From a virus: a DNA stretch of 64,000 nucleotides. The translations under genes and the position numbers were made by a program. Shown here in pieces: positions 1 through 64,000 of the stretch. The notes under the pieces are model-generated. The model searched no databases and was not told the origin of the DNA. It saw only the letters and a list, made by a program, of their open reading frames with translations. The DNA lies in IMG/VR virus record IMGVR_UViG_3300025084_000007, positions 47,932-111,931 of that record; one strand, written 5' to 3'. The stretch's first letter is position 1; each line of letters starts with the position of its first letter.

Positions 1-376
1 TGAGACTCTTGATTGGGTCACAAACTCAGATAGAAATCGTAGAGTTAGATATAATGAATATCAAGGAAGATTGTATTTAGATTTTGATTGGGCAAATTTA
101 CAAGCAGGCAATCAAATTGTGGTAGAAGTTTTGATGCGTCAAGACCCTGATACATACACTGCAATGTACAATGATGCCTGGTTGAAAGATTATGTAGAAT
201 CATTATTCCAACAGCAATGGGGTCGCAACCTCAGTAAGTATGATGGAATTCAAATGCTTGGTGGTGTGACTCTGAATGGTCGCCAGATTCTCGAAGATGC
301 GAGTCAGTTCAAGAAAGATCTTGAAGCAGATATTCGCAAGACTTACGAACTCCCTCCAATGGATTTAATCGGTTGA
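1..376 (+). CDS. gp13: neck protein gp13 (5'-truncated by the window edge)
   Basis: The frame is open from position 2. The C-terminus (QWGRNLSKYDGIQMLGGVTLNG...PPMDLIG) is typical of T4-like gp13, and the gene lies directly upstream of gp14. Confidence 0.9.
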   Translation, partial: ETLDWVTNSDRNRRVRYNEYQGRLYLDFDWANLQAGNQIVVEVLMRQDPDTYTAMYNDAWLKDYVESLFQQQWGRNLSKYDGIQMLGGVTLNGRQILEDASQFKKDLEADIRKTYELPPMDLIG

Positions 377-377
377 T

Positions 378-1550
378 ATGACTTATAGAAACGATCCCCC
401 AGAAAATTGCATTCAGTCGGACTACACTAGTAGTTGCCGACTAAATCTAAATGGTTCTTCCCAGGAACAAATGTTTATGGGAAATCTGATCATCGAGAGT
501 ATTGAACTCTATGGTCAAGATATCTATTATCTACCCAGAACATACGTAAATAAAGACACGATCTTTCAAGAAGTAGAAAGTAGTAATTTCACACAAGCAC
601 TTTCTATCAGAGCATATGTTAATAATGTAGATGGGTGGGAAGGTCAAGGAGAACTTTTAAGTAAGTTTGGTGTTCGTATTGAAGATAAGACAACCTTTAT
701 CTTCTCTAGAACTAAATTTACTGAGAAGGTAGATGATAATGCAGCATTAAATGTGGAGGGTCGTCCTAATGAGGGTGACCTTATTTGGTTTCCAACAACA
801 AAACATTTGTTTGAGATTAAGTTTGTAGAAGCAGAAAGACCTTTCTATCAGTTAGGTAAGGGTTATGTTTGGGAATGTCAGTGCGAACTGTTTGAATACA
901 GCGACGAAAAAATTGATACTGGCGTTGCCGAGATTGATGCTATCGAAACTGCCTTTGCTAATTCCATTAAGTTGGTTATGGATGCTGGCGGTTCGGGAGA
1001 CTTCACAGTTGGTGAAGAAATTGTCGGTGATCTATATCTTGCTTCAGCAACAGCAGCAATCACTGGGGACGCAGTAAGTTCCTTTACAATCACTGATGGT
1101 GGTGAGCATTATAAATCAGCATTGCCACCTACAGTTACTATTACAGGAGGTGGTGGAAGTGGAGCGACAGGAACAGCGGTGGTTTCGTCTACAGGGATTG
1201 TTACTGGTATCACTGTTTCAAGCGGTGGTACTGGCTACACTAGTGCCCCAACTGTTACTATTGATTACTCTCCAAAAGACTCCAGAGCAGAAGTCAAGTC
1301 CTGGAATAGTTCTTCAAGAGAACTCCAAGTCATCAATAGAACAGGAACCTTCAATACTTCAGAAACAATTAAGGGATTGACATCTAATGCTCTTTGGAGT
1401 CCTGAATCCTTTAACACTCTAAATAATACTAATACCGCTGATAGCATCGACCAGAACTATAGTTTTGAAACTGCTGATGACGATATTATAGATTTCACTG
1501 AGGGGAATCCCTTCGGCACCATTGGTTCCACTACTGATACTACAATCTGA
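378..1550 (+). CDS. gp14: neck protein gp14 with inserted Gly/Thr beta-repeat domain
   Basis: Motifs YGQDIYYLPR, LLSKFG, RPNEGDLIWFP and PFYQLGK; synteny. Confidence 0.92.
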   Translation: MTYRNDPPENCIQSDYTSSCRLNLNGSSQEQMFMGNLIIESIELYGQDIYYLPRTYVNKDTIFQEVESSNFTQALSIRAYVNNVDGWEGQGELLSKFGVRIEDKTTFIFSRTKFTEKVDDNAALNVEGRPNEGDLIWFPTTKHLFEIKFVEAERPFYQLGKGYVWECQCELFEYSDEKIDTGVAEIDAIETAFANSIKLVMDAGGSGDFTVGEEIVGDLYLASATAAITGDAVSSFTITDGGEHYKSALPPTVTITGGGGSGATGTAVVSSTGIVTGITVSSGGTGYTSAPTVTIDYSPKDSRAEVKSWNSSSRELQVINRTGTFNTSETIKGLTSNALWSPESFNTLNNTNTADSIDQNYSFETADDDIIDFTEGNPFGTIGSTTDTTI

Positions 1551-2335
1551 TGTTAGGTACATATTCATATCACGAAGTTTTCAGAAAAACTATTGTAGCG
1601 TTTGGTACGCTGTTCAATAATATCGAACTTCGTCGTTCGACTGAAGTGATGAAAGTTCCTTTGGCATATGGTCCAAAGCAAAAGTTTTTAGCACGTCTTG
1701 ATCAAAATCCAGACCCTACAAACAAGAGAGTTCAGATTACTGTTCCTAGAATCTCTTTTGAGATTAATGGTATTCAATATGATTCTAGTAGGAAGGTATC
1801 ACCTACACAGAAGATTAAATTTGCAAAGGATACTGACGAAAATAAGAACGTGTATATGCCCGTTCCTTATAACTTATCATTTGAATTAGCAATTATCTCT
1901 AAAAATCAAGAAGATGGATTGCAAATTTTAGAACAAATTTTACCATTCTTCCAACCTCATTTCAATCTAACCGTTAAGTTACTTCCTGATGTAAATGAAA
2001 TTAAGGATGTTCCTGTTACTTTGACTAGTGTTGACTATGAGGATGAGTATGAGGGAGACTTCTCTAGTCGTAGAGCAATCATTTATACACTACAGTTTAC
2101 TGCAAAGACATATCTATACGGTCCTATTACCGATGCGAAGACCATCAAAAAGGTCATCACCGATATGTACACCGATACAAATACTTCTTCTGCACCCAGA
2201 GAAGTTCGGTACACTATTCAACCAGATCCGTTGGATGCAGATGCAGATGACGATTTTGGATTTGGTATTGTTGATGAAGACTTCACCGACAATAAGAAAC
2301 GTAATCCTGTAAGTGGCGCTGACGAGGCAATCTAA
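1550..2335 (+). CDS. gp15: tail sheath stabilizer/terminator gp15
   Basis: Motifs FGTLFNNI, KVPLAYGPKQKFL and QILEQILPFFQP; synteny. Confidence 0.93.
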   Translation: MLGTYSYHEVFRKTIVAFGTLFNNIELRRSTEVMKVPLAYGPKQKFLARLDQNPDPTNKRVQITVPRISFEINGIQYDSSRKVSPTQKIKFAKDTDENKNVYMPVPYNLSFELAIISKNQEDGLQILEQILPFFQPHFNLTVKLLPDVNEIKDVPVTLTSVDYEDEYEGDFSSRRAIIYTLQFTAKTYLYGPITDAKTIKKVITDMYTDTNTSSAPREVRYTIQPDPLDADADDDFGFGIVDEDFTDNKKRNPVSGADEAI

Positions 2336-2766
2336 TGACAACTCCTTTTGATGGTTTGAATGATGCGTTTGGGGCAGAACCTACTGAACTCCAAAAACAT
2401 GTGGAAAAAGTGAAAACTGAAATAAAGAAAACTGATACTCCTGAAGTGAAGCAGGATTATGAGATTACTCGCGCCCAACTTCACAATCTAGTCATGAAAG
2501 GACAGGAGGCAGTAGATGGCATTCTTGATGTGGCACGAGCGTCAGATCATCCTCGTGCTTATGAAGTTGCAGGCCAACTCATTAAGAACGTAGCAGATAC
2601 TGCTGATAAACTCATTGACCTACAAAAGAAGATGAAGGAGTTAGATGCCGATGAGAAGAAGTCAGGCCCGTCTACTGTTAATAACACGATGTTTATTGGC
2701 AGTACTGCGGACTTACAGAAGATGTTAAAGAAGCAAAAGGAGATAAATAATACTGACACGAAATAA
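2335..2766 (+). CDS. gp16: terminase small subunit gp16
   Basis: Motifs DYEITR, HPRAYEVAGQLIK and FIGSTADLQKML. Confidence 0.92.
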   Translation: MTTPFDGLNDAFGAEPTELQKHVEKVKTEIKKTDTPEVKQDYEITRAQLHNLVMKGQEAVDGILDVARASDHPRAYEVAGQLIKNVADTADKLIDLQKKMKELDADEKKSGPSTVNNTMFIGSTADLQKMLKKQKEINNTDTK

Positions 2767-2778
2767 CTCGACACGACA

Positions 2779-3318
2779 ATGCCTGTATTAAAAGTATTAA
2801 ATACGAACGCTGTTGCAGGATCTGCAACTGAATATCAAGTAGTGCAAACTGGATACTATAGAGTGCTTGCTACAGCAGCAGCATCTACTGTATCATTCAA
2901 CGGTGGACCTGCTATCACACTGGTACAGAATGAAGCACTTCTACTTAAGTCGGGAGCAAAACCTGGTCAAGCAAGAATTGTAAAGGGTGTCGATGATGCC
3001 ACTGCAGATTATCAACTTGGAACTAATCTTGGTGAAGTTAGCAACACACATCCATTCTCAGTAGATGACTTCATTGCTGTAGAAGATGCTAGTACATCTC
3101 CTGCAATTGATGCTGCTTTCTTGTCAGCAGGAACAGTAGGTAAGAAAGTTACTGCAACAACTTCCAATTCTATTAGCACTGATATTGATTCTTCTGCTGC
3201 ATCTGCTGATTACACTTATGCTTACAGTGGACCTCAAGCAGTAGTCAAGCGTTGTGTACAAATCACAGCAGGTTCTGGTGCTATTGTCGTCGAAGAAGTA
3301 CAGGTCGTAGGTGCCTGA
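2779..3318 (+). CDS. hypothetical, probable virion structural protein
   Basis: 179 aa, Ala/Thr/Val-rich and beta-like; late-promoter-like ATAAATA about 30 nt upstream. Confidence 0.6.
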   Translation: MPVLKVLNTNAVAGSATEYQVVQTGYYRVLATAAASTVSFNGGPAITLVQNEALLLKSGAKPGQARIVKGVDDATADYQLGTNLGEVSNTHPFSVDDFIAVEDASTSPAIDAAFLSAGTVGKKVTATTSNSISTDIDSSAASADYTYAYSGPQAVVKRCVQITAGSGAIVVEEVQVVGA

Positions 3319-3319
3319 T

Positions 3320-4600
3320 ATGGCGAAAGGTTTTGCATCAGATATTCCACCTGCCGTTAATGGTACTGCTAAGAAATACATTAGGGGTATGATGAAGCGT
3401 AAAGATAGGTGGAGTAAACTCTATGGGGGTCGCTCCAAAGAGGTGATGCATAAGACTGCAAACAAAATGGCTATGGGAGAGATGTCTAAAATGCCACCAA
3501 CATATAACGATCTATTCGGAGAAGCAAACAAGTCTGGAGATAATTCTCTTCGTGACTGGTTTGGAAAGAGTAAGTCATCTGATGGAACACCTGGTTGGGT
3601 GCAACTTGGTGGTAAGTATGCAGGAAAACCTTGTGCAAAGCAACCTGGTCAGACTACTAAACCCAAATGCGGGTCTAGTAAGATGAAAAGAAACCTAAAT
3701 AAAGGCGAGGAAGAAGCAGCATTCCGTCGCAAAAATGCTGAAGATCCAAATCCAGATCGTAAAGGGAAGGCAAAAAACGTGAAGACAGAAGATCTCGACC
3801 TTAAATTGATGTCTAAAGAACTTGATGGCGCATCTAAGATGCACAAGGGTCAGTCTGAGCGCATCAAAAAACATCTAAAGAAGATGAAGAAAGAAGAAAC
3901 TATTAGCGAAAGAGGCGATTTCTGGCATCCCGATCCTAAAGAAGATCGTAAGTTGGGTGGTCCTGGTGCAAACCAGCGTGCTCGCGAAGATCGTGCTGCA
4001 GCATCTAAACCAAAAACAGACTCTAAGAAACTAAGACCAGGTGAATCTTACATGGATTGGAACAAACGTCAGAAAGCAAATAAGATGAAGAAAGAAGAAT
4101 TTGTCAATGAGAAAGCAGGCGAGAAAGATGCTTGCTATAAGAAAGTAAAAGCAAGTGCGAAGGTCTGGCCTTCTGCATATGCTAGTGGTAGATTAGTCCA
4201 GTGCCGTAAGAAAGGTGCTGCTAACTATGGTAATAAGTCTGAAGGAATGTCATTCCAACAGTTTCAAGAGAAGTGTTGGCAGGGATATAAAAAAGTTGGT
4301 ATGAAAAAGAAAGGTGGCAAACTAGTACCAAATTGCGTCCCAGAACAAGTAACAAATGAAGGAGCAGCCTGGACAAAAAAATCAGGAAAAAACTCCGAAG
4401 GAGGACTTAATGAAAAAGGACGAAAGTCTTACGAAAAGGAAAATCCAGGATCTGACCTCAAAGCACCAAGCACAAAGGTTGGAAATCCCCGCAGGGCATC
4501 CTTCTGCGCTAGAATGAAAGGCATGAGAAAGAGACAGAAAGCATCCAACAACACTGGTGATGACCGTCTGTCGAAGTCACTTAGGAAGTGGAATTGCTGA
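3320..4600 (+). CDS. Lys-rich modular protein (C-terminal DUF6321-like module), putative internal head protein
   Basis: Short basic modules separated by xxE sites; C-terminal AAWTKKSGKNSEGGLN...RRASFCARMKG. Confidence 0.6.
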   Translation: MAKGFASDIPPAVNGTAKKYIRGMMKRKDRWSKLYGGRSKEVMHKTANKMAMGEMSKMPPTYNDLFGEANKSGDNSLRDWFGKSKSSDGTPGWVQLGGKYAGKPCAKQPGQTTKPKCGSSKMKRNLNKGEEEAAFRRKNAEDPNPDRKGKAKNVKTEDLDLKLMSKELDGASKMHKGQSERIKKHLKKMKKEETISERGDFWHPDPKEDRKLGGPGANQRAREDRAAASKPKTDSKKLRPGESYMDWNKRQKANKMKKEEFVNEKAGEKDACYKKVKASAKVWPSAYASGRLVQCRKKGAANYGNKSEGMSFQQFQEKCWQGYKKVGMKKKGGKLVPNCVPEQVTNEGAAWTKKSGKNSEGGLNEKGRKSYEKENPGSDLKAPSTKVGNPRRASFCARMKGMRKRQKASNNTGDDRLSKSLRKWNC

Positions 4601-4670
4601 TATCTTAACACTGTGTAACTGACAACTTGGGTAAATAGTACTATACTTGTCTCAACAAGGTGGTACTATT

Positions 4671-4883
4671 ATGGTTTCATTTTACCTATCCGTTACTATT
4701 TTCATTTTGTTTGTAGCGTATGCAGGCACCGAAAATGTAATGAGGTTATTTGCATTCCTAGATTTAGAACTGCGTTGGCATTGGGTTATATTCCGTAGTT
4801 ATTTTATCAGAAGAGATTTAGAAGTTCGACTAGGATTTCCCAAGACAAGTTTTATACAACACTACAAAACATATGGAAAGTAA
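4671..4883 (+). CDS. hypothetical membrane protein
   Basis: ORF with N-terminal hydrophobic segment; overlaps the next gene. Confidence 0.55.
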   Translation: MVSFYLSVTIFILFVAYAGTENVMRLFAFLDLELRWHWVIFRSYFIRRDLEVRLGFPKTSFIQHYKTYGK

Positions 4884-5166
4884 AGAAGTATCAGAATTAT
4901 CTCTGTCTAGAGTAGAATGTGGAAAATGTGGTGCTATTTGGATTAATGGAAAGCACGTATTCAGTGGAACTGCTGCTTCATATGACAATAGTGAACTAGA
5001 TCTTGCTGGTCTGGTATGTAATAAGTACGGAAATGAGCAATGCATCAACCCAAAGAAAGGGCAAGACGGAGGACAAACTTGGGAGTATAGATCTGGATTT
5101 GTCGATGGTGCAATAAAGGCAAAGAGAGATGCTTTAGATGGACTCAATAACATGATGAATCCCTGA
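4873..5166 (+). CDS. hypothetical cyanophage protein (CxxC-containing)
   Basis: ECGKCGAIWING...DLAGLVCN...CINP. Confidence 0.7.
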   Translation: MESKEVSELSLSRVECGKCGAIWINGKHVFSGTAASYDNSELDLAGLVCNKYGNEQCINPKKGQDGGQTWEYRSGFVDGAIKAKRDALDGLNNMMNP

Positions 5167-5233
5167 CATAGACTATTAAATCATAGTTAAATTTTATACT
5201 TCATGAGTAAATAGATTCAGTTACTATTTGTTT

Positions 5234-5557
5234 ATGAAGTTTTTTATTACACTTCTTACTGTGATGTTTTTTGCTGCGCCAGTATGGGCAGTTGACATTA
5301 AAATGGGTTCAAACGGGAACTTGATTTTTGATCCATCCGATGTTACAATTGATGCAGGCGATACTGTACATTTTATAAATGACATGTTGCCTCCTCACAA
5401 CATTATTGTTGAGGGTCGTGCAGATCTTTCCAGAGAATCTTTAATGTTTGCTCCTGGAGAATCTCAAGACATTTTGTTTGCTGATGCTGGAGATTACAAT
5501 TTCTTTTGTGGTCCTCATCAAGGAGCAGGCATGACAGGTATTATTCACGTAAATTAA
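5234..5557 (+). CDS. petE: plastocyanin
   Basis: Signal peptide (APVWA) and the copper ligands PHN...CGPHQGAGM. Confidence 0.95.
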
Positions 5558-5559
5558 TT

Positions 5560-5850
5560 ATGACATACAATGTTACTCTCCAGTCTCCTGACGGCACCGA
5601 AGCTGTCATTCAATGCGAGGCAGACCAATACATTCTCGAAGCGGCAGAAGAAGCAGGTGTTGATTTACCTTCTTCGTGTAAAGCAGGGGCTTGTTCAGCG
5701 TGCGCTGGCAAACTCGTCTCTGGCACCGTAGATAATGAAGAGCAATCTTTCCTCGATGATGATCAACTTGAAGACGGGTGGGTTCTCACTTGTGTGGCAT
5801 ATCCTACTAGCGATTGCGTAATTTTAACCGAACAAGAAGAAAATCTATGA
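5560..5850 (+). CDS. petF: [2Fe-2S] plant-type ferredoxin
   Basis: [15 protein letters not shown]...VLTC; the true start is ATG 5560. Confidence 0.97.
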
Positions 5851-5937
5851 CCTTCGCCCATGTCTTACTTTTCGGATCACTACCCTTCATATGTGCCACC
5901 ATTTATTTCGGGCACAGAAAAGGTGAGAATATCTATT

Positions 5938-6168
5938 ATGAAAGCGACAAGTACGACGGAAATGGAACAGCGCATTAGAATGAGATATGCGTTTGCAATG
6001 TCCTCCTTTGGGAGGATGTTTCGACCAGATCATATTACACTGGAGATGAGAGATCTTTGTAATGAATGGTCTCAGATTGAAGAGCAACCACCTCAGGGAG
6101 ATTTATATCTGGTCGATAGATATTTCTTAGAACTTTGGAAAGCATGGTTATTGAAATCAGCATCATAA
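5938..6168 (+). CDS. hypothetical protein
   Basis: ORF containing RMRYAFAMSSFGRMF...YLVDRYFLELW; start uncertain. Confidence 0.65.
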   Translation: MKATSTTEMEQRIRMRYAFAMSSFGRMFRPDHITLEMRDLCNEWSQIEEQPPQGDLYLVDRYFLELWKAWLLKSAS

Positions 6169-6224
6169 TAATCTATTGTTTATTTGGATTATTTCTATTC
6201 ATCCTATCGGTTTTACAAGAATGA
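6144..6224 (+). CDS. 26-aa single-TM peptide (MVIEISIIIIYCLFGLFLFILSVLQE)
   Basis: Read manually; ATGA overlap with the next ORF. Confidence 0.45.
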   Translation: MVIEISIIIIYCLFGLFLFILSVLQE

Positions 6225-6373
6225 TGTTACAGTTTGCTAGATTTTGCGGAACAGTATTAAACAATCCTTGGGGAGTTGGAGTCTTGGCATGGTGCCTAGT
6301 CTTCGTCCCCATTATTGGTATGTGGGCAGTACATAAATACGATTGGCAACATTGGGAACCATTCCACAAATGA
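6221..6373 (+). CDS. 50-aa membrane peptide
   Basis: MMLQFARFCGTVLNNPWGVGVLAWCLVFVPIIGMWAVHKYDWQHWEPFHK; ATGA overlaps at both ends. Confidence 0.6.
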   Translation: MMLQFARFCGTVLNNPWGVGVLAWCLVFVPIIGMWAVHKYDWQHWEPFHK

Positions 6374-6468
6374 GTTTGTTTATTGTATTTGGTCTGCTAA
6401 TACCACTCTCTTTAATCCTTATAGTGATGAAACTGTCTCTCTGGATTAAATCTATAAATGATGAATAA
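6370..6468 (+). CDS. 32-aa single-TM peptide
   Basis: MSLFIVFGLLIPLSLILIVMKLSLWIKSINDE; coupled by ATGA and TAATG overlaps. Confidence 0.5.
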   Translation: MSLFIVFGLLIPLSLILIVMKLSLWIKSINDE

Positions 6469-6677
6469 TGAATTTACTATTACGTCCTCTTGAGAATGCC
6501 AATGACCCTGTGTGGTCTGTAATCATATGTGTGATACTTGCTGTTGCAGGTGCATTGTTTGTAGTTGTATACATACTAAGAGAAGCATTTGCAGAATTAG
6601 AAGATGGGCGCAATGACACCACCGAGCAGAAAGAGCTGCTACAACTTCCGAGTGACGGAGATCAACCGTGTCCTTGA
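6468..6677 (+). CDS. small single-TM protein
   Basis: DPVWSVIICVILAVAGALFVVVYIL. Confidence 0.6.
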   Translation: MNLLLRPLENANDPVWSVIICVILAVAGALFVVVYILREAFAELEDGRNDTTEQKELLQLPSDGDQPCP

Positions 6678-7065
6678 TGGTGATACTATTGATGTTACTA
6701 TCGACCTCGGGTTTGATCTATACAAGAAAGAAAGAGTTAGAGTTGCAGGCGTTGATACGCCAGAAAAGAGGACGCGAAACCTAGAGGAGAAAGCACTTGG
6801 AATCGACGCAACCAACTGGCTCAAAGAGAAACTGGAATCGACTATCGCTGGTGATGATGAGTTGTCTGTTAGGACTGAACTTGTTGGTGGGGTTGGCAAA
6901 TATGGGCGTCTTCTTGGCTGGTTATACATTGGGGACGAGTCAGTGTCGCTCAACGAGCAAATGATCGAAGAGGGTTATGCTCATGCCTATGATGGAGGCA
7001 CTAAGGATATGAATCTCGAAGCACTGAAAGAGATTCGTCGTGAGCACGGCACATTAGTAGAGTAA
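6604..7065 (+). CDS. thermonuclease (SNase-like) family endonuclease
   Basis: RVLDGDTID, RVRVAGVDTPE, GKYGRLLG and LNEQMIEEGYA motifs. Confidence 0.88.
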   Translation: MGAMTPPSRKSCYNFRVTEINRVLDGDTIDVTIDLGFDLYKKERVRVAGVDTPEKRTRNLEEKALGIDATNWLKEKLESTIAGDDELSVRTELVGGVGKYGRLLGWLYIGDESVSLNEQMIEEGYAHAYDGGTKDMNLEALKEIRREHGTLVE

Positions 7066-7103
7066 TAATATAAATACCTTGGAGAAGTCCCAGGTTTATT
7101 TGC

Positions 7104-8165
7104 ATGTCGGAATTAAATGTAGGAACAATTAATGCTACTAATGTCAACACTTCTAATGTAAGTGCTACGAGTGACGTTGATGTTGATGGGGACTTTACTA
7201 TTCCCAATAAGACTAATAGTACTCGTCCATCAGCACCTCCTACAGGTACAGTTATTCATAACACCGAAGAGGATAAGCAGCAAGTTTATAATGGTACTGA
7301 ATGGAAAACTATTGGTGGAGATATAGTTGCTACCCAATATAAGATTCAATGCTGGGGTGCTGGTGGTGGCGGTGGAACTAGTGGTGGATGGAGTTATGGT
7401 GCCGAAGGTGGCGGTGGTGGATATATTGAAGCAAATGTATCGGGACTGACGTCAGGAAACACTCTTTACATTCGTGTCGGTGAAGGTGGATTAGTTAATG
7501 GTACTCGTATGTCGTATGGTGGTGGCGGTGAAGCAAACCGCGCTGGTGGTGATAATAGGTATGGTTCTAATGGTGGTGGTGCAACTGGGGTATTCCTTGG
7601 ATCTGTAGCTCATGGTAATACAATACTGATTGCTGGTGGTGGAGGTGGCGGCGGATCATCCAGAAACCAAGAGGGTAATATTGGTGGTGCTGGTGGTGGT
7701 CCTACTGGTCAAGATGGCGTTTCTGCTTATGATGATAAGTGGCAATATCGTGGCAGAGGTGGTGGAGCAACTGAAGGTGGTAGAAATAACCAGCAGGGAG
7801 CTTCGTATTCAGCTCAAGCATTAGAGGGAGGATCTGCTGCATCTAATGGTTATGGTGGCGCTGGTGGCGGAGGATATTATGGCGGCAGTGCTGGAGGTTA
7901 CTCTGAACAGCACACAATGGCAGGTGGTGGCGGTGGATCTGGATATGCAGATTCCACATATTGTAATGATGTGCGAAACTATCGTGGAGAATATCGTATG
8001 CCAGCTGGTGCTGGTGAAGCTGGATATCCTGGTGGTGGTCTTTCATTTGGCGGTAATTCTAATGCATCTGCTGGTGGTCATGGATACTGTAGAATTACAG
8101 ATGCTAATGGGACAGTAACAACTTATACATATACAGGTTCGGATGTAACTATAACAGTACCATGA
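7104..8165 (+). CDS. glycine-rich virion/fibre-like protein
   Basis: CWGAGGGGG and many GGGGG tracts; N-terminal RPSAP..G.VIHNT...YNGTEW fibre motif; late promoter ATAAATA upstream. Confidence 0.75.
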   Translation: MSELNVGTINATNVNTSNVSATSDVDVDGDFTIPNKTNSTRPSAPPTGTVIHNTEEDKQQVYNGTEWKTIGGDIVATQYKIQCWGAGGGGGTSGGWSYGAEGGGGGYIEANVSGLTSGNTLYIRVGEGGLVNGTRMSYGGGGEANRAGGDNRYGSNGGGATGVFLGSVAHGNTILIAGGGGGGGSSRNQEGNIGGAGGGPTGQDGVSAYDDKWQYRGRGGGATEGGRNNQQGASYSAQALEGGSAASNGYGGAGGGGYYGGSAGGYSEQHTMAGGGGGSGYADSTYCNDVRNYRGEYRMPAGAGEAGYPGGGLSFGGNSNASAGGHGYCRITDANGTVTTYTYTGSDVTITVP

Positions 8166-8335
8166 TCTTTGACTTGAGTGTGGATGACTATGCAATCATC
8201 CTAAATGCATTACATTACTATAAAAAAACTGAGAAGAAAGGTAATTTCAAACAGTATAATGAGGAGAGAATAAATAAATTAAGGGATAAAATGGCGTATC
8301 AACTTATCCCTAGTCCTGAAAGTGAACCGACATAA
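8162..8335 (+). CDS. 57-aa hypothetical protein
   Basis: MIFDLSVDDYAIILNALHYYKK...; fills the gap exactly with ATGA and TAATG overlaps. Confidence 0.6.
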   Translation: MIFDLSVDDYAIILNALHYYKKTEKKGNFKQYNEERINKLRDKMAYQLIPSPESEPT

Positions 8336-9984
8336 TGAGTACCTCTGACGTATATCTTGGTAATCCCAATCTAAAGAAAGCGAATATTGCTCAGGAGTTT
8401 TCTCCTGAGGAAGTAGAAGAATATTTAAAATGTGCAGATGATCCCGTACATTTTATTCTTAATTATATCAAGATCGTTTCTCTAGATGATGGTGTCATAC
8501 CTTTTACTATGTACGACTTTCAAGTCGATATGGTAAAGAGTTTTCATGACAATAGATTTAATATTGCCAAGTTGCCTCGGCAGTCTGGTAAGTCTACTAT
8601 CGTTACAGCATATCTTCTTTGGTATGTTCTATTCAATCCCAATGTTAATGTAGCAATCCTCGCAAACAAAGCAGCGACTGCTCGTGAGATGTTAGGTCGC
8701 TTGCAACTTAGTTATGAAAATCTTCCCAAATGGCTCCAGCAAGGTATCCTCCAATGGAACAGGGGATCATTGGAACTGGAGAATGGCAGTAAAATTCTGG
8801 CTGCATCTACTTCCGCTAGTGCCGTCAGGGGCATGTCTTTTAATGTCATTTTTCTGGACGAATTCGCGTTTGTTCCGAACCATATTGCTGACCAGTTCTT
8901 TTCATCTGTGTATCCTACTGTATCTTCTGGTAAGTCTACAAAGGTAATTATCATCTCCACGCCACATGGGATGAACATGTTCTATAAGTTGTGGCATGAT
9001 GCAGAAAAAGGCAAGAACGAATATCTCCCAACTGAAGTACATTGGTCACAAGTTCCTGGTAGAGATGCTGCATGGAAAGAGCAGACTATTAAGAACACCT
9101 CAGAGCAGCAGTTCAAGGTTGAGTTTGAGTGTGAGTTTCTTGGTTCTGTTGATACACTGATTAGTCCTACTAAGTTAAGGACTATGCCATATGTAGATCC
9201 TATAGCACAAAATAAGGGACTTGCAATTTATGAGAGAGTGATTCCAGAGCATAACTATATTATTACGGTTGACGTTGCTAGAGGAACATCTAATGATTAC
9301 AGTGCATTTGTTGTAGTAGATACGACAACTATGCCATATAAAGTAGTTGCAAGATATAGAAATAACGAGATCAAACCTATCATTTTTCCCAACATCATTA
9401 TTGATGTTGCAAGAAATTATAATCAAGCATATATTCTATGTGAGGTAAATGATATTGGTGGGCAAGTAGCAGATATTATTCAGTTTGATTTAGAGTACGA
9501 AAACCTTTTAATGGCAGCAATGCGTGGTCGTGCTGGACAACAATTAGGTCAAGGGTTCTCTGGTAAGAAGACACAACTAGGTGTCAAGATGTCTAGTGCT
9601 GTTAAGCAGGTTGGATGTTCTAACCTCAAAGCATTGATTGAAGAGGATAAACTTATCATTCCTGATTATGAAACCATTGCCGAATTGACTACCTTTATTG
9701 TCAAGGGACAGTCGTTTGCTGCAGAAGATGGTTGTAATGATGACCTTGCTATGTGTTTGGTTATTTTTGCCTGGATGGCAATGCAAGAGTATTTCAAACA
9801 GATGCATGATAATGATGTGAGGCAACGCATCTATGATGATCAGAGAGAATCGATTGAACAAGATATGTCACCATTCGGTTTTATTAGTGATGGTATGGAA
9901 GATGAATACTTTGCGGATGCACAGGGAGATGTTTGGCAGGTTGCGGAATATGGGGATAAGTCTTATATGTGGGAGTTTAGGTAA
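8335..9984 (+). CDS. gp17: terminase large subunit gp17
   Basis: YLGNPNLK, Walker A PRQSGKS, Walker B IFLDEFAF, nuclease DDLAM. Confidence 0.98.
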   Translation: MSTSDVYLGNPNLKKANIAQEFSPEEVEEYLKCADDPVHFILNYIKIVSLDDGVIPFTMYDFQVDMVKSFHDNRFNIAKLPRQSGKSTIVTAYLLWYVLFNPNVNVAILANKAATAREMLGRLQLSYENLPKWLQQGILQWNRGSLELENGSKILAASTSASAVRGMSFNVIFLDEFAFVPNHIADQFFSSVYPTVSSGKSTKVIIISTPHGMNMFYKLWHDAEKGKNEYLPTEVHWSQVPGRDAAWKEQTIKNTSEQQFKVEFECEFLGSVDTLISPTKLRTMPYVDPIAQNKGLAIYERVIPEHNYIITVDVARGTSNDYSAFVVVDTTTMPYKVVARYRNNEIKPIIFPNIIIDVARNYNQAYILCEVNDIGGQVADIIQFDLEYENLLMAAMRGRAGQQLGQGFSGKKTQLGVKMSSAVKQVGCSNLKALIEEDKLIIPDYETIAELTTFIVKGQSFAAEDGCNDDLAMCLVIFAWMAMQEYFKQMHDNDVRQRIYDDQRESIEQDMSPFGFISDGMEDEYFADAQGDVWQVAEYGDKSYMWEFR

Positions 9985-10047
9985 GGATCCAAAAATATAA
10001 ATAATCCTAGACAACCGATGTTGGAATTAATCTAGGAGACTTAAACA

Positions 10048-12300
10048 ATGGCAGTCAATCAATCCTCGCCAGGGGTAGTCATTCAGGAAAGAGACCTGAC
10101 GACAATCACTTCACTATCAAGCGCAAACGTTGGAGTTCTTGCAGCACCATTTGAACTTGGTCCAGTAGAAGAGATTGTAAACATCTCTACCGAAAGAGAA
10201 TTAGTTGAGCAATTTGGTAAGCCAAATGACTACAACTACGAGTACTGGTACACTGCTGCTCAGTATTTGAACTACGGTGGCATCCTTAAGACCGTTCGTG
10301 TCAACTCGACCGCTTTGAAAAATGCAGTTGATACAGGTTCTGCTCCCCTGATTAAAAATCTTACAGATTATGAAACCACTATTGAAAATGCAAACAACAC
10401 TTGGTCTTGGGCAGCAAAAACTGCAGGAACCAAAGGTAATTCTATCGGTGTCTTCGTAACTGATGCTGGTGCTGACCAGATTGCAGTTATTCCTGCTCCA
10501 GGTTCAGGTAATGAGTTTGAGTTTGTTAACGACGCTGCAGTAACTGCTGCTTCTGGTGCTGCTGGTAAAGTCTTCAAGTATAGTATTGTATTAACTGTCA
10601 CATCTGTTGTTGGCGACTTCGTTCCTGGCACTAGTACAACTGTTGCCATTTCTGGTTCTAACGAGACTGTTAATGTTCTTGCTTGGGATCCTGCTAACAA
10701 AAAACTGGAAATCGGTCTTCCTGCTGGTGGTGTAACTGGTATCATTGCTGATGCACAAGTTGTAACTCAGGGCACTAATACTGCTGAAGTTGCTACTGCT
10801 GGCATCGAACGCAGATTGTATGTTGCCAAGAATAAGGATAGCATCGACTTTGCTGCTGCAGATAGCATCGAAGATACAAACAGCAACGCTGCTGTTATTA
10901 CTTCCGTTCGTGGTGAGTATGATGAGCGTGAGTATCTGCCTGGTGTAAAGTGGATCAACACTGCTGCTCGTCCTGGTACTTCCCAGTGGACAACTACTGC
11001 TGGTGGTTTCCGTGATGAGATGCACGTCTTAGTTATTGACATTGACGGTGCTATCACAGGAACAGCAGGTGCTCTTCTTGAGCGTTTCATTGGTGTTTCC
11101 AAAGCATCGGATGCCAAAACTTCTGTTGGTGAGACCAACTATTATGCAGAAGTTATCAAGCAGCGTTCAGCGTATATCTACTGGGGTGAGCACGAGACCA
11201 CATTGTTCTCTGCAGGCGCAAGTGCTTCCGATGGTACTTGGGGTTTAGCAGCATCTTCTCGTCAGTTTAATCTGGTGCGTTCCGTTGCTGGTACAACAGA
11301 CTATCCTGCTGGTCGCACAACAATTGGTTCTGCTAGCAATGCTACCGCATACTATCGTCTTGCCAATGGTGCTGACTATACACTATCTGGTGGTACATAT
11401 TCAGTCGCCAACAGCGATCTTGCTACTTCATACGAATTAATTGCTGATCCAGAATCACAGACTGTTGACTTCATCTTGGCAGGTCCTTCTGGTGCTGATG
11501 ATCCCTCCGCTATTGCCAAGGTTACTTCATTGGTTAATATCGTTGAAGAGCGTCGTGACTGCATGGTATTTGTTTCTCCTCGTAGAGGAAATGTCATTGG
11601 AGTTTCTAACTCTACAACTGCAACATCAAATATCATCGATTTCTTCGATCAACTGCCTTCCTCCTCTTACGCAGTATATGATTCTGGTTATAAGTACATC
11701 TACGATAAGTACAATGATGTTTATCGTTATGTCCCTTGTAACGGTGACGTTGCTGGTCTTTGCTTACAGACAACTGAAGTCGCAGAACCTTGGTTCTCAC
11801 CTGCTGGTTTCCAGCGTGGTAACTTGAGAAATGCAATCAAACTTGCATATACTCCTAACAAGACTCAACGCGACCGTTTGTATTCTGCTCGTGTCAATCC
11901 GATCGTTTCTTTCCCTGGTCAGGGCGTAGTTCTTTACGGTGATAAGACTGCACAAGGTTTCGCTTCTGCATTCGATCGTATCAATGTTCGTCGCTTGTTC
12001 CTCACGATTGAGCGTGTAATCAGCGGTGCTGCTAAGGCACAACTGTTTGAACAGAACGATGAGTCACAACGCGCATTGTTCCTGAACATTGTCGAACCTT
12101 ATCTTCGCGATGTTCAAGGTCGTCGTGGTGTAACTGACTTCTTGGTTAAGTGCGACACTCAGAACAATCCTCCCGAATCTGTTGATCGCGGTGAGTTCTA
12201 TGCTGAGATCTTCGTCAAGCCCACACGCACTATTAACTACATCACACTAACATTCGTTGCCACCAGAACTGGTGTTGCATTCAACGAAGTTGCTTCCTGA
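10048..12300 (+). CDS. gp18: tail sheath protein gp18
   Basis: SPGVVIQERDLT, PWFSPAG and FDRINVRRLF motifs. Confidence 0.98.
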   Translation: MAVNQSSPGVVIQERDLTTITSLSSANVGVLAAPFELGPVEEIVNISTERELVEQFGKPNDYNYEYWYTAAQYLNYGGILKTVRVNSTALKNAVDTGSAPLIKNLTDYETTIENANNTWSWAAKTAGTKGNSIGVFVTDAGADQIAVIPAPGSGNEFEFVNDAAVTAASGAAGKVFKYSIVLTVTSVVGDFVPGTSTTVAISGSNETVNVLAWDPANKKLEIGLPAGGVTGIIADAQVVTQGTNTAEVATAGIERRLYVAKNKDSIDFAAADSIEDTNSNAAVITSVRGEYDEREYLPGVKWINTAARPGTSQWTTTAGGFRDEMHVLVIDIDGAITGTAGALLERFIGVSKASDAKTSVGETNYYAEVIKQRSAYIYWGEHETTLFSAGASASDGTWGLAASSRQFNLVRSVAGTTDYPAGRTTIGSASNATAYYRLANGADYTLSGGTYSVANSDLATSYELIADPESQTVDFILAGPSGADDPSAIAKVTSLVNIVEERRDCMVFVSPRRGNVIGVSNSTTATSNIIDFFDQLPSSSYAVYDSGYKYIYDKYNDVYRYVPCNGDVAGLCLQTTEVAEPWFSPAGFQRGNLRNAIKLAYTPNKTQRDRLYSARVNPIVSFPGQGVVLYGDKTAQGFASAFDRINVRRLFLTIERVISGAAKAQLFEQNDESQRALFLNIVEPYLRDVQGRRGVTDFLVKCDTQNNPPESVDRGEFYAEIFVKPTRTINYITLTFVATRTGVAFNEVAS

Positions 12301-12317
12301 TAATAGTTAACATAACT

Positions 12318-12344
12318 AAGAGACCTTACGGGGTCTCTTTTTTT
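12318..12344 (+). terminator. Rho-independent terminator after gp18
   Basis: AAGAGACCT-TACG-GGGTCTCTT followed by a T run. Confidence 0.85.
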
Positions 12345-12402
12345 GTCTGAAAATATGATTTGTAATAAATACTAGGGACAGAGACACCTGAGCAAAAAAA
12401 CA

Positions 12403-12978
12403 ATGGCAAAAAGAGGAACTATTGACGATTTTAAAGCAAATGTCGCTTCGGACTTTGCGCGTCCTAATCTATTCCAAGTAGACTTAAACTTCCCACAAGG
12501 AATCATTAACAATTCTAGTCTGATTGAACTTGGTAAGTTCACTGTTCGTGCAGCGAATCTTCCCTCTTCCCAGATCGGTGTTATTGAAGTTCCTTTCAGA
12601 GGAAGAGTCCTGAAGATTGCAGGCGACAGAACGTTTGAACCATGGACCATTACCGTTCAGAACGATAGTCAGTTTGTTCTGCGTGATGCATTTGAACTTT
12701 GGGCATCCAGCATTCAAGCATACAACGAAAACTTCACTCAAGCAGGTGGTCTCGGAGATGCTGATGATGCTACTGGATACTTCGCTGACATGACTGTTCA
12801 TCAGTTAGCACGCGATATCAAAGATGGAGAGTCCCCCAAGATTCTTAAGTCTTACAGATTCTACAATGTATTCCCAAGTGCAATCGCTGCTATCGATCTT
12901 GACTTCGGTAACAACGATGCTATTGAAGAGTTCACTGTTGAACTTCAGACTCAGTACTGGACTCCTGTACAGGGTTGA
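12403..12978 (+). CDS. gp19: tail tube protein gp19
   Basis: ARPNLF, FRGRVLKIAGDRTF and IEEFTVE motifs. Confidence 0.96.
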   Translation: MAKRGTIDDFKANVASDFARPNLFQVDLNFPQGIINNSSLIELGKFTVRAANLPSSQIGVIEVPFRGRVLKIAGDRTFEPWTITVQNDSQFVLRDAFELWASSIQAYNENFTQAGGLGDADDATGYFADMTVHQLARDIKDGESPKILKSYRFYNVFPSAIAAIDLDFGNNDAIEEFTVELQTQYWTPVQG

Positions 12979-13023
12979 TTGAATCCTTGATAAATAGAAC
13001 AGGACCAGTTACTTAGAAATATA

Positions 13024-14628
13024 ATGTCTCAGCTCTTCGGTTTTTCACTGGAAAGAGCAAAGAAGGTCCCCAAGGGGCCTTCTTTTGTTCAAAAAGATAG
13101 TATGGATGGTTCGCAACCTATTGTAGGTGGCGGATATTATGGATATTCCGTTGATTTTGATGGTGTTGTTCGTAATGATTATGAACTCATTTCTCGCTAC
13201 AGAGAAATGGTAATGCAACCAGAATGTGATAGTGCAGTTGACGATATTGTCAACGAAACTATTTGCGGTAACTTTGATGATGTACCAGTAGAGGTTGAAC
13301 TCTCCAACCTTAAGGCGTCGGATAAAATTAAAAAACTAATTAGAGAAGAGTTTGAAACTATTCTCAGTTTACTAGACTTTGAAAATCGTTCCTATGAAAT
13401 TTTTCGTAGGTGGTATGTAGACGGAAGACTTTTTTATCATAAAGTAATCGACCCCAAGAATCCTGCTGGTGGTCTTGCCGAATTGCGATATATCGATCCT
13501 CGCAAAATCCGTAAGGTCACTGAGTATGAGCAGAAGAAACCCGATCAAATGCGTGGGTCTGATTTAAATCAGCAACTGACACAAAAGGCAGCAGAGTATT
13601 TTCTATACAATCCAAAGGGATTAAAGAATTCTACAAATCAGGGTATGAAAATTACCACTGATTCTGTCACCTATTGCCACTCAGGTATTCAAGACCTGAA
13701 CAAATCTATGACTCTTAGTCACCTTCACAAGGCGATCAAAGCAGTCAACCAACTGAGAATGATTGAAGATTCTCTGGTTATCTATCGTTTGAGTAGAGCA
13801 CCCGAGCGTCGTATTTTTTATATTGACGTTGGTAATCTTCCCAAGAATAAAGCGGAACAATATCTTCGCGAAGTTATGGGACGCTATCGTAACAAAATGG
13901 TTTACGATGCAAACACTGGTGAGATTAAAGACGACAAGAAGTTTATGTCCATGATGGAAGACTTCTGGTTACCTAGACGCGAAGGTGGTCGTGGTACAGA
14001 AATCTCCACACTCCCTGGTGGTCAGAATCTTGGTGAACTTGAGGATGTAAAGTACTTCCAGAAGAAACTTTATAAGGCACTCAATGTTCCTTCCTCTCGT
14101 TTAGAAACAGAAACGACTTTTAATATTGGTCGTGCTGCTGAAATTACTCGTGATGAAGTTAAGTTCCAGAAGTTTATCGCTCGTCTTCGCAAGCGTTTCT
14201 CAGAACTCTTTACAGATCTTTTAAAAACACAACTCATTCTTAAGGGCGTCATGTCTCTTGAAGAATGGGAAGAGATGAAGAATCACATTCAGTTTGACTT
14301 CATTGCTGATAATTACTTCACTGAACTAAAAGAGATTGAAATCCGCAACGAAAGGATGAACCAAGTTGCTGCTATGGATGCTTATGTTGGTAAGTATTTC
14401 TCTGTAGAATATATGCGTCGTCAGGTTCTGAAGCAAACAGACATTGAGATTAAGGAGATTGATGAACAAATCGCCGCTGAAATGGAAGCAGGTATTATTG
14501 CTGATCCTATGGCGGAAATGGATCCTGCTATGGATGCTGGCGGTGAAGGTGCCCCAGCAGCAGAAGTAGATCCAAATGCACAGGAATCTTCTGTTGATCC
14601 TGGAGATGTCCGCAGAGGAGAATTTTAA
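13024..14628 (+). CDS. gp20: portal protein gp20
   Basis: RAPERRIFYIDVGNLPK and EDFWLPRREGGRGTEI motifs. Confidence 0.98.
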   Translation: MSQLFGFSLERAKKVPKGPSFVQKDSMDGSQPIVGGGYYGYSVDFDGVVRNDYELISRYREMVMQPECDSAVDDIVNETICGNFDDVPVEVELSNLKASDKIKKLIREEFETILSLLDFENRSYEIFRRWYVDGRLFYHKVIDPKNPAGGLAELRYIDPRKIRKVTEYEQKKPDQMRGSDLNQQLTQKAAEYFLYNPKGLKNSTNQGMKITTDSVTYCHSGIQDLNKSMTLSHLHKAIKAVNQLRMIEDSLVIYRLSRAPERRIFYIDVGNLPKNKAEQYLREVMGRYRNKMVYDANTGEIKDDKKFMSMMEDFWLPRREGGRGTEISTLPGGQNLGELEDVKYFQKKLYKALNVPSSRLETETTFNIGRAAEITRDEVKFQKFIARLRKRFSELFTDLLKTQLILKGVMSLEEWEEMKNHIQFDFIADNYFTELKEIEIRNERMNQVAAMDAYVGKYFSVEYMRRQVLKQTDIEIKEIDEQIAAEMEAGIIADPMAEMDPAMDAGGEGAPAAEVDPNAQESSVDPGDVRRGEF

Positions 14629-14661
14629 TTAACTAAATAATACTAATAATGGATACTTATT

Positions 14662-14985
14662 ATGCCGAGTGATATTGCAAACCAAATAGTTCAGCAAATT
14701 TTTAGTGATGACAAAGCGAAAGCAATTGACTCCATTAATGACGCTTTAGCATCTTCAACGTATGATGCTATTCAAGCACAAAAAGTTCAGTATGCTCAGA
14801 GTATGGGTTTTGAGTTAGATCAAACCGCGCAGGATTCAGCAGATGAAATCGCTGATAGTTTGCCAGACGGTTCTGAGAATGCTCAAGATGTTGAAGTTGA
14901 TGGGCGTATGCCGCATGAACCCCCTACTGATGAATTAGAACAACCTGTAGAAACCCCCGAAGAAGACAATGAAACTGATAGCTGA
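14662..14985 (+). CDS. acidic prohead core-like protein (gp67 position)
   Basis: Acidic small ORF between gp20 and gp21. Confidence 0.6.
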   Translation: MPSDIANQIVQQIFSDDKAKAIDSINDALASSTYDAIQAQKVQYAQSMGFELDQTAQDSADEIADSLPDGSENAQDVEVDGRMPHEPPTDELEQPVETPEEDNETDS

Positions 14986-15613
14986 AGAAATTACTCAAGT
15001 AGATTTTCTCTGCGAAGAGAAAGAAGGCAAGAAGAATTACTTCATCGAAGGTATCTTCTTACAGGCAGAACTGCAGAACCGCAATGGTCGCATGTATAAA
15101 TTACCAACTTTACAACGTGAAGTTGCTAAATACAGCGAGAACTATATTCAAAAAGGGCGTGCTCTTGGAGAATTAGGTCACCCCGATGGTCCTTCCATCA
15201 ATCTTGATAGGGTGTCACATAAGATTGAATCTCTCAAAGAAGATGGAAACAACTTCATTGGTAGAGCAAAAATCCTTGATACCCCCATGGGTAATATTGC
15301 AAAGAACCTTCTTTCTGAAGGCGTCAGTCTTGGCGTTTCCTCTAGAGGCATGGGTTCTTTAGTCAAAAAAGAGGGTTGCAATGTCGTCGCAGATGACTTT
15401 ATGCTTGCAACCGCTGCAGATATTGTAGCAGATCCATCTGCTCCCGATGCATTTGTAGACGGTATTATGGAAGGAAAAGAGTGGGTTTGGGACAATGGCA
15501 TTCTCAAAGAGTCTGCTATTGCCGAGATCAAAACTCAAATTGATCAAGCAACTATTATCAATCTGCAGGAGCGTAAAATCTCCGCGTTTGCAGCATTTTT
15601 AAAGAGTTTGTGA
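14969..15613 (+). CDS. gp21: prohead protease gp21
   Basis: ALGELGHP, GVSSRGMGS and DIVADPSAPDAFV motifs. Confidence 0.97.
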   Translation: MKLIAEEITQVDFLCEEKEGKKNYFIEGIFLQAELQNRNGRMYKLPTLQREVAKYSENYIQKGRALGELGHPDGPSINLDRVSHKIESLKEDGNNFIGRAKILDTPMGNIAKNLLSEGVSLGVSSRGMGSLVKKEGCNVVADDFMLATAADIVADPSAPDAFVDGIMEGKEWVWDNGILKESAIAEIKTQIDQATIINLQERKISAFAAFLKSL

Positions 15614-15662
15614 TTTATAAATAATAAAAGATAACGCTACTATGCATAACGGAGAATATCAA

Positions 15663-16685
15663 ATGTCTGAGACCCTCGACAAAAACTTAGATAATATGGA
15701 GTCTGTGACCGAAGGTTCCAACGCAGTTACTAAAGATGCTAAACCTGGCGAGAAGATTGATACTTCTGGCAATGGAAATGCACCTTGCGTAGTTGATGTT
15801 ACCTCGGATTCTGAAGAAGGCGCTAAAGGAACTAAGAACGCAGGCAAGTCTGCAGCAGCACCTGTAGGTAAAGCACCTGTTCCAAGCACTAAGCCAAGTG
15901 ACGCATCTGCTAAAATGGAGGAAACGGAAAGTGAAGAAGAAGTCCTCGCTGAAACCGACCTCGACTTTACTGAAGATGTTGACGCTCTTGTCGCTGGTGA
16001 AGACCTCTCAGAAGAGTTCCGTTTAAAAGCAGCAACAATCTTTGAAGCAGCTGTAACCAGTCGTGTTAACAAAGAAGCAGCAGCTTTACAAGAAGCGTAT
16101 GAATCAACGCTGACTGAAGAAGTCGAAAAGATTCAAACAGAATTGGCCGAGAAGGTTGACGATTACCTCACTTATGCCGCTGAATCCTGGATGAAAGAGA
16201 ATGCTCTCCAGGTTGAGCATGGCATTAAGACTGAGATGGCAGAGTCATTCTTCAACGGTCTAAAAGGTCTTTTCCTTGAGCATAACTTTAGCGTGCCCGA
16301 GGAAAAATTCAACATGCTTGATGGCATGGTTGGAGAAATTGATGAAATGGAAGCTAAACTCAACGAGCAAATCGACACTAATATTGCTTTGAACAAGCGT
16401 ATTGGTGAGTTTGTAAAAATGGAAATTGTGAACGAATGCGCTACTGGTCTTGCCGAAACCCAAAAGGAAAGGCTTCACCAATTAGCAGAGGGTGTTGAGT
16501 TTGAAACTGAAGAAGACTTTCAACAGAAGGTCGAAACGATCAAGGAATCCTACTTCACTAGAAAGGCTGAACTTGCAGAATCTGTAGGCGACCCCACTGA
16601 AGAAGCATCGGCTCCCCTTGTCGAAGAAACAACTAGCGGCTCAATGTCGAAATACGTTGATGCAATTGCTCGTTGGTCTAAATAA
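15663..16685 (+). CDS. gp22: prohead core scaffold gp22
   Basis: LSEEFRLKAATIFEAAV and KVDDYLTY motifs; GGAG RBS before ATG 15663. Confidence 0.95.
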   Translation: MSETLDKNLDNMESVTEGSNAVTKDAKPGEKIDTSGNGNAPCVVDVTSDSEEGAKGTKNAGKSAAAPVGKAPVPSTKPSDASAKMEETESEEEVLAETDLDFTEDVDALVAGEDLSEEFRLKAATIFEAAVTSRVNKEAAALQEAYESTLTEEVEKIQTELAEKVDDYLTYAAESWMKENALQVEHGIKTEMAESFFNGLKGLFLEHNFSVPEEKFNMLDGMVGEIDEMEAKLNEQIDTNIALNKRIGEFVKMEIVNECATGLAETQKERLHQLAEGVEFETEEDFQQKVETIKESYFTRKAELAESVGDPTEEASAPLVEETTSGSMSKYVDAIARWSK

Positions 16686-16723
16686 TTAATTAACTTATTC
16701 TACTTTTTAATTCGGAGATACAA

Positions 16724-18097
16724 ATGTCTTTACGTCAACTCCAGGAGAAGTGGGCACCCGTTCTGAATCACGATGCTCTTCCAGAGATTCAAGATTCCCA
16801 CAAGCGCGGCGTCATCGCTCAACTCCTCGAAAACCAAGAGAGAGCACAAGTCGAAGAAGGTCAAATCCTTAACGAGACTCTACAAACAACTGGCTACACT
16901 GGTGCCAGCACAGCGACAGGTCCTGTTGCAGGTTTCGACCCTGTACTGATCAGCCTCATCCGTCGCTCCATGCCTCAGCTTATCGCTTATGATATTGCTG
17001 GTGTTCAACCAATGACTGGTCCTACTGGACTGATCTTCGCAATGCGTACCAACTATGGTTCCGAGCGCGATCCTAATGCTTCTGGTTACGATGAAGCATT
17101 CTTCAACGAGCCTAACGCTGGTTTCTCTGGCGGTCCTGGTGCATACGATCCTGGTGCGTCTGACGCAACCAACGATGCAGAAGGTAACAACCCTGCTCTC
17201 CTCAATGATGGTTCACCTGGAACCTATGAGTTGACTGGTGATGCTCAAGGCATGTCAACAGCAACCGTTGAGGGTCTTGATGACTCTGCAGCGAACACGG
17301 CATTCCGTGAGATGGGTTTCTCGATCGAGAAAGTCACTGTAACCGCCAAGGCACGCGCCCTGAAGGCTGAGTACAGCATCGAGATGGCACAAGACCTGAA
17401 GGCAATTCATGGTTTGGATGCTGAAACTGAACTGGCAAACATCCTCAGCACAGAGATCCTTGCTGAAATCAACCGCGAAGTCGTTCGTACTATCGTAGTT
17501 AACGCTGTTGCTGGTGCTCAGAACAATACCGCTACTGCTGGTATTTTCGACCTCGACGTTGACTCCAACGGTCGCTGGTCTGTTGAGAAGTTCAAAGGTC
17601 TTCTTTTCCAAATCGAAAGAGATGCTAACGCTATCGGTCAGCAAACTCGTCGCGGGAAAGGCAACATCCTGATCTGTTCTGCCGACGTTGCTTCTGCACT
17701 GGGCATGGCTGGTGTTCTTGACTACACCCCTGCTCTTGCTGGCAATAACGCCCTTACAGGTGTTGATGATACCTCCAGCACACTGGTTGGTACACTCAAC
17801 GGTCGTATCAAGGTCTATGTTGATCCTTACTCTGCAAACGTTGCAGACAAGCACTTCTATGTTGCTGGTTATAAGGGTACTTCACCTTATGACGCTGGTC
17901 TGTTCTATTGCCCATATGTTCCTCTTCAGCAGGTTCGTGCAATCAACCCTAACACCTTCCAACCAAAAATCGGTTTCAAGACTCGCTACGGCATGGTCTC
18001 GAACCCCTTCTCTGGTGGTCTTACCCAAGGCAGCGGTGCTCTTACCGCCAACGCCAACAAGTACTACCGTCGTGTACAGGTTGCCAACCTTATGTGA
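16724..18097 (+). CDS. gp23: major capsid protein gp23
   Basis: GVQPMTGPTGLIFAMR, ARALKAEYSIE and FQPKIGFKTRYG motifs. Confidence 0.99.
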   Translation: MSLRQLQEKWAPVLNHDALPEIQDSHKRGVIAQLLENQERAQVEEGQILNETLQTTGYTGASTATGPVAGFDPVLISLIRRSMPQLIAYDIAGVQPMTGPTGLIFAMRTNYGSERDPNASGYDEAFFNEPNAGFSGGPGAYDPGASDATNDAEGNNPALLNDGSPGTYELTGDAQGMSTATVEGLDDSAANTAFREMGFSIEKVTVTAKARALKAEYSIEMAQDLKAIHGLDAETELANILSTEILAEINREVVRTIVVNAVAGAQNNTATAGIFDLDVDSNGRWSVEKFKGLLFQIERDANAIGQQTRRGKGNILICSADVASALGMAGVLDYTPALAGNNALTGVDDTSSTLVGTLNGRIKVYVDPYSANVADKHFYVAGYKGTSPYDAGLFYCPYVPLQQVRAINPNTFQPKIGFKTRYGMVSNPFSGGLTQGSGALTANANKYYRRVQVANLM

Positions 18098-18137
18098 GTC
18101 AGGTTGTTGTGGGGCAGGATGTCCCACATGCCCTTTC

Positions 18138-18163
18138 AGACCTCCTACAAGGGGGTCTTTTTT
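18138..18163 (+). terminator. terminator after gp23
   Basis: AGACCTCCT-ACA-AGGGGGTCT followed by a T run. Confidence 0.8.
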
Positions 18164-18313
18164 ATGCCTAGGTATAAATTAGTAGGCAATAATATTCGTT
18201 GCATAAAGTTAGTATTTCCTGACAAACTAGTATAGATAGTATAGAATTACGAGGTGAACAAATGAACCCAAATTTCATTTATATTATGTACTGCAATCAC
18301 GAACGGAAAAACT

Positions 18314-18472
18314 ATGAACAACCTCGCTTCTAGAAATCAGTTATACGAATGGTCACACTTTGAGGATTCTATCGAATTAGAAAAAATAAACGATTACTAC
18401 GAATGCCTAATTGAATGTACAGATACACATCAAGCATCATGTAAAAGAATCTGCAAGGAAGTGCTTATGTAA
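18314..18472 (+). CDS. 52-aa Cys-rich protein (Cx3C-x7-Cx3C) resembling picocyanobacterial small proteins
   Basis: MNNLASRNQLYEWSH...NDYYECLIECTDTHQASCKRICKEVLM; read manually. Confidence 0.7.
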   Translation: MNNLASRNQLYEWSHFEDSIELEKINDYYECLIECTDTHQASCKRICKEVLM

Positions 18473-18508
18473 GTCATATACATACTATACCGTGTGAAGG
18501 AAGTGAAC

Positions 18509-18535
18509 GAGGTCTCTATTGGGACCTCTTTTTTT
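18509..18535 (+). terminator. Rho-independent terminator
   Basis: GAGGTCTC-TATT-GGGACCTC followed by T7. Confidence 0.8.
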
Positions 18536-18568
18536 GTACCTAAATATCTTTAGATAGAATGATTCATT

Positions 18569-19159
18569 ATGATTACCGATAGTAAATTTGAAGATTTCAT
18601 CGGCATCTTTGATACCGAATATGATACTTCAGATCTTATTGAGTATTGGGAGTACCAAAATAAATGTGGTGCTACCTTTAATCGAAAAGGATTGTTTGGT
18701 AAAGAACGAAAAGCACATGCAAGAATTGATAACAGTTTAGTTACTGAAGAGTTTATGCTCGATCACACTTGCGGTTATCAATATATGAGAGCATACAATG
18801 AAGTTATTTCTACTTGCTTAGGTAAGTACATTGATAAGTATGAACAACTTTTACATTATAGATATCAACAAGTTTATCTAAACGTGCAGAAAACTTTGCC
18901 TCAGCAAGGTTATCATGCTTGGCATGACGAGAGAGGATCGATGGGGTGTAATCGAAGGGTTGCAGCAACTATGATGTATCTCAATGATGTTGATGAGGGT
19001 GGAGAAACTGAGTTTTTATATCAATCTAAAAGATATAAACCAGTAAAGGGAAGAGTCCTTATTTGGCCAGCAGGTTATACTCATGTTCATAGAGGCAACC
19101 CTCCACTATCGGGCGAAAAATACATCGCCACTTCTTGGTTAGAAAACATAAACGCATAA
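18569..19159 (+). CDS. 2OG-Fe(II) oxygenase
   Basis: WHDE, YLNDVDEGGETEF and HVHRGNPPLSGEKYIATSW. Confidence 0.92.
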   Translation: MITDSKFEDFIGIFDTEYDTSDLIEYWEYQNKCGATFNRKGLFGKERKAHARIDNSLVTEEFMLDHTCGYQYMRAYNEVISTCLGKYIDKYEQLLHYRYQQVYLNVQKTLPQQGYHAWHDERGSMGCNRRVAATMMYLNDVDEGGETEFLYQSKRYKPVKGRVLIWPAGYTHVHRGNPPLSGEKYIATSWLENINA

Positions 19160-19160
19160 A

Positions 19161-19709
19161 ATGGCAAACTGGTACGACGATCAATTAACAAACAGAAACT
19201 TTTTGTCCCCCATCGGATTCATATTCGTTTTGGATAAGGCAAACAAGGTATCATTTCTGTGTCAAAAAGCAGAGATTCCACCTATTGCATTAGGAGATGT
19301 TCAGATTCCAACTAGAGGATTAGTTCCAATTCCTGTTGAAGGGAACATGCGTTATAACGATTTCACTATGGATTTTATCGTAGATGAAAACTTAGAAAAC
19401 TACATGCAGATCCATAACTGGATGCGTGGATTAGGTACTCCTCAAGAGTTGAAAGAAAGAAAACTTTGGAATGATAAGTATCAGAAAGACCCTACAAGAG
19501 ATGCAAGATTTTCAGATGCAACTCTTCAGGTTTTGAATAACAACAACATTGCAAACTTCGATGTTGTCTTTAAAGATATGTTCCCTGTAGAGTTATCTAC
19601 TCTATCATTTGATGTTACTGGTTCTGATAACGATTATTTTATTGCATCAGCAACATTCAAATATACTTTATATGAGATTAGAAACGTTAACAGTCAGACC
19701 AGACGATGA
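19161..19709 (+). CDS. gp3: tail completion protein gp3
   Basis: NRNFLSPIGF, FIVDENLENY and FSDATL motifs. Confidence 0.9.
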   Translation: MANWYDDQLTNRNFLSPIGFIFVLDKANKVSFLCQKAEIPPIALGDVQIPTRGLVPIPVEGNMRYNDFTMDFIVDENLENYMQIHNWMRGLGTPQELKERKLWNDKYQKDPTRDARFSDATLQVLNNNNIANFDVVFKDMFPVELSTLSFDVTGSDNDYFIASATFKYTLYEIRNVNSQTRR

Positions 19710-19873
19710 CTAGTTGGAAACATCGCGCTCTAGAAGACCCCAATTTAAAGTATAAGCACGCTAGAATTATTATTAATGGCCCAAAGTCCTTGTCTCAGGC
19801 ATGGATATTACAAGCAATGAAATTGAAGTATAGTTATGAATCTCGAATCGCTACAAGAAATGTGGAAGACTGA
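19706..19873 (+). CDS. 55-aa hypothetical protein
   Basis: ATGA overlap with gp3; MTSWKHRALEDP... Confidence 0.5.
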   Translation: MTSWKHRALEDPNLKYKHARIIINGPKSLSQAWILQAMKLKYSYESRIATRNVED

Positions 19874-20264
19874 TTCCGTATTGGATGATGATCTACATGA
19901 TAATGACTCTTTGAAAATTCCTCAACTCCATGCAAAATATATGGAGTATTACAATACTTTCTCACTTATGAAGAGTGAGAAAGAGATTGAGTTGAATCGG
20001 ATTACTAGAGAGAAATGGTTATATTACAAGGGAAAGGCACCTGCAGCAATCTACAAGGAGATGCCTTTTGATTTAAAACTTACAACTAAAGAAGAGATAT
20101 CAATGTTCATCGCTGCTGATGAGGACATTGGAAAGATTCAGTACAAGATAGGATATATAAGTCAAGTCCTATGTTTCCTGGATGGTGTGCTACGACAAAT
20201 TAACAATCGTAGTTTTCATATTAAAAATGCTATCGAGTGGAAAAGATTTCAATCTGGTATGTAA
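19836..20264 (+). CDS. uvsY: recombination mediator UvsY
   Basis: SLKIPQLHAKY, KWLYYKGKA and IKNAIEWKRF motifs. Confidence 0.92.
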   Translation: MNLESLQEMWKTDSVLDDDLHDNDSLKIPQLHAKYMEYYNTFSLMKSEKEIELNRITREKWLYYKGKAPAAIYKEMPFDLKLTTKEEISMFIAADEDIGKIQYKIGYISQVLCFLDGVLRQINNRSFHIKNAIEWKRFQSGM

Positions 20265-21734
20265 ATGACTGACCTTGTAATAAAAAAGAAGAATGAAGTC
20301 TATCTCAAGATAGACGCAGAACCTCATGTCAATTACGAATTAGCAGATTACTTTTGCTTTGAAGTTGAGTCTGCAAAGTATATGCAGAAGCAACGTCGTT
20401 GGAAGGGATGGGATGGAAAGATTCGTTTATACTCACCTGCAACAGGAGAGATCTATTGTGGTCTTCTAGACTACCTATTAGAGTGGGCGGATGAAAAGAA
20501 GTACAACTACAAATTTCAAGACTGTAAGTTCTTTGGACATCCTCTAGAGCAGAATGAGTTTATCACTCCTCAGGGTGTTGTAGGTTTTGTAAAGTCTCTT
20601 CGGTTGCCTTATCCCGTTCGGGATTATCAGTATAAAGCAATATACGAGGCACTAAAATATAATAGAAGACTTTTATTATCACCGACAGCTTCTGGAAAGT
20701 CTCTGATGATTTATGCATTAGTACGCTTTCATGTAAATGCAAATAGAAATGTTCTTATTGTAGTCCCTACAACATCTCTAGTGGAGCAGATGTATAAAGA
20801 CTTTGAAGAATATGGATGGATGGCGTCCGAAAACTGCCACAAAATATATGCGGGGCAGCAAAAATATACGGACCATCAGGTGGTAATTACCACTTGGCAA
20901 TCTATCTATAAGGAACCTCGTAAGTGGTTTGATAGGTTTGACGTAGTTATCGGTGACGAGGCACACCTTTTCAAAGCTAAATCTCTGACTTCTCTTATGT
21001 CTAAGATGCATGAATGTAAATATCGTATTGGATTTACAGGAACTCTTGATGGTGCAAATGTCAATCAATTAGTTTTGGAGGGTGTCTTTGGAAGGTGTTC
21101 CCAAGTAACACGAACTGCTCAACTAATGCAGGAAGGACATGTTGCCAAATTAAAAGTAAAGATTGTTCTAGTGAAGCATGAGGAAAAACTGTTTGAAGGA
21201 TATCAAGATGAGATCGGATACCTTGTAGAACATGAAGGTAGAAATAAATTCATTCGTAATCTTGCTTGTGATCTGAAGGGAAATACTCTAGTGCTATTCA
21301 ACTATGTAGAGCGTCATGGGGTCCCTCTTTACGAGATGATAAATAGTTACACCGAAAGACCAGTACATTTTGTACATGGTGGTGTAGATGTTAACGACCG
21401 TGAAGACATCAGATTGCTAACTGAACAGTCTGACAATGCTATCATTGTTGCTTCTTACGGTACTTTTTCCACAGGCATCAACATCAAAAGATTACACAAC
21501 GTTATTTTTGCAAGTCCTTCAAAGTCCAGAGTTCGCAACCTACAATCTATAGGTCGTGTTCTAAGGAAAGGCGAAAATAAATCTCAAGCAACATTATATG
21601 ATATTGCTGATGATATCTCTACCGATAGAGGTAACAACTACACACTCAACCATTTAATGGAAAGAGTTAAAGTGTACAATCAAGAAAAATTTAATTATGA
21701 AATCATAGATGTCAACTTAAAAACTTATGATTAA
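20265..21734 (+). CDS. uvsW: SF2 RNA-DNA/DNA helicase UvsW
   Basis: SPTASGKS, DEAH and QSIGRVLR motifs. Confidence 0.96.
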   Translation: MTDLVIKKKNEVYLKIDAEPHVNYELADYFCFEVESAKYMQKQRRWKGWDGKIRLYSPATGEIYCGLLDYLLEWADEKKYNYKFQDCKFFGHPLEQNEFITPQGVVGFVKSLRLPYPVRDYQYKAIYEALKYNRRLLLSPTASGKSLMIYALVRFHVNANRNVLIVVPTTSLVEQMYKDFEEYGWMASENCHKIYAGQQKYTDHQVVITTWQSIYKEPRKWFDRFDVVIGDEAHLFKAKSLTSLMSKMHECKYRIGFTGTLDGANVNQLVLEGVFGRCSQVTRTAQLMQEGHVAKLKVKIVLVKHEEKLFEGYQDEIGYLVEHEGRNKFIRNLACDLKGNTLVLFNYVERHGVPLYEMINSYTERPVHFVHGGVDVNDREDIRLLTEQSDNAIIVASYGTFSTGINIKRLHNVIFASPSKSRVRNLQSIGRVLRKGENKSQATLYDIADDISTDRGNNYTLNHLMERVKVYNQEKFNYEIIDVNLKTYD

Positions 21735-22140
21735 TTACGCAAGACATGATGAAGAATTCTACGGAGTTTTCAAACTCCTCAATGGTGAGGAAGTTTTAGG
21801 TAAAGCAGTGCTTACAGAAGATGATGGAGAAACCTTAGTGTTTATCCAAGATCCTGTTTGCACCCAAGTAGTTCATAAAGAACTCGACGAAGGAAAACTA
21901 GTTCGTGGAGTAGGGTTTTCTAAATGGATGCAGTTTTCTAATGAGGACTTCTTTATTTTACGTGAGAAGGATATTCTTACGGTAACCTCAATGAGTAAAG
22001 AAGTTTCATACTTATACGAAGCTTTTATTCTTAGTGAAGATGACGAGAAGTCATCTAAAAAAGATCTAGAACCCGAGATGGGTTACCTAGGTAAAATTAA
22101 TGAAGCAAGAAAGCTCTTAGAGAAGATCTATAGAAGCTAG
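21727..22140 (+). CDS. conserved hypothetical protein (Sm-like fold candidate)
   Basis: FKLLNGEEVLG motif; conserved position between uvsW and gp55. Confidence 0.7.
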   Translation: MINYARHDEEFYGVFKLLNGEEVLGKAVLTEDDGETLVFIQDPVCTQVVHKELDEGKLVRGVGFSKWMQFSNEDFFILREKDILTVTSMSKEVSYLYEAFILSEDDEKSSKKDLEPEMGYLGKINEARKLLEKIYRS

Positions 22141-22178
22141 TAGTTCTCTGAACCCTTACATGGTTATTCTACAGAGAC

Positions 22179-22206
22179 TTGACGATTCTGTCAAGTATGT
22201 TATAAT
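22179..22206 (+). promoter_or_regulatory. sigma70-like promoter of gp55 overlapped by an inverted repeat
   Basis: TTGACG-N16-TATAAT; palindrome ACTTGAC-N6-GTCAAGT. Confidence 0.65.
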
Positions 22207-22226
22207 ATTAACAAAGCAGATAACAT

Positions 22227-22763
22227 ATGAAAACCACTGTTAAAAAACAAAAACAACATTATGTTGACAATCAAGAGTTTCTTGCTGCAATAATTGTATA
22301 TAAAAAGAAACTCATTTCTGCTGCAGAGAAAGAGATTCCTGGATTTCAAGATCTTCCCCACAACAAACAGGTGCAAGCTCTTAAGAAATGGGATAGTCCT
22401 AAGAAACCCAGAGTCAATAATTATATTGGTGGGTGCTTCTTAAAGATTGCAACTCACCTTTCATATCGTCCTAACTTCATTAACTACATGTATAAGGAGG
22501 ATATGATTTGCGATGGCATTGAAAATTGCATTCAATACATCAATAACTTTGATCCTGACAAATCTAAAAATCCGTTTGCATACTTTACACAGATTGTATA
22601 CTATGCATTCTTAAGAAGGATTCAAAAAGAAAAAAGACAGATGGAGATCAAAGACAAGATTCTAGAGAAATCTGGTTACGATCACGTCTTTAGTATTGAC
22701 GGGGATGTAGATACAGGGTATAATCAGATCAAGTCCCGTGTGGAGATGAACTCGAAACGATGA
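22227..22763 (+). CDS. gp55: late sigma factor gp55
   Basis: HYVDNQEFL, HLSYRPNFINY and NPFAYFTQI motifs. Confidence 0.96.
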   Translation: MKTTVKKQKQHYVDNQEFLAAIIVYKKKLISAAEKEIPGFQDLPHNKQVQALKKWDSPKKPRVNNYIGGCFLKIATHLSYRPNFINYMYKEDMICDGIENCIQYINNFDPDKSKNPFAYFTQIVYYAFLRRIQKEKRQMEIKDKILEKSGYDHVFSIDGDVDTGYNQIKSRVEMNSKR

Positions 22764-23791
22764 AGATCTTATTGATTACGGACCAACACTTTGGTGTTCG
22801 TAACGACAATCAGTATTTTATTGAGAGTTATAGAAAATTTTATACCAAGGTAGTTATACCGTACATCGAAAAGTTTAACATCGAGCAAGTGATTGCTCTT
22901 GGAGATACTTTTGATAAGCGTAGGTCAATCAACTTCATGTCTCTGGAAGCAGCAAAGGACATGTGGTTTGATCCTTTAAGTAAACTAGGTGTACAAATGC
23001 GTATGCTAGTAGGTAACCATGACATATATTACAAAAATACTTTGCGAGTTAATGCCCCAAGTGAGTTACTTGCAGGGTACACAAACATCAGTGTCATCGA
23101 TAATCCCACCACTGCTGTTTACGATGGTCTTCCTATACTCCTTCTGCCTTGGATTTGCGATGAAAATCGTGCAGCAGTTCTTGAAGAAGTAGGAACTACT
23201 AAAGCAGAAGTATGCATGGGACACTTAGAACTTAATGGTTTTGAAGCACACCCTGGACATGTAATGGAAAGTGGTATGGATAAGAATACGTTCTCAAAAT
23301 TTAAGAAAGTATTTTCTGGACACTATCACATGAAATCTAGTAAAGGTAATGTGTCTTACTTGGGTAATCCATACCAGTTATATTGGAATGACTATGGATG
23401 TAAAAGAGGGTTCCATGTATTTGATACCGACACTCTGAGAACAACTTTTATTAGAAATCCATTTGACACTTTCCATAAAGTGTACTACAATAATGGAGTA
23501 AGTTTGCCAGATTCTAGCGAACTACAAGGAGCATATGTCAAACTGATCGTAGAAGAGAAGGGAGATTATGCAAAGTTTGATTACACAGTCAATCAACTTC
23601 AATCAATGTCTTTGGGTGATTTAAAAATCATCGAAGACCTTAATGCAGAAGTCTCTAGTGATTCGGTGTTGGAAACCGAAGACACTATGACTCTCCTAGA
23701 TAACTACATAGATGAAATAGATCTTAAGGTTAGCAAAACTAATGTTAAGAATCTAATGAGATCCCTATACATGGAAGCATCTGAAATCTAA
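22760..23791 (+). CDS. gp47: recombination nuclease subunit gp47 (SbcD/Mre11)
   Basis: TDQHFG, GDTFD, GNHD and SGHYH motifs. Confidence 0.96.
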   Translation: MKILLITDQHFGVRNDNQYFIESYRKFYTKVVIPYIEKFNIEQVIALGDTFDKRRSINFMSLEAAKDMWFDPLSKLGVQMRMLVGNHDIYYKNTLRVNAPSELLAGYTNISVIDNPTTAVYDGLPILLLPWICDENRAAVLEEVGTTKAEVCMGHLELNGFEAHPGHVMESGMDKNTFSKFKKVFSGHYHMKSSKGNVSYLGNPYQLYWNDYGCKRGFHVFDTDTLRTTFIRNPFDTFHKVYYNNGVSLPDSSELQGAYVKLIVEEKGDYAKFDYTVNQLQSMSLGDLKIIEDLNAEVSSDSVLETEDTMTLLDNYIDEIDLKVSKTNVKNLMRSLYMEASEI

Positions 23792-24039
23792 TGTTCGTTC
23801 TAACAGACACAAACTCAGGCGGTATCTATGCCGTAAACAGCAAAGATAAAATCAAAACTGTTACTGTATTTGAAGATCGTGACGACGCAGAACGGTATGT
23901 ACAACTACTACTTGCCGATGATTATGAAGATGAACTAGAAATTTTTGAAGTTGACAAAGACGTTGTTGCTATCAACTGTAACACATACGGATATAGTTAT
24001 TCCGTTATTGAAAAAGATGATCTGATTGTCCCCCCGTAA
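23791..24039 (+). CDS. hypothetical protein
   Basis: FEDRDDAERY...DDLIVPP; coupled between gp47 and gp46. Confidence 0.7.
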   Translation: MFVLTDTNSGGIYAVNSKDKIKTVTVFEDRDDAERYVQLLLADDYEDELEIFEVDKDVVAINCNTYGYSYSVIEKDDLIVPP

Positions 24040-25760
24040 TGATTACATTTGAAACCATCCGCTGGAAAAACTTTCTTTCAACAGGAGACCAGTGGACTGA
24101 GATTGATTTTTGCGAGTCATCCTCAACACTTATTGTAGGTTCTAATGGCGCAGGGAAGTCCACTATGTTGGACGCCCTGTGTTTTGCTTTGTTTGGAAAA
24201 GCATTCCGTAAGATTAACAAACCTCAACTAGTTAATAGCATCAACGAAAAGGATGCCAAAGTAGAAGTTACGTTTAGTATTGGTAGTGAGGAGTACCGTG
24301 TATTCCGAGGTATTAAACCTAATGTCTTTGAACTTTACAAAAATAATAAACTGGTTGATCAGGATGCAGCAACCAAAGACACGCAAAAGTATCTTGAGCA
24401 ATCCGTACTCAAACTTAACTATAAGTCATTTACCCAAGTTGTCATTCTTGGTTCTAGTACCTTTGTCCCCTTCATGCAACTTTCTGCCTCTCATAGGAGA
24501 GAGGTGATTGAAGATCTACTAGACATTAATATCTTCTCGAATATGAATGGTCTTTTGAAAGATCGTATTCGTGCATCACAAGGTCAAAGTAAAGATTGTT
24601 CTCACATGTTGACTCTTGCCGAAGGTAAAGTCCATGCTCAGAAAAAATTAATCTATTCTCTTGAAGAAGTAAATCAGAATCGTCAAGAAGAGAAACAGAA
24701 GAAGTATGATGAGAATCTTTCTCTCATGAAGAAAGTGCATGAAGATAAGTATATTGTAGAGAAAGATATTGAAGATACCGAAAGTAAAATTGGTGACTAT
24801 GATGCCGCAGCAAAAACTTTATCATCTTTGCGTCAAGGTCAGTCAGATAGAAAATCCCAACTAAAAATTATCTCTAAAGACCTGAAGTTTTTCAAGGGAC
24901 ATGATGTATGTCCTACATGTACACAAGATATTAGTGGTGCCTTTAAGGATACTCAAATTGATAAATTGACAAACTCTGGCAAATTAGTTGCTGAAGAGAT
25001 TGTTCAATTCAATGTAGATGTTACTGAAGCGACTCAGATTGTGACTGAAATTTCTGAACAGTCTATGAAACTTAAAGAACTTTCCAGTAACCTTACTGCA
25101 CTTGACCGTGACTACGTTAGACTAGAGTTTGATAATCTTCGCATTAAAGATGAACTTGTAAAGTTGCAGGAACATACTCCTAACATCGATAAAGAAAAAG
25201 AACATCTACAAAATGTTGAAGATGAGTATGCAAAAACAAAAACTGATTGTGCATCAGTCAGTCAGAGATTAGATGAGTTCCATGTGATTTCTTCACTGCT
25301 CAAAGATTCTGGAATCAAAAGTAGAATCATCAAAAAATATATTCCCATTTTCAATCAACTAATTAATAAGTATCTCCAATCAATGGACTTCTTTGTTAAC
25401 TTCACACTCGATGAAGAGTTCAATGAAGTCATCAAGAGTCGCTTCAGGGATGAGTTTTCATATGCATCATTCTCTGAAGGTGAGAAGCAGAAGATTGATT
25501 TAGCACTTCTGTTTACTTGGCGTGAAGTTGCTCGTATGAAAAATAGTGTTGCTACTAATTTACTCATTCTTGATGAGGTGTTTGATAGTTCGCTAGATGC
25601 TGCTGGTACTGGAGAACTTCTTCAGATTCTTCGTGGTCTTGGAAAAGATACTAATGCGTTTGTTATATCACATAAAGGAGACATTCTTGTTGATAAGTTC
25701 TTACGAACACTGAAGTTTGAAAAGATCAATAATTTTTCAAAGATGTCGGATGAGTCCTAA
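24039..25760 (+). CDS. gp46: recombination ATPase gp46 (SbcC/Rad50)
   Basis: GSNGAGKST, zinc hook CPTC, SFSEGEK and LILDEVFD. Confidence 0.97.
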   Translation: MITFETIRWKNFLSTGDQWTEIDFCESSSTLIVGSNGAGKSTMLDALCFALFGKAFRKINKPQLVNSINEKDAKVEVTFSIGSEEYRVFRGIKPNVFELYKNNKLVDQDAATKDTQKYLEQSVLKLNYKSFTQVVILGSSTFVPFMQLSASHRREVIEDLLDINIFSNMNGLLKDRIRASQGQSKDCSHMLTLAEGKVHAQKKLIYSLEEVNQNRQEEKQKKYDENLSLMKKVHEDKYIVEKDIEDTESKIGDYDAAAKTLSSLRQGQSDRKSQLKIISKDLKFFKGHDVCPTCTQDISGAFKDTQIDKLTNSGKLVAEEIVQFNVDVTEATQIVTEISEQSMKLKELSSNLTALDRDYVRLEFDNLRIKDELVKLQEHTPNIDKEKEHLQNVEDEYAKTKTDCASVSQRLDEFHVISSLLKDSGIKSRIIKKYIPIFNQLINKYLQSMDFFVNFTLDEEFNEVIKSRFRDEFSYASFSEGEKQKIDLALLFTWREVARMKNSVATNLLILDEVFDSSLDAAGTGELLQILRGLGKDTNAFVISHKGDILVDKFLRTLKFEKINNFSKMSDES

Positions 25761-25770
25761 ATAAACTTGA

Positions 25771-26100
25771 TTGAGGAGAAAACTTTTGCTTTCTACACAG
25801 TACCGACTGCGCTTAGAGTTCATTTGTAAATGTATTGCCAATGGTGAAGAGGTAAAACTAGATGACATGATCTGGGCAGAGAAGTTGGCAAAGTCTCATA
25901 CAACTGCTAGAGACTGGTTACAAAAAGCACGAAGACAATCTTCTCAAGAAATTGAAGAAGGTAGTACCGACGATTTTCTGAATAGGATGGGACTAGGAGA
26001 TCCCGACCCATCCAATCATAGAAAGGGATTCACCGATGCTGACGATATCAAGAGTTGGTTTCACCAAGACAAACCTGATGACTGGAGGCAAAGAGATTAA
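25771..26100 (+). CDS. hypothetical cyanophage protein
   Basis: LSTQYRLRLEFICKCI...DDWRQRD; start uncertain. Confidence 0.65.
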   Translation: MRRKLLLSTQYRLRLEFICKCIANGEEVKLDDMIWAEKLAKSHTTARDWLQKARRQSSQEIEEGSTDDFLNRMGLGDPDPSNHRKGFTDADDIKSWFHQDKPDDWRQRD

Positions 26101-26276
26101 TGCCAAGTGAATTTGATTACGTCGAAGCACCTACAGAAGGTGAAGTTGATAAGTGGGGATTTACAATCAAACCTGCTATTAGCGATAACGAATTGATTCG
26201 TAGATGTCTACGCAATGCTCCTTGCGGTTGTGACAAAAAACAAGTTGAACGAGTGATCCAACAATACTATGACTAA
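26100..26276 (+). CDS. 58-aa hypothetical protein
   Basis: MPSEFDYVEAPTEGEVDKWGFTIKP...; TAATG coupling. Confidence 0.55.
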   Translation: MPSEFDYVEAPTEGEVDKWGFTIKPAISDNELIRRCLRNAPCGCDKKQVERVIQQYYD

Positions 26277-26373
26277 GAAACAATACAAACAATTGCTGCT
26301 AGATCATTTCACAGAGCAGTTAGATAAACTGACAGCGAAGGAACTGAAGGAACTTGCTGCGAGACATACATGA
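26269..26373 (+). CDS. 34-aa hypothetical protein
   Basis: MTKKQYKQLLLDHFTEQLDKLTAKELKELAARHT; coupled overlaps. Confidence 0.5.
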   Translation: MTKKQYKQLLLDHFTEQLDKLTAKELKELAARHT

Positions 26374-26501
26374 AGGATTATGTCTGTATCCCCATGTGGG
26401 ATCCCATTTTCGAGATGATGCGCTATCATTGGGTACACAAGTCAGAAAGGGATCCTGAGCAATTCGTGAAAAATCTTAACCCAGAGCAAGAACGGTTATG
26501 A
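26370..26501 (+). CDS. 43-aa hypothetical protein
   Basis: MKDYVCIPMWDPIFEMMRYHWVHKSE...; ATGA overlaps. Confidence 0.55.
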   Translation: MKDYVCIPMWDPIFEMMRYHWVHKSERDPEQFVKNLNPEQERL

Positions 26502-26797
26502 GCAGTAAGATGCTGTTCTTAGTTGATGCTGGCAACGGCAGATGTATCACTCATGATGGGTACATTCAACTCGGCAGTTTCTCTCATACCGTAGAGAAAC
26601 ATCTTGAATTAAATCCAGAACAAGAATGGCAGGTAACATACTGGATGCCAGATCCATTCTGTATCAGATACCCAAGAGCAAACTATCAGCATACTATGAA
26701 GGCGAACGAGGGTTCACCTAGAACTGATAATGCTTTAGATAGTCGTCCTAGAGACTTCCCAGATCAACCAACCGAAAGACTAGAGAGAACACTATGA
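26498..26797 (+). CDS. hypothetical protein
   Basis: 99-aa ORF in a translationally coupled array. Confidence 0.65.
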   Translation: MSSKMLFLVDAGNGRCITHDGYIQLGSFSHTVEKHLELNPEQEWQVTYWMPDPFCIRYPRANYQHTMKANEGSPRTDNALDSRPRDFPDQPTERLERTL

Positions 26798-26940
26798 AGA
26801 TGTGGGAGACAGAATGCTCTGGTTGCGGTAAGATGATACCAGCAAATCAATGTCCTCAAGTCGGATGCTATGTTCCATCCGAGAATAAATATAAGAATTC
26901 ACTATGCAAACCCTGTTGGTTAAAAAAATGCAAGCAGTAA
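26794..26940 (+). CDS. 48-aa Cys-rich (zinc-finger-like) protein
   Basis: CSGCGK...C....C...LCKPC. Confidence 0.55.
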   Translation: MKMWETECSGCGKMIPANQCPQVGCYVPSENKYKNSLCKPCWLKKCKQ

Positions 26941-27164
26941 TCTATTCAAACGGTAGTCAAGAGTGTGAGCGTATGGCATCACTACTGGAGTCTCTTGGTG
27001 GAGAGTTTTTAGAATATAGACTCAATCAACATTTCACTCAACGTTCTTTTGAAAATGAATTTGGCGAAGGAGCGACATATCCCCAAGTATCTTTAGGATA
27101 TAAGCATGTTGGCAATATGCATGACACTCTACATTTTCTACAAGAGAAAGGTATGCTTGTGTGA
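26928..27164 (+). CDS. glutaredoxin-like protein with a degenerate active site
   Basis: VIYSNGSQECER...FGEGATYPQV...HVG; SxxC in place of CxxC. Confidence 0.7.
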   Translation: MQAVIYSNGSQECERMASLLESLGGEFLEYRLNQHFTQRSFENEFGEGATYPQVSLGYKHVGNMHDTLHFLQEKGMLV

Positions 27165-27385
27165 AAAAAATATTGAGGGTTTGGAAGTATGCATTGGGTT
27201 CGTTCTCTGATGAGAAGACCGAGAGGTATGACAATGCTATTGTCGTTATACGATCTCTCGTGTTTTTTAGCTATCTCATTACTAATTGCTTCATTGTTGC
27301 TGGAGTGATCCGCCACTGGGACAGTAACCAAACTGTCCATGTAGTGTCCCCACACCTTGACGATGGTGCTATACTTACAAAGTAA
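27161..27385 (+). CDS. small membrane protein
   Basis: RVWKYALGSFSDEKT...YLITNCFIVAGVIRHW. Confidence 0.65.
   Translation: MKKILRVWKYALGSFSDEKTERYDNAIVVIRSLVFFSYLITNCFIVAGVIRHWDSNQTVHVVSPHLDDGAILTK
27318..27375 (+). promoter_or_regulatory. early promoter with palindromic upstream motif (copy 1)
   Basis: GGACAGT-N6-ACTGTCC, 28-nt spacer, TGCTATACT. Confidence 0.7.
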
Positions 27386-27398
27386 TCAAGAGAGACGG

Positions 27399-29513
27399 AT
27401 GAACACTCAAGAAGTCAAAGGCACTCTCGCCAAACTGCTTGCCACAGAAAACCTGACGGTAGAGCATCGCAAAGTGTCTACTGCTTGTTTTGATGTTGAT
27501 AAACGTCTCCTTATCCTTCCCGTCTGGAAGACTGCCTCTAACACCGTCTATGACCTTCTAGTGGGGCATGAGGTGGGTCATGCTCTCTATACACCTAACC
27601 AGGACTTTGGCGATGTCTCAAAGGCATTTGTGAATGTCTTGGAAGATGCTCGTATCGAGAAGATGATGAAGATCACTTACCCTGGTCTTCGCAGATCTTT
27701 CTTTGATGGTTATAGGGAACTTTGGGATAGAGATTTCTTCGGTGTTAAGAATGAGGAGATGTCTGATCTATCCTTAATCGATCGTATCAACCTGTACTTC
27801 AAAGGTAGACCTACTATCGGTTTCTCTGATGAGGAGAGAACTTGGGTTGATCGTGCTGCCAATACCAAATCCTTTCAAGACGTCCTTCAACTTGCACGAG
27901 AACTCTGGGATTATGTCAACCAGAAGAAAGATGAAACTGAGATCGAAACTCCAATTCAACCTCAGTCAGGAGATGGTCAGCAATCTGCAGATAGAGAAGA
28001 AGAGTTTGATCTTTCCGATGATAGTGATGATGAGCAAGGTGATGAGGGTGAGTACGAAGATACTGCTGAACTAGAAGTTCCTTCATATGGGATGGGTGGA
28101 GAAATTGATGAGACTCAATCTGTAACTGATGAGGCACTTTCTCAAGCACTAGAGACTTTAGTTGATGATGATGCTAAGGAATGGGTATACTTGTCTCTAC
28201 CTAATATTGACGTTGATGACTATATTGTTACTTATGATGTCGTTCAGGACAATCTAGACAACCATTATTATGGGTATGATTTTCAAGGTGATGTAGAGTC
28301 CAAAGAATATTACGAACGGAATGTTTCGTATGCTGTAGAACATTACAAAAACTTCAAGAAAGATACGCAGAAGACTGTCAACTATTTGTGCAAGCAGTTT
28401 GAAATGAGGAAGTCTGCCGATGACTATAAGCGTGCAGCAACTTCTAAGACAGGTGTTCTTGACACCAACAAACTGCATACTTACAAATATAATGATGACA
28501 TCTTTAAGAAAATTACTATCATTCCTGAGGGTAAGAATCATGGTCTAGTAATGCATCTTGACTGGTCTGGTTCTATGCAGAATCAACTTCTAGATACTAT
28601 GAAGCAACTTTACAACCTAGTATGGTTCTGTAAAAAGTGTGGTATTCCTTTCAGAGTGTATGCTTTTCAATCTGGATTTGTTGGTAACCGACAACAGATA
28701 CCAGAAGACTCGAAGCAAGGTCTCAATGAACTTGCGATGACTTCTGATTTTAGACTATTGGAGATGTTTTCCTCTAGACAAAATGCAAAATCATTAGAGA
28801 AGTCTATGCATTTGCTGTATATTCATGTGTTTTCTATGGGCGGATATCGTATACGGCACTATCCTGAGTACACTCTTGGTGGTACTCCACTCGCTGAAGC
28901 AGTATATTGCACTCGTCAAATTGTTGCTAAATTGAAAAGGGTTGAGCGTGTCAGTAAAGTAAATGTTATTTGTTTGACTGATGGTGAGGCAAATCCAATG
29001 GCATACGTCAGAGAAATGCCCGAGGAGTATCGGTATAGTAATAGAGAGTTCATGCACTCATATCTTTGTCATCGGAGAGGAATAGTATTTTTCCTACGAG
29101 ATCCCCAAACTGGATATACTCGCAGATTAGATTCAAATAGTTACAATACTACAAACGAGATTGTATCTTTTTACAGAGAGATCACTGATTACAACTGGGT
29201 TGGTATTCGTATCTGCAGCAAGACAGAACTAACACGTCTTGTAAGAGAGATTGATATAGATAGAAGTGAATATGAATCCATTGACAAGCACTGGAAGAAG
29301 GAACGCTACGTCTCTATCAAAGACAAGGCAGGATTCACTGAGGCATTCTATATGCCGAATCAAGGTTCTGGCGCAGGCAGTCAAGATCTTGAGGTAAAAC
29401 AAAAGTCTGGGGTTGCTACCAAAGCAGAACTCTCTCGTGCATTTAAAAAGCACATGGGTTCTAAAATGACAAACAAGACCATCCTTAACGCATTTATTGA
29501 GCAAATCGCATGA
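27399..29513 (+). CDS. metallopeptidase-like (HExxH) plus VWA domain protein (CobT-like)
   Basis: GHEVGHAL, NVLEDARIE, acidic linker, MIDAS DWSGSM...LTDGE. Confidence 0.85.
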   Translation: MNTQEVKGTLAKLLATENLTVEHRKVSTACFDVDKRLLILPVWKTASNTVYDLLVGHEVGHALYTPNQDFGDVSKAFVNVLEDARIEKMMKITYPGLRRSFFDGYRELWDRDFFGVKNEEMSDLSLIDRINLYFKGRPTIGFSDEERTWVDRAANTKSFQDVLQLARELWDYVNQKKDETEIETPIQPQSGDGQQSADREEEFDLSDDSDDEQGDEGEYEDTAELEVPSYGMGGEIDETQSVTDEALSQALETLVDDDAKEWVYLSLPNIDVDDYIVTYDVVQDNLDNHYYGYDFQGDVESKEYYERNVSYAVEHYKNFKKDTQKTVNYLCKQFEMRKSADDYKRAATSKTGVLDTNKLHTYKYNDDIFKKITIIPEGKNHGLVMHLDWSGSMQNQLLDTMKQLYNLVWFCKKCGIPFRVYAFQSGFVGNRQQIPEDSKQGLNELAMTSDFRLLEMFSSRQNAKSLEKSMHLLYIHVFSMGGYRIRHYPEYTLGGTPLAEAVYCTRQIVAKLKRVERVSKVNVICLTDGEANPMAYVREMPEEYRYSNREFMHSYLCHRRGIVFFLRDPQTGYTRRLDSNSYNTTNEIVSFYREITDYNWVGIRICSKTELTRLVREIDIDRSEYESIDKHWKKERYVSIKDKAGFTEAFYMPNQGSGAGSQDLEVKQKSGVATKAELSRAFKKHMGSKMTNKTILNAFIEQIA

Positions 29514-29653
29514 AGTGTAAAGTACAACTATTCAAGGCAGGAACAATTTTTGATGAGATTGTTATTGCTACAGACTATGACGATGCTAAGAAAGTTGCCT
29601 TGGCACGAAACCCTGGAGCAACTATCATGGGAGTAACAGCAGTATTTGAATGA
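29510..29653 (+). CDS. 47-aa hypothetical protein
   Basis: MKCKVQLFKAG...ALARNPGATI; ATGA overlaps. Confidence 0.6.
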   Translation: MKCKVQLFKAGTIFDEIVIATDYDDAKKVALARNPGATIMGVTAVFE

Positions 29654-30162
29654 ACATCTTTGTCACTGACGAATCACCTTGGCAGTCTGCTAAGGTTCTA
29701 CCTGACAAGCACATCGTCAAGATGCCCCTGGAGACCTGCCAGATGCTCGCTATAGTCGCCTCAGACAAGTGGGGGCATGGTTATGGTACTTTGCCTAAGG
29801 CAGACGGCACACCCTATGCTACAGAGAAGGGAGCATTCCGTAATCACCCCTGTACTAAGTGGGCAAACGAGACTGTAGCAAACTCTCGATGGTTGCTTGA
29901 GCATGGTATGGCATTATGTGAAGAGTATTTCACTCGGTATGGAAAGATCCATACTTGCTTCAAGACTCTTATTGCTGCTGACTACATTATTCCACAAGCG
30001 AAGTTGTCCAATCACACTCCTTTCGTCTTTGCAGGACCTGACGAGTATAAGTATGACACCAGCATTGACATCTTCACTGCATACAAGATGTACATTGCAT
30101 CTAAACCATGGGTAGCATCCAACTACCTACGTGTGCCAGATCACAAACCGTCTTGGGTTTGA
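29650..30162 (+). CDS. pyrimidine-dimer DNA glycosylase (endonuclease V)-like protein
   Basis: MNIFVTD...DKHIVKMPLETCQML...NHPCTKW...YFTRYGKIH. Confidence 0.65.
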   Translation: MNIFVTDESPWQSAKVLPDKHIVKMPLETCQMLAIVASDKWGHGYGTLPKADGTPYATEKGAFRNHPCTKWANETVANSRWLLEHGMALCEEYFTRYGKIHTCFKTLIAADYIIPQAKLSNHTPFVFAGPDEYKYDTSIDIFTAYKMYIASKPWVASNYLRVPDHKPSWV

Positions 30163-30190
30163 CCCAAATCGATCCAAGACCTGCTACAAT
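30133..30190 (+). promoter_or_regulatory. early promoter with palindromic upstream motif (copy 2, degenerate)
   Basis: GTGCCAG...ACCGTCT, 28-nt spacer, TGCTACAAT. Confidence 0.6.
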
Positions 30191-30213
30191 AACAAAGTAA
30201 ACAAAGGAAAGCA

Positions 30214-31305
30214 ATGAACCGCGTCACTACCGAACAACTGATTGACACTCTGACTGAGCAGTATGGTGTTGAAGTTAGTACTGGACAAGTTCGTGATGCA
30301 GCAAATGCTTTAGGTGTATCATATCCTACTGCATGTAAGCGTCTTGACTCGTACAAGTCTGGTCGTGGCAAGTGGAACTTGACTGTTCAAGAGATTGAGC
30401 AAGCATATGAAGCACCCTCTGCAACACCTGCTGACAATTACATTCCTGCAAAAGATGATTCCTATGTCCCTTTTGGTAACTATGCATCTGTTCGCAAAGT
30501 TATCTCCTCTAATAAATTTTATCCTGTCTTTATCACAGGTCTTTCAGGTAATGGTAAGACCCTCTCAGTTGAGCAGGCATGTGCAACAGCAAAGCGAGAG
30601 TTGATTCGTGTCAACATCACAATCGAAACTGATGAAGACGATCTTATTGGTGGTTTTCGTCTTGTCAATGGTGACACTGTTTGGCACAATGGTCCTGTCA
30701 TCGAAGCTTTGGAACGCGGAGCTGTACTTCTTCTAGATGAGATTGACCTAGCATCTAACAAGATCCTGTGTCTGCAATCTGTTCTTGAGGGTAAAGGTGT
30801 ATTCCTCAAAAAAATTGGTAAATACGTAACTCCTAAGGTAGGATTCAATGTTATTGCAACTGCAAATACTAAAGGCAAAGGCAGCGATGACGGTCGCTTT
30901 GTTGGAACCAATATTCTCAATGAGGCATTCCTTGAGCGTTTCCCAATTACCTTCGAGCAAGATTATCCAACTGCATCGGTAGAAGAAAAGATTCTACGAA
31001 ATATGGGTTGTGATACCATCTTTGCAGAGAATCTTGTGAAGTGGGCAGGTGTCATTCGTAAGACTTTCTTTGATGGTGGCGTTGATGAAGTGATTACAAC
31101 TCGCCGTTTGGTGCATATCGCACAAGCGATGGAGATCTTTAGTGACCGTCTTACTGCTGTCAACATGTGTATCAATCGTTTTGATGATGACACTAAGCAA
31201 TCTTTCCTAGATCTCTATACAAAGGTTGACGCTGGAGAAGATTCAGAGTACAATCAAGAGGAAACTCAAGAAGAACTGCCCCAATCAATTTGCCAAGAAT
31301 TCTGA
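30214..31305 (+). CDS. cobS: MoxR/CobS-like AAA+ ATPase
   Basis: GLSGNGKT, LLLDEID, TANTKGKG and NEAFLERF motifs. Confidence 0.88.
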   Translation: MNRVTTEQLIDTLTEQYGVEVSTGQVRDAANALGVSYPTACKRLDSYKSGRGKWNLTVQEIEQAYEAPSATPADNYIPAKDDSYVPFGNYASVRKVISSNKFYPVFITGLSGNGKTLSVEQACATAKRELIRVNITIETDEDDLIGGFRLVNGDTVWHNGPVIEALERGAVLLLDEIDLASNKILCLQSVLEGKGVFLKKIGKYVTPKVGFNVIATANTKGKGSDDGRFVGTNILNEAFLERFPITFEQDYPTASVEEKILRNMGCDTIFAENLVKWAGVIRKTFFDGGVDEVITTRRLVHIAQAMEIFSDRLTAVNMCINRFDDDTKQSFLDLYTKVDAGEDSEYNQEETQEELPQSICQEF

Positions 31306-31311
31306 TTAATT

Positions 31312-31593
31312 ATGAAGTACAATGAAGATGCTCTGCTCGCAGAGTTAAAGGACTATATTTCCAGCACATATGGTCAACACTATTCTGCTGGCAACGATGA
31401 GATTCAAACATTAGATTTGATTGAATCTTGTGGAGACGCTGAGGCATTCTGCCGTAGCAACATCCTTAAGTATGCCTCACGCTATGATCGTAAAGGCACT
31501 GCCCGTCGCGACATTATCAAAATCCTACACTACGGATTACTCCTTCTCCACTTCTCCGATAAAACTAGAATCACCGAATCTTATCCTCAATGA
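31312..31593 (+). CDS. DUF3310-like protein
   Basis: QHYS...IQTLDLI...FCRSNILKYASRY..KG..RRDIIKILHY. Confidence 0.7.
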   Translation: MKYNEDALLAELKDYISSTYGQHYSAGNDEIQTLDLIESCGDAEAFCRSNILKYASRYDRKGTARRDIIKILHYGLLLLHFSDKTRITESYPQ

Positions 31594-32258
31594 CAGTAAT
31601 TTCACGTCCAACAATTGAAGTCCTAAAGAACTTTTGTTCTATCAACAAATCTATTGTAATCAAACCTGGTAACACTCTTTCTACTCTAAGCATCAACAAG
31701 AATATTCTTGCCATTGCAGATGTTCAAGAGCAGTTTGATTCTCAGATTAGTATCTACGACTTGAGTGTATTCCTTGGGGGTCTATCTCTTTTCAATGCAC
31801 CTAAGGTTGATACTTCTCACCCGAACTTTGTCACAGTAAGTGATGAGAGGGGTAAGTCTAAGACTAGATTCTTCTATGCAGACCCTGATATCATTACACA
31901 ACCACCAGAGAAAGAGATTACTCTCCCATCTGTTGACTGTGATTTTGCTCTGAGTGCTGAAGTACTTCAACAACTTCTTAAAGCTGCCTCTGTTTATCAG
32001 TTGCCTGACCTGTGTCTTTTTGGACATGAAGGTGCTGTTCAGATTATGGTAACCGATAAGAAGAATGATACTTCTAACAGTTACTCTGTTGATCTTCCTG
32101 ATGCTGTGATTGGAGATGAAGAGTTCTGCTTCTGTTTCAAAGTGGAGAACTTGAGACTTCTTCCTGGTGCATATCATGTTATGATCAGTAAGCAAAACGT
32201 TGCCGAATTCAGAGGTGACGGTATCAAATACTTTATTGCTCTCGAACCTAACAACTGA
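31590..32258 (+). CDS. gp45: sliding clamp gp45
   Basis: LKNFCSINKSI, IYDLSVFL and YFIALEP motifs. Confidence 0.95.
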   Translation: MTVISRPTIEVLKNFCSINKSIVIKPGNTLSTLSINKNILAIADVQEQFDSQISIYDLSVFLGGLSLFNAPKVDTSHPNFVTVSDERGKSKTRFFYADPDIITQPPEKEITLPSVDCDFALSAEVLQQLLKAASVYQLPDLCLFGHEGAVQIMVTDKKNDTSNSYSVDLPDAVIGDEEFCFCFKVENLRLLPGAYHVMISKQNVAEFRGDGIKYFIALEPNN

Positions 32259-33199
32259 TGAATGATTTTTTATGGGTAGAGAAGTATCGTCCTCAGACTG
32301 TTGAGGAATGTATTCTTCCTGCTAGTGTGAAAGAAACCTTCCAGAGTTTCGTTAATCAAGGAGAGATTCCTAATCTTCTCCTTTCTGGTACTGCTGGCGT
32401 TGGTAAAACTACCATCGCTAAAGCACTCTGCAGGGAACTGGGTGCAGATTACTATGTTATCAATGGATCAGATGAAGGTAGGTTCCTGGATACTGTACGC
32501 AATCAGGCAAAATCCTTTGCTTCTACTGTGTCTCTCACTGCTTCTGCTAAGCACAAAGTTCTTATCATTGATGAGGCAGATAACACAACCCCAGACGTCC
32601 AACTTCTCCTTCGTGCAAGTATCGAAGAGTTCCAAAAAAACTGTAGGTTCATATTCACTTGTAACTTCAAGAATAAGATTATCGAACCTCTACATAGTAG
32701 GACGACGGTCGTAGAGTTCAATGTCAGAGGACAGACAAAGCAAGAACTTGCTGGTGCGTTTTTTACAAGGTGTCAAGATATCCTCAGGAGCGAGGAGGTC
32801 ACCTTCACTCCTAGAGTTTTGGCAGAAGTCGTACAAAAATACTTCCCAGACTTCAGGAGAACCCTCAACGAACTGCAGCGATATGCAAGCACGGGGGTTA
32901 TCGACACTGGTATTCTGGCGGCGTTAGGTGATGCTAATGTTGATACTCTTGTAACAGCATTGAAAGAGAAGAAGTTCAATGATGTCAAGAAGTGGGTGAC
33001 ACAAAATCTTGATGCAGACCCAACGTCTATCATGCGTAAATTGTATGATAATCTATCCAGTGTTATGGGTGGTCCTAGTATTGCAGCAGCAGTTCTAATC
33101 ATTGCTGAATACCAATACAAGTCTGCTTTCGTTGTAGACCAAGAGATCAATCTACTTGCATGTTTAACTCAAATCATGGTGGAGTGTGAATTCAAATGA
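32258..33199 (+). CDS. gp44: clamp loader large subunit gp44
   Basis: LWVEKYRP, GTAGVGKTT, DEAD and PLHSR motifs. Confidence 0.97.
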   Translation: MNDFLWVEKYRPQTVEECILPASVKETFQSFVNQGEIPNLLLSGTAGVGKTTIAKALCRELGADYYVINGSDEGRFLDTVRNQAKSFASTVSLTASAKHKVLIIDEADNTTPDVQLLLRASIEEFQKNCRFIFTCNFKNKIIEPLHSRTTVVEFNVRGQTKQELAGAFFTRCQDILRSEEVTFTPRVLAEVVQKYFPDFRRTLNELQRYASTGVIDTGILAALGDANVDTLVTALKEKKFNDVKKWVTQNLDADPTSIMRKLYDNLSSVMGGPSIAAAVLIIAEYQYKSAFVVDQEINLLACLTQIMVECEFK

Positions 33200-33474
33200 A
33201 GTTTAAAGCACTGGTATTCGTTCGTCTGAGATCACAGGTTGATGACTCTCCTGGTAACGCTGTGAGAGATGCCTGTAAGCGATTGTCTGACCTAGATATC
33301 AAGAAACTGAGACTTGGTAAGGTAATCGATGTTTGGTTGGAATCAGAGAGCAGAGAGTACGCTGAGAAGGAACTTGAAATGTTATCTGATAGATTCCTTG
33401 CCAACACAGTCATGGAAGACTGGGACTATGAACTAATTGAAATTGAAAACTTTCCTAAAGGTATTGAAGCATGA
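33196..33474 (+). CDS. purS: phosphoribosylformylglycinamidine synthase subunit PurS
   Basis: VRLRSQVDDSPGNAV...LRLGKVI...FLANTVMEDW. Confidence 0.85.
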   Translation: MKFKALVFVRLRSQVDDSPGNAVRDACKRLSDLDIKKLRLGKVIDVWLESESREYAEKELEMLSDRFLANTVMEDWDYELIEIENFPKGIEA

Positions 33475-33764
33475 TGGACGTTAAATTGATTCGGATGATC
33501 ACTGGAGAAGAGATCGTTGCCGAAGTTGTAGATTTTGTGAATGGCATTCTTACAATCAAGAATGCTCTTGTAGTTGTTCCACAACAGGGACAAATTGGAT
33601 TTGCTCCTTGGGCAACAGTGATTAGTTTAGACCATCCTGATATTGCTCTTGATATTAAGCATGTTATCTATTCTGTTGAAGTACAACCTGAAGTTGTACA
33701 GCAGTATGCTAAAATCTTTGGTGGTCCTGATATCATCACTCCAAATAAGCAACTGATTCTATGA
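33471..33764 (+). CDS. hypothetical protein (Sm-like fold candidate)
   Basis: VKLIRMITGEEIVAE...GFAPW. Confidence 0.7.
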   Translation: MMDVKLIRMITGEEIVAEVVDFVNGILTIKNALVVVPQQGQIGFAPWATVISLDHPDIALDIKHVIYSVEVQPEVVQQYAKIFGGPDIITPNKQLIL

Positions 33765-34588
33765 CATCGTTAAAGACTCCTCTTCGTTATCCTGGTGGCA
33801 AGTCTCGTGCCACCAAAAAGATGGCAGAGTTCTTTCCACTATTCAAAGACTACACCGAGTTTCGTGAACCCTTTGTTGGTGGAGGTTCTGTTGCTCTTTA
33901 TATCACTCAGATGTATCCTCACCTGGATATCTGGGTGAATGATTTGTATGAACCATTATATAATTTCTGGAAAGAACTTCAGTATGATGGAAGCAGACTT
34001 CGTAATGAGTTGGTTAAATTAAAGAACGCTCATCCAGAACCAGTATCAGCAAAACAATTATTTCTAGACGCTAAGGAGAAACTAAACAATGATTCAACAT
34101 CCAACCTATCTGCTGCTGTTAGTTTTTATATTGTTAATAAGTGCTCTTTCTCTGGTCTCACTGAGTCCAGTTCCTTCAGCAAACAGGCGTCAGACTCTAA
34201 CTTTAGTATGCGAGGAATTGACAAACTCCCTTACTACTCAGAACTCATCCAAGACTGGAAGATCACTAATCTGTCATACGAAAAACTTCTAACTGACAAG
34301 AAGGAATCATTCGTATACTTAGATCCTCCTTATGAGATCAAGTCCAATCTCTATGGTAAGAAGGGTGGAATGCATAAGGGGTTTGATCACGATGAGTTTT
34401 TCTTTGCATGTGATAGATATGCTTGTGATCAGATGGTATCATACAACTCTTCAAATCTAATTAAATCTAGATTCATTGATTGGAGACCATATGAGTATGA
34501 TCATACTTACACCATGCGTTCAGTTGGTGAGTATATGAAAGATCAGCAACAACGTAAAGAACTTCTTCTACTTAATTATGTCATATGA
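33761..34588 (+). CDS. dam: DNA adenine methyltransferase
   Basis: LRYPGGKSR, EPFVGGGSV and YLDPPY motifs. Confidence 0.93.
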   Translation: MTSLKTPLRYPGGKSRATKKMAEFFPLFKDYTEFREPFVGGGSVALYITQMYPHLDIWVNDLYEPLYNFWKELQYDGSRLRNELVKLKNAHPEPVSAKQLFLDAKEKLNNDSTSNLSAAVSFYIVNKCSFSGLTESSSFSKQASDSNFSMRGIDKLPYYSELIQDWKITNLSYEKLLTDKKESFVYLDPPYEIKSNLYGKKGGMHKGFDHDEFFFACDRYACDQMVSYNSSNLIKSRFIDWRPYEYDHTYTMRSVGEYMKDQQQRKELLLLNYVI

Positions 34589-34982
34589 TGAAAGGTATCC
34601 TCTAAAGGATTATCTAAACAGCATTAATCTTTCCAAAGAGAATCTTATGGAAGGTGAAGACCCTGGTTGGGAAAAAAACTATCCTCCATTCATCATCAAC
34701 AAATGTATTTCTCATCACATGGATACTGTGATGATGGCAAATGAGATGAATCAGTATCAAAATTTAGATAAAAAGTTACAGTATGATTTCTTTATAAATA
34801 CGGTGAGGACCCGTAAGAGATTTTCTCCATGGGGCAAGAAGGAAAAGGTGAAGGATATTGAACTTGTTAAAGAGTTCTATGGTTATTCGACCGAGAAGGC
34901 TGAACAAGCTCTCAGGATTCTATCTCCTACCCAACTTGATGTTATTAGATCTAAATTGAATAAAGGGGGTAAGAAACGATGA
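34578..34982 (+). CDS. gp62: clamp loader small subunit gp62
   Basis: YPPFIINKC, MANEMN, QYDFF and YGYSTEKA motifs. Confidence 0.92.
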   Translation: MSYDERYPLKDYLNSINLSKENLMEGEDPGWEKNYPPFIINKCISHHMDTVMMANEMNQYQNLDKKLQYDFFINTVRTRKRFSPWGKKEKVKDIELVKEFYGYSTEKAEQALRILSPTQLDVIRSKLNKGGKKR

Positions 34983-35404
34983 ATGAGATTAAAGAGGTTC
35001 AGTGGACCAAAAATGATATGGTCGAAGTGAATCTTAAGGAACCAGATGATTTCCTTAAGGTTCGTGAAACCCTTACTCGTATTGGTGTTGCTTCTAGAAA
35101 AGAAAAGAAACTATATCAATCTTGTCACATTCTTCATAAGAAGGGTCAGTACTACATTGTTCATTTCAAAGAGTTGTTTGCACTCGATGGCAAAAAAGCA
35201 AACTTCTCCGAGAATGATCTACAGAGACGTAACCGAATTATTAAACTACTCTCCGATTGGGGACTTGTAGAAATAGTGAAGCAAGATTCTGTAACTGATG
35301 CAGCACCCTTAAGTCAGATTAAAGTTATTGCCTATAAAGAAAAGGCAGAATGGACGCTAGAGTCTAAGTATAATATTGGAAAGAAACGACAGACGAATGA
35401 GTGA
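34979..35404 (+). CDS. regA: translational repressor RegA
   Basis: DDFLKVRETLTRIGVAS and YYIVHFKELFALDG motifs. Confidence 0.97.
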   Translation: MNEIKEVQWTKNDMVEVNLKEPDDFLKVRETLTRIGVASRKEKKLYQSCHILHKKGQYYIVHFKELFALDGKKANFSENDLQRRNRIIKLLSDWGLVEIVKQDSVTDAAPLSQIKVIAYKEKAEWTLESKYNIGKKRQTNE

Positions 35405-36035
35405 GTTTAATTATCATGTGAAGCAGTTTCAATCTCCAGGATATTTGTTGATTGAAGTTCCTTCTGTTGTGAGGAAAGAGTTAGAAGAAACTATCGAAGT
35501 CTTACATAAAACATCTGAGTCTGATGCTCGCAATACTTTGCGAGGTCATCTTGCTCAAGAGTGGCATCTTCCAATTGGTGAGGAGATACAACTCTTTACT
35601 AAAAATTTGTCAAGTCTTTATCTACAGCATTTTGGAATGCAACCCAGTATGGGTGTTGCAGAAACTATGCGTGATATGTCTAAAGTTGATTTTGATTTAG
35701 AAAAACTCTGGATTAATTATCAAAAGAAGTATGACTTCAACCCTCTGCATATTCATTCAGGGGTTTTTTCTTTTGTTATATGGGTGCAGATTCCCTACGA
35801 TCTAGCAGAAGAAAGAAAGAGATATAACCTGAAGGGTGATGAGACAGCAGCATTTACGTTTCAATACAATAATTCACTGGGTGGATTAGATACAGAATAT
35901 CTTAATATCGATAAAAGTTTTGAATGGAAGATGGCATTCTTTCCTTCAAGATTAAATCATGCAGTAAACCCATTCTATACTTCGGATGACTATAGAATTT
36001 CGGTATCGGGAAACGTATATTTAAATGATAAATAA
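35397..36035 (+). CDS. 2OG-Fe(II) oxygenase-like protein
   Basis: WINYQKKYDFNPLHIHSG...FFPSRLNHAVNPF...RISVSGN. Confidence 0.85.
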   Translation: MSEFNYHVKQFQSPGYLLIEVPSVVRKELEETIEVLHKTSESDARNTLRGHLAQEWHLPIGEEIQLFTKNLSSLYLQHFGMQPSMGVAETMRDMSKVDFDLEKLWINYQKKYDFNPLHIHSGVFSFVIWVQIPYDLAEERKRYNLKGDETAAFTFQYNNSLGGLDTEYLNIDKSFEWKMAFFPSRLNHAVNPFYTSDDYRISVSGNVYLNDK

Positions 36036-36055
36036 AAGAGCCTCGCTCTTGACTC

Positions 36056-36340
36056 ATGGATACAAATCCAAAGAAAGAGGAAGCCAAAAAGGAAAACAAA
36101 TTTGAGTGGGCGGATGAGGGTGTATCAACTCTCGTCCGAGTTATTATTCTTGGATGGTCAGCAGCAATTCTGACTCTTAATTATGTAACTGTTCCTGGCA
36201 TTCCTCAGAAAAATATTGATCCGACTTTTATCGCCAGCGTCTTTACTGGAACGCTTGCGACATTCGGTGTCGTTGCGTCTAAAAAGAAAGACGAAAAAGA
36301 AGCACCTACATTGGAGAAGAAAGATGCAAAAATTGATTAA
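36056..36340 (+). CDS. two-TM membrane protein
   Basis: LVRVIILGWSAAILTLNY...IDPTFIASVFTGTLATFGV; late promoter ATAAATA upstream. Confidence 0.7.
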   Translation: MDTNPKKEEAKKENKFEWADEGVSTLVRVIILGWSAAILTLNYVTVPGIPQKNIDPTFIASVFTGTLATFGVVASKKKDEKEAPTLEKKDAKID

Positions 36341-36557
36341 TGGTGTCGCGTTGTTATCTGGTCTAGTTTCTTTATCTGTCCTAGGGGGTGGTGCTTATCT
36401 TTATATGCAAAAGGATGCACTCATTGAGAGTGCTACAGCAGCAGCAACAAAGGCAGCAACAGAAGCAGTTACTAGTGCCCTTCCAGGGATGCTAGATGCT
36501 GCAATGCCTGAAGTACCAGAACTGCCTGGTAAAACTGGTCCTGCTCTACCATTCTAA
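36324..36557 (+). CDS. N-anchored membrane protein
   Basis: MQKLINGVALLSGLVSLSVLGGGAYLY... Confidence 0.7.
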   Translation: MQKLINGVALLSGLVSLSVLGGGAYLYMQKDALIESATAAATKAATEAVTSALPGMLDAAMPEVPELPGKTGPALPF

Positions 36558-36559
36558 TC

Positions 36560-37204
36560 ATGGACATATTTAATCCTAATAAAAAAGAGACCGAGCAAGT
36601 TACCGAGCAAGTCCCTGTGCAAGTACCGAGCAAGTCGCCCATTAAGGGTATTGCACTTGCACTAGGAGCATTGGTTGGTATTTCTCATATTGGACTTTTA
36701 GGATATGTGGTCAGGGACAATACTCCTAAAGTGAGAGAAGTCCCTACTATTAATATTCCTAGAGGAGAATATTCATCCTATACTATCAAAGCAGGTAAGG
36801 ATGGATATGAGATTGAGTATCGTGCAAACGATCCTAAAATTCTTGAGTCACAAAGATCATTATCTTCTGATAGCAATAAGAAAGGATTGTTTGGTGGTGG
36901 CACTGAGTCTCGTCGTGAGTGGCGTGTTGATCAGTTCACTATGGACGGCACACGCAACCTAGGAGGTGCTGCATTAGACGGCGAGGGAAAGTCTGCAAAA
37001 GACATAGAGTGTATCGTGGCGGACGCTGGAGCACGGTCTCAAGGTGCAATGGCAGGTAGTGCTATCGCTGCTGGTGTCGCTGTTCCTGCCCTTGCTAGCG
37101 TCCCTTACGTGGGTTGGTTAGCAGGTGGATGGGCATTGCTCCTAGGACAGAAAGCAGGGTCATCTCTTGGATCACAAGTTGGTAGTGTATTTAATGATTG
37201 CTAA
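36560..37204 (+). CDS. membrane protein with glycine-zipper-like C-terminus
   Basis: N-terminal TM segment; C-terminal GAMAGSAIAAG...VPYVGWLAGGW. Confidence 0.7.
   Translation: MDIFNPNKKETEQVTEQVPVQVPSKSPIKGIALALGALVGISHIGLLGYVVRDNTPKVREVPTINIPRGEYSSYTIKAGKDGYEIEYRANDPKILESQRSLSSDSNKKGLFGGGTESRREWRVDQFTMDGTRNLGGAALDGEGKSAKDIECIVADAGARSQGAMAGSAIAAGVAVPALASVPYVGWLAGGWALLLGQKAGSSLGSQVGSVFNDC
36590..36635 (+). repeat. short imperfect tandem repeat (ACCGAGCAAGT x4)
   Basis: Units at 36590, 36602, about 36614 (degenerate) and 36625. Confidence 0.6.
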
Positions 37205-37995
37205 TGGACATACCTATAATTACTGGAGTGAGTATTGATATTAATGATATTGGTGTTAATGATATTCAAACATATCGATATGCACCACCATCAATACCAT
37301 CAGCACCTCCAGTAGTTGTAGACATTGGCACCCCAATTATTAATGTACCTGGATGTGTAGAAGCACACGAGTCTAATAATAAATCTAATACTGTAGGTAT
37401 TGATGATGAAAATGGTTTGGTTACGTATTGCGATTCTGGTTATCCCAGTTTTAATCCTCTGGATTATAAACCTGACCAGATGAATTTTACAGGTCCACCT
37501 AAGGAATTGCCTAAGGTAGACCCTCCCGAAGCACCAGAAATACCAGAAGCACCAGAGGTGGCACCACCTCCTGTTGCTAGTGCTGTTGTAGAATGTCCGA
37601 CAGCATCACAAAATGCAAAAGAACCTGTTGGCACATATGTGCAAGGGTATAGAAAGAAAGTTACTGAATATAAACTGGTCGGTAATGAATGTATTCAGAT
37701 TACAGAAGCAGTAGGTATACCTCAACAAATTATTGCTGGTCTTCCTAGTGGTGGACAAGTAGCATCCGTGGGTGGCATTGCTGTCATCGCTACTACATCA
37801 GCACTATTAGCAAAACCGCTGGCAGACTTACTATTGAAAGTAGTCAAACCAACGGTTAAGAAAGTTATTAAAAAGATTGCTGCTATTAGAGGTAAGTCAG
37901 TTCCTATTCTGTCTCTAAAGGAACGCCGAGATCTTCAGCGCGAGAGGACGAAGGCGATAAGGGTTTTGAAGTCGGCACTGAAACCGAAGGGATAG
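37204..37995 (+). CDS. Pro-rich protein with C-terminal TM anchor
   Basis: PGCVEAH...YCD, PEAPEIPEAP linker, IAVIATTSALLAKP, basic tail. Confidence 0.7.
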   Translation: MDIPIITGVSIDINDIGVNDIQTYRYAPPSIPSAPPVVVDIGTPIINVPGCVEAHESNNKSNTVGIDDENGLVTYCDSGYPSFNPLDYKPDQMNFTGPPKELPKVDPPEAPEIPEAPEVAPPPVASAVVECPTASQNAKEPVGTYVQGYRKKVTEYKLVGNECIQITEAVGIPQQIIAGLPSGGQVASVGGIAVIATTSALLAKPLADLLLKVVKPTVKKVIKKIAAIRGKSVPILSLKERRDLQRERTKAIRVLKSALKPKG

Positions 37996-38767
37996 CATGT
38001 ACATGTGGGGTGATTGCGTTCTTACCCATCACCAAAACATCTGCACATATAGAAGAATATTTTGTTCCAGGTGCGAACATGATACCTGCCTTCATTAATT
38101 CTCCACAATTCTTAAGACGAGCTATCTCAAAGTCTAATCTTTTATTAGCAACTAATTGAGCATTCAATTCAATCTGTGTTGTTGCTGCCTTCTTACAAAG
38201 GTCTTGTAAATTCTTATCTGTAGGTGTACTCCATGTCATAGAGAACCCTAGACCTAGACTATAGTTATCCTTCTGTCCTGTTCTAGTTCTCTTATGGAAG
38301 AGGATGTCACCAGGATTATCAATCAAACCGTCCTCGTTGATATCACTGATATCATACACAGGGTCATCATAGAAAGGTTCATATGGTTTAGAAGCAGATG
38401 CACTTCCTGTTACATATGGTGTGAAATTGCGAGTGGGACCTTGACATTGGATACCTCCACCATAGGTATTTGTAATGTATGGTCCCTGCAAAACCTGAAT
38501 GGCTTGATTGGTAACTGAGCCAGAGCTATTCGCAACGGGGGATGCTGTTGCTGATACACCACCAACAGTTTCAGCATAAGCAGGATTGGCAAATAATAAT
38601 GTTATTGGGAGAAGATACTTGTAGTATCGGTTACGCTTGTTACGTCGGTTTCTCTCTGTATCACCGTATGATTTTGAAGCCCTGGTCCAGAATAAGTTTC
38701 TGTAAACTGGAACGCTGCTCCTGGTGTTGTCTGTGTGAATGTTGGTTTGCCTGTTACTCCAGTCCAT
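37904..38767 (-). CDS. secreted/outer-membrane-like protein; start uncertain
   Basis: Signal-like KYLLPITLLFANPAYA|ETVGGVSATASP, then CQGPT...NYSLGLGFSMTWS...RLKNCGEL. Confidence 0.65.
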   Translation of the reverse strand: MDWSNRQTNIHTDNTRSSVPVYRNLFWTRASKSYGDTERNRRNKRNRYYKYLLPITLLFANPAYAETVGGVSATASPVANSSGSVTNQAIQVLQGPYITNTYGGGIQCQGPTRNFTPYVTGSASASKPYEPFYDDPVYDISDINEDGLIDNPGDILFHKRTRTGQKDNYSLGLGFSMTWSTPTDKNLQDLCKKAATTQIELNAQLVANKRLDFEIARLKNCGELMKAGIMFAPGTKYSSICADVLVMGKNAITPHVHAIPSVSVPTSKPLSPSSSRAEDLGVPLETE

Positions 38768-39039
38768 GATGAAGTCACTCCATTAATAGTTACATTATTA
38801 GATCCCATCCCTGGCGATAAGTTACCAGAAGCGGTTACTCCTGATCCAGTTGCTGAGTATTGATATCCTGTTGCGTAGTCCATCGAGTTGATGGTCTCTG
38901 TTATCTTTTGGGTCGTTTCTGTGTGGCTCGTCATCGATCCCTGAGTGAAATTCGGGACCACGGGGACCGCCAGGGCAGTTGCAGGTATGACACTTGCAAC
39001 CACCGCAGACATCACAGACCAACGAATCATAGTATTCAT
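38602..39039 (-). CDS. secreted beta-rich protein
   Basis: Signal peptide (ATALA|VPVVPNFTQGSMTSHTET); Ser/Thr-rich. Confidence 0.7.
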   Translation of the reverse strand: MNTMIRWSVMSAVVASVIPATALAVPVVPNFTQGSMTSHTETTQKITETINSMDYATGYQYSATGSGVTASGNLSPGMGSNNVTINGVTSSWTGVTGKPTFTQTTPGAAFQFTETYSGPGLQNHTVIQRETDVTSVTDTTSIFSQ

Positions 39040-39050
39040 TATCCATTTCC

Positions 39051-39554
39051 TCAGTCAATAACAGTAATCTCAGAAACGAATTGGCCAGTAGCAGTAGTAC
39101 CTGCTCCTCCACCAGTCACCGTAAGAACACCAGCACTGGTTACAGTACCTGCTAGAGAACCAGCAGAACCAGCAGTGTAAGAAGTTACATTACTGAAGTT
39201 GGGAACATCTCCTACTGTAGGAGCAGAAGTTGGAACTGCATCAGCCTGTGTGTATGACTGACTAAATGAGAAAGCAGAACCTGCAGTATCTTGAGTAGCG
39301 GTGATAGCACCAGGAGAATAGACTCCTGAAGTAATGGTGCCAGCAGATACAGCATGTGCTGTGGTGCCGTCTGTAGTATCTATATTACTACCAGAGATAC
39401 TAAATGAGGAACCAATCCTGGTTGCCTGAGATCTAGCAGCATCAACTGTAAGTTGAACACTTGAAGCATGTTTGGACACTAGTCCACCTGCATTTGCCGC
39501 ACTTGCGGTCACTAATAGCATAACGATAGGTAAAAATTTAGTCATTTTTTCCAT
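39051..39554 (-). CDS. secreted beta-rich protein
   Basis: Signal peptide (MTKFLPIVMLLVTASAANA|GG); Ser/Thr/Gly-rich. Confidence 0.72.
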   Translation of the reverse strand: MEKMTKFLPIVMLLVTASAANAGGLVSKHASSVQLTVDAARSQATRIGSSFSISGSNIDTTDGTTAHAVSAGTITSGVYSPGAITATQDTAGSAFSFSQSYTQADAVPTSAPTVGDVPNFSNVTSYTAGSAGSLAGTVTSAGVLTVTGGGAGTTATGQFVSEITVID

Positions 39555-39650
39555 CGAATTTTGTCCTTATACTATGTAGGTGAGGTATTCCTTACATAGA
39601 GGTACGGAATATCACACATCGTATTAAACTAGAAACTTGTTAAATACTAT

Positions 39651-39706
39651 TGGTTGCCTTCGGGGACCACAAAATACAATCTCGCTTTATAAGGAGAAGT
39701 TACATG
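39651..39706 (+). promoter_or_regulatory. ROSE-like RNA thermometer in the hsp20 5'UTR
   Basis: A 5' UUCG hairpin, then TCTC-G-CTT-TAT-AAG-GAGA; U(C)GCU pairs with the AGGA SD, leaving a bulged G. Confidence 0.55.
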
Positions 39707-40195
39707 GACCTTACTAGATGGACATCGAAAGATGTTGATAAAATTTTTGATGCTGCAAACAGATACAGCGTTGGACTAGATGATATCTTCTATCGATTGC
39801 ATTCATATGGATCGAATCAACCTGGTGGACAATATCCTCCATACAATATCGTCAAAGAATCAAATGTTAAATGGCGTATTGAAATTGCACTTGCTGGATG
39901 GGCACCAGAAGATGTTGAAGTAACTACTGAGTCAAATGTACTCTTAGTAAAATCTGTTGCACCTAAGAATGATGGTGAAGAAGAATATATGCATCGGGGA
40001 TTATCTTCACGCACGTTTGCTAGGGGATTCAACCTTTCGGATGATGTCGAAGTTGGCACAGTCAGTTTTAATAATGGACTTCTTGTGGTAGAATTACGGA
40101 GAATCATTCCTGATCATCAGAAACGAAAGGTTTATGAAATCCAAAATCCTACACTACCTGAAAGCAATGGTGATGCATCCAGCGACACACTTTAA
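39704..40195 (+). CDS. hsp20: small heat shock protein Hsp20
   Basis: YPPYNIVK, IEIALAG, YMHRGLSSRTF and FNNGLLVVEL; RBS AGGAGA before ATG 39704. Confidence 0.95.
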   Translation: MDLTRWTSKDVDKIFDAANRYSVGLDDIFYRLHSYGSNQPGGQYPPYNIVKESNVKWRIEIALAGWAPEDVEVTTESNVLLVKSVAPKNDGEEEYMHRGLSSRTFARGFNLSDDVEVGTVSFNNGLLVVELRRIIPDHQKRKVYEIQNPTLPESNGDASSDTL

Positions 40196-40355
40196 TGTGA
40201 TGTCTATTGGAGTATTGATTATGATAGGAGTACTCCATAACCATGCTCACTACGCAATGAATATGGATGCAGATAGTTATGTGAGGCAGTGGTGTAGATC
40301 ATCAGCAGAAAACAAAAAGACCTGCGTCCGCTATGGTGGAAACATGGACTACTAG
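40134..40355 (+). CDS. hypothetical membrane protein
   Basis: IGVLIMIGVLHNHAHY..DADSYVRQWC. Confidence 0.6.
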   Translation: MKSKILHYLKAMVMHPATHFNVMSIGVLIMIGVLHNHAHYAMNMDADSYVRQWCRSSAENKKTCVRYGGNMDY

Positions 40356-40377
40356 TCAGCATATATAATGTACAACC

Positions 40378-40403
40378 AAAGAGACCTTGCGGGGTCTCTT
40401 TTT
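40378..40403 (+). terminator. Rho-independent terminator
   Basis: AAAGAGACCT-TGCG-GGGTCTCTTT followed by a T run. Confidence 0.85.
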
Positions 40404-40417
40404 GTTTGGAGTACACT

Positions 40418-40645
40418 ATGAATGTTTATGTAAACTTAAAACCGAATACTTATGATGGTGATACCGATCTCTTGACAGTAGAAGTGCCTGCATCTTATAC
40501 TGAAGAACTTATGAGATACGTCAGACCTATCGCAGAACAAAAGAATATCGACGAATCCAAAATCCTTAAGGATATTATTAAGGAAGCAGTAAACGAAATT
40601 GAAAGGAGGAATTATGAGCGTAAGAATCGTAAGAACAAGAAGTAA
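40418..40645 (+). CDS. hypothetical protein
   Basis: GGAG RBS; ORF of about 75 aa. Confidence 0.65.
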   Translation: MNVYVNLKPNTYDGDTDLLTVEVPASYTEELMRYVRPIAEQKNIDESKILKDIIKEAVNEIERRNYERKNRKNKK

Positions 40646-40964
40646 TGAAGATGTGATTTGTGACCTCTATGAAGTTACAACACAGGAAGAACCAGATAAA
40701 GCAGTAGGATTTCAAATGAAAAATCCTTACTCGGTCTGGATTTCTGCACCTAAAACATCTACAGTCGTAGAGCAAACTGAGGATGAAGTTACTGCTAAAA
40801 TCAGTGAACCATCTATCAACTTTGAACCTTGGGCACCTTTGTCCAAAACCAAAGATATCATGATGAAACTGGACGAGATTGTCACAGTTTATGAAACTCA
40901 TGAAGAAATTGAAACCAAGTACAACCAACTGATTGAGGCAGAAAATGGAACAGCAGTCGATTAA
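40614..40964 (+). CDS. hypothetical protein (Sm-like fold candidate)
   Basis: MSVRIVRTRSNEDVICD...FEPWAPLS. Confidence 0.7.
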   Translation: MSVRIVRTRSNEDVICDLYEVTTQEEPDKAVGFQMKNPYSVWISAPKTSTVVEQTEDEVTAKISEPSINFEPWAPLSKTKDIMMKLDEIVTVYETHEEIETKYNQLIEAENGTAVD

Positions 40965-41190
40965 GTTAGTTCTATTGAGAGAACGAAAAGAATATCTTAT
41001 CGGTAGTATTACCGAATTAGATGAAGAACCAAGTCTCTTGATTGAGAAGTGTATGGAAGTCACTGAAGATGGAACCCTTAAGAAGTTCCCTCTTCATGCA
41101 GAGCAACGTGATTTGTTCTTGACATCCGAGTGTGTTTTGACTATACTGGATCCAAGTCCTGATGTGCTGGAGACATACAAAAACGCATGA
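40945..41190 (+). CDS. hypothetical protein
   Basis: IKLVLL...YLIGSITELDEEPS...LTILDPS; coupled to gp43. Confidence 0.7.
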   Translation: MEQQSIKLVLLRERKEYLIGSITELDEEPSLLIEKCMEVTEDGTLKKFPLHAEQRDLFLTSECVLTILDPSPDVLETYKNA

Positions 41191-43685
41191 GTTCGTTTTA
41201 CACCAACATTCAACTCGCTGGTGATACAATCTTGTATAGGGGATATGAAGACGGACAACCCGTCTCATATCGAACAAACTTTTCCCCAACATTGTATATT
41301 CTTTCACGTAAAGAAGAAGAGTTTAAAACCCTAGAGGGTAAGAATGTATCACCCGTCCAGTTTCAGACTTCTAGAGAAGCACGAAACTTTATTCAACAAT
41401 ACGATGGCGTTGAGGGGTTTGAAGTTCATGGTTATGAACGATTTGTATATCAATATATTCGTCGTGAGTTTCCTGGCGAAGTTAATTATGACATCAGTCA
41501 GATGAAAATCTTTGCATTGGATATTGAGGTCCAATGTGAGAATGGATTCCCTGATGCAGAAGCAGCAGCAGAAGAAATGCTATCCATCACCATTAAAGAT
41601 ATGGTGACAAAGCAGTATTATAGTTGGGCAACTCGGGAGTTTGAAGCACCAGAAGGAGTTGAGACACATATCTTCTGGACAGAACATGAAATGCTAAACC
41701 ATTTTATTAATTGGTGGGTGCAAAATACTCCAGATATTCTGACGGGTTGGAACGTAAATCTATATGATGTTCCATACATTGCTCGTCGGATTAGTCGTGT
41801 GCTTGGTGAGAAGTGGATGAAGAGTCTGTCTCCTTGGAATCGTGCTAATGAAAGAGAGGTTTATGTTAAGGGACGTAGAAATATTGCTTATGATATCTCT
41901 GGGGTCAACATTCTTGACTATCTTGATCTTTATCGTAAGTTTACATATACAAACCAAGAATCTTATCGCCTAGATCATATTGCTTTTGTGGAACTAGGGC
42001 AAAGAAAACTTGATCACTCTGAGTATGAAAACTTCAAGGACTTCTATACCAGTGATTGGCAGAAGTTTATGGAGTACAACATCCAAGACGTTGAACTGAT
42101 TGACAGATTGGAAGACAAGATGAAGTTGCTTGAACTTGCCATCACGATGAGTTACGATGCCAAGGTCAACTTTGAAGATGTGTATAGTCAGGTCCGTATG
42201 TGGGACACGATGATCTATAACTATCTTACAGATAGGAAAGCAGTTGTTCCAGCAAGAAAGGGTGCTAAGAAAGATGAAAAATATGCGGGGGCATATGTTA
42301 AGGAACCGATTCCAGGAAAGTATAATTGGGTTGTGTCTTTTGACCTTAACTCTCTGTACCCTCATCTTATTATGCAGTACAACATCTCGCCAGAAACGTT
42401 ACTTGAGGCAAGACATCCAACAGCAACTGTTGATAAGATACTTAATAAGGAACTAGATATTGGTGGGGAATATTGTGTATGTGCGAACGGTGCTCAGTAC
42501 CGTAAAGATATACTTGGGTTCCTACCAGAAATGATGCAGAAAATCTATGATGAACGGACCATATACAAGAAGAGAATGCTTAAGTCTAAGCAAGCTCTTG
42601 AACATGCCACCACACCTGCAGAGACCACATCATTACAAAAGGATATTTCAAAATTTAACAATATCCAAATGGCAAGAAAAATCCAACTCAACTCTGCCTA
42701 TGGTGCCATCGGAAACCAATACTTCAGATATTACAATCTGGCAAATGCTGAGGCAATTACCCTCTCGGGTCAAGTCTCGATTAGGTGGATTGAGAGCAAA
42801 GTAAATGCCTACTTAAACAAATTACTTAAAACAGAGGACCACGATTATGTTATTGCTTCCGATACTGACAGCATCTATATCTGTCTTGATCTACTCGTTA
42901 GTTCTGTATTTGATGTACAGGAGGTTTCGCAAGAGAAGATTGTCAATTTTCTCGACTCTGCCTGTAAGAGTAGAATCGAACCATTCATCGAACAGTCGTA
43001 TCAGGAACTAGCAGATTACGTTAGTGCTTATGACCAGAAGATGGTCATGAAGCGAGAGAACATTGCTAGCACAGGTATATGGACTGCTAAGAAGAGATAC
43101 ATTCTTAATGTCTGGGATAGTGAGGGTGTTCGTTATGAGAAACCCAAACTAAAAATCATGGGATTGGAGGCAGTTAAGTCATCTACTCCTGGTGCATGTC
43201 GTACTGCGATTAAAGAATGCATGACAGTTATTGTCAATGAGACTGAAGAAGCAGCACAGAAATATATCTCTGACTTCAGAGACAAATTTTCTTCGTTGCC
43301 AGTTGAAGACATTTCATTTCCAAGGGGATGTAATGGAATAAATAAATGGTCTAATCCAGCAACGATCTATAGTAAAGGCACACCGATTCATGTGCGTGGT
43401 GCGTTGCTTTATAACTTCCATAACAAGAAGAACAAACTAACTCATAAGTATCCGTTGATACAAGATGGGGATAAACTAAAGTTTGTTTACTTGAAGACTC
43501 CTAACAAGATCGGTGAAAATGTTATTAGTTATTTGAATACATTTCCCAAAGAGTTGAATCTTGACAAACAGGTAGACTATGACCTACAATTCTCTAAGTC
43601 TTTCCTAGACCCTATCAACGTTATTATGGATACGATTGGATGGAAATCAGAAAAAATAGCATCGCTGGAGTTTTTATTCGGATGA
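41187..43685 (+). CDS. gp43: family B DNA polymerase gp43
   Basis: Exonuclease DIEV, SFDLNSLYP, KIQLNSAYG and SDTDS. Confidence 0.99.
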   Translation: MSSFYTNIQLAGDTILYRGYEDGQPVSYRTNFSPTLYILSRKEEEFKTLEGKNVSPVQFQTSREARNFIQQYDGVEGFEVHGYERFVYQYIRREFPGEVNYDISQMKIFALDIEVQCENGFPDAEAAAEEMLSITIKDMVTKQYYSWATREFEAPEGVETHIFWTEHEMLNHFINWWVQNTPDILTGWNVNLYDVPYIARRISRVLGEKWMKSLSPWNRANEREVYVKGRRNIAYDISGVNILDYLDLYRKFTYTNQESYRLDHIAFVELGQRKLDHSEYENFKDFYTSDWQKFMEYNIQDVELIDRLEDKMKLLELAITMSYDAKVNFEDVYSQVRMWDTMIYNYLTDRKAVVPARKGAKKDEKYAGAYVKEPIPGKYNWVVSFDLNSLYPHLIMQYNISPETLLEARHPTATVDKILNKELDIGGEYCVCANGAQYRKDILGFLPEMMQKIYDERTIYKKRMLKSKQALEHATTPAETTSLQKDISKFNNIQMARKIQLNSAYGAIGNQYFRYYNLANAEAITLSGQVSIRWIESKVNAYLNKLLKTEDHDYVIASDTDSIYICLDLLVSSVFDVQEVSQEKIVNFLDSACKSRIEPFIEQSYQELADYVSAYDQKMVMKRENIASTGIWTAKKRYILNVWDSEGVRYEKPKLKIMGLEAVKSSTPGACRTAIKECMTVIVNETEEAAQKYISDFRDKFSSLPVEDISFPRGCNGINKWSNPATIYSKGTPIHVRGALLYNFHNKKNKLTHKYPLIQDGDKLKFVYLKTPNKIGENVISYLNTFPKELNLDKQVDYDLQFSKSFLDPINVIMDTIGWKSEKIASLEFLFG

Positions 43686-43840
43686 AACAGACAAAGTTTA
43701 TGGTAACCTATCAGAAAGCATTCGGTGCTGGTGCTGCCAGAGAAGAAAAACTTTTTGATGAACTGACAGATGCTCAATGGTTTGAGCGTGCTATGAAACG
43801 ATCACAACACATCACAACATTATTAGAGGTTAAAGAGTGA
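43682..43840 (+). CDS. 52-aa hypothetical protein
   Basis: ATGA and GTGA overlaps with gp43 and uvsX. Confidence 0.55.
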
Positions 43841-44847
43841 ATTTTCTTAAAGACGTAGTAAAGGAGATCGGTAATGAGTATGCAGGATTGGTCAGTGACG
43901 GTGTTGCTGCAGGTGACACCAGTGGTTTCATTGATACTGGCAGTCATATCTTTAACGCTTTGGTATCTGGGAGTATCTACGGAGGTGTTCCTGGAAACAA
44001 GATTACGGCCATTGCAGGCGAGTCGTCTACTGGCAAAACTTTCTTTTGCCTTGGCATTGTACAGCATTTTCTCGACAGTAATCCTGACGCAGGTGTAATC
44101 TACTTTGAATCTGAGTCTGCTATCTCTCGTCAGATGATTGAGGATAGGGGTATTGATTCTAATCGCATGATGATTGTTCCTGTTGCAACCATTGAAGAGT
44201 TTCGTACCCAGTCTTGTCGTATCCTTGACAAGTACATGGAGCAGAAAGAGGATGATCGTAAACCTTTGATGTTCGTTCTAGACTCCTTAGGTATGCTTGC
44301 CAGCAATAAGGAGGTTGAGGATGTTGCGAATGATAAGCAGGTCAGGGACATGACTAAGAGTCAGTTGATTAAGGGTGCCTTCAGGGTCCTTACACTCAAA
44401 CTTGGTAAGGCAAACGTGCCTATGCTGGTCACCAACCATACTTACGATGTGATTGGTTCTTATGTTCCTATGAAAGAGATGGGTGGTGGTAGTGGTCTGA
44501 AGTATGCATCTTCTACTATCATCTATCTGTCTAAGAAGAAAGAGAAGGACGGTACAGATATTGTCGGTAACATTATCAAATGCAAAGCACAGAAGTCTCG
44601 TCTGACCAAAGAAAATAGTCAGATTGAAACTCGTCTTTACTATGATCGTGGTCTTGACAAATACTATGGACTGCTAGAACTTGGTGAGAAGTATGGAATG
44701 TGGAAGAATGTTGCTGGTCGCTATGAAATGAATGGTAAGAAAGTCTATGCTAAGGCAATCTTGAAAAATCCTGAGACATACTTCACAGACGAAGTAATGC
44801 AAGCACTCGATGAAGCAGCAGCAAAGGAGTTCCGTTATGGCAGCTAA
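43837..44847 (+). CDS. uvsX: RecA-like recombinase UvsX
   Basis: [17 protein letters not shown] and [11 protein letters not shown] motifs. Confidence 0.96.
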
Positions 44848-45403
44848 ACTTGTAGACTATATTAAAACCTACAATGGTTTAGTTGATGAGGAGTTCTGTA
44901 GAACTGTCATTAAAACTTTTAGTGAAACCAAGGGGGAGTACATTGATAGAGATCAGCGACCTTCCTTCACAGAATTAAATATATCTCGTCGCTTCTTAGA
45001 TAAGGATCCCAACTGGATTGATATTCAAAATACTTTGACCAAGACATTCATTGATGCAGTTGAACTGTATATGTCTGACCTGGACTTAGGTCCAGACTTT
45101 CCTGAAAAGTATGCATTTGAGGAACATCGTCTTAAGATGTATCAATCTAATGCATATGATCAGTTTAAAGATCATGTTGATGTTGGGGATTACAAGTCTG
45201 CTAGGAGATTTTTAGTCTGTTTCATGTACTTGAATACGGTGTCTGAAGGAGGAGAAACTTCTTTTCCCAAACTAGACTACCAAATTGCTCCAGAGTGTGC
45301 TAAGATACTAGTGTTCCCTGCTACCTGGCAGTGGAGGCACGCAGGTCTTCCTACGGTCTCTGAGAACAAGTACATCGTTGGAACCTACCTGCACTACGTT
45401 TAA
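44837..45403 (+). CDS. 2OG-Fe(II) oxygenase
   Basis: [15 protein letters not shown] and WRHAG...[10 protein letters not shown]. Confidence 0.9.
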
Positions 45404-46788
45404 TGAATCTAGAAGTAACTATTCTCAGTAACCTCATTTACAATGAAAGGTATACACGCAAGGTACTTCCTTTCATCAAGTCAGACTACTTCACTGCTCG
45501 GGAACATAAGATTATCTTCTTAGAGATTCATGAGTACATTAGTCAATATGATGCGTGCCCCAGTCTGAATGCAATTGGTATAGAATGTCAGGAACGAACT
45601 GACCTCACTGAAGACCAGTTCAAAGAAATTATTCAGGTATTGAATGTCCTTTCCGATGATCCCGCAGACCACGATTGGCTCGTTGATACTACAGAAAAGT
45701 GGTGTCAAGAGCGTGCGATCTACCTATCTCTTATGGAGAGTGTCAAGATTGCTGACGGACAAGACGCCAAGAAAGATAAGGGTGCTATTCCTTCTATTCT
45801 TTCGGAAGCACTTGGAGTATCGTTCGATCAACATGTAGGACATGATTATGTCTCGGATGCAGAAGAACGCTATGAATTCTATCATCGCAAAGAAAATAAG
45901 ATACCTTTTGATCTCTCGCTCTTCAACAAAATCACAAAGGGTGGACTACCTAACAAGACTCTTAATATTGCACTAGCTGGTACTGGTGTAGGTAAGAGTT
46001 TGTTTATGTGTCATGTTGCTGCTGGAGCATTACTACAAGGCAAGAATGTCTTATACATCACATTGGAGATGGCAGAAGAGAAGATTGCTGAACGCATTGA
46101 CGCAAATCTTCTCAACATTCCAATCCAACAACTCGGTGATCTTCCGAAAGTAATGTTCGATAAGAAGATTGCAAGTCTTGCTAAGAAAACTCAAGGCAAG
46201 TTAATCATCAAAGAATACCCTACGGCATCTGCACATGTGGGACATTTTAAATCTCTTGTTAGTGATCTTGCTCTTAAGCGGAGCATTAAACCCGATATTA
46301 TCTTTATTGATTACCTTAACATATGTGCTTCCCAGAGGTATAAAGGAAGCATCGTCAACTCCTACACCTACGTCAAAGCAATCGCAGAAGAACTTAGGGG
46401 TTTTGCTTGTGAGTGCGATGTTCCTATCATCTCTGCTACGCAGACCACTCGTTCAGGTTTTGGTAGCACTGATGTTGACCTTACTGATACTTCTGAATCC
46501 TTTGGTCTCCCTGCTACTGCTGATCTTATGTTCGCCCTTATTTCTACAGAAGAGTTGGAGGGAATGAACCAGATTATGGTCAAGCAGTTGAAGAATAGAT
46601 ACAATGATACGAACTCATTTAAGAGATTCTGTATAGGTATTGACAGAGCGAAGATGAAGTTGTATGATGTTGAGGAATCTGCACAAGACGACCTTGTTGA
46701 CTCTGGACAAGGAACCGAAACCCAACAGATTGATTTAGTTAAAAAGTTCACTTCCAAAAAAACATTCCAAGATCTTAAGTATGATTGA
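45403..46788 (+). CDS. gp41: replicative DNA helicase gp41
   Basis: AGTGVGKS, LEMAEE, IDYLNIC and SESFGLPATAD motifs. Confidence 0.97.
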   Translation: MNLEVTILSNLIYNERYTRKVLPFIKSDYFTAREHKIIFLEIHEYISQYDACPSLNAIGIECQERTDLTEDQFKEIIQVLNVLSDDPADHDWLVDTTEKWCQERAIYLSLMESVKIADGQDAKKDKGAIPSILSEALGVSFDQHVGHDYVSDAEERYEFYHRKENKIPFDLSLFNKITKGGLPNKTLNIALAGTGVGKSLFMCHVAAGALLQGKNVLYITLEMAEEKIAERIDANLLNIPIQQLGDLPKVMFDKKIASLAKKTQGKLIIKEYPTASAHVGHFKSLVSDLALKRSIKPDIIFIDYLNICASQRYKGSIVNSYTYVKAIAEELRGFACECDVPIISATQTTRSGFGSTDVDLTDTSESFGLPATADLMFALISTEELEGMNQIMVKQLKNRYNDTNSFKRFCIGIDRAKMKLYDVEESAQDDLVDSGQGTETQQIDLVKKFTSKKTFQDLKYD

Positions 46789-47182
46789 TTTTATTAAGTA
46801 TGCCCAATTTGTATCGGCGGTCACGTCGCAAGAGAGTAAAAATTATACTGACTTTGCCAACCGAATCTTTGAACTTGCAGAAGACGGAGTTCCAACCGAG
46901 CGACTGCTTACTGCTTCTGTAGGTCTTTGTGCAGAGTCTGGTGAGTTTACTGAGATTGTAAAGAAGATGGTCTTCCAAGGGAAACCTGCTAGTGAAGAAA
47001 ACTTCTATCATATGAAGCGTGAACTAGGTGACATTATGTGGTACTTCATGCAAGCATGTCTGGCACTTGATGTTTCTCCTGAAGAAATTATTGAAATGAA
47101 TGTAGAGAAACTAAAAGCACGCTACCCTGGTGGTGAGTTTGATGTTCATTATTCTGAAAACCGTAAGAAAGGAGATCTCTGA
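46781..47182 (+). CDS. mazG: MazG-like NTP pyrophosphohydrolase
   Basis: GLCAESGEF..KK...RELGDIMWY...NVEKLKARYP. Confidence 0.92.
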   Translation: MIDFIKYAQFVSAVTSQESKNYTDFANRIFELAEDGVPTERLLTASVGLCAESGEFTEIVKKMVFQGKPASEENFYHMKRELGDIMWYFMQACLALDVSPEEIIEMNVEKLKARYPGGEFDVHYSENRKKGDL

Positions 47183-47301
47183 TGGATGGTGCAGTACACG
47201 CTTGGCATTCTATGAGTTATGTGGAGGGGTTCTTCTTCTCCGTCTGGATCTTAGGAATGTATTATGTCAAACTAAAAATGGATAAGAGGTTTGGACGATG
47301 A
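47182..47301 (+). CDS. 39-aa membrane peptide
   Basis: MDGAVHAWHSMSYVEGFFFSVWILGMYYVKLKMDKRFGR; coupled overlaps. Confidence 0.5.
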   Translation: MDGAVHAWHSMSYVEGFFFSVWILGMYYVKLKMDKRFGR

Positions 47302-47639
47302 ATTTTACACAAGATGATCTTTGGAATCAGATTGCAACTCTCGGTTGGAATGTCAGAGATGACAATATTGTAATCGAGATTGGTGGTACACAGGTATCTG
47401 GTATCTACCAAGGTGAAAACTACAACAAGAAGTGGGCAGCCCAATATGGGGATCGTAAGTATAACAAAGATGCATTCATTGTTATCAAGAACCTCTCACG
47501 AAACGACGACACAAAATCACAACCTATGGATAGGGAGCACGCACCACATCATGGAACCCCAACTACCGCAACGACAACCAGAGACACCTCAACAGAAGAG
47601 GAAGTTTCGTCAGACAGTAGTACAGATACAACTGAATAA
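47298..47639 (+). CDS. hypothetical protein
   Basis: 113-aa ORF, IVIEIGGTQVSGI...YNKDAFIVIKNLSR. Confidence 0.65.
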   Translation: MNFTQDDLWNQIATLGWNVRDDNIVIEIGGTQVSGIYQGENYNKKWAAQYGDRKYNKDAFIVIKNLSRNDDTKSQPMDREHAPHHGTPTTATTTRDTSTEEEVSSDSSTDTTE

Positions 47640-47753
47640 CATTTGTCAATGTCTAAGTGGCAAATGGTATAGAACTCATTATTGGGATCCTGAAGGAAAC
47701 CGATCTGATAGATTTGTAATTGAGTTTCCCCCAGAAGAGTTTAACGACGTCTG

Positions 47754-47960
47754 ATGTATAGCCTTTGGATTCACATACGAGCATTCGTTTCTGTTGTAGT
47801 GGTGAGTTGTGCTCACCCTGTCAACTGGGAGCAGTGTGTTCGTGTGGACCAATGGTTATTGCCTGAAGTTGTCCAAGGTTATAAACTATGGACAGGACAA
47901 GAAAAAATCTATCAAAACGAAAAGCAGTATCTAAATAGTCTGGAAGACTTAGAAGAGTAG
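47754..47960 (+). CDS. hypothetical protein
   Basis: SCAHPVNWEQCVRVDQWL. Confidence 0.55.
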   Translation: MYSLWIHIRAFVSVVVVSCAHPVNWEQCVRVDQWLLPEVVQGYKLWTGQEKIYQNEKQYLNSLEDLEE

Positions 47961-47961
47961 A

Positions 47962-49650
47962 ATGACAGTCGCATCAGATCTCAAAGACAACTTAGGTAAG
48001 GTCTTTAAGGATTCTTATAGTCTTGAAAAATTTTTCAAATCTGTATCTGCATCTGGAGATAAAGAGATTGATACTTGGGATTCAACATCTACAGAAATGG
48101 TGAAGATGCCTTCTGGCAGTACGCTAGGTTTGATTCCACGCATCAAAGTAAAGACCGAAAGAAATTGGTTACGTGGAAAGATTAAAGAATTTGTTGAAGA
48201 GAATCAAGAAAATATTATTACTAATATTCGAGAAGTTCTAAAACTCGAAGGAGTATGGGAGTGGAGCTTTGAAGAAAAAGTTATTGGTAGTTTGTCTGGA
48301 TTACAATCCTATGTTATCAGTGGCGCTAGGGAAGGAAAAAAACCCACTATCAGGATTATATTTGCATCTAAAGGTCTTTCTAATGGTGCTGGTGGTAAGA
48401 GAGAAGATCCTCATGAACTGATGACTGCATGTTTGATTCTTTCAAAAACGAAGGTTGATCTCAATGGTATTAATGGCAAGAAAGATGGTGAAAGATATGG
48501 TGCATACAAAGCAATTGTAGATAAGTTGGTAACAATAGCACCTAAGATTGTTGGTGCTGCAGGATTATCAGGATTTTATATTGACCCTAAGACTAAACAA
48601 GAACCTGATCTTATTAACTTAGCAAAGGCAGTCTCTGTATCAAACTATGTGATTGATTTAATTGGTAATGCTAAGGTAGATGCAGTTTGGCAGACAGGAA
48701 CAAAGTGGGCACAGGAGATTAAAAAATATGATGTTGGACCAAGCACGATTAAAAATTACAACTCTTCTGATATCATTGTAAAATTTACTACTGCTGGAAA
48801 GGATGGTGCTACCCATTACTGGGGATTGTCACTTAAGAAAGCAGGTATCAAAGATCCAGAACCAACACTATTAAACAAACCTGCATTTGGTTCAAAGGGA
48901 TTTATTGAGAAGAAAATGAAACCTGCTGATGTAAAGAAAGTTGAGGATGCTAAGAAGAAATTTTTTGTTGGTGCTTTAAAAATTAAAACAGGAACAACAT
49001 CTATCAAGAATAAGAAGATTGATAGTATGCCAATTAAAGAAGTATTGAAAAATGCAAACAATCTTTTCACTGATACGAACGAGAAGGCTGAGATGCTAAC
49101 GGGACGTGGTAAATACCAACCCAATAAGAATATCTATTTTGAAGAAATGCATAAGGCATTTATGAAATTTGATAATGATAAAGAGTTCTTTGAAGAGTTT
49201 CTAGATACTATCTTTAAAATTAACTTACAAACATATGTGCAAGATGCTTCATTCCATTTCAGTTTAATTACTGGACGTGGTGACTATAAGGATGGTAAAG
49301 TTTTAGAAGTATCACCACCTAGTGAGAAAGAAGGTAGAACTACTTCTGAAGTATTTCGTCTAATCTTTGGAGACTCTGATAATACTAAGTTCCGACTGAT
49401 TCCAAATAGGACTAATACTTCAGATGCAAAGAAGATGGCATTTGAAGAAGGTGCTACTGCTGCAAAACTTTTTTATGAGATGGCAATTGGACCTAAGGGA
49501 AAAGAGCACAGTATTGTAATGTTAGAAGTAAGATACAAGGGAGCATTGACATCTGAACCTCAGTTCCAGGTATTCATGAGTACAAAGAAGAATGGGTTCT
49601 CGGATTTATATAAAGCATATGTGAAAAAGAATAAGATCGAACGCTGGTGA
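47962..49650 (+). CDS. large Lys-rich hypothetical protein, possible PD-(D/E)xK nuclease
   Basis: PHELMTA...NSSDII...YWGLSLKK; AT-rich codon usage. Confidence 0.55.
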   Translation: MTVASDLKDNLGKVFKDSYSLEKFFKSVSASGDKEIDTWDSTSTEMVKMPSGSTLGLIPRIKVKTERNWLRGKIKEFVEENQENIITNIREVLKLEGVWEWSFEEKVIGSLSGLQSYVISGAREGKKPTIRIIFASKGLSNGAGGKREDPHELMTACLILSKTKVDLNGINGKKDGERYGAYKAIVDKLVTIAPKIVGAAGLSGFYIDPKTKQEPDLINLAKAVSVSNYVIDLIGNAKVDAVWQTGTKWAQEIKKYDVGPSTIKNYNSSDIIVKFTTAGKDGATHYWGLSLKKAGIKDPEPTLLNKPAFGSKGFIEKKMKPADVKKVEDAKKKFFVGALKIKTGTTSIKNKKIDSMPIKEVLKNANNLFTDTNEKAEMLTGRGKYQPNKNIYFEEMHKAFMKFDNDKEFFEEFLDTIFKINLQTYVQDASFHFSLITGRGDYKDGKVLEVSPPSEKEGRTTSEVFRLIFGDSDNTKFRLIPNRTNTSDAKKMAFEEGATAAKLFYEMAIGPKGKEHSIVMLEVRYKGALTSEPQFQVFMSTKKNGFSDLYKAYVKKNKIERW

Positions 49651-49704
49651 CACCCTAAGAACTGTCACACCTCTGGTTGCGACTGCCTTCTGCCATGCTA
49701 TAAT
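49647..49704 (+). promoter_or_regulatory. early promoter with palindromic upstream motif (copy 3)
   Basis: GTGACA-N10-TGTCAC, 28-nt spacer, TGCTATAAT. Confidence 0.7.
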
Positions 49705-49725
49705 ATGTGTATAGACAAAGGACGA

Positions 49726-50622
49726 ATGCCAAACAAACACCTTGAGCACCTAGAGGATTCCATCTTTGATGGTCGTCGGGTTGCTCTTGCTGCTGTCAAG
49801 GAAGCACTGACTGTCAAGAAGGTCAGTGTCAAGTGGGACGGTGCTCCTGCTATCGTGTTCGGTACTAACCCCGCCAATGGTCAGTTCTTTGTGGGCACCA
49901 AGTCTGTATTCAACAAAAAGAAAGTTCTAATCAACTACACCTATGAGGACATTGAGACGAATCATAAAGGGAACGTTGCAGATATCCTTCGTTTATGTTT
50001 GCGTCATCTTCCTCGTATCAGTGGTATTGTCCAAGCTGATTGGATCGGTGTCGGTGGCGGCAGTGTTTATACCCCTAATACTGTGGAGTATCGCTTTTCC
50101 TATTCGGTTGTTCAACAAATTATTCTAGCACCACATACGTCATACACTGAGGTGTCACCTACTGCAGAGGCAAGTATTGGTGTCACTCTACAGTCTACCG
50201 ATAGTGTTCATTTCGTTGATACTAATGATGCAACTGTTGGTGAGTGGTCTGCAGTAAGACTTGCTGCGGAGATTGTTGCTCTGATTCCTTTCTGTAAGGT
50301 TTCTAATAGTGCAGAACTCAAGAAGCATGTCAATACATTCATTCGTATGGGTAAGATACCCAGTGCTGAATTGATGTTCAATGTCTTCAATGCTAAATAT
50401 AAGGGTGAGGTTAATCTGACCACCTTTAAGGTGTGGCATAAAATCTTCCAACTGAAACAGCGTCTACTTGATGCGGTTGTGACTAATGAAAATGTTGAAT
50501 GTTTCATTGACGGTAATCCTTCTTCACATGAAGGGTTTGTTATTCCCTCAAGCAACCCATACAAACTCGTAGATAGACTGACTTTTAGTAAAGCAAACTT
50601 CAACTTAAATAAAAATTGGTAG
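49726..50622 (+). CDS. DUF6267-like protein with ligase-type nucleotidyltransferase motifs
   Basis: HLEHLED, SVKWDGAPA (KxDG), HEGFVI and YKLVDR. Confidence 0.65.
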   Translation: MPNKHLEHLEDSIFDGRRVALAAVKEALTVKKVSVKWDGAPAIVFGTNPANGQFFVGTKSVFNKKKVLINYTYEDIETNHKGNVADILRLCLRHLPRISGIVQADWIGVGGGSVYTPNTVEYRFSYSVVQQIILAPHTSYTEVSPTAEASIGVTLQSTDSVHFVDTNDATVGEWSAVRLAAEIVALIPFCKVSNSAELKKHVNTFIRMGKIPSAELMFNVFNAKYKGEVNLTTFKVWHKIFQLKQRLLDAVVTNENVECFIDGNPSSHEGFVIPSSNPYKLVDRLTFSKANFNLNKNW

Positions 50623-50623
50623 A

Positions 50624-51778
50624 ATGAAAAAGTTCAGTGCTTTTCTAATTGAAGCCGAAAAATCATTTGCAGCAAAAACTGCACAAACATTAAAACTTAA
50701 GCATGTAGGTTACGGTAGATACGCAGACCCTAGCGGGAATGTAACCCACATGTCTAAGGATGGAAAACTAGTACAATTAAAACCTGGCGATGACATCACC
50801 CCGACACAATCCAATGGAGAGGAAGAAACTGGAGACGGCTCGGGTGCGGTCGATCAAGGCACAATATCTATTACATTTGGAAGATTTAATCCACCTACGG
50901 TTGGGCATGAGAAACTTCTAGCAAAAGTAGCTAGAGAGGCAAAGGCAAATGGAGGAGAGTATAGAATATACCCCTCAAGGTCGGAGGATCCTAAAAAGAA
51001 TCCCCTTGACGCAGGAACTAAAATTAAATATATGCGGTTGGCATATCCAGATCACGCGAACGCGATTGTTGACAATGGGGACATGCGTACTATCTTTGAT
51101 GTTCTTACCGCACTCGATACTGACGGGTATAGCAGCGTTAACATTGTGGTGGGAGGTGACAGGGTTAGTGAGTTCAACAGTCTCGCACAGAAATACAACG
51201 GAGAACTATACTCATTCGATGAAATCAAAGTAACCTCTGCAGGAGAAAGAGATCCTGATGCTGAAGGTGTAGAAGGTATGTCTGCATCTAAGATGCGTAA
51301 GGCAGCAGCAGAAGATGACTTCGATTCATTTAGTCAAGGTGTTCCAGAAGGTCTTGGTAAGGATGGTTCTGAAAAATTATTCTTGACATTGCGACAAGCA
51401 ATGAAAGTTGAAGAGTATGGAGACTTTGCTGATGCATCATTCCAGTTACATGAGATTGCACCTAGATTAGATCTTCAGGGTATGCGTGAAGCATACTTTG
51501 ACAATAAAATGTTTGAAGTAGGAACGTTTGTTGAAAATGTGAACACTGGTGTTATTGGTAAAGTTGTCAGTAGAGGTGCTAATTATATTATTTGTATTGA
51601 TGAAAGGGAAACTGTATTTCGCTGTTGGTTAAAGGACTTAGTTGAAAGGAATGATATTAAATTCTTTAACTTTACACCTGCTGGAGAGATGGGTACGGAT
51701 AAACTTGCTAACTATATGAGAAAACTTACTCCAGGTGAATTCATTCGTAAGATAAATAAAAAGGACAAGGACGCTTAG
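50624..51778 (+). CDS. cytidylyltransferase-like (T/HxGH) nucleotidyltransferase
   Basis: FGRFNPPTVGHEKL, VVGGDRV and MSASKMR motifs. Confidence 0.85.
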   Translation: MKKFSAFLIEAEKSFAAKTAQTLKLKHVGYGRYADPSGNVTHMSKDGKLVQLKPGDDITPTQSNGEEETGDGSGAVDQGTISITFGRFNPPTVGHEKLLAKVAREAKANGGEYRIYPSRSEDPKKNPLDAGTKIKYMRLAYPDHANAIVDNGDMRTIFDVLTALDTDGYSSVNIVVGGDRVSEFNSLAQKYNGELYSFDEIKVTSAGERDPDAEGVEGMSASKMRKAAAEDDFDSFSQGVPEGLGKDGSEKLFLTLRQAMKVEEYGDFADASFQLHEIAPRLDLQGMREAYFDNKMFEVGTFVENVNTGVIGKVVSRGANYIICIDERETVFRCWLKDLVERNDIKFFNFTPAGEMGTDKLANYMRKLTPGEFIRKINKKDKDA

Positions 51779-51782
51779 TAAC

Positions 51783-53339
51783 ATGAACCTCAACGAACTT
51801 CCTGATATGTCTGATGCTCTCAGACAAGTATATGAAAAGAAAAATAACGATGGCAATCTTGCCAACAATGCTGTCCCCTACGATAAAGTAACCAAGGCAG
51901 ATATTATTACTGGTGCTAAGGGGAAGGACGAGCAAGGCGGAAAGAAGAAACCCAAAGGGCACGACTGCGCCAAACTTGTCAAGTATGAGGGTAAAGAGTA
52001 TACTGTCATTCCTGAAGCACACACATTGCTGGAAGACGGTACAGTAACTCATTACGATATTGAAGATGATGAGTATATCTACGAGAACGTCCCTGTCGGA
52101 GATCTTGAGATTCTAGAGGAAGGTCATCACGAGCACTTCGTAAATTACGATAAGAATGCTGAGGTTCTTGGTGAAGGAAAATTCACTGGATCTAAGTCTT
52201 CTGTAGACCGCAATTCTACTGCTGATAGTGGTGGTAGAAATGCTGCAGAGCGTCGTAAGGATCGCCGCACTCTTGCCACATACTATGGTGCTGGTGGTAA
52301 GGAAATGGCTATTGACCGCGCTAAGAAAGAGCGTGATGAGAAACGTGCCGCTCGTAAAGAAGCATTTGCATTCTCAGAAGCAGACTTTGCCGAGTTAGAA
52401 ACTCTTGGAGAAGAGATTGATTCACTGACTGATGAGCAACTCGTCGATGTCATGGAAGATATCATTCTTGAGATGGCAGAAGATGATCAAGACTTGATTG
52501 AGATCTGTGAGCATCTTGAGGGTGTTGAGATGCTCTCAGAGGAAGAGCGTGACGCTGGTGCAATGGCACGAGAAAAACTCAACAAGCCTGCTGGTCCTTC
52601 CCGTATGGATCGTCTGAAGAGTGCTGCTAAGAAAGCAGGTTCTAAACTGAAAGCAGGTGCTCAAAAGGCAGGTGCTGCTGCTAAGAAAGGTATCAAGGCA
52701 GCAGGCAAGTCTGCTGTTACTAATGCTGGTAAGGCAGTAGGAACATTCCAAGGTTCTAGAGAAGCAGCACGCATCAAAGCAAAGCGTACATCGATGCAGA
52801 ACACTCCTGCCAAGAAAAAGTCATCTGACGATGATGGCACTGGTGGTAAGTTGGATGGTGTTCTAGACAGCATCAGAAAGTCTAAAGGTACAGGTTCAAG
52901 TTCTAGCAGCAGTTCCGACAGCGGTTCGTCTTCTAGTGGTGGCGGGGAAAGCAGCAGTTCTTCTAGCAGTGCTCCTGCTAAGAAGCCTAGTCTTCTGAGA
53001 AGAGCAGCAGGTGCTGTTGGTAGAGGTCTGAAGAAAGCAGTTGGTAAGACTGCTCGTGCAGTATCAAGTGGCAGTGGCAAACTTGCTTCACGTCTTGGTG
53101 AAGATTATGATCAGATTGCACACTTGTATGAGTCTGGACTCTTCTCTATCGAAGAGATTGAGAATGTAATCGAAGAAGGTTACAAGGAGATTGATCAACC
53201 AAAGAAAAACAAAATGTTCCGTCGTGCAGGAAACCTGTCACGCGATGCATTGCAAGGTGGCGACAAAGGAACCGAGGCACATAAGAAGTCTGGTAAGATT
53301 GTCAAGCAATTGAATAAATTAAACCAGGAGAATAAGTGA
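51783..53339 (+). CDS. modular Lys/Ser-rich protein, putative internal head protein
   Basis: Alternating acidic and basic modules, xxE junctions, Ser tract. Confidence 0.6.
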   Translation: MNLNELPDMSDALRQVYEKKNNDGNLANNAVPYDKVTKADIITGAKGKDEQGGKKKPKGHDCAKLVKYEGKEYTVIPEAHTLLEDGTVTHYDIEDDEYIYENVPVGDLEILEEGHHEHFVNYDKNAEVLGEGKFTGSKSSVDRNSTADSGGRNAAERRKDRRTLATYYGAGGKEMAIDRAKKERDEKRAARKEAFAFSEADFAELETLGEEIDSLTDEQLVDVMEDIILEMAEDDQDLIEICEHLEGVEMLSEEERDAGAMAREKLNKPAGPSRMDRLKSAAKKAGSKLKAGAQKAGAAAKKGIKAAGKSAVTNAGKAVGTFQGSREAARIKAKRTSMQNTPAKKKSSDDDGTGGKLDGVLDSIRKSKGTGSSSSSSSDSGSSSSGGGESSSSSSSAPAKKPSLLRRAAGAVGRGLKKAVGKTARAVSSGSGKLASRLGEDYDQIAHLYESGLFSIEEIENVIEEGYKEIDQPKKNKMFRRAGNLSRDALQGGDKGTEAHKKSGKIVKQLNKLNQENK

Positions 53340-54301
53340 TGTTAAGTTTTAAAGATCTATCTGAAAGAAAAACCAAGGTCAAGATTAATCCCAAACAATC
53401 GGAAATCACTGAAAAGTGTTGCGATAAGACAGGAGAGGAAGAATGTAAGTGTGATGATAAAACACCTGCACAAAAATCAGTTGAAGGTAAAGGTAAAGGC
53501 GCAGTATGCACTAAGTGTAACGGCGCAGGATGTAAGTCCTGTGGCGGCAAAGGTTACATGGATGGCGACTCCGAAGGTGCCGACATGAGCGAAGCGAAAA
53601 AGAAAGACGATTCTTATCTGGAGGTGAACTTCAAGAAACGTCAAGCAAATAATGAGAAAGCTCGTAAAGATATGGACAAAGTTCCATCCCAGAAAAATCC
53701 CCACTTTGAATCTACAGGAGACCAAGCGTATGGCAGTCAAGAAGAAGTTTCAGAAGAAAGCACAGAAGAAGTCGCAGAAACTGAAAATAAATTCTTGACA
53801 TTTGGACAATTTGACGAACTCTATAAGGGTAAGCACGGACAGACTGAGAAGCAGTATCAGGACGGTAGATCTGATGCAGGCAAGATGGTCTCTGGCGACT
53901 CTAAGATGAGTGGATCCAAGTATGCTCAGGGTAGAAGAACTGGTAGTGATGCTGGTCCTCAACCTGCTGGCGGTTCTAAGAAACCAGCAAGTCAGGGTAA
54001 GATGGACAGCGGCAGTCGCACTGATCTAACATTCCGTAAAGCAGCACTCAAGAAGAAAGCAGCAGCGAAGAATGAAGAAGTTGTTAATGAAGAAGATTAT
54101 GATCGCATGAAGGACCGTCGCATGGAGCGTGGTGGAGTTGGTGGTAACCAACGTTACAACAAACCAATTAGTAACACACCCAATACATTTGGTAAGAAAA
54201 AACCAAAGTATGATGGTATGTCTGCCGTCGATAAAGTGAAGGCAAGTATCGAGAAACAGTATGGTAAAGGTGCCATCATTGACACCAAAAAGAAGAAGTA
54301 A
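53336..54301 (+). CDS. modular Lys-rich protein with a CxxCxGxG zinc motif, putative internal head protein
   Basis: MLSFKDLSE N-terminus; CTKCNGAGCKSCGGKG. Confidence 0.6.
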   Translation: MMLSFKDLSERKTKVKINPKQSEITEKCCDKTGEEECKCDDKTPAQKSVEGKGKGAVCTKCNGAGCKSCGGKGYMDGDSEGADMSEAKKKDDSYLEVNFKKRQANNEKARKDMDKVPSQKNPHFESTGDQAYGSQEEVSEESTEEVAETENKFLTFGQFDELYKGKHGQTEKQYQDGRSDAGKMVSGDSKMSGSKYAQGRRTGSDAGPQPAGGSKKPASQGKMDSGSRTDLTFRKAALKKKAAAKNEEVVNEEDYDRMKDRRMERGGVGGNQRYNKPISNTPNTFGKKKPKYDGMSAVDKVKASIEKQYGKGAIIDTKKKK

Positions 54302-54335
54302 GCATATATAGATTAGCACCCTCTAAGTACTAATC

Positions 54336-54536
54336 ATGTTATCTTTTCTATTACCATTAGCATCAAAAATCATTACAGATGCTGTCGCAAAAGTTCCTGA
54401 CAATGAGGAACTTGGTGAGAAACTGGTTGAGATTTGTTTGATCATCCTTAAGAAAGCAGTCACTTTGACTAAGACTGATATGGATGACAAACTTCTTGCA
54501 GTTGTTGAACAAGCAATTAACAACCGCGAAGCATGA
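54336..54536 (+). CDS. small hypothetical protein
   Basis: MLSFLLPLASKII...TKTDMDDKLL. Confidence 0.7.
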   Translation: MLSFLLPLASKIITDAVAKVPDNEELGEKLVEICLIILKKAVTLTKTDMDDKLLAVVEQAINNREA

Positions 54537-54544
54537 CAACCATC

Positions 54545-54569
54545 AGGGGGACTCAAGTCCCCTTTTTTT
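54545..54569 (+). terminator. Rho-independent terminator followed by late promoter TATAAATA
   Basis: AGGGGGAC-TCAA-GTCCCCTT followed by a T run. Confidence 0.8.
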
Positions 54570-54606
54570 ATAAATAAATATATTAGGAATTAATACGGAG
54601 TAACCC

Positions 54607-55227
54607 ATGTCTCTTTACGGGAGAACTGATAGCAACGCAAATAAGACAAAAGCAGGATCTGCCCGTGGTAACGGTGCTGGATCCGCTACCGAGACCGTTG
54701 TGTTTATTGACGCTGCTGAAGCAGCATTGAACGAGAATGCTTCTCGTGGTATCACTGGTCCTGGTTGGTGGTCTTATCGCACCTATACCGATGGTTCTGG
54801 TAACACTCGTCACAAGGCAGAGTGTCTTGCATTCATCAGCAATCCTGATGGCACAGAAAGTCAGGCAGATGACACCATCGCAGCAGACGTTGCATCAGCA
54901 GTAACCATTACTGCACAACCTGCAGCATCTACTAGTTCCTCTGGTGCTGGTACATTCACTCTTAGCACTTCTACTACAGGAACACCTGGTGCTCTTGCTT
55001 ATGTCTGGCAGCGTCAGACTGCAGCAGCAACAACCCGTTGGGTTAACATTGCAGCAGACACCGACACTGGTGTAACCTATGCAGACTTCACTACTGCGAC
55101 TCTGGCATACAGCAGTCTCGGTGATGATTCACTTGACGGTTATAAGTATCGCGTCAAGATCACCTCTGCAGGTGGTACTGAGGAAGTCATCTCTGATGGC
55201 GCAGCAACACTGACCTTCGGCAGCTGA
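54607..55227 (+). CDS. virion protein with C-terminal Ig-like domain
   Basis: TITAQP...YVWQRQ...DGYKYRVKIT...ATLT; late promoter upstream. Confidence 0.7.
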   Translation: MSLYGRTDSNANKTKAGSARGNGAGSATETVVFIDAAEAALNENASRGITGPGWWSYRTYTDGSGNTRHKAECLAFISNPDGTESQADDTIAADVASAVTITAQPAASTSSSGAGTFTLSTSTTGTPGALAYVWQRQTAAATTRWVNIAADTDTGVTYADFTTATLAYSSLGDDSLDGYKYRVKITSAGGTEEVISDGAATLTFGS

Positions 55228-55230
55228 TAA

Positions 55231-55593
55231 ATGAAATTTGACGAATTGAATGAGTCTAACTACATTCTGTTCGCCATAAAGCATTATGAGAATCCTGCTT
55301 GTGTAACGAGAGAGGATTTTGATGAAGACATTAAACGCTTCAAGTATCTGAAAAGACTCTTGAAGCGTTATGTGCGTGGAGGGTCATTAAGAACCCACCT
55401 AGTTATTAATCATCTTATTATTCTTTATAATGTTTTTGGTGAAGCAGCAACGCCCTTATTATTTTTTAAACTTGAAAGGGAGTATTGGAGTATTTTGAAA
55501 ACTGTACTACTTTACTTGAATAAATATCCTATAGGGATGCTTCCAACTCTGGAAGTAGATGATGATCTTACAGAAGAGTTAGAAATGCTATGA
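55231..55593 (+). CDS. conserved T4-like hypothetical protein
   Basis: FAIKHYENP.C...DIKRFKYLKRLL...NHLIILYNVFG. Confidence 0.8.
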   Translation: MKFDELNESNYILFAIKHYENPACVTREDFDEDIKRFKYLKRLLKRYVRGGSLRTHLVINHLIILYNVFGEAATPLLFFKLEREYWSILKTVLLYLNKYPIGMLPTLEVDDDLTEELEML

Positions 55594-56144
55594 ACGAAGA
55601 AATGATGACAACTGGTTTCACTGGTGCGGATGCTGCTAAAGGTCCCACTGCTGGATATGATCCCGTCTTAAAGTTTCGTAGTAAGTTAAAAAAGAAAAGC
55701 AAAGAAGATAAGAAACTTGTAATGCCTGGTAACAAACTAGGCGAGTCAACAGAAAATCCTTCTACGCCTACCAGACTTTTCCAGTATAAAGTCACTATCC
55801 CTGAAGTCGGTGAGACTATTGTCTATGCAAGTTCTCCTGCAGAACTCAGACAAAAAATGCGTTTATTGATAAACTATCGTTATAGAGGTGACGTTAAGAT
55901 TGAAAGAATCATGCCTGCTAATGCTGGTAAATTCTTTATGGATAAGAGAATGAATCATCTTAGAAACGTAAAAGAAAATGTTGACAAGCAAATGCAGCAG
56001 CAAATGACGCAGCAGCAAATTGCTAACGAAAAGAAAAAAGTCAATATGAAAATTAAGGAGTTGCAAAGTCAACTTCAAAAGAAAACTGCATCCTTGAAAT
56101 TAAAAGCAAGGGCAGGTGGCGCACAAGCAACTGTAGATAGGTAG
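55590..56144 (+). CDS. hypothetical protein
   Basis: GFTGADAAKGPTAGYDP; coiled-coil C-terminus. Confidence 0.65.
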   Translation: MNEEMMTTGFTGADAAKGPTAGYDPVLKFRSKLKKKSKEDKKLVMPGNKLGESTENPSTPTRLFQYKVTIPEVGETIVYASSPAELRQKMRLLINYRYRGDVKIERIMPANAGKFFMDKRMNHLRNVKENVDKQMQQQMTQQQIANEKKKVNMKIKELQSQLQKKTASLKLKARAGGAQATVDR

Positions 56145-56146
56145 CT

Positions 56147-56521
56147 ATGGATTCTGAATTGAATACAGCGATTATTGAAAGGTTAGAAAAAGTTGTAGAT
56201 ACCCTACAAGATAACTCTATACAAATGGGCAAACTGCTTGCTGTCCATAATGAAAAATTAGACAAGCAAGATAAAGTTGATGCAATTCTGTTTGAAAAGT
56301 TAGACAGATTGTCTTCAGATCTTAACAGAGAAACACTTGCAATCAAGAAGGGATGTGAAAGAGACATCCGTCTTATTGATGATAGACTTAGAGTACTAGA
56401 AAAGAAGATGTGGAGCATTGCAGGCGCATTGGCAATGATTAGTATCTTCATCTCCCCACTTGGACAAAGACTTGTTCAAGGGGTCTTGACACCACCACCA
56501 GCAGCAGTTAGAATGCAATAG
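56147..56521 (+). CDS. coiled-coil protein with C-terminal TM segment
   Basis: LLAVHNEKL...RLRVLEKKMWSIAGALAMISIFI. Confidence 0.7.
   Translation: MDSELNTAIIERLEKVVDTLQDNSIQMGKLLAVHNEKLDKQDKVDAILFEKLDRLSSDLNRETLAIKKGCERDIRLIDDRLRVLEKKMWSIAGALAMISIFISPLGQRLVQGVLTPPPAAVRMQ
56486..56514 (+). promoter_or_regulatory. sigma70-like promoter for primase
   Basis: TTGACA-N17-TAGAAT. Confidence 0.65.
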
Positions 56522-56539
56522 TTCCACAGCGTCTAAAAG

Positions 56540-57538
56540 TTGTCTGAATTTGTTGATTCTTATTATGTAACTCTGCTTTCGGGACGACTGGAAAAGTTTG
56601 CTCGCAAGAAGGCAGACCTTTATAACTTTCGCTGTCCCTACTGTGGTGACTCTCAGAAGCATCGTAACAAGGCACGAGGGTACTTCTTTCGTATCAAGAC
56701 AGATATGGTCTTCAAGTGCCATAACTGTGGCGTAGGAAGGACGCTACCAAATTTTCTGAAAGACAATGCACCCGATCTCTATGATGAATATATCATGGAG
56801 AGGTACAAGTCTGGAACAACGGGCAAGGGTTCATTTGTTCCTAAACCAAAACTAACTCAGTTTGAAAAACCGAAGTTCAAAAAGAAAGGAGAACTTCAAA
56901 GTATCAAAGAACTAAATAATGAACACCCTGCAGTTGGATACCTTCTTGGTCGTAAAATTCCTGAGAAATATTTCTCGGATTTGTTTTACACTGACAAGTT
57001 TTGCACCTGGGTAAACACACAGAAACCAACGTTCAAAGATGTCAAAAAGGATCACCCCAGAATTATTATCCCTTTCATTGACACAGATGGAACTTGGTTC
57101 GGATTTCAAGGAAGGTCCGTTGTAGCAGACGATAAGTTGAGATACATCACTATCATGCTGGACGAATCTAAAACTAAAATCTTTGGTCTTAATAGAATAG
57201 ATTTCAACAAGACCATATACATTACAGAAGGACCGTTTGATAGTTTGTACATTGACAATGCAATTGCTATGGCAGGAGCAGATGTTGATTGGGGATTATT
57301 GCAAGACAAAGAAGTCGTTTTCGTCTATGATAATGAGCAGCGTAACAAAGAGATCATTGCTCGTATGCAAAAAGTCATCGACAAAGGATATGAGATTGTC
57401 ATCTGGCCAAAAAATCTAGAGGATAAAGATCTGAATGATATGTTTATTGCTGGACATGACGTCCAATCTCTAGTAGAATTCAACACTTACAGCGGACTAC
57501 AAGCACAGATTAAACTAAGCGAATGGAAAAAAGTATGA
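56540..57538 (+). CDS. gp61: DNA primase gp61 (TTG start)
   Basis: Zinc finger CPYCGDS...CHNC; TOPRIM TEGPFDS, YDNE, KDLND. Confidence 0.95.
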   Translation: MSEFVDSYYVTLLSGRLEKFARKKADLYNFRCPYCGDSQKHRNKARGYFFRIKTDMVFKCHNCGVGRTLPNFLKDNAPDLYDEYIMERYKSGTTGKGSFVPKPKLTQFEKPKFKKKGELQSIKELNNEHPAVGYLLGRKIPEKYFSDLFYTDKFCTWVNTQKPTFKDVKKDHPRIIIPFIDTDGTWFGFQGRSVVADDKLRYITIMLDESKTKIFGLNRIDFNKTIYITEGPFDSLYIDNAIAMAGADVDWGLLQDKEVVFVYDNEQRNKEIIARMQKVIDKGYEIVIWPKNLEDKDLNDMFIAGHDVQSLVEFNTYSGLQAQIKLSEWKKV

Positions 57539-59835
57539 AAGAAATCCAGGTAATCAAGAGAGATGGGGTTAGTGAACCTCTGAATCTTGATAAAATTCAT
57601 GTGATGGTAGAGCACGCTTGCAATGGACTTGCTGGTGTGTCTGAGTCTCAGGTAGAAATGAATGCCAATCTTCAATTTTTTGATGGCATTAAGACTTCGG
57701 ATATTCAAGAAATCTTGATTCGTTCTGCTAATGATCTTATCTCATTGGATGCCCCTAACTATCAGTTTGTTGCTGCTAGACTTCTGTTGTTTAGTCTGAG
57801 GAAGGCAGTGTACAATGGTCATCCTGATGGACACCCTCCTTTGTTGGAGCATGTAGAGAAGTGTGTGTCTAGAAAAGTTTATGATGCATCTATCGTTAAA
57901 AAATATACAGAACAAGAGTGGGAGAAACTGTCCAGTTATATGGATCATGAACGGGATTTTCTGTTCACTTATGCTGGAGCACGACAGGTTGTAGATAAAT
58001 ACCTAGTGCAGGATCGCAGCACTGGGAAAATTTTTGAAACACCCCAGTACATGTATATGATGATTGCTGCTACGTTGTTTCAAGACGACGATAAGTTCTA
58101 TAGATTGGAATATATTAAAAAGTACTATGACGCAATCTCAAAACACCGAATCAACATTCCCACACCTGTCATGGCAGGGGTGCGAACTCCACTTCGACAA
58201 TTTGCTAGCTGTGTTCTTGTTGATGTCGATGACACCCTCGATAGCATCTTTTCTAGTGACATGGCGATTGGCTACTATGTTGCTCAGCGTGCAGGAATCG
58301 GTATCAACGCAGGCAGAATCCGTGGCATCAACGCTAAAATCAGAGACGGAGAAGTACAGCACACAGGTGTTGTTCCATTCCTCAAAAAGTTTGAAAGCAC
58401 TGTCAGATGCTGTACTCAAAATGGCATTCGCGGTGGATCGGCTACAGTACACTTCCCAATCTGGCACCAAGAAATAGAAGACATTATTGTTCTTAAGAAC
58501 AATAAAGGAACAGAAGACAATCGAGTGAGGAAACTTGACTACTCAATCCAAATTTCAAAACTTTTCTACGAGCGTTTCATCCAGAATGGAGAGATTAGCT
58601 TATTCTCACCGCATGATGTACCAGGTCTCTATGATGCTTTTGGTACTGATACATTTGACGCTCGCTATGTGGACTATGAATCAGATCAGTCTATTCCAAG
58701 AAAGACTATCGGGGCACAAGAACTTTTTCTCAGCATCCTAAAGGAGCGAGCAGAGACAGGTCGTCTCTATCTGATGAACATCGACCACTGTAATTCACAC
58801 TCGTCCTTCAAGGACAAGGTGAACATGAGTAACTTGTGTCAAGAGATCACCCTACCTACTGATCCTATTGGTCATATTGATGATCCTAAAGGTGAGATTG
58901 CTTTGTGCATTCTGTCTGCTATTAACGTCGGTAAACTGAAGAGTCTGGATGAACTGGATGACCTCTGTGACCTCGCTGTAAGGGGTCTGGATGCTCTGAT
59001 TGACTACCAGGAGTATCCTGTTGAGGCAGCAAAGCAGAGCACCGTTAACCGTCGTTCTCTGGGTGTTGGTTACATTGGTCTTGCACATTACCTGGCAAAG
59101 AATGGTGCATCATATGACAGTAACAAGGCACATGATCTAGTGCATAAACTCACTGAGAGGTTCCAATACGCTCTTCTATCAGCGTCGAATAGTCTTGCGA
59201 TGGAGAAGGGACCTTGCGGATATTTTGGTAAAACAAAATACTCAGATGGAATTCTTCCAATCGATACATATAAGAACGAAGTTGATGAGATTGTACCGAA
59301 TGATCTACAGTGTGATTGGGAGTTTCTTAGAGGTCGGATCCAAAAGTACGGTCTTAGGAACTCAACACTGTCCGCACAAATGCCTTCGGAGAGCAGCTCC
59401 GTTGTGTCAAACGCAACCAATGGAATCGAGCCGCCTCGTGCATTCTTGTCCATTAAGAAGTCCAAAAAAGGACCTCTTAAGCAGATTGTTCCCCAGTACA
59501 CTACCCTGAAGAACAACTACACCCTGCTTTGGGACATGCCTAATAATGATGGATACATTAAAGTGACTGCAGTAATGCAGAAGTTTTTTGATCAGGCAAT
59601 CAGTGGTAACTGGTCTTATAACCCAGAGAATTATCCTGATAATGAAGTACCTGTTTCTGTCATGGCAAACGATCTTCTTAATACCTACAAGTATGGATGG
59701 AAGACTTCTTATTATCAGAACACATATGATGCTAAGAAAGATGGTGATGAAGAACCATCGATTGAGAATGTTGACAACTTAATAACCGATCTGTTAGAAT
59801 CCGAGGAGGAAGACTGTGAGTCCTGCAAAATCTGA
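57535..59835 (+). CDS. nrdA: class Ia ribonucleotide reductase alpha subunit
   Basis: ATP cone VIKRDG, FASCVL, SNLCQEI, C-terminal CESCKI. Confidence 0.98.
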   Translation: MKEIQVIKRDGVSEPLNLDKIHVMVEHACNGLAGVSESQVEMNANLQFFDGIKTSDIQEILIRSANDLISLDAPNYQFVAARLLLFSLRKAVYNGHPDGHPPLLEHVEKCVSRKVYDASIVKKYTEQEWEKLSSYMDHERDFLFTYAGARQVVDKYLVQDRSTGKIFETPQYMYMMIAATLFQDDDKFYRLEYIKKYYDAISKHRINIPTPVMAGVRTPLRQFASCVLVDVDDTLDSIFSSDMAIGYYVAQRAGIGINAGRIRGINAKIRDGEVQHTGVVPFLKKFESTVRCCTQNGIRGGSATVHFPIWHQEIEDIIVLKNNKGTEDNRVRKLDYSIQISKLFYERFIQNGEISLFSPHDVPGLYDAFGTDTFDARYVDYESDQSIPRKTIGAQELFLSILKERAETGRLYLMNIDHCNSHSSFKDKVNMSNLCQEITLPTDPIGHIDDPKGEIALCILSAINVGKLKSLDELDDLCDLAVRGLDALIDYQEYPVEAAKQSTVNRRSLGVGYIGLAHYLAKNGASYDSNKAHDLVHKLTERFQYALLSASNSLAMEKGPCGYFGKTKYSDGILPIDTYKNEVDEIVPNDLQCDWEFLRGRIQKYGLRNSTLSAQMPSESSSVVSNATNGIEPPRAFLSIKKSKKGPLKQIVPQYTTLKNNYTLLWDMPNNDGYIKVTAVMQKFFDQAISGNWSYNPENYPDNEVPVSVMANDLLNTYKYGWKTSYYQNTYDAKKDGDEEPSIENVDNLITDLLESEEEDCESCKI

Positions 59836-60976
59836 ACTACAAGGAATGACCGTATTTAATAAGAACAAAGTGGACACCAAGAAGCAACCCATGTTTTTTG
59901 GTCAACCATTGGGAGTCCAACGATATGACTCCTTCAAATATCCTGTGTTTGATAAACTAACTCAGCAACAACTGGGTTATTTTTGGAGACCAGAAGAAGT
60001 ATCACTACAAAAAGATCGTGCAGATTACCAGACTTTATCGGAAGAGCAGAAGCACATCTTCACTAGTAACCTTAAGTACCAAATCATGTTGGATAGTGTA
60101 CAAGGGCGTGGTCCTGGGATGGCTTTTATACCTTACTGCAGTTTACCCGAACTTGAGTCAGCGATGACTGTATGGGAGTTTATGGAGATGATCCATAGTC
60201 GCTCCTATACCTATATCATTAAAAACGTATACTCAGATCCTACAGAAGTCTTTGATACTATCTTAGACGATGAGAAGATTCTCTCTCGTGCATCATCTGT
60301 TACTGAATCCTATGATGAATTTATTGATCATGCTCATCAGTATGACAATGGAACCATGTGGGAACTTGCAAACGAAGGTCACTATGCAGGGCAGTTTGAC
60401 CGTCGTGAACTGAAGCGTAAACTGTATCGTGCAGTTGCTAATGTCAATATCCTAGAGGGTATTCGTTTCTATACATCCTTTGCATGTTCGTTTGCTTTCG
60501 GTGAGAACAAACTCATGGAAGGTAGTGCAAAGATTCTTTCATTGATTGCTCGTGACGAGTCACAACATCTTGTACTTACTCAGAATATTTTGAATAAGTG
60601 GAAGGATGGTGATGATCCAGAGATGGAACTCATTTCTAGGGAGGAGCAATCTTGGGTAAAGAGTATGTTCCAGCGTGCCGTAGATGAAGAGAAAATGTGG
60701 GCAGAGTATCTGTTCAAGAATGGATCTATGATTGGTTTGAATGAGCGTCTGCTTCATAATTATGTGGAGTGGATTGCTAACCGTCGTATGAAAGCGATCG
60801 GTATCAAACCCATGTTTGACATTCCTGCTAAAAACAATCCGTTACCTTGGACGGAGCATTGGTTAAATAGTAAAGGCCAGCAAAATGCACCTCAAGAAAC
60901 GGAGATTGAAAGTTATGTCATCGGAGGAATCAAACAAGACGTTGAGGCAAATACCTTCGCAGGATTCTCCCTCTAA
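59816..60976 (+). CDS. nrdB: class Ia ribonucleotide reductase beta subunit
   Basis: FWRPEEV, EMIHSRSY, LEGIRFY, RDESQH and APQETE motifs. Confidence 0.98.
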   Translation: MSPAKSELQGMTVFNKNKVDTKKQPMFFGQPLGVQRYDSFKYPVFDKLTQQQLGYFWRPEEVSLQKDRADYQTLSEEQKHIFTSNLKYQIMLDSVQGRGPGMAFIPYCSLPELESAMTVWEFMEMIHSRSYTYIIKNVYSDPTEVFDTILDDEKILSRASSVTESYDEFIDHAHQYDNGTMWELANEGHYAGQFDRRELKRKLYRAVANVNILEGIRFYTSFACSFAFGENKLMEGSAKILSLIARDESQHLVLTQNILNKWKDGDDPEMELISREEQSWVKSMFQRAVDEEKMWAEYLFKNGSMIGLNERLLHNYVEWIANRRMKAIGIKPMFDIPAKNNPLPWTEHWLNSKGQQNAPQETEIESYVIGGIKQDVEANTFAGFSL

Positions 60977-61304
60977 TGATGAATGCTATAGGGCAATCCT
61001 AGACGCAGCAGAACACGGTTGGGATGACTTGTTAGATAGAGCAGACCAACCAGCAAACCCTTTCGCAGAAGAACTTTGGTTAATGGAAAAGAAAAAAGCA
61101 CAGCAACAGCAGCAAGGTGACGACATCATTGTCAATATGGATGGTGGTGTTGGTGGTAGTTGGCAAACTGCAGAACCTCAAAAGGAACGCAACACCCGCC
61201 ACAGTGTTGATAAGGGCGAAGAGTTTATTAGAAGTGGTATGACTCTTATCACAGACCTGGAAAGTGATAAGTATCTTAAATCAGCACGACGCAATTCAAA
61301 ATAA
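60885..61304 (+). CDS. hypothetical protein (start uncertain)
   Basis: Open frame overlapping the nrdB end; VNMDGGVGGSW...FIRSGMTLIT. Confidence 0.55.
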   Translation: MHLKKRRLKVMSSEESNKTLRQIPSQDSPSNDECYRAILDAAEHGWDDLLDRADQPANPFAEELWLMEKKKAQQQQQGDDIIVNMDGGVGGSWQTAEPQKERNTRHSVDKGEEFIRSGMTLITDLESDKYLKSARRNSK

Positions 61305-61307
61305 GTG

Positions 61308-61343
61308 TGCTACAATATAAATATAAGTGGTAGCGCAAGTTAC
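61308..61343 (+). promoter_or_regulatory. extended -10 (TGCTACAAT), late promoter (TATAAATA) and NtcA box GTA-N8-TAC
   Basis: TGCTACAAT 61308-61316; TATAAATA 61316-61323; GTAgcgcaagtTAC 61330-61343. Confidence 0.6.
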
Positions 61344-61349
61344 CATTTA

Positions 61350-61391
61350 CGTTCATCCCTCTTCGGGGGGACGCAAGTAAGTCGCGGAACG
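61350..61391 (+). ncRNA. glutamine-II (downstream-peptide)-like riboswitch, module 1
   Basis: P1 CGTTC/GAACG; P2 TCCCTC-TTCG-GGGGGA; junction CGCA; upstream of a DUF4278-like ORF. Confidence 0.7.
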
Positions 61392-61395
61392 GAGC

Positions 61396-61577
61396 CGTTC
61401 ATCCCATGCTAGAACTATTATTCTATACATCACTCACCTGTCAACAAGCCGATGCAATTATGTTTCGGATGAGAACAAATGAGAATATTCCCCCTGAATA
61501 TAAGGTGGAATTGATTGAGGTCATGAAGGAGTCAACTCCTGAATGCTACCCATGGGACGCACACGACTGAAGGAACG
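61396..61577 (+). ncRNA. glutamine-II-like riboswitch, module 2, with an ORF-sized P2 loop
   Basis: CGTTCA-TCCCATG...(142 nt)...CATGGGA-CGCAcacgactgaaG-GAACG. Confidence 0.6.
61406..61570 (+). CDS. 54-aa protein embedded in riboswitch module 2
   Basis: MLELLFYTSLTCQQADAIMFRMRTNENIPPEYKVELIEVMKESTPECYPWDAHD; GGAG at 61391-61394. Confidence 0.7.
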   Translation: MLELLFYTSLTCQQADAIMFRMRTNENIPPEYKVELIEVMKESTPECYPWDAHD

Positions 61578-61612
61578 GGGGAATAAACCACCCTATCTTC
61601 AGGAGTAACAAC

Positions 61613-61780
61613 ATGAACACATTACAAATGGTCAAGAAGCAGATCAATAAGGCATCTGCACTGCACAATGCACAGATCAGTCACACCTCATATCGTGGTG
61701 TTGAGTATGATACTCGTTGTGTAGAGTCTAAGGAGACTCACGGCACATTCTGTTATCGTGGTCGTACTTACAACAAATAA
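61613..61780 (+). CDS. DUF4278-family peptide (IF17 N-terminus-like)
   Basis: 55 aa with two YRG motifs (SYRGVEY, CYRGRTY); AGGAG RBS. Confidence 0.8.
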   Translation: MNTLQMVKKQINKASALHNAQISHTSYRGVEYDTRCVESKETHGTFCYRGRTYNK

Positions 61781-61802
61781 TTTATTATTTGCATACGAAC
61801 AC

Positions 61803-61827
61803 AAAGCACCCTTAGGGGTGCTTTTTT
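61803..61827 (+). terminator. Rho-independent terminator
   Basis: AAAGCACCC-TTAG-GGGTGCTTT followed by a T run. Confidence 0.85.
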
Positions 61828-61863
61828 GCTATACTAAATACTGACAACCTATACAGGAGAGTC

Positions 61864-62520
61864 ATGAAACTTTTTCTGGACTGTTCTGACCCAGAGCTAA
61901 TTGCCTCTGCCTTTGAGACTGGACTAATCGATGGAGTTACAACAAACCCCAGTCTCATGTTGAAAGCAGGAGAGGACCCTAAGCAAGTCATTAAGGAAAT
62001 CTCAGCAATCTTTCCATGGAATGCTTCAGTTTCTGCTGAAGTAGTCGGAGATACTGCTGAAGAGATGCTTGATATGGCGCAGGAGTACCTGGAGATCGGA
62101 CCAAACATTACTATCAAAGTTCCATGCACAGTCGAAGGACTGAAAGCATGTAGAGAACTAGCAGATGATGATGTGCATGTAAATGTTACACTCATCTTTA
62201 GCACAGCACAGGCAATCCTTGCTGCAAAAGCAGGAGCAACATATGTTTCACCATTCGTTGGTAGAGTATTTGACCAGCATTGGAATGGAATTTATTTGAT
62301 TGAACAGATTGCAGACGTATTTGCAACTCATCAGGTCAAAACTGAAATCCTTGGAGCATCTATCAGAGAACCTATTCAAGTATCGGATGCCTTTAGAGTA
62401 GGTGCTGATATTTGTACAATCCCACTACCCATGTTCTATCAACTCTACAAGCATATTCTTACCGACAAAGGTCTAGAACAGTTTGATAAAGATTGGACAT
62501 CACTACAAGAGAAACTCTAA
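61864..62520 (+). CDS. talC: transaldolase (TalC)
   Basis: GVTTNPSL, ITIKVP, NVTLIFS, YVSPFVGR and HILTDKGL motifs. Confidence 0.97.
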   Translation: MKLFLDCSDPELIASAFETGLIDGVTTNPSLMLKAGEDPKQVIKEISAIFPWNASVSAEVVGDTAEEMLDMAQEYLEIGPNITIKVPCTVEGLKACRELADDDVHVNVTLIFSTAQAILAAKAGATYVSPFVGRVFDQHWNGIYLIEQIADVFATHQVKTEILGASIREPIQVSDAFRVGADICTIPLPMFYQLYKHILTDKGLEQFDKDWTSLQEKL

Positions 62521-62687
62521 TGCCTAGATCGCAAATGCTGAAGATTGATATGGAAGCTCGTCTTCATAAACTGAAGACAGAGTTATATGAAATGGAAAAC
62601 CAAACAGGCAAAACTGGTCAGTGGTGTGATGGTGCTCATTATGCATATAATGAAGTTCTAAAAGTCCTACAAGAATATCGAGTATGA
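62520..62687 (+). CDS. 55-aa hypothetical protein
   Basis: TAATG coupling to talC. Confidence 0.6.
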   Translation: MPRSQMLKIDMEARLHKLKTELYEMENQTGKTGQWCDGAHYAYNEVLKVLQEYRV

Positions 62688-62836
62688 ATAAAAAGAATTT
62701 GAAAGTTTTGATACATGACCTTGAGTTTGCAATCGCAGAACTTAAGGCAGAAGTTTACTCCGATACTGAATCCTACCTAGATAGTGAGAATGTGAGACGG
62801 GTATACACATACGATGACGACGGAGAAACCGACTGA
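62684..62836 (+). CDS. 50-aa hypothetical protein
   Basis: MNKKNLKVLIHDLEFAIAELKAEVYSD...; ATGA overlap. Confidence 0.6.
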   Translation: MNKKNLKVLIHDLEFAIAELKAEVYSDTESYLDSENVRRVYTYDDDGETD

Positions 62837-63272
62837 TGAAAATGAAAAAGAGTATGAAAACCCCTGGATTTTTGAAGGACAACCTTTTTTATCTAAGGAC
62901 ATTGACGATCATTATGGGTTTGTCTATTGCATTACAAATAGTCTCACTGGGAAAAGATACATCGGCCGAAAGTACTTTCACCAATTACGAAAGCCTAGAA
63001 CTGGAGGCAGGAGAGTTAAATCTGAAAGTGACTGGAAACGTTACTACGGAAGCAGTGCTGAACTTACTGAAGAACGCAAGCGGTTCGGGAATCTTGCCTA
63101 TAAACGGGATATAATTAGCCTACATAAATCCAAGGGACTCACAAACTTTGAAGAGACCCGTCAATTATTTCTCAATAATGTACTTACGGAGGCATTTGAA
63201 GATGGCACACCAGCATTTTACAACTCAAACATCCTTGGTCGGTACATGCGAAAAGATTACTTCAGACCTTGA
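62814..63272 (+). CDS. GIY-YIG family endonuclease (Seg-like)
   Basis: GFVYCITNSLTGKRYIGRK...ESDWKRYYGS...FYNSNI. Confidence 0.85.
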   Translation: MTTEKPTDENEKEYENPWIFEGQPFLSKDIDDHYGFVYCITNSLTGKRYIGRKYFHQLRKPRTGGRRVKSESDWKRYYGSSAELTEERKRFGNLAYKRDIISLHKSKGLTNFEETRQLFLNNVLTEAFEDGTPAFYNSNILGRYMRKDYFRP

Positions 63273-63297
63273 CGCTCGCTGAGCAGTCTGCTATAAT
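63269..63297 (+). promoter_or_regulatory. sigma70-like early promoter
   Basis: TTGACG-N17-TATAAT with extended TG. Confidence 0.75.
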
Positions 63298-63322
63298 TAC
63301 GAGGTAGTCAAGGGAGTTCAAC

Positions 63323-63475
63323 ATGAACACAGAGTTCTACGAGGCATTGAGCAATGAAGATGCGCTGTTCGATTTGTTTATCGATCAGTTACATCACTTT
63401 GCTGAATTGGAATTGGAAGAACGTAAGACTACCACTGGGTCAGTAGCTCAGATGGATAGAGCAATTCACTTCTAA
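63323..63475 (+). CDS. 50-aa acidic protein overlapping the tRNA
   Basis: AGGGAG RBS; MNTEFYEALSNEDALFDLFIDQLHHFAELELEERKTTTGSVAQMDRAIHF. Confidence 0.5.
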   Translation: MNTEFYEALSNEDALFDLFIDQLHHFAELELEERKTTTGSVAQMDRAIHF

Positions 63476-63510
63476 TGAATTGGTCGGGGGTTCGAGTCCC
63501 TCCTGACCCG
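63437..63510 (+). tRNA. tRNA-Arg(UCU)
   Basis: Acceptor GGGTCAG/CTGACCC, D arm GCTC/GAGC, anticodon arm ATTCA-CTTCTAA-TGAAT, T loop TTCGAGT. Confidence 0.95.
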
Positions 63511-63554
63511 TTGGAGGTTAATCCCTCCACCATTGTAGTCCAGAGGTAACGCAT

Positions 63555-63785
63555 ATGACTACGCTACAGAAGTTTTCTTCCTCTCTCGATATTATTTCGG
63601 GAGCAGTTAACCGTCAACTAACACTCGACATCGAGTATCCTATTCTTTATAATAAAATTTTGAAATTTTACGAGGAGAAAGGTGTCAGTTTCTATGGTGA
63701 CGTAGACGAAGATTACTTCATTCTCTTGAATAAACTAGAAGAAGATTTAAATTATGATCGAGAAAGTTATTACTGGTATTGCTAA
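63555..63785 (+). CDS. hypothetical protein
   Basis: GAGG RBS; 76 aa. Confidence 0.65.
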   Translation: MTTLQKFSSSLDIISGAVNRQLTLDIEYPILYNKILKFYEEKGVSFYGDVDEDYFILLNKLEEDLNYDRESYYWYC

Positions 63786-64000
63786 GAATGAACTCTACAT
63801 GGGGTACATCTTTGGTATTATGATCTTGGGTGGATTCATCCGTGATTACAGTGCTCTTGAGGATGTGTATGCCTTAGCAAAAAAGTATATCAAGGATAAT
63901 CGTGTCCTTGTTATTATCACCTCACTGTTGGGTGGTATACTTCCTATCCCTGGACGTGTAGCATTGTCTGCACCACTCTTAGATGGTATTGCTCCACGAG
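63754..64000 (+). CDS. multi-pass membrane protein, DUF401/IT-transporter-like (3'-truncated)
   Basis: MIEKVITGIAKNELYMGYIFGIMILGGF...LLGGILPIPGRVALSAPLLD; frame open to the window end. Confidence 0.6.
   Translation, partial: MIEKVITGIAKNELYMGYIFGIMILGGFIRDYSALEDVYALAKKYIKDNRVLVIITSLLGGILPIPGRVALSAPLLDGIAPR

Follow-up and report, generated by a model that had tools for sequence, protein, structure and literature searches.

A putative tandem glutamine-riboswitch cassette of T4-like cyanomyoviruses with a small gene nested in the second aptamer

The window analysed here, that is, the whole stretch of 64,000 nucleotides under study (IMG/VR record IMGVR_UViG_3300025084_000007, positions 47,932-111,931), carries a small cassette at positions 61308-61827. 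The original prediction had described it as self-contained, and this holds, as it has promoter elements, aptamers in tandem, a pair of small conserved genes and a terminator. The individual motifs that it listed (promoter, NtcA consensus, aptamer modules, ORFs and terminator) are likewise all present, at the positions given below.

61308-61316, + strand: extended -10-like element TGCTACAAT, from sequence, without a -35
61316-61323, + strand: T4-type late promoter motif TATAAATA, a sequence match of putative use
61324-61349, + strand: 5' hairpin with an 11-bp stem and GCAA loop, abutting aptamer 1 (MFE -12.4 kcal/mol)
61330-61343, + strand: GTA-N8-TAC ("NtcA box"), a consensus match inside the 5' hairpin
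61350-61391, + strand: predicted glutamine aptamer 1, compact, CGTTCATCC...GACGCA...GGAACG (sub-threshold Rfam match and covariation)
61391-61395, + strand: linker GAGC, reading GGAG when joined with G61391
61396-61408, + strand: predicted aptamer 2, 5' half, with the P1/PK strand CGUUC and the hairpin strand UCCCAUG (invariant or nearly so, n=105)
61406-61570, + strand: nested 54-aa gene (T4-GC 430, phrog_504), from ORF conservation and selection
61551-61577, + strand: predicted aptamer 2, 3' half, with CAUGGGA, core ACGCA, junction and GGAACG (frozen synonymous sites, compact orthologues)
61567-61602, + strand: predicted anti-Shine-Dalgarno helix, CUGAAG (61567-61572) with CUUCAG (61597-61602), from RNAalifold and covariation
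61601-61605, + strand: Shine-Dalgarno AGGAG of the 55-aa gene, near-invariant, 7 nt before the ATG at 61613
61613-61780, + strand: 55-aa gene (T4-GC 937, phrog_545), an N-terminal helix and two YRG motifs, DUF4278-like
61803-61824 (stem; element to 61830), + strand: intrinsic terminator, from a terminator scan

The region was found in 423 phage records, and the order of the motifs is identical in 22 of 22 named phages belonging to different genera. Actually, the version with tandem glutamine aptamers and a DUF4278-type peptide as cargo is present in nearly all sampled Synechococcus T4-like phages. Both aptamers and both ORFs are kept across the relatives and, together with the terminator, stand far above chance in the comparative data, whereas the NtcA box does not. 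DNA similarity to relatives ends at about 61828-61830. These comparisons establish the two aptamers as real and the nested ORF as a true gene, and show that the anti-Shine-Dalgarno helix covaries, that the cargo is DUF4278-like and that the unit moves en bloc. In the window the cassette sits between nrdAB and talC, and this position had been taken to link dNTP supply to the nitrogen status of the host; the link was overstated, since in other phages the cassette adjoins speD, thyX or unrelated genes. Marine metatranscriptome contigs of relatives cover only ~61339-61797 and may include DNA, and are uninformative on transcript starts, ends or levels.

At the 5' border, TGCTACAAT may be a promoter element of early or host type, and close relatives keep it in part, as TGCTACAAT or TGCTATAAT; a sigma-70 scan reported no full sigma-70 promoter on the + strand. 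The late promoter motif TATAAATA has six copies in the window, all six on the + strand, with 3.0 expected over both strands, and an ATAAATA motif lies 5' of the cassette in 36 of 112 distinct relatives. At the other border the predicted terminator was confirmed as a 9-bp stem (five GC pairs) with a 4-nt loop followed by TTTTTT. An Rfam match to Phe_leader at this point covers only the terminator hairpin of that family.

The first aptamer is formed by P1 (61350-54 with 61387-91) and a hairpin (61356-61 with 61366-71). When searched with Rfam in sensitive mode it matched both glutamine families at 24.8 bits, Glutamine-II (RF01704; cut-off 33, E 6e-4) and Glutamine/glnA (RF01739; cut-off 35, E 5.5e-3), so that the expected covariance-model hit exists for module 1 but falls below both gathering scores. 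No family reached its gathering score within the cassette, and elsewhere in the window only one tRNA did; no further glutamine-aptamer site was found on the 111.9-kb contig. The hairpin is represented among 112 relatives by 31 distinct, fully pairing stems. The core CGUUCA, ACGCA/ACGGA and GGAACG is found in both modules, and both P1 helices are 100% paired in 105 relatives. P1 of aptamer 1 is invariant in these 105 sequences, and since its strands never vary, covariation gives no support to P1 or to the inter-module hairpin described below. Judging from its sequence and that of its relatives, 61350-61391 is a glutamine-riboswitch aptamer. Its features are those of glutamine-I (glnA RNA, RF01739) and glutamine-II (Downstream-peptide, RF01704), namely the core CGUUCA, a stem, ACGCA and GGAACG, and, as in the cyanobacterial glutamine riboswitches, a CGUUC/GAACG helix comes with a variable, covarying hairpin. 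The phage core is, however, mixed, with CGCA as in type II and AGUA as in type I, and unlike the Rfam families these copies are phage-encoded, the one in the window being under both gathering scores.

The second set of motifs is also there (CGTTCATCC at 61396, GACGCA at 61556 and GGAACG at 61572), but it is not the contiguous module that had been described, its halves lying 140 nt apart. The 54-aa ORF fills the space between them and overlaps both: its start codon is within the 5' strand of the aptamer 2 hairpin, and the ligand-binding core and junction double as its last five codons (WDAHD) and stop codon. The second module is thus, as read from the alignments, one aptamer split in two, with the nested gene in its hairpin loop. 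In the long-range stem, UCCCAUG pairs with 61551-61557; the first four pairs are 100% paired in 105 sequences, and a covarying pair at the base occurs as CG in 94, UG in 7 and UA in 4, while pairing of the ATG is kept in only about half. Where aptamer 2 overlaps the gene, at codons 50-53, entropy at the third codon position is zero. No covariance model can score such a split form, and the Rfam score given above refers to module 1 only. In ACG-2014f, S-PM2 and at least 62 distinct IMG/VR cassettes aptamer 2 is compact and gene-free, with 23 distinct module 2 stems among the compact tandems. The version of ACG-2014f, in which a short hairpin joins the halves, scores 37.9 bits with Glutamine (cut-off 35) and 32.1 with Glutamine-II (cut-off 33). 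The arrangement with the 54-aa gene inside the loop of aptamer 2 is that of this phage and of most Synechococcus myoviruses, and in Syn9, S-CAM1 and S-CAM3 aptamer 1 is likewise split by another gene.

It could be argued that aptamer 1 is the sole working sensor and that the halves of aptamer 2 never co-fold across the 140-nt gene. The 5' half would then be the anti-P1 partner of aptamer 1, the 3' half an anti-Shine-Dalgarno element and the nested gene the plain first gene of a two-gene operon. Indeed, GAACG of aptamer 1 and CGUUC of aptamer 2 can form an alternative hairpin with the linker as loop, which is preferred thermodynamically by 2.8 kcal/mol (-14.2 versus -11.4 for P1 of aptamer 1). 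Furthermore, the long-range stem has merely 4-7 pairs, ribosomes on the nested gene would hold the halves apart, and a split aptamer is not scorable by any tool. Yet all the core nucleotides of a complete aptamer are kept in 105 sequences, synonymous codon positions included, the base of the long-range stem covaries, and the same halves make one ordinary aptamer in the compact relatives. The gene-split aptamer 1 of Syn9, S-CAM1 and S-CAM3 would also be hard to explain if split aptamers were dead. We consider a single working sensor doubtful and favour two aptamers, the second of them split.

The ORF track had missed the 54-aa frame and the original prediction added it from the sequence; it is now well established at 61406-61570. 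Its product matches phrog_504 (2e-30), and 102 distinct proteins are found among 112 cassettes. It is very improbable that the insert is instead an untranslated structured RNA domain or the remnant of a mobile element, although its only family is a PHROG of no assigned function and several phage annotations leave the ORF out. A dN/dS of 0.19 reveals purifying selection, and column entropy follows codon position in the ORF frame (3 > 1 > 2). The frame is open in 111 of 111 ORF-bearing cassettes, and nine of the 11 protein lengths among 105 aligned sequences are whole-codon indels with the flanking spacing unchanged. In the phrog_504-type alignments two cysteines and a proline are invariant, and W50 is present in all sequences but one. 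The AlphaFold model is helical and confident (pLDDT 82). In addition, the GGAG at the linker is likely the Shine-Dalgarno of this gene. A linker beginning with GAG is found in 109 of the 112 cassettes that bear the ORF and in 6 of the 62 compact tandems that lack it (Fisher p 9e-35, with relatedness ignored), so that the putative ribosome site goes with the presence of the gene. The nested frame is best regarded as a real gene. Its protein had no fold match in PDB by Foldseek at E <= 0.001, and the search of the ESM Atlas gave unnamed clusters only.

Nested proteins of three families, phrog_504, phrog_6471 and phrog_13397, were also compared as possible homologues, and hhalign gave no significant match (E 0.02-0.06, probability 1-2%). 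Two cysteines align among the three families despite this result.

The insertion has consequences for annotation. Rfam glutamine-aptamer matches have been listed for five cyanophages only (PMC9964418, Table S7), and in one of them, S-ShM2, the 235-nt match silently spans the nested gene. Standard annotation finds the cassette in few phages because its common form has a gene inserted in the aptamer. An exact pattern of the split aptamer was also searched in 185,579 species genomes, a search that divergent host versions would escape. The four matches were all on contigs of metagenome-assembled genomes (MAGs): one matches phage records such as ACG-2014h, two also match window DNA outside the cassette, and the fourth, of 1.7 kb, matches within the cassette only and is too short to place. 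On comparison with phage DNA these look like phage contigs binned into MAGs, and the scan gave no evidence, by exact pattern, of the split form in cells.

Upstream of the aptamers, a second regulatory layer had been proposed on the model of gifB (IF17) of Synechocystis, a gene under both NtcA repression and a glutamine riboswitch (PMC6212724). Host NtcA bound at 61330-61343 would repress the cassette under high 2-oxoglutarate. The window does have a perfect GTA-N8-TAC here, just downstream of the promoter and near the transcription start, but it is not conserved as an operator. Nine relatives of the late-promoter type have the motif in the same place, some as TGTA-N8-TACA, an IF17-like gene of Prochlorococcus has an NtcA site overlapping its start site (PMC6212724), and cyanophage genomes have been credited with 1-16 NtcA sites each (PMC3037559). 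The window also has roughly double the number of matches seen in shuffled sequences (21 versus 10.8 +/- 3.6); by the same figures chance alone gives ~11 matches per window, and a single GTA-N8-TAC is therefore not above chance. Within 55 nt upstream any GTA-N8-TAC is present in 24 of 112 distinct cassettes and missing from the other 88. What is maintained instead, in all upstream types and by compensatory changes, is a hairpin at the 5' position (stem of 5-11 bp, loop of 4 nt, GTA/TAC triplets at the base), and the GTA/TAC triplets themselves are not maintained. In the Syn33/S-RIM12 group and one further clade, which are the closest relatives, GTA/TAC has become GCA/TGC or ACA/TGT, and these paired substitutions (GGCAGC/GTTGCC or GACAGC/GTTGTC) keep the pairing while removing the consensus T and A, and with them GTA-N8-TAC. 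The N8 is always self-complementary, with two pairs and a 4-nt loop, for which NtcA has no requirement, and other clades have GGTA...TACC with a spacer of 4-6 nt instead of 8. An NtcA operator is on these grounds unlikely. Comparison of the sequences suggests that the GTA-N8-TAC arises incidentally from the 5' hairpin and is not a conserved operator, the hairpin presumably serving as a stabilising element. A word of caution applies more widely, as a GTA-N8-TAC in a phage genome is not necessarily an NtcA site and can be the stem of a hairpin.

The 55-aa product of the second gene has the two YRG motifs that had been predicted. When its family is aligned with the short cargo family, Y27, R28, G29, Y32, Y48, R49 and G50 are invariant across both. 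The protein matches phrog_545 (1e-36), and the predicted relationship to DUF4278 (PF14105) was found at 22.5 bits (E 1.5e-4), although below the cut-off of 25.3. Its close family scores 18-23 bits, and proteins that take its place in other cassettes reach 25.0, 25.3 and 27.5. We regard it, from these profile scores, as a DUF4278-like protein. There is no other Pfam match in the 55 residues up to E 10, the N-terminal helix and the DUF4278-like part filling the length. AlphaFold gave a low-confidence model (pLDDT 70, pTM 0.32), and a cargo-family profile search returned 2254 clusters, of which the best 120 are all close phage-type relatives with uninformative names. The parallel drawn with the host stands, as the cargo resembles the DUF4278 peptides found under cyanobacterial glutamine riboswitches (PMC6212724), where the riboswitch likewise lies in the 5' UTR of DUF4278 genes. 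With gifB the cassette has in common a glutamine aptamer before a DUF4278-containing protein. "GS-regulator-like", as the peptide had been called, is right for the DUF4278 part of IF17 but not for the rest, the phage protein having the YRG part only and no IF7-like C-terminal, glutamine-synthetase-binding region found by Pfam. The phage GTA-N8-TAC also differs from gifB in coinciding with a hairpin and not being conserved. Short IF17-like proteins are reported to be without the C-terminal part required for GS binding (PMC6212724).

How the aptamers could control the two genes is suggested by the anti-Shine-Dalgarno helix, which was predicted by RNAalifold on 70 sequences and has 6-7 bp, the seventh being a possible G-U pair. 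The stop codon UGA of the nested gene lies inside the CUGAAG strand, and the last two bases of CUUCAG start the Shine-Dalgarno of the 55-aa gene. Over 105 sequences pairing is intact in 99.7% of cells; at the third pair GC occurs in 55, AU in 37 and GU in 13, with none broken, and the covariation pattern is repeated in the independent set of compact tandems. This covarying helix is the probable expression platform. A 9-bp alternative inside the nested ORF (61535-43 with 61598-606) was rejected as a conserved element, being 79% paired, no better than shuffles, with three positions broken in 24-83 of 105 sequences; it may act in the present lineage.

Host glutamine-I and -II riboswitches behave as ON switches (PMC6212724, PMC6698751), and the cassette would be, like them, a translational ON switch. 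In the absence of glutamine, pairing of the aptamer 1 GAACG with the neighbouring CGUUC of aptamer 2 would mask the GGAG before the nested gene, and CUGAAG(G), beside the GGAACG of aptamer 2, would form a helix with the CUUCAG at the 55-aa gene's Shine-Dalgarno. Glutamine would lock both CGUUC/GAACG helices and free both ribosome sites. On reaching the end of the nested gene, a ribosome would stop on the UGA within the anti-Shine-Dalgarno helix, and therefore should also open the site of the 55-aa gene, coupling the translation of both genes. Our main reading, to which we give a probability of roughly 70%, is that T4-like cyanomyoviruses carry this stretch as a portable transcription unit, made of a promoter region, the 5' hairpin, tandem glutamine aptamers, a DUF4278-type gene and a terminator, and acting as a translational ON switch.

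The anti-Shine-Dalgarno helix and P1 of aptamer 2 share just one G, and because the overlap is so small the helix could coexist with the bound fold, like P2 of glutamine-II. A more speculative version of the mechanism, which we put forward tentatively, is a two-way device, in which folding with glutamine would shut the nested start and open the DUF4278 gene, and ribosomes on the nested gene would unfold the aptamer and, through termination at the UGA within the anti-Shine-Dalgarno helix, open the latter independently of the ligand. If so, one RNA would integrate metabolite level and translation status and give partly opposite or sequential outputs for two small proteins, a design duplicated in the Syn9-like phages with a gene in each aptamer.

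Leaders with a translated short ORF inside a ligand-sensing RNA have a precedent in the Mg2+ leader of Salmonella mgtA with its mgtL. Translation of such ORFs can decide which downstream helices form, and they encode regulatory peptides of less than 20 codons located in the expression platform. In contrast, the phage nested protein has 52-66 aa, is under purifying selection and lies in the loop of an aptamer hairpin, and its gene shares codons with the binding core. Among glutamine riboswitches, the 3' hairpin enclosing GGAACG in module 2 recalls the topology of glutamine-II, and tandem occurrence is shared with the cyanobacterial examples (PMC2864571), from which the phage version differs by the 54-codon gene that sits in the loop of aptamer 2 and overlaps both ends, and by the equally gene-bearing aptamer 1 of Syn9-like phages. 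Like tandem glycine riboswitches and similar tandem systems, the cassette has two aptamers with a common ligand in series before one gene, an arrangement thought to sharpen the response (PMC2864571). In the phages, unlike in the tandem glycine riboswitches, the linker has only 3-5 nt and the 3' strand of P1 of aptamer 1 can pair with the 5' strand of P1 of aptamer 2, which suggests a coupling by mutually exclusive helices rather than by tertiary docking.

Glutamine riboswitches have been known as host devices that tune regulators of glutamine synthetase. A literature search turned up no account of a protein-coding gene whose start, final codons and stop are shared with a riboswitch's ligand-binding core. 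The cassette is a natural case of overlapping constraints on RNA structure and protein, possibly with cross-talk between riboswitch and translation, and it gives a specific, testable entry point to the way in which cyanophages sense host nitrogen status during infection.

The cassette of tandem glutamine riboswitches is genuine and occurs widely. The window was taken from a 111.9-kb IMG/VR viral contig of a T4-like cyanomyovirus, with Syn33 and S-RIM12 as the nearest phages (92% nucleotide identity over the region), and every motif of the original prediction was found where it had been placed.

Features of the cassette and its neighbours
60885-61304: 139-aa ORF overlapping nrdB, the upstream neighbour
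61316-61323, + strand: late promoter motif TATAAATA, one of six copies in the window, 6/6 on the + strand
61324-61349: 5' hairpin, 11 bp, GCAA loop, -12.4 kcal/mol, with the GTA/TAC triplets as its base
61350-61391: aptamer 1
61396-61408 and 61551-61577: halves of aptamer 2
61406-61570: nested 54-aa ORF
61613-61780: 55-aa DUF4278-like gene (cargo)
61803-61824 plus T run: intrinsic terminator, from a terminator scan
61864-62520: talC, the downstream neighbour

The region is matched by 423 phage records. We compared 22 named phages of different genera, 160 IMG/VR loci retrieved via the two small proteins and 80 loci retrieved via the pattern of compact tandems (aptamer 2 closed by a short hairpin and without the nested gene); 157 usable loci gave 112 distinct cassettes. 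Conservation in related phages, which the original prediction entailed, was found in all 22 named phages, where the order is identical: CGTTCA, hairpin, GACGCAAGTAAGTCGCGGAACG, a 3-5 nt linker, CGTTCATCC(C/T)ATG, an ORF of 52-66 codons, (G/A)GGACGCA(A/C)ACGACT(G/A)AAGGAACG, a spacer of 25-60 nt, AGGAG and a small gene. The exact split-aptamer pattern also appeared in four contigs of a species-genome collection. All four belong to MAGs; three of them resemble phage DNA that was binned with these genomes, and the remaining one is too short for placement. In marine RNA libraries, contigs of relatives span 61339-61797, which is compatible with the borders of the unit but is not evidence for them.

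The cassette lies between nrdB and talC in many phages, after speD in S-PM2 and S-H9-2, near thyX in S-CAM3 and ACG-2014f, and amid unrelated genes in ACG-2014j, ACG-2014h and S-H38. These varied locations bear out its description as self-contained and weaken the link to dNTP supply that had been read from the nrd/talC position. The upstream 139-aa ORF shares 92 nt with the 3' end of nrdB, in a different frame, corresponds to T4-GC 659 in Syn33, varies greatly in length among relatives and had no match in Pfam. Downstream, a late-promoter-like CTAAATA (61834-61840) right after the cassette terminator and before talC (ATG at 61864) suggests that talC may have its own late start. A tRNA gene was found at 63437-63510 (Rfam 69.6 bits), and the corresponding position of Syn33 is annotated as tRNA-Arg.

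At gathering scores Rfam found nothing in the window except a tRNA. In sensitive mode the sole match was 61347-61399 (module 1), at 24.8 bits for both Glutamine-II and Glutamine, under the respective cut-offs of 33 and 35. However, because the aptamer 1 hairpin has 31 different sequences in relatives with pairing kept in 31/31, and the strands of P1 (the CGUUC/GAACG helix) are invariant, we consider it settled on comparative grounds that 61350-61391 forms a structured RNA of the glutamine-riboswitch type, even though its score is sub-threshold.

The second of the two predicted modules is also present with a conserved core, but split by the 54-aa gene. Its halves retain all core nucleotides and are joined by a stem whose first four pairs are 100% paired, with CG 94, UG 7 and UA 4 at one pair and UA/CG at another. 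In ACG-2014f, S-PM2 and 62 distinct IMG/VR cassettes the halves are linked by an ordinary short hairpin, and 23 different pairing stems were found in compact aptamer 2; the one from ACG-2014f is recognised by Rfam (Glutamine 37.9 bits, Glutamine-II 32.1 bits). The published Rfam cyanophage matches comprise four compact tandems and one 235-nt match in S-ShM2, which reaches from module 1 to the end of module 2 and includes the nested gene.

The nested ORF is a gene, as originally proposed: the frame is open in 111/111 insert-bearing cassettes (102 distinct protein sequences), dN/dS has a median of 0.19, and column entropy is ordered as in a coding frame (position 3 > 1 > 2). The protein matches phrog_504 (function unknown); in phrog_504-type alignments C12, P45 and C47 are invariant and W50 is kept in all sequences except one. 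Its AlphaFold model is confident and helical (pLDDT 82), and a fold search with it gave no informative match. The aptamer dictates the C-terminal residues, (W)DA(N/H)D, and the stop codon; third-position entropy is zero at codons 50-53, whereas codons 2-48 average 0.57. In addition, the preceding linker starts with GAG, which the final G of aptamer 1 completes to GGAG, in 109/112 ORF-bearing cassettes versus 6/62 compact tandems (raw counts, kinship ignored), which fits a Shine-Dalgarno (SD) sequence retained only where a gene needs serving.

Aptamer 1 is split too in three named phages, by a 66-aa two-Cys gene (phrog_6471) that differs from the nested gene of aptamer 2 and has its ATG at the same stem position, so that both tandem aptamers hold a nested gene in these phages (coordinates of the fetched loci):
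L068:454-686 (Syn9)
L164:291-522 (S-CAM1)
L175:292-523 (S-CAM3)

The NtcA layer, by which the phage was thought to sense host 2-oxoglutarate, was not supported. The window contains 21 copies of GTA-N8-TAC versus 10.8 +/- 3.6 in shuffles (0/100 reach 21), so any one of them says little. Where this consensus occupies the same place in other phages, the N8 always consists of two more pairs and a 4-nt loop, and the nearest relatives have GGCAGC/GTTGCC or GACAGC/GTTGTC, paired changes that keep the hairpin and lose the consensus. An NtcA role specific to this lineage is improbable. In the window as a whole the motif is about twice as common as in shuffles, and some of the occurrences may be genuine NtcA sites or, as in the cassette, stems of hairpins.

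The commonest upstream type (most IMG/VR cassettes, e.g. L185:132-167 in S-PM2) has TTGACT, 17 nt and TATAAT, with an inverted repeat that covaries (GGTCTA/TAGACC, GGTAT/ATACC, GGATAT/ATATCC) holding the -10 hexamer in its loop and a late-like CTAAATA overlapping the -35, and resembles an early promoter overlaid with a late one. From the comparison of upstream types, the common denominator is a late-type motif, hairpin and aptamer 1, in that order; the early sigma-70-type promoter, often superimposed, would start transcription right at the aptamer.

The 55-aa ORF matched DUF4278 at 22.5 bits, short of the 25.3 cut-off, and its family (phrog_545) scores 18-23 bits. In other cassettes its place is taken by proteins of 39-50 aa (phrog_5049 and others) with 25.0-27.5 bits; the cargo families align on two invariant YRG motifs, and a YRG-type peptide is present in every compact cassette. 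Compared with IF17, the phage cargo represents the DUF4278 part only. Since such short proteins are without the GS-binding C-terminus (PMC6212724), the proposed GS-regulator-like role stands only as a hypothesis. Many database entries of the 55-aa protein are 67-91 aa long (P0002, P0004, P0009 and others); gene callers apparently choose starts further upstream, within the riboswitch region, so that the leader is hidden in annotations.

RNAalifold (70 sequences) predicted a helix of CUGAAG (61567-61572) with CUUCAG (61597-61602), whose final two bases are the start of the AGGAG of the 55-aa gene. This anti-SD helix is 99.7% paired across 105 sequences; its third pair, whose G/A is the middle base of the nested gene stop (UGA or UAA), is GC in 55, AU in 37, GU in 13 and broken in 0. 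In the independent compact set this pair is AU in 31, GC in 17 and GU in 7, with one mismatch. A 9-bp pairing between the ORF interior and the SD exists in the window and was rejected, its conservation being no better than in shuffles.

Some cassettes are longer by about 30 bases in the stretch from aptamer 2 to the 3' strand of the anti-SD helix; here lie ACGGATC, which is conserved, a hairpin that covaries (CCACC-GAAA-GGTG, CCTGC-TTAG-GCAG, CAGC-GAAA-GCTG) and then GAGAAGGTTAA, probably an additional conserved RNA module:
L163:755-800, L165:863-915, L177:766-812, L182:729-775: extra bases, found also in several IMG/VR loci (e.g. L047, L054, L066, L125)

The cassette was already known in outline, from Rfam matches in five phages, the tandem aptamers and the host association with DUF4278. 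The surprising part is a protein gene that lies within an aptamer and overlaps it, and whose stop codon is part of an anti-SD helix that covaries. Both host glutamine riboswitch classes are translational ON switches, in which glutamine tips the balance towards the CGUUC/GAACG helix and away from a structure occluding the ribosome site (PMC6212724, PMC6698751). In the phage, energy evaluation favours a hairpin between the GAACG of aptamer 1 and the CGUUC of aptamer 2 (loop GAGC) over the P1 of aptamer 1 by 2.8 kcal/mol, and the 3-5 nt length of the inter-aptamer linker is universal in the cassettes compared. The anti-SD helix has only one G in common with the P1 of aptamer 2 and might therefore be compatible with the bound fold, as in glutamine-II. 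Because the nested gene terminates within the anti-SD helix, its termination there would be expected to add translational coupling. By analogy with the host switches, at low glutamine the inter-module hairpin and the anti-SD helix would persist and both genes would be off, and at high glutamine both P1 helices would be locked and both ribosome sites free.

Follow-up and report, generated by a model that had tools for sequence, protein, structure and literature searches.

The window analyzed here, which is the whole 64,000-nt (64-kb) stretch of DNA, comes from a T4-like cyanomyovirus; over the stretch described below it is 92% identical to Syn33/S-RIM12, and 423 phage records match it. The element is flanked by nrdB and a small ORF on one side and by talC on the other. 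All features described lie on the plus strand and form a small local unit, consisting of a structured leader (61350-61606), a nested 54-codon ORF (61406-61570), a DUF4278-like ORF (61613-61780), and a terminator-like hairpin (61803-61824). The 55-codon DUF4278-like ORF, the regulated gene of the switch proposed below, is a clear member of PHROG 545 (phrog_545, E = 1e-36), and it matches Pfam DUF4278 (PF14105) over residues 26-54 below the gathering score (22.5 bits vs. 25.3, E = 1.5e-4). The nested ORF belongs to PHROG 504 (phrog_504, E = 2e-30), a conserved protein family showing synonymous drift across 120 relatives, and the PHROG families 504 and 545 assign no function to either small protein. 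The unit ends in an intrinsic-terminator-like hairpin and U-run (61803-61830), in which a 9-bp stem with 5 GC pairs is followed by a T-run.

Several other features were observed around the unit. A T4-late-promoter-like TATAAATA (61316-23) and an NtcA-box-like GTA-N8-TAC (61330-43) are located close upstream of the first CGUUC; most relatives differ there and carry TATAAT 8-9 nt before CGUUCA. A tRNA gene (69.6 bits) is located downstream of talC at 63437-63510. In the Syn33 record (GU071108.1, 156860-157099; L316), an annotated 79-codon CDS begins within the first aptamer module, and the annotation of this stretch includes no RNA element.

The exact phage module was found in 6 of ~185,000 species genomes, all of them MAG bins or odd records resembling phage contigs. 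The carriers (L317-L322) include bins labeled Synechococcus, Verrucomicrobiales, Nonlabens, and Euryarchaeota, and look like phage contigs in cellular bins. In addition, metatranscriptome contigs from four marine runs match relatives at 85-99% identity, for which DNA carry-over is possible. They include pieces across 61379-61580 and 61507-61617, and their common start, 61379, falls where a conserved block has its edge and resembles a branch point of the assembly. A sampled-word search of RNA runs returned none with half or more of the words, the highest share being 0.12.

Comparative Analysis

Related loci were collected from IMG/VR in three sets. The first contained 80 loci, found with the DUF4278 protein as the query, and the second contained 120 more, found with a pattern in the aptamer 3' core; the two combined gave 148 unique 370-nt elements. 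The alignment A1 comprised 106 sequences across the whole leader, in 105 of which pairing was scored. The third set of ~120 further loci was selected solely by a change in the AGUCG strand, and more than 230 related phage sequences were compared overall. Double changes in the strand facing the Shine-Dalgarno (SD) sequence were judged by identical-backbone comparisons instead of tree-based event counts, because the cyanophage loci look mosaic. RNAalifold was run on 104 tails, and the small hairpin near the 3' edge of the leader was treated by per-sequence folding because its length varies.

Aptamer Architecture

Judged by sequence comparison, the outer core of the leader is a canonical type-I (glnA-type) three-way junction. 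Its P1 helix is formed by CGUUC (61350-61354) and GAACG (61573-61577). The 5' strand ('a5') is invariant and 100% paired in 105 sequences, and it keeps its C end where the neighboring strands swap G and C. P2 is a hairpin with a cUUCGg loop (61356-61371) that is 96.7% paired, with both-side changes at 4/4 scored pairs. The joining strand CGCAAGUA (61372-61379), invariant in A1, carries the CG(C/G) ligand-pocket and linchpin bases and the 5' half of the E-loop (AAGUA, 61375-79), and the 3' half, GAAG (61569-72; GAAG or AAAG among relatives), stands directly 5' of GAACG. The P1 3' strand together with G61578, the linchpin partner of C61374, is invariant (61573-61578), as is C61374. As in RF01739, P1 closes a three-way junction with the P2 hairpin and P3, and the CG(G/C)AAGUA and GAAG joining strands and the linchpin pair agree with the crystallized Synechococcus type-I aptamer (Ren, 2015). 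According to the construct sequence given in PMC5393176, the order is CGUUG-A-P2-CGGAAGUA-P3-GAAG-CAACG, where CGGAAGUA agrees with CGCAAGUA and the Rfam consensus, and CAACG-C is the equivalent of the P1 3' strand and its linchpin base. The C61374/G61578 pair corresponds to a long-range pair in the account given in PMC6698751.

The first-pass annotation of this DNA had noted that AGTCG (61380-84) in the loop of 'module 1' is complementary to CGACT (61564-68) in the loop of 'module 2', and read this as a candidate pseudoknot linking the two aptamers. The helix is real, but its comparative signature identifies it not as a loop-loop pseudoknot of side-by-side aptamers but as P3 of a type-I glutamine aptamer, common to an outer and an inner core that are nested and interleaved. 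The two strands are ~185 nt apart, and a 5-nt complementarity is insignificant by itself; it was the comparative data that showed the helix to be real. On A1, P3 is 100% paired in 105 sequences, including a few G.U and one A-U. The decisive test used the loci that had been selected blind to the 3' strand, in which compensatory partners accompanied the changes (positions given by their last two digits). The AAUCG loci (G81>A) had CGAUU (C67>U) in 11/11 unique cases, the AUUCG loci (G81>U) had CGAAU (C67>A) in 3/3, and 40 of the 41 AGUCA loci (G84>A) had UGACU (C64>U), while in GGUCG loci (A80>G) the U was retained in 41/41, giving G.U. Variants at 61382 or 61383 were absent from the IMG/VR scans, so that both pairs are invariant and uninformative.

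The partners of the remaining CGUUC and GAACG strands were revealed by a G/C swap. The 3' strand of 'module 1' (G[G/C]AACGG) changes together with the 5' strand of 'module 2' (CGUU[C/G]A), and the first CGUUC and the last GAACG show no changes. If the strands are paired side by side, the same 11 sequences of A1 contain C.C and G.G mismatches, whereas pairing the first strand with the last and the second with the third leaves 100% paired. At 61387:61400, G-C was found in 221 and C-G in 14 unique loci, with mixed forms in none, and a scan of all IMG/VR gave 0 uncompensated forms. The swap may go back to a single ancestral event, or to a few, that recombination later spread. Additionally, AGUCG and the GGAACGG that follows it are joined by C61385 alone. 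A linker of one nucleotide cannot run back along 5 bp of helix, a geometric argument that favors the nested topology.

These comparisons show the far end of P3 opening into an inner core, made up of a hairpin P1, a P2 around the 54-codon gene, and a CGCACA strand. Inner P1 (61387-61400) consists of GAACG (61387-91), the loop GAGC, and CGUUC (61396-400), and 61387:61400 is its covarying pair. GGAG (61391-94), in the loop and stem of this hairpin, is the likely SD predicted for the nested ORF. The AUG of the nested ORF (61406-08) is held in the inner P2 5' strand, UCCCAUG (61402-61408), which pairs with CAUGGGA (61551-61557) in the minimum free energy (MFE) fold. The conserved 5 bp of inner P2 (61402-06:61553-57) are 97% paired, and 3 pairs have both-side changes. 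The joining strand CGCACA (61558-61563) contains the CGCA core of the inner aptamer, as in the glutamine-II consensus, and GACGCA is invariant.

The leader scores below the gathering thresholds of both Rfam glutamine models. RF01739 gives 24.8 bits against 35 bits, with module a alone (61348-61395), and RF01704 gives 24.8 bits against 33 bits within 61347-61399. The RF01739 model is unable to span the 185-nt insert in P3. A compact relative without the ORF reaches 34.1 and 19.2 bits with RF01739 and 27.1 bits with RF01704, and Rfam sees two adjacent sub-threshold hits in such versions.

Sequestration of the Shine-Dalgarno Sequence

The SD of the DUF4278-like ORF (AGGAG, 61601-05), 7 nt ahead of the ATG at 61613, is located in the strand CUUCAG-GAGU (61597-61606), which is paired in the ensemble and in the MFE folds of relatives. 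The actual anti-SD strand is CUGAAG (61567-61572), which includes the E-loop 3' half GAAG and the nested stop codon UGA (61568-70), and which pairs with 61597-61602 (99.4% paired). This was the sole consensus helix returned by RNAalifold on the 104 tails. The pair 61569:61600 was G-C in 60, A-U in 57, and G.U in 27 of 144 loci, with A.C in 0; on A1 the counts were AU 46, GC 41, and GU 18, with none unpaired, and the double changes were seen on identical loop backbones. The same pair was present in the MFE of 98/98 relatives (mean z = -3.0), with Watson-Crick pairing of only 2-3 of the 5 SD bases. In the MFE fold of the window itself, CUGAAG:CUUCAG is also formed, and a tandem G.A loop extends the helix to 61563-64:61605-06; pairing in the unconstrained ensemble reaches at least 98% at 61597-61602 and at 61605. 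Enclosed by the helix is a small hairpin of variable length (61577-61593), also in the MFE, whose 5' arm starts at a GG made up of the final P1 base and the linchpin base. A hairpin starting from this GG was found in 100/103 relatives with very different stems, and its mean MFE was -3.3 compared with -0.9 in shuffles. Covariation and folding show the CUGAAG:CUUCAG helix and its enclosed hairpin covering the DUF4278 SD. Thus, by covariation and coordinates, a conserved helix joins aptamer-proximal bases to the RBS and would be exclusive with the bound aptamer, as in the platform proposed for Synechocystis gifB.

A further pairing in the window MFE, between GUUCAU of the first CGUUCAU and AUGAAC at the DUF4278 start, was rejected as unconserved, many relatives starting with ATGGCA, ATGACT, or ATGTCT.

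The first-pass annotation had placed the anti-SD elsewhere, within the nested ORF. All four of its motifs were correctly located, and the 9-mer ACTCCTGAA (61535-61543) is indeed the exact reverse complement of TTCAGGAGT (61598-61606), which covers the DUF4278 SD. Counting both strands, the 64-kb window contains the 9-mer 4 times compared with 1.04 expected, so that composition alone would hardly place a copy inside a single leader of ~250 nt. However, the 9-mer encodes Thr-Pro-Glu of a conserved protein, and from the codon usage of the window (ACT 0.47 x CCT 0.51 x GAA 0.59) the chance of these codons being spelled in exactly this way is ~14%. In isolation, no part of the leader forms a more stable duplex with the SD segment than the 9-mer (-14.2 kcal/mol, compared with -11.5 for CUGAAG:CUUCAG). 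However, the ACUCCUGAA strand is not conserved as a pairing partner. The nine positions are 76.2% paired compared with 75.9% in column shuffles, a level reached by 86 of the 500 shuffles. The central U:A pair cannot form in 61/105 sequences, and all 9 Watson-Crick pairs exist in only 4/112 relatives (mean 5.4). The homologous codons read Thr/Val-Pro-Glu/Asp/His, and the third codon base at which U is needed is U in 35%, which is under the window usage of ACT (47%) and GTT (42%). L036, a close relative of the Syn33/S-RIM12 type, reads ACGCCUGAU at this site, and in unrelated ORF families at the nested site the 9-bp complement is missing although the CUGAAG:CUUCAG helix is retained. Within the full leader, it takes 12.6 kcal/mol to force the 9-bp pairing, and as a back-up mask with the aptamers folded it is unpopulated in the constrained ensemble. 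The complementarity that is left over can be attributed to conserved Pro-Glu codons facing a purine-rich SD. The local hairpin AGGAG-UCAA-CUCCU (61527-61540), which had been proposed as an anti-anti-SD, is in the MFE of this window, but it is 61% paired across relatives. Therefore, the 9-bp anti-SD and the local hairpin represent the codon spelling of this lineage, not features of the element.

A 21-codon ORF in another frame (61543-61608) starts 11 nt past the internal AGGAG and ends at the UAA right after the DUF4278 SD. Its AUG is absent from most relatives (GAGTGC), and it is probably due to chance.

Discussion

Apart from glutamine riboswitches, no RNA sensors of cyanobacterial nitrogen status are known to us, and the expression platforms of these riboswitches are still just postulated. 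We think it reasonably probable that the leader at 61350-61606 comprises two nested glutamine aptamers with a hairpin after them that sequesters the SD, and that it acts as a glutamine ON switch. By their coordinates, the anti-SD strand and the small hairpin overlap P3 (at 61567-68), the E-loop (at 61569-72), and P1 with the linchpin (at 61573 and 61577-78), so that the folded outer aptamer and the sequestrator should be mutually exclusive. By analogy with the measured behavior of host gifB/DUF4278 leaders, glutamine binding would free the SD and switch on DUF4278 translation. When the aptamers were enforced, the unpaired probability of the SD bases rose from ~0 to 0.4-0.7. The enforced fold lies 12-18 kcal/mol above the MFE in nearest-neighbor terms, so switching must be kinetic and draw on tertiary, E-loop, and ligand energy; the decision would probably be taken co-transcriptionally. 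As a supporting detail, the GAUU:AAUC pairing of relatives that lack the SD is consistent with competition between the P3 3' strand and the start region.

The last codons of the nested ORF, W-D-A-H-D-stop, also supply the 3' strands of inner P2 and P3, the joining strand, and the anti-SD strand, with the stop 31 nt ahead of the SD. Since the stop lies inside the anti-SD strand, a terminating ribosome would unwind this strand 31 nt before the SD; both aptamers and the sequestrator would be melted, which could make the SD accessible without glutamine. The general idea of the first-pass annotation, that glutamine sensing and upstream translation are coupled to DUF4278 translation, is thus plausible, but on a different structural basis, in which the anti-SD is 61567-61572 with the nested stop. 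Base 61569, the covarying anti-SD base, also begins the E-loop GAAG and stands in the middle of the nested stop (UGA/UAA). More tentatively, this base may be under three codes (stop, E-loop, and anti-SD) as part of a two-input gate, in which glutamine, bound to the strand-swapped double aptamer, and terminating ribosomes each open the same SD. The two small proteins might then be expressed reciprocally or one after the other, depending on the nitrogen status of the infected host.

Translational coupling might also dominate, with ribosomes terminating at UGA 61568-70 opening the SD and glutamine acting chiefly on initiation of the nested ORF, whose SD and AUG are placed in the inner P1 loop and inner P2 stem. 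In the RNA phage MS2, coat-to-replicase coupling works through an upstream ORF that runs into the strand masking a downstream SD; the cyanophage leader, with its putative coupling, differs in that the strand masking the SD belongs to a metabolite sensor as well. In 133/148 loci, an ORF of 49 or more codons has the same stop. The aptamer loop is occupied by at least four unrelated small-protein families, for example a signal-peptide-like family (MKFL..) and an MLSLALIFF.. family. All of them terminate in ..DA(N/H)D-stop in one common frame, where the codons also specify the aptamer core. These observations, together with a middle stop base that is always R, the stop-to-SD distance, and the AUG of the nested ORF in a covarying helix, agree with such coupling. 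However, compact relatives without the ORF (L109, L111, L218) keep the sequestrator and the SD, so the platform works without it, and UGA/UAA is also set by the RNA constraints of P3, the E-loop, and P2, so that conservation of the stop is no proof of coupling. We consider dominance of coupling unlikely.

Rather improbable, in our estimate, is a glutamine-II-like arrangement, in which the inner (3') module would be a type-II pseudoknot and CUGAAG:CUUCAG its constitutive P2; the pseudoknot would then regulate in competition with the small hairpin or the helix extension, and even an OFF switch, with the SD masked more strongly in the glutamine-bound state, would be possible. The order of CGUUC, hairpin, CGCA..CGA, helix 5' strand, GGAACGG, and helix 3' strand is that of the RF01704 consensus, and P1 and P2 are preformed without ligand in glutamine-II (PMC6698751). 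Moreover, there are loci without module a (L018, inner module only), in which the helix may coexist with ligand binding. When module a is present, however, the 5' strand pairs with the 3' strand of module a, not with its own; the RF01704 pseudoknot between the 5' CGUUC and the GGAACGG of the same module has a G.G mismatch in 11/105 sequences, and the alternative partner is compensated. C67 tracks P3 and not P2, since C67>A breaks the P2 pair and keeps P3. A hairpin of 15-45 nt stands between GGAACGG and the helix 3' strand, unlike in type II, and the host type-II switches tested so far are ON switches. Least probable by far is the first-pass model, in which ribosomes on the nested ORF or aptamer folding toggle between the ACUCCUGAA anti-SD and the AGGAG-UCAA-CUCCU anti-anti-SD: despite its perfect 9-bp complement, it is largely refuted as a conserved mechanism by the missing covariation and the energetic cost described above.

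Returning to the nested double aptamer, several of its properties are similar to those of host leaders. Both host glutamine riboswitch classes raise the output of DUF4278/IF17 reporters with nitrogen, and a short helix that masks the RBS, adjacent to the aptamer 3' end, has been proposed for the Synechocystis gifB/IF17 leader (Klahn, 2018; PMC6212724; PMC6698751). With glutamine-I (RF01739), the phage leader shares the core order CGUUC-A-P2 hairpin-CG(C/G)AAGUA-P3-GAAG-GAACG-linchpin base, the position upstream of a DUF4278/IF17-like gene, and an RBS-masking helix at the 3' edge, proposed to be melted by glutamine (ON). It differs in that P3 is not a hairpin and opens into a second junction whose P2 encloses the 54-codon gene, in that the halves of the outer aptamer are 185 nt apart with sub-threshold Rfam scores, and in that the anti-SD strand includes half of the E-loop and a stop codon. 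Glutamine-II (RF01704) precedes DUF4278-like peptides of marine picocyanobacteria and is an ON switch in a reporter (PMC6698751). The phage leader resembles it in the CGCA..CGA linker, the GGAACGG strand, and a helix 5' strand directly before GGAACGG, and differs in that the adjacent CGUUC pairs with the other module, that there is an extra hairpin, and that the helix 3' strand continues into the SD. Tandem glnA RNAs (Weinberg, 2010; PMC2864571) likewise carry a pair of glutamine aptamer cores within a single leader, but in the phage the pairing is interleaved with a shared P3, not side-by-side. In the literature searched, glutamine riboswitches of cyanophage genomes are mentioned only in passing, and nested cores, an enclosed gene, and this platform are undescribed there.

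These results indicate that 'tandem' aptamers can be interleaved around a common helix, and that standard covariance models miss riboswitches with stems opened by large inserts. In the phage copies, compensatory mutations that arose in nature define each helix of the platform. If the proposed switch is correct, T4-like cyanophages might read the host glutamine pool to time an IF17-like protein, a relative of the host glutamine-synthetase inhibitor, which would give a direct handle on phage management of host nitrogen metabolism. It would also be a natural case in which ligand sensing and translation of one gene compete on the same RNA.

Natural Variants of the Leader

The relatives comprise hundreds of natural variants with or without the nested gene, with or without the SD, and with one or two sensor cores. 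Compact double aptamers of ~100 nt without an ORF were found in L109 (3589-3700), L111, L218, L220, and L252. They keep the shared P3 and the SD mask, and have a short hairpin instead of the 54-codon ORF. From the sequences, the nested double sensor seems to have existed first and the enclosed gene to have been inserted into it.

Other loci have no complete first module in the upstream 130 nt (L018, L027, L031, L200, L144, and L166). In L018, a promoter-like TTGACT..TATAAT stands right before the second CGUUCA, and L027-type loci contain a degenerate remnant (..CGUCGCUGGAAAAA..) of the 3' part of the first module.

The 3' edge of the leader is also variable. In a subgroup (L044, L066, L091, L141, L152, L177, and L088), the small hairpin is replaced by an extra insert of ~45 nt (..ACGGAUCC-hairpin-GAGAAGGUU..) between GGAACGG and the SD. 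Another group (L192, L202, L203, L207-L210, and L215) has a DUF4278-like gene (MAQVTYRGV..) without AGGAG. In these loci, P3 has the AAUCG/CGAUU form, and the P3 3' strand pairs through its GAUU with an AAUC right before the AUG.

Follow-up and report, generated by a model that had tools for sequence, protein, structure and literature searches.

A small gene nested in a putative glutamine riboswitch with interlocked cores in cyanophages

The window analyzed in this study is a stretch of 64,000 nucleotides (positions 47,932 to 111,931 of IMG/VR record IMGVR_UViG_3300025084_000007), and all coordinates refer to it. It belongs to a T4-like cyanomyovirus, and the cassette described here is about 92% identical to that of Syn33 and S-RIM12. 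The cassette is located between nrdB (59816-60976), which is followed by a 139-aa ORF, and talC. It consists, in this order, of two glutamine-aptamer-like cores, a 54-codon ORF lying within the second core, a 55-aa gene with YRG motifs and an intrinsic terminator (61806-61827) that reads GCACCC-UUA-GGGGUGC followed by six U residues. All features of the cassette are on the + strand.

The window was scanned with Rfam at the gathering thresholds; the scan returned tRNA only and no riboswitch. At relaxed thresholds the first core alone became visible, with 24.8 bits against the gathering threshold of 35 bits for the Glutamine family (RF01739), and partial matches to Glutamine and Glutamine-II were placed at 61347-61399. 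The low score is explained by an insertion of 183 nt in P3 and P2, which the filters of the model cannot bridge. A Phe_leader match proved spurious, its terminator part being the terminator at 61806-61827.

Several further elements were recorded around the cassette. A T4-late-promoter-like TATAAATA is found at 61316-61323, upstream of the riboswitch, and GTA-N8-TAC at 61330-61343, between this putative promoter and the aptamer. The latter is the NtcA-box consensus, and from a box placed in this way repression would be expected. Where the first core contains a gene, TTGACA-17-TATAAT stands instead about 8 nt before CGTTCA. On the far side of the cassette, a 152-aa ORF (62814-63272) contains YGFVYCITNSLTGKRYIGRK, which, in the translation, resembles a GIY-YIG homing-endonuclease motif, and this ORF is followed by a tRNA gene (63437-63510).

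The first core opens with CGUUC plus A (61350-61355), the 5' strand of the outer P1; it is evident in the sequence, and the unconstrained MFE fold gives it 61573-61577 as partner. It is followed by the P2 hairpin UCCCUC-UUCG-GGGGGA (61356-61371), with a short loop that is geneless here, and by a segment (61372-61385) made of the junction CGCA, the E-loop strand AGUA (61376-61379) and the P3 5' strand AGUCG (61380-61384). Then comes the inner P1 hairpin of the MFE fold (61386-61401), composed of GGAACG (61386-61391), the loop GAGC (61392-61395) and CGUUCA (61396-61401); inside it lies the Shine-Dalgarno-like GGAG of the nested gene (61391-61394).

The P2 helix of the second core begins with UCCCAUG (61402-61408), whose last three bases are the start codon of the nested gene (61406-61408). 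The gene, taken from the ORF list, has 54 codons (61406-61570) and belongs to phrog_504. The P2 loop is thus 142 nt long and coding, and the 3' strand of the helix, CAUGGGA (61551-61557), is read as the codons Pro-Trp-Asp. The 3' half of the second core, CGCACACGACTGAAGGAACG (61558-61577), was located in the sequence; it starts with CGCACA, followed by the P3 3' strand CGACU (61564-61568), and also holds the stop codon UGA (61568-61570), the E-loop strand GAA (61569-61571) and the outer P1 3' strand GAACG (61573-61577). The ORF therefore ends in PWDAHD and then TGA at 61568-61570. An earlier, sequence-only reading of this DNA had placed CGTTCA at 61396-61401, TCCCATG at 61402-61408, CATGGGA at 61551-61557 and GGAG at 61391-61394, all correctly, and its claim that the ATG lies in the 5' strand of a helix while the last codons form the aptamer core agrees with both the sequence and the ORF translation.

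The nested ORF behaves as a genuine gene, as had been proposed. Values of dN/dS were 0.12-0.35 in three families (about 0.2 for the type found in the window), variability increased over the codon positions in the order 2<1<3, the loop length was a multiple of three in 322/330 long loops, and the AUG was invariant. Judged from these substitution patterns, the nested gene is under purifying selection. The 54-aa product matched phrog_504 (E=2e-30) and has invariant Cys, Glu and Trp residues, among them two invariant cysteines, C12 and C47. An AF2 model showed three short helices (pLDDT 83.6). Searches of Pfam, fold searches of the PDB and BFVD, and a protein atlas gave no family or fold match for the product.

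The window type, phrog_504, is one of several families of nested ORFs, which also include phrog_6471, phrog_13397 and an S-CAM9 type. In some phages, such as syn9, a gene in the first core is present in addition to that in the second; genes of 66-68 codons occupy the first-core loop of syn9, S-CAM1, S-SCSM2R and S-TIM4, and phrog_6471 is the first-core gene of syn9, S-CAM1 and S-TIM4. In the first-core genes, as in the S-CAM9 and S-WAM1 types, the stop codon comes earlier, within the P2 strand. All families have a hydrophobic N-terminal stretch and two cysteines about 35 residues apart. These shared traits suggest descent with the layout preserved; common descent is no more than suggested, because profile-profile comparison (hhalign) found no significant homology among ORF families A, B, C and D.

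The GGAG before the ORF was found in most of the ORF-bearing loci and in 0/3 ORF-less ones, in line with its proposed role. The linker was GAG(C/T) in 238/239 ORF-bearing junctions as against GATT, GAA or GAT in the 3 ORF-less junctions. A few ORF-bearing variants have a GTTC or GAAC linker: four IMG/VR loci (L311, L315, L345 and L362) combine it with the swapped inner P1 GCAACG/CGTTGA, and since GTTC or GAAC replaces GAG(C), they are without GGAG before the nested gene.

Two other variants of the layout were noted. In S-CAM1 (L092:726-942) and in L300 the nested ORF ends 16-18 nt short of the 3' half of the aptamer, with about 34 extra bases, and in this S-CAM1-type variant the next annotated CDS begins within the core; probably the downstream peptide has been annotated too long. 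In Synechococcus phage Sf-CH5 (L097:88-678) GGAACGGAGCGTT is directly followed by an annotated homing-endonuclease gene, which thus occupies the loop or a strand of the inner P1; the insert has CGTT at either end, and the ATG of the endonuclease lies 14 nt past the GGAG that in other loci normally stands before the nested gene.

Pairing in the enclosing P2 helix was counted over 126 distinct second-core sequences. Pairs 1-4 were paired in 126/126, pair 5 in 82%, and pairs 6-7 in about 37%; the start-codon bases concerned, U and G, are paired in some 40-50% of sequences. Compensatory changes occurred at 3 pairs, from U-A to C-G in 3 sequences and from C-G to U-A in 35+1 sequences, and the observed covariation was matched in 0/500 shuffles, a test that, like the Wilcoxon test used here, ignores kinship among the sequences. 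The sequence-only reading had described a perfect 7-bp TCCCATG/CATGGGA helix that takes in the AUG. Such a helix is indeed present in the window and in its MFE fold, but only 4-5 bp are conserved across relatives; because pairs 5-7 are not always paired, the 7 bp are a lineage-specific extension of a P2 of 4-5 bp, and pairing of the complete start codon is not a general feature. Usually the A is its one paired base, yet all three positions are invariant, the mostly unpaired U and G included.

The helix itself was kept in the homologues, with pairs 1-4 universal and covarying. From this covariation, the P2 helix is maintained by selection. The helices that enclose first-core ORFs covary too (UCUU/AAGA, UCUC/GAGA, UCCU/AGGA). 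The probability of P2 formation was 0.75 with native ORF interiors as against 0.38 with codon-shuffled ones, a difference whose formal p-value is inflated by kinship; the ORF interior is thus compatible with closure of P2, and more so than codon-shuffled versions. As in RF01739, then, a P2 hairpin with a covariation-supported helix is followed by ACG(G/C)A.

The end of the ORF carries a second constraint. Variability at third codon positions was 0.00-0.03 in the last five codons as against 0.14-0.27 in the interior, which is the pattern of frozen synonymous sites; on this comparison, the last five codons and the stop double as aptamer core. In 3 sequences the change from U-A to C-G in the helix converts the conserved WDAND to WGAND, so that RNA pairing has been kept at the expense of a conserved Asp.

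The second core had been described as an autonomous module, with CGUUC at 61396-61400 paired with 61573-61577. Neither part of this was borne out: the two cores are interlocked via a shared P3, and, by covariation and the MFE fold, the partner of CGUUC 61396-61400 is most likely GAACG 61387-61391, the two forming a hairpin with the GGAG in or beside its loop. In the outer P1, CGUUC 61350-61354 pairs with GAACG 61573-61577. In the shared P3, AGUCG 61380-61384 pairs with CGACU 61564-61568 (5 bp), and this helix covaries, being AAUCG/CGAUU in 10 loci, AUUCG/CGAAU in 1 (S-TIM4) and GGACGG/CCGCCC in the MA10 type, with a G.U pair in 3 loci. The AGUA strand of the E-loop occurs in the first core only and its GAA partner in the second only, so that the E-loop AGUA/GAA flanking P3, as RF01739 has it, is formed solely across the two cores. 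P1 of the family, CGUUC/GAACG with a flanking A, was found as two CGUUCA and two GGAACG, invariant in 126 sequences.

In the inner P1, GCAACG always occurred with CGTTGA (11 unique contexts, 0 discordant among 274), and in these variants the outer strands remain CGTTCA/GGAACG. A side-by-side fold is disfavoured by them, since it would give C.C and G.G mismatches. The unconstrained MFE of 61350-61578 was the nested fold, with -66.5 kcal/mol as against -63.9 kcal/mol for the side-by-side arrangement. A side-by-side tandem, in which each aptamer closes its own P1, was thus not what was found, and this topology was rejected on the inner-P1 covariation and the comparison of MFE values. The ORF-less relative ACG-2014f scored 41.1 bits with RF01739 (gathering 35), and its Rfam alignment joins the CGUUC of the first core to the GAACG of the second and places all that lies between in P3. 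As read from covariation and folding, the outer P1, shared P3 and inner P1 interlock, and the inner core is circularly permuted.

Downstream of the second core lies the putative expression platform. In the MFE fold an anti-SD stem is formed by CUGAAGG (61567-61573), which includes the stop of the nested gene together with the E-loop and outer-P1 strand, and by a 3' arm region (61597-61605) in which CUUCAG (61597-61602) overlaps AGGAG (61601-61605), the Shine-Dalgarno sequence of the downstream gene. This stem was present in the MFE of 114/114 unique platforms, with CGACUGAAGGAACG pairing the SD-proximal bases. Among loci with a UAA stop, CUUUAGGAG (CUUUAG) was found in 12/12. A 9-nt anti-SD within the ORF (61535-61543), a linked idea, exists in the window and is not conserved, the longest complement being 5.4 as against 5.1 for codon-shuffled versions.

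The gene that this platform would control (61613-61780) encodes 55 aa with two YRG motifs and starts 42 nt from the nested stop. It is DUF4278-like (Pfam DUF4278, E=1.5e-4, 22.5 bits, under the 25.3 cut-off) and belongs to phrog_545; presumably it corresponds to the N-terminal part of the GS-inactivating factor IF17. The locus thus has the form of a RF01739 leader, with an expression platform before a nitrogen-related or DUF4278 gene, the DUF4278 match being weak and below the cut-off. DUF4278 genes have been associated with glutamine riboswitches (PMC6316151). The start of the gene, AUGAAC (61613-61618), is complementary to GUUCAU (61351-61356) in the outer P1 5' strand and is paired with it when a longer transcript is folded (MFE); AUGAAC is kept in most relatives. 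This could be a further alternative pairing or a Met-Asn coincidence.

The split hairpin with an ORF-filled loop was found in 423 phage records, a recurrence well beyond chance, and the layout in at least 14 named phage genera. In loci fetched by protein or DNA similarity, 329/330 long loops hold an ORF whose ATG belongs to the helix's 5' strand and whose stop falls no more than a few bases from the 3' half, counts that are biased because this set was fetched largely with the ORFs as queries. Over 264 sources the loops were either up to 60 nt or 120-260 nt long, and intermediate loops (61-120 nt) numbered 2 of about 440. Because of the bias, an IMG/VR sample was drawn by the pattern of the 3' half alone, giving 111 usable stretches; this sample, and loci whose second ORF was not a query, lessen the bias and do not remove it. 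Among the 111 second cores there were 99 long, 10 short and 2 intermediate loops, and about 89% carried a nested gene. An ORF was present in 98/99 long loops, 91 of them by the first rule; the 7 apparent ORF-less exceptions were inspected, and all were CGTTGA variants with an ORF.

In ACG-2014f and MA10 the loop of this second core has the size of a tetraloop and holds no ORF, which makes the ORF an insertion/deletion polymorphism of the hairpin loop. A pattern scan of 185,579 species genomes detected the layout in no isolate cyanobacterium and in 7 contigs, all from MAGs of disparate taxa. These are most likely mis-binned phage, and on that reading the layout looks phage-specific. The glnA alignment of Weinberg 2010 covers the first core only and leaves the split core in the unaligned flank. 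The supposition that the arrangement had no prior account agreed with our search: no description of a gene nested in a riboswitch in this way was found in the searchable literature.

RNA-seq data from Syn9 infection contain the cassette only within long contigs. In one of four Syn9-infection runs the contig graph breaks at syn9 L102:661-751, and the short contigs there, which take in the end of gp196, the junction of the aptamer and the opening codons of gp197, show a word depth 10-20x that of the flanks. Such depth may come from a stable fragment with structure, from a processing product or from an internal start.

Taken together, these comparisons point to a type-1 (glnA-type) glutamine riboswitch with interlocked cores and a nested gene, in which the ligand-stabilized fold and translation of the nested gene would be mutually exclusive, a reading to which we assign a probability of about 0.6. 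The putative ribosome-binding region of the nested gene is made up of the GGAG of the inner P1 hairpin loop, the P1 strand as spacer and the AUG that ends the P2 strand; its last five codons and stop serve at once as the 3' strands of P2 and P3, the junction between them and the E-loop, with the stop in the CUGAAGG/CUUCAG stem that masks the Shine-Dalgarno sequence of the DUF4278 gene. A ribosome that initiates, elongates or terminates on the nested gene would melt the sensor, and the folded sensor would hide the start region of the gene. Since the start and stop regions are themselves strands of the sensor, we infer that the folded sensor and a ribosome on the nested gene could not coexist.

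Glutamine riboswitches before DUF4278 genes are ON switches in cyanobacteria (PMC6212724, PMC6316151), and high glutamine would therefore turn the DUF4278 gene on: CUGAAGG would be withdrawn from the anti-SD stem and the nested gene would be off. At low glutamine the DUF4278 gene would be off and the nested gene on. A terminating ribosome may also open the anti-SD stem. A fuller version, a two-way toggle in which one glutamine binding to the interlocked double aptamer switches the loop genes off and the DUF4278 gene on while the ribosome competes with the ligand, we hold tentatively, at somewhat less than even odds. A strong block of the ribosome is argued against by the conserved helix of 4-5 bp, which alone is a weak barrier, and by the ORF-less phages, which retain the switch. 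The absence of GGAG from some ORF-bearing variants also counts against the preferred reading. Regulation may be limited to later rounds of translation, because a first ribosome can already load while the 3' halves are still to be transcribed.

The strongest competitor holds that the nested genes are passive passengers, inserted in a peripheral loop that accepts any insert, much like the intron loops that house homing-endonuclease genes; the switch would control the DUF4278 gene only, the nested gene would be expressed with no meaningful control by glutamine, and the ATG in the helix would date from one ancestral insertion. The ORF-less ACG-2014f and MA10 retain an apparently intact switch, which makes the nested gene dispensable for sensing, and the hairpin loop, remote from where the ligand binds, tolerates replacement with binding retained (PMC6698751). 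In Sf-CH5 this riboswitch has taken up a homing-endonuclease gene, and ORF families that hhalign cannot relate significantly are compatible with several captures. Against passengers stand the start and stop codons, which in about 99% of the long loops fall on the core or on strands of the helix, in both cores and across families that no longer align, as well as the scarcity of intermediate loops (2 of about 440) and the co-occurrence of GGAG with the ORF. The anti-SD stem incorporates the stop codon, with which it covaries, the ORF interior favours closure of the helix, and the N-terminal hydrophobic stretch and Cys pair of all families suggest descent with the layout preserved. Simple passengers are for these reasons unlikely, at roughly one chance in five.

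An effect mainly of translation itself and not of the product, as with a leader peptide, would have the ribosome that stops at UGA 61568-61570 melt the anti-SD stem and turn on the DUF4278 gene, with the aptamer gating the traffic of ribosomes. The position of the stop within that stem in families A and C, its covariation with the partner strand and the downstream start 42 nt off speak for such coupling. The amino-acid sequence of the product is, however, under purifying selection (dN/dS 0.12-0.35, with invariant Cys, Glu and Trp), and neither the first-core genes nor the S-CAM9 and S-WAM1 types have their stop in the anti-SD stem, since it lies in the P2 strand. As the whole explanation this coupling is improbable; as an added effect it is compatible with a folded sensor that competes with translation of the nested gene.

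Less probable still is a decayed second aptamer, in which the split core stays unfolded and its halves are kept for the start region and for the C-terminus WDA(N/H)D. A coding 3' half and the lack of any Rfam riboswitch at the gathering thresholds would fit such decay. Compensatory changes in P2, P3 and the inner P1, one of which breaks a conserved Asp, speak against it, as do the frozen synonymous sites and the families that keep the same core although their ORF stops before it; moreover, the E-loop and outer P1 of the sole canonical aptamer require this very 3' half. The least probable account, that the insert is a structured non-coding RNA domain with an incidental open frame, finds several hairpins of the insert in the MFE fold and is contradicted by dN/dS far below 1, indels in threes, an AUG invariant even when unpaired and the maintenance of open frames of 50-68 codons in at least 4 families.

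The locus may be set beside known systems. With Glutamine-I (RF01739; the Synechocystis gifB/IF17 leader, PMC6212724) the locus shares CGUUCA, the hairpin, ACGCA, the AGUA/GAA E-loop, P3 and GGAACG, as well as a DUF4278/YRG gene downstream and an anti-SD platform consistent with an ON switch. It differs in that a whole gene replaces the P2 loop and overlaps the core, and in its Rfam score below gathering. From the 'tandem' arrangements described for Glutamine-I (PMC9481103) it differs by interlocked cores with a shared P3 and swapped P1 strands.

Glutamine-II (Downstream-peptide motif, RF01704; 6QN3) has the same ligand-pocket nucleotides, CGUUCA...CGCA...GGAACGG, and each single core here is a weak Glutamine-II match. 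In the crystal of Glutamine-II, strands are exchanged between two copies (6QN3, PMC6698751). The present RNA differs from it in having no pseudoknot hairpin P2, an E-loop and P3 common to the two cores, and a nested gene.

Group I and II intron ORFs (T4 td, I-TevI) likewise are genes in a dispensable loop of a folded RNA in a phage context, and there, too, folding and translation of the ORF interfere with each other. In contrast to these, the RNA described here would be a ligand sensor, its ORFs have 50-68 codons and are not endonucleases or maturases, and the ORF ends overlap the core. The search for intron features gave no self-splicing core, endonuclease or maturase: there was no match to an intron family, and the ORF is without a Pfam family. 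The tag frame of tmRNA, RNAIII/hld, SgrS/SgrT and leader-peptide attenuators are also cases in which one RNA is both structure and message and in which the position of the ribosome selects the structure, but in none of them does the frame lie within a ligand-binding riboswitch aptamer.

Riboswitch aptamers are usually seen as non-coding leaders, and the cyanophage cassette is a conserved and widespread phage version with translated-looking genes in the sensor, whose core nucleotides are partly coding. Because covariance-model scans miss split aptamers, censuses of phage riboswitches undercount them. The interlocked topology also bears on the dose response of 'tandem' glutamine riboswitches. 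If folding and translation compete as proposed, this would be a new logic, in which one ligand oppositely controls two small proteins, and the sensor may be reset by the ribosome. For infections of the main phototrophs of the ocean, the locus points to small phage proteins linked to the nitrogen status of the host.
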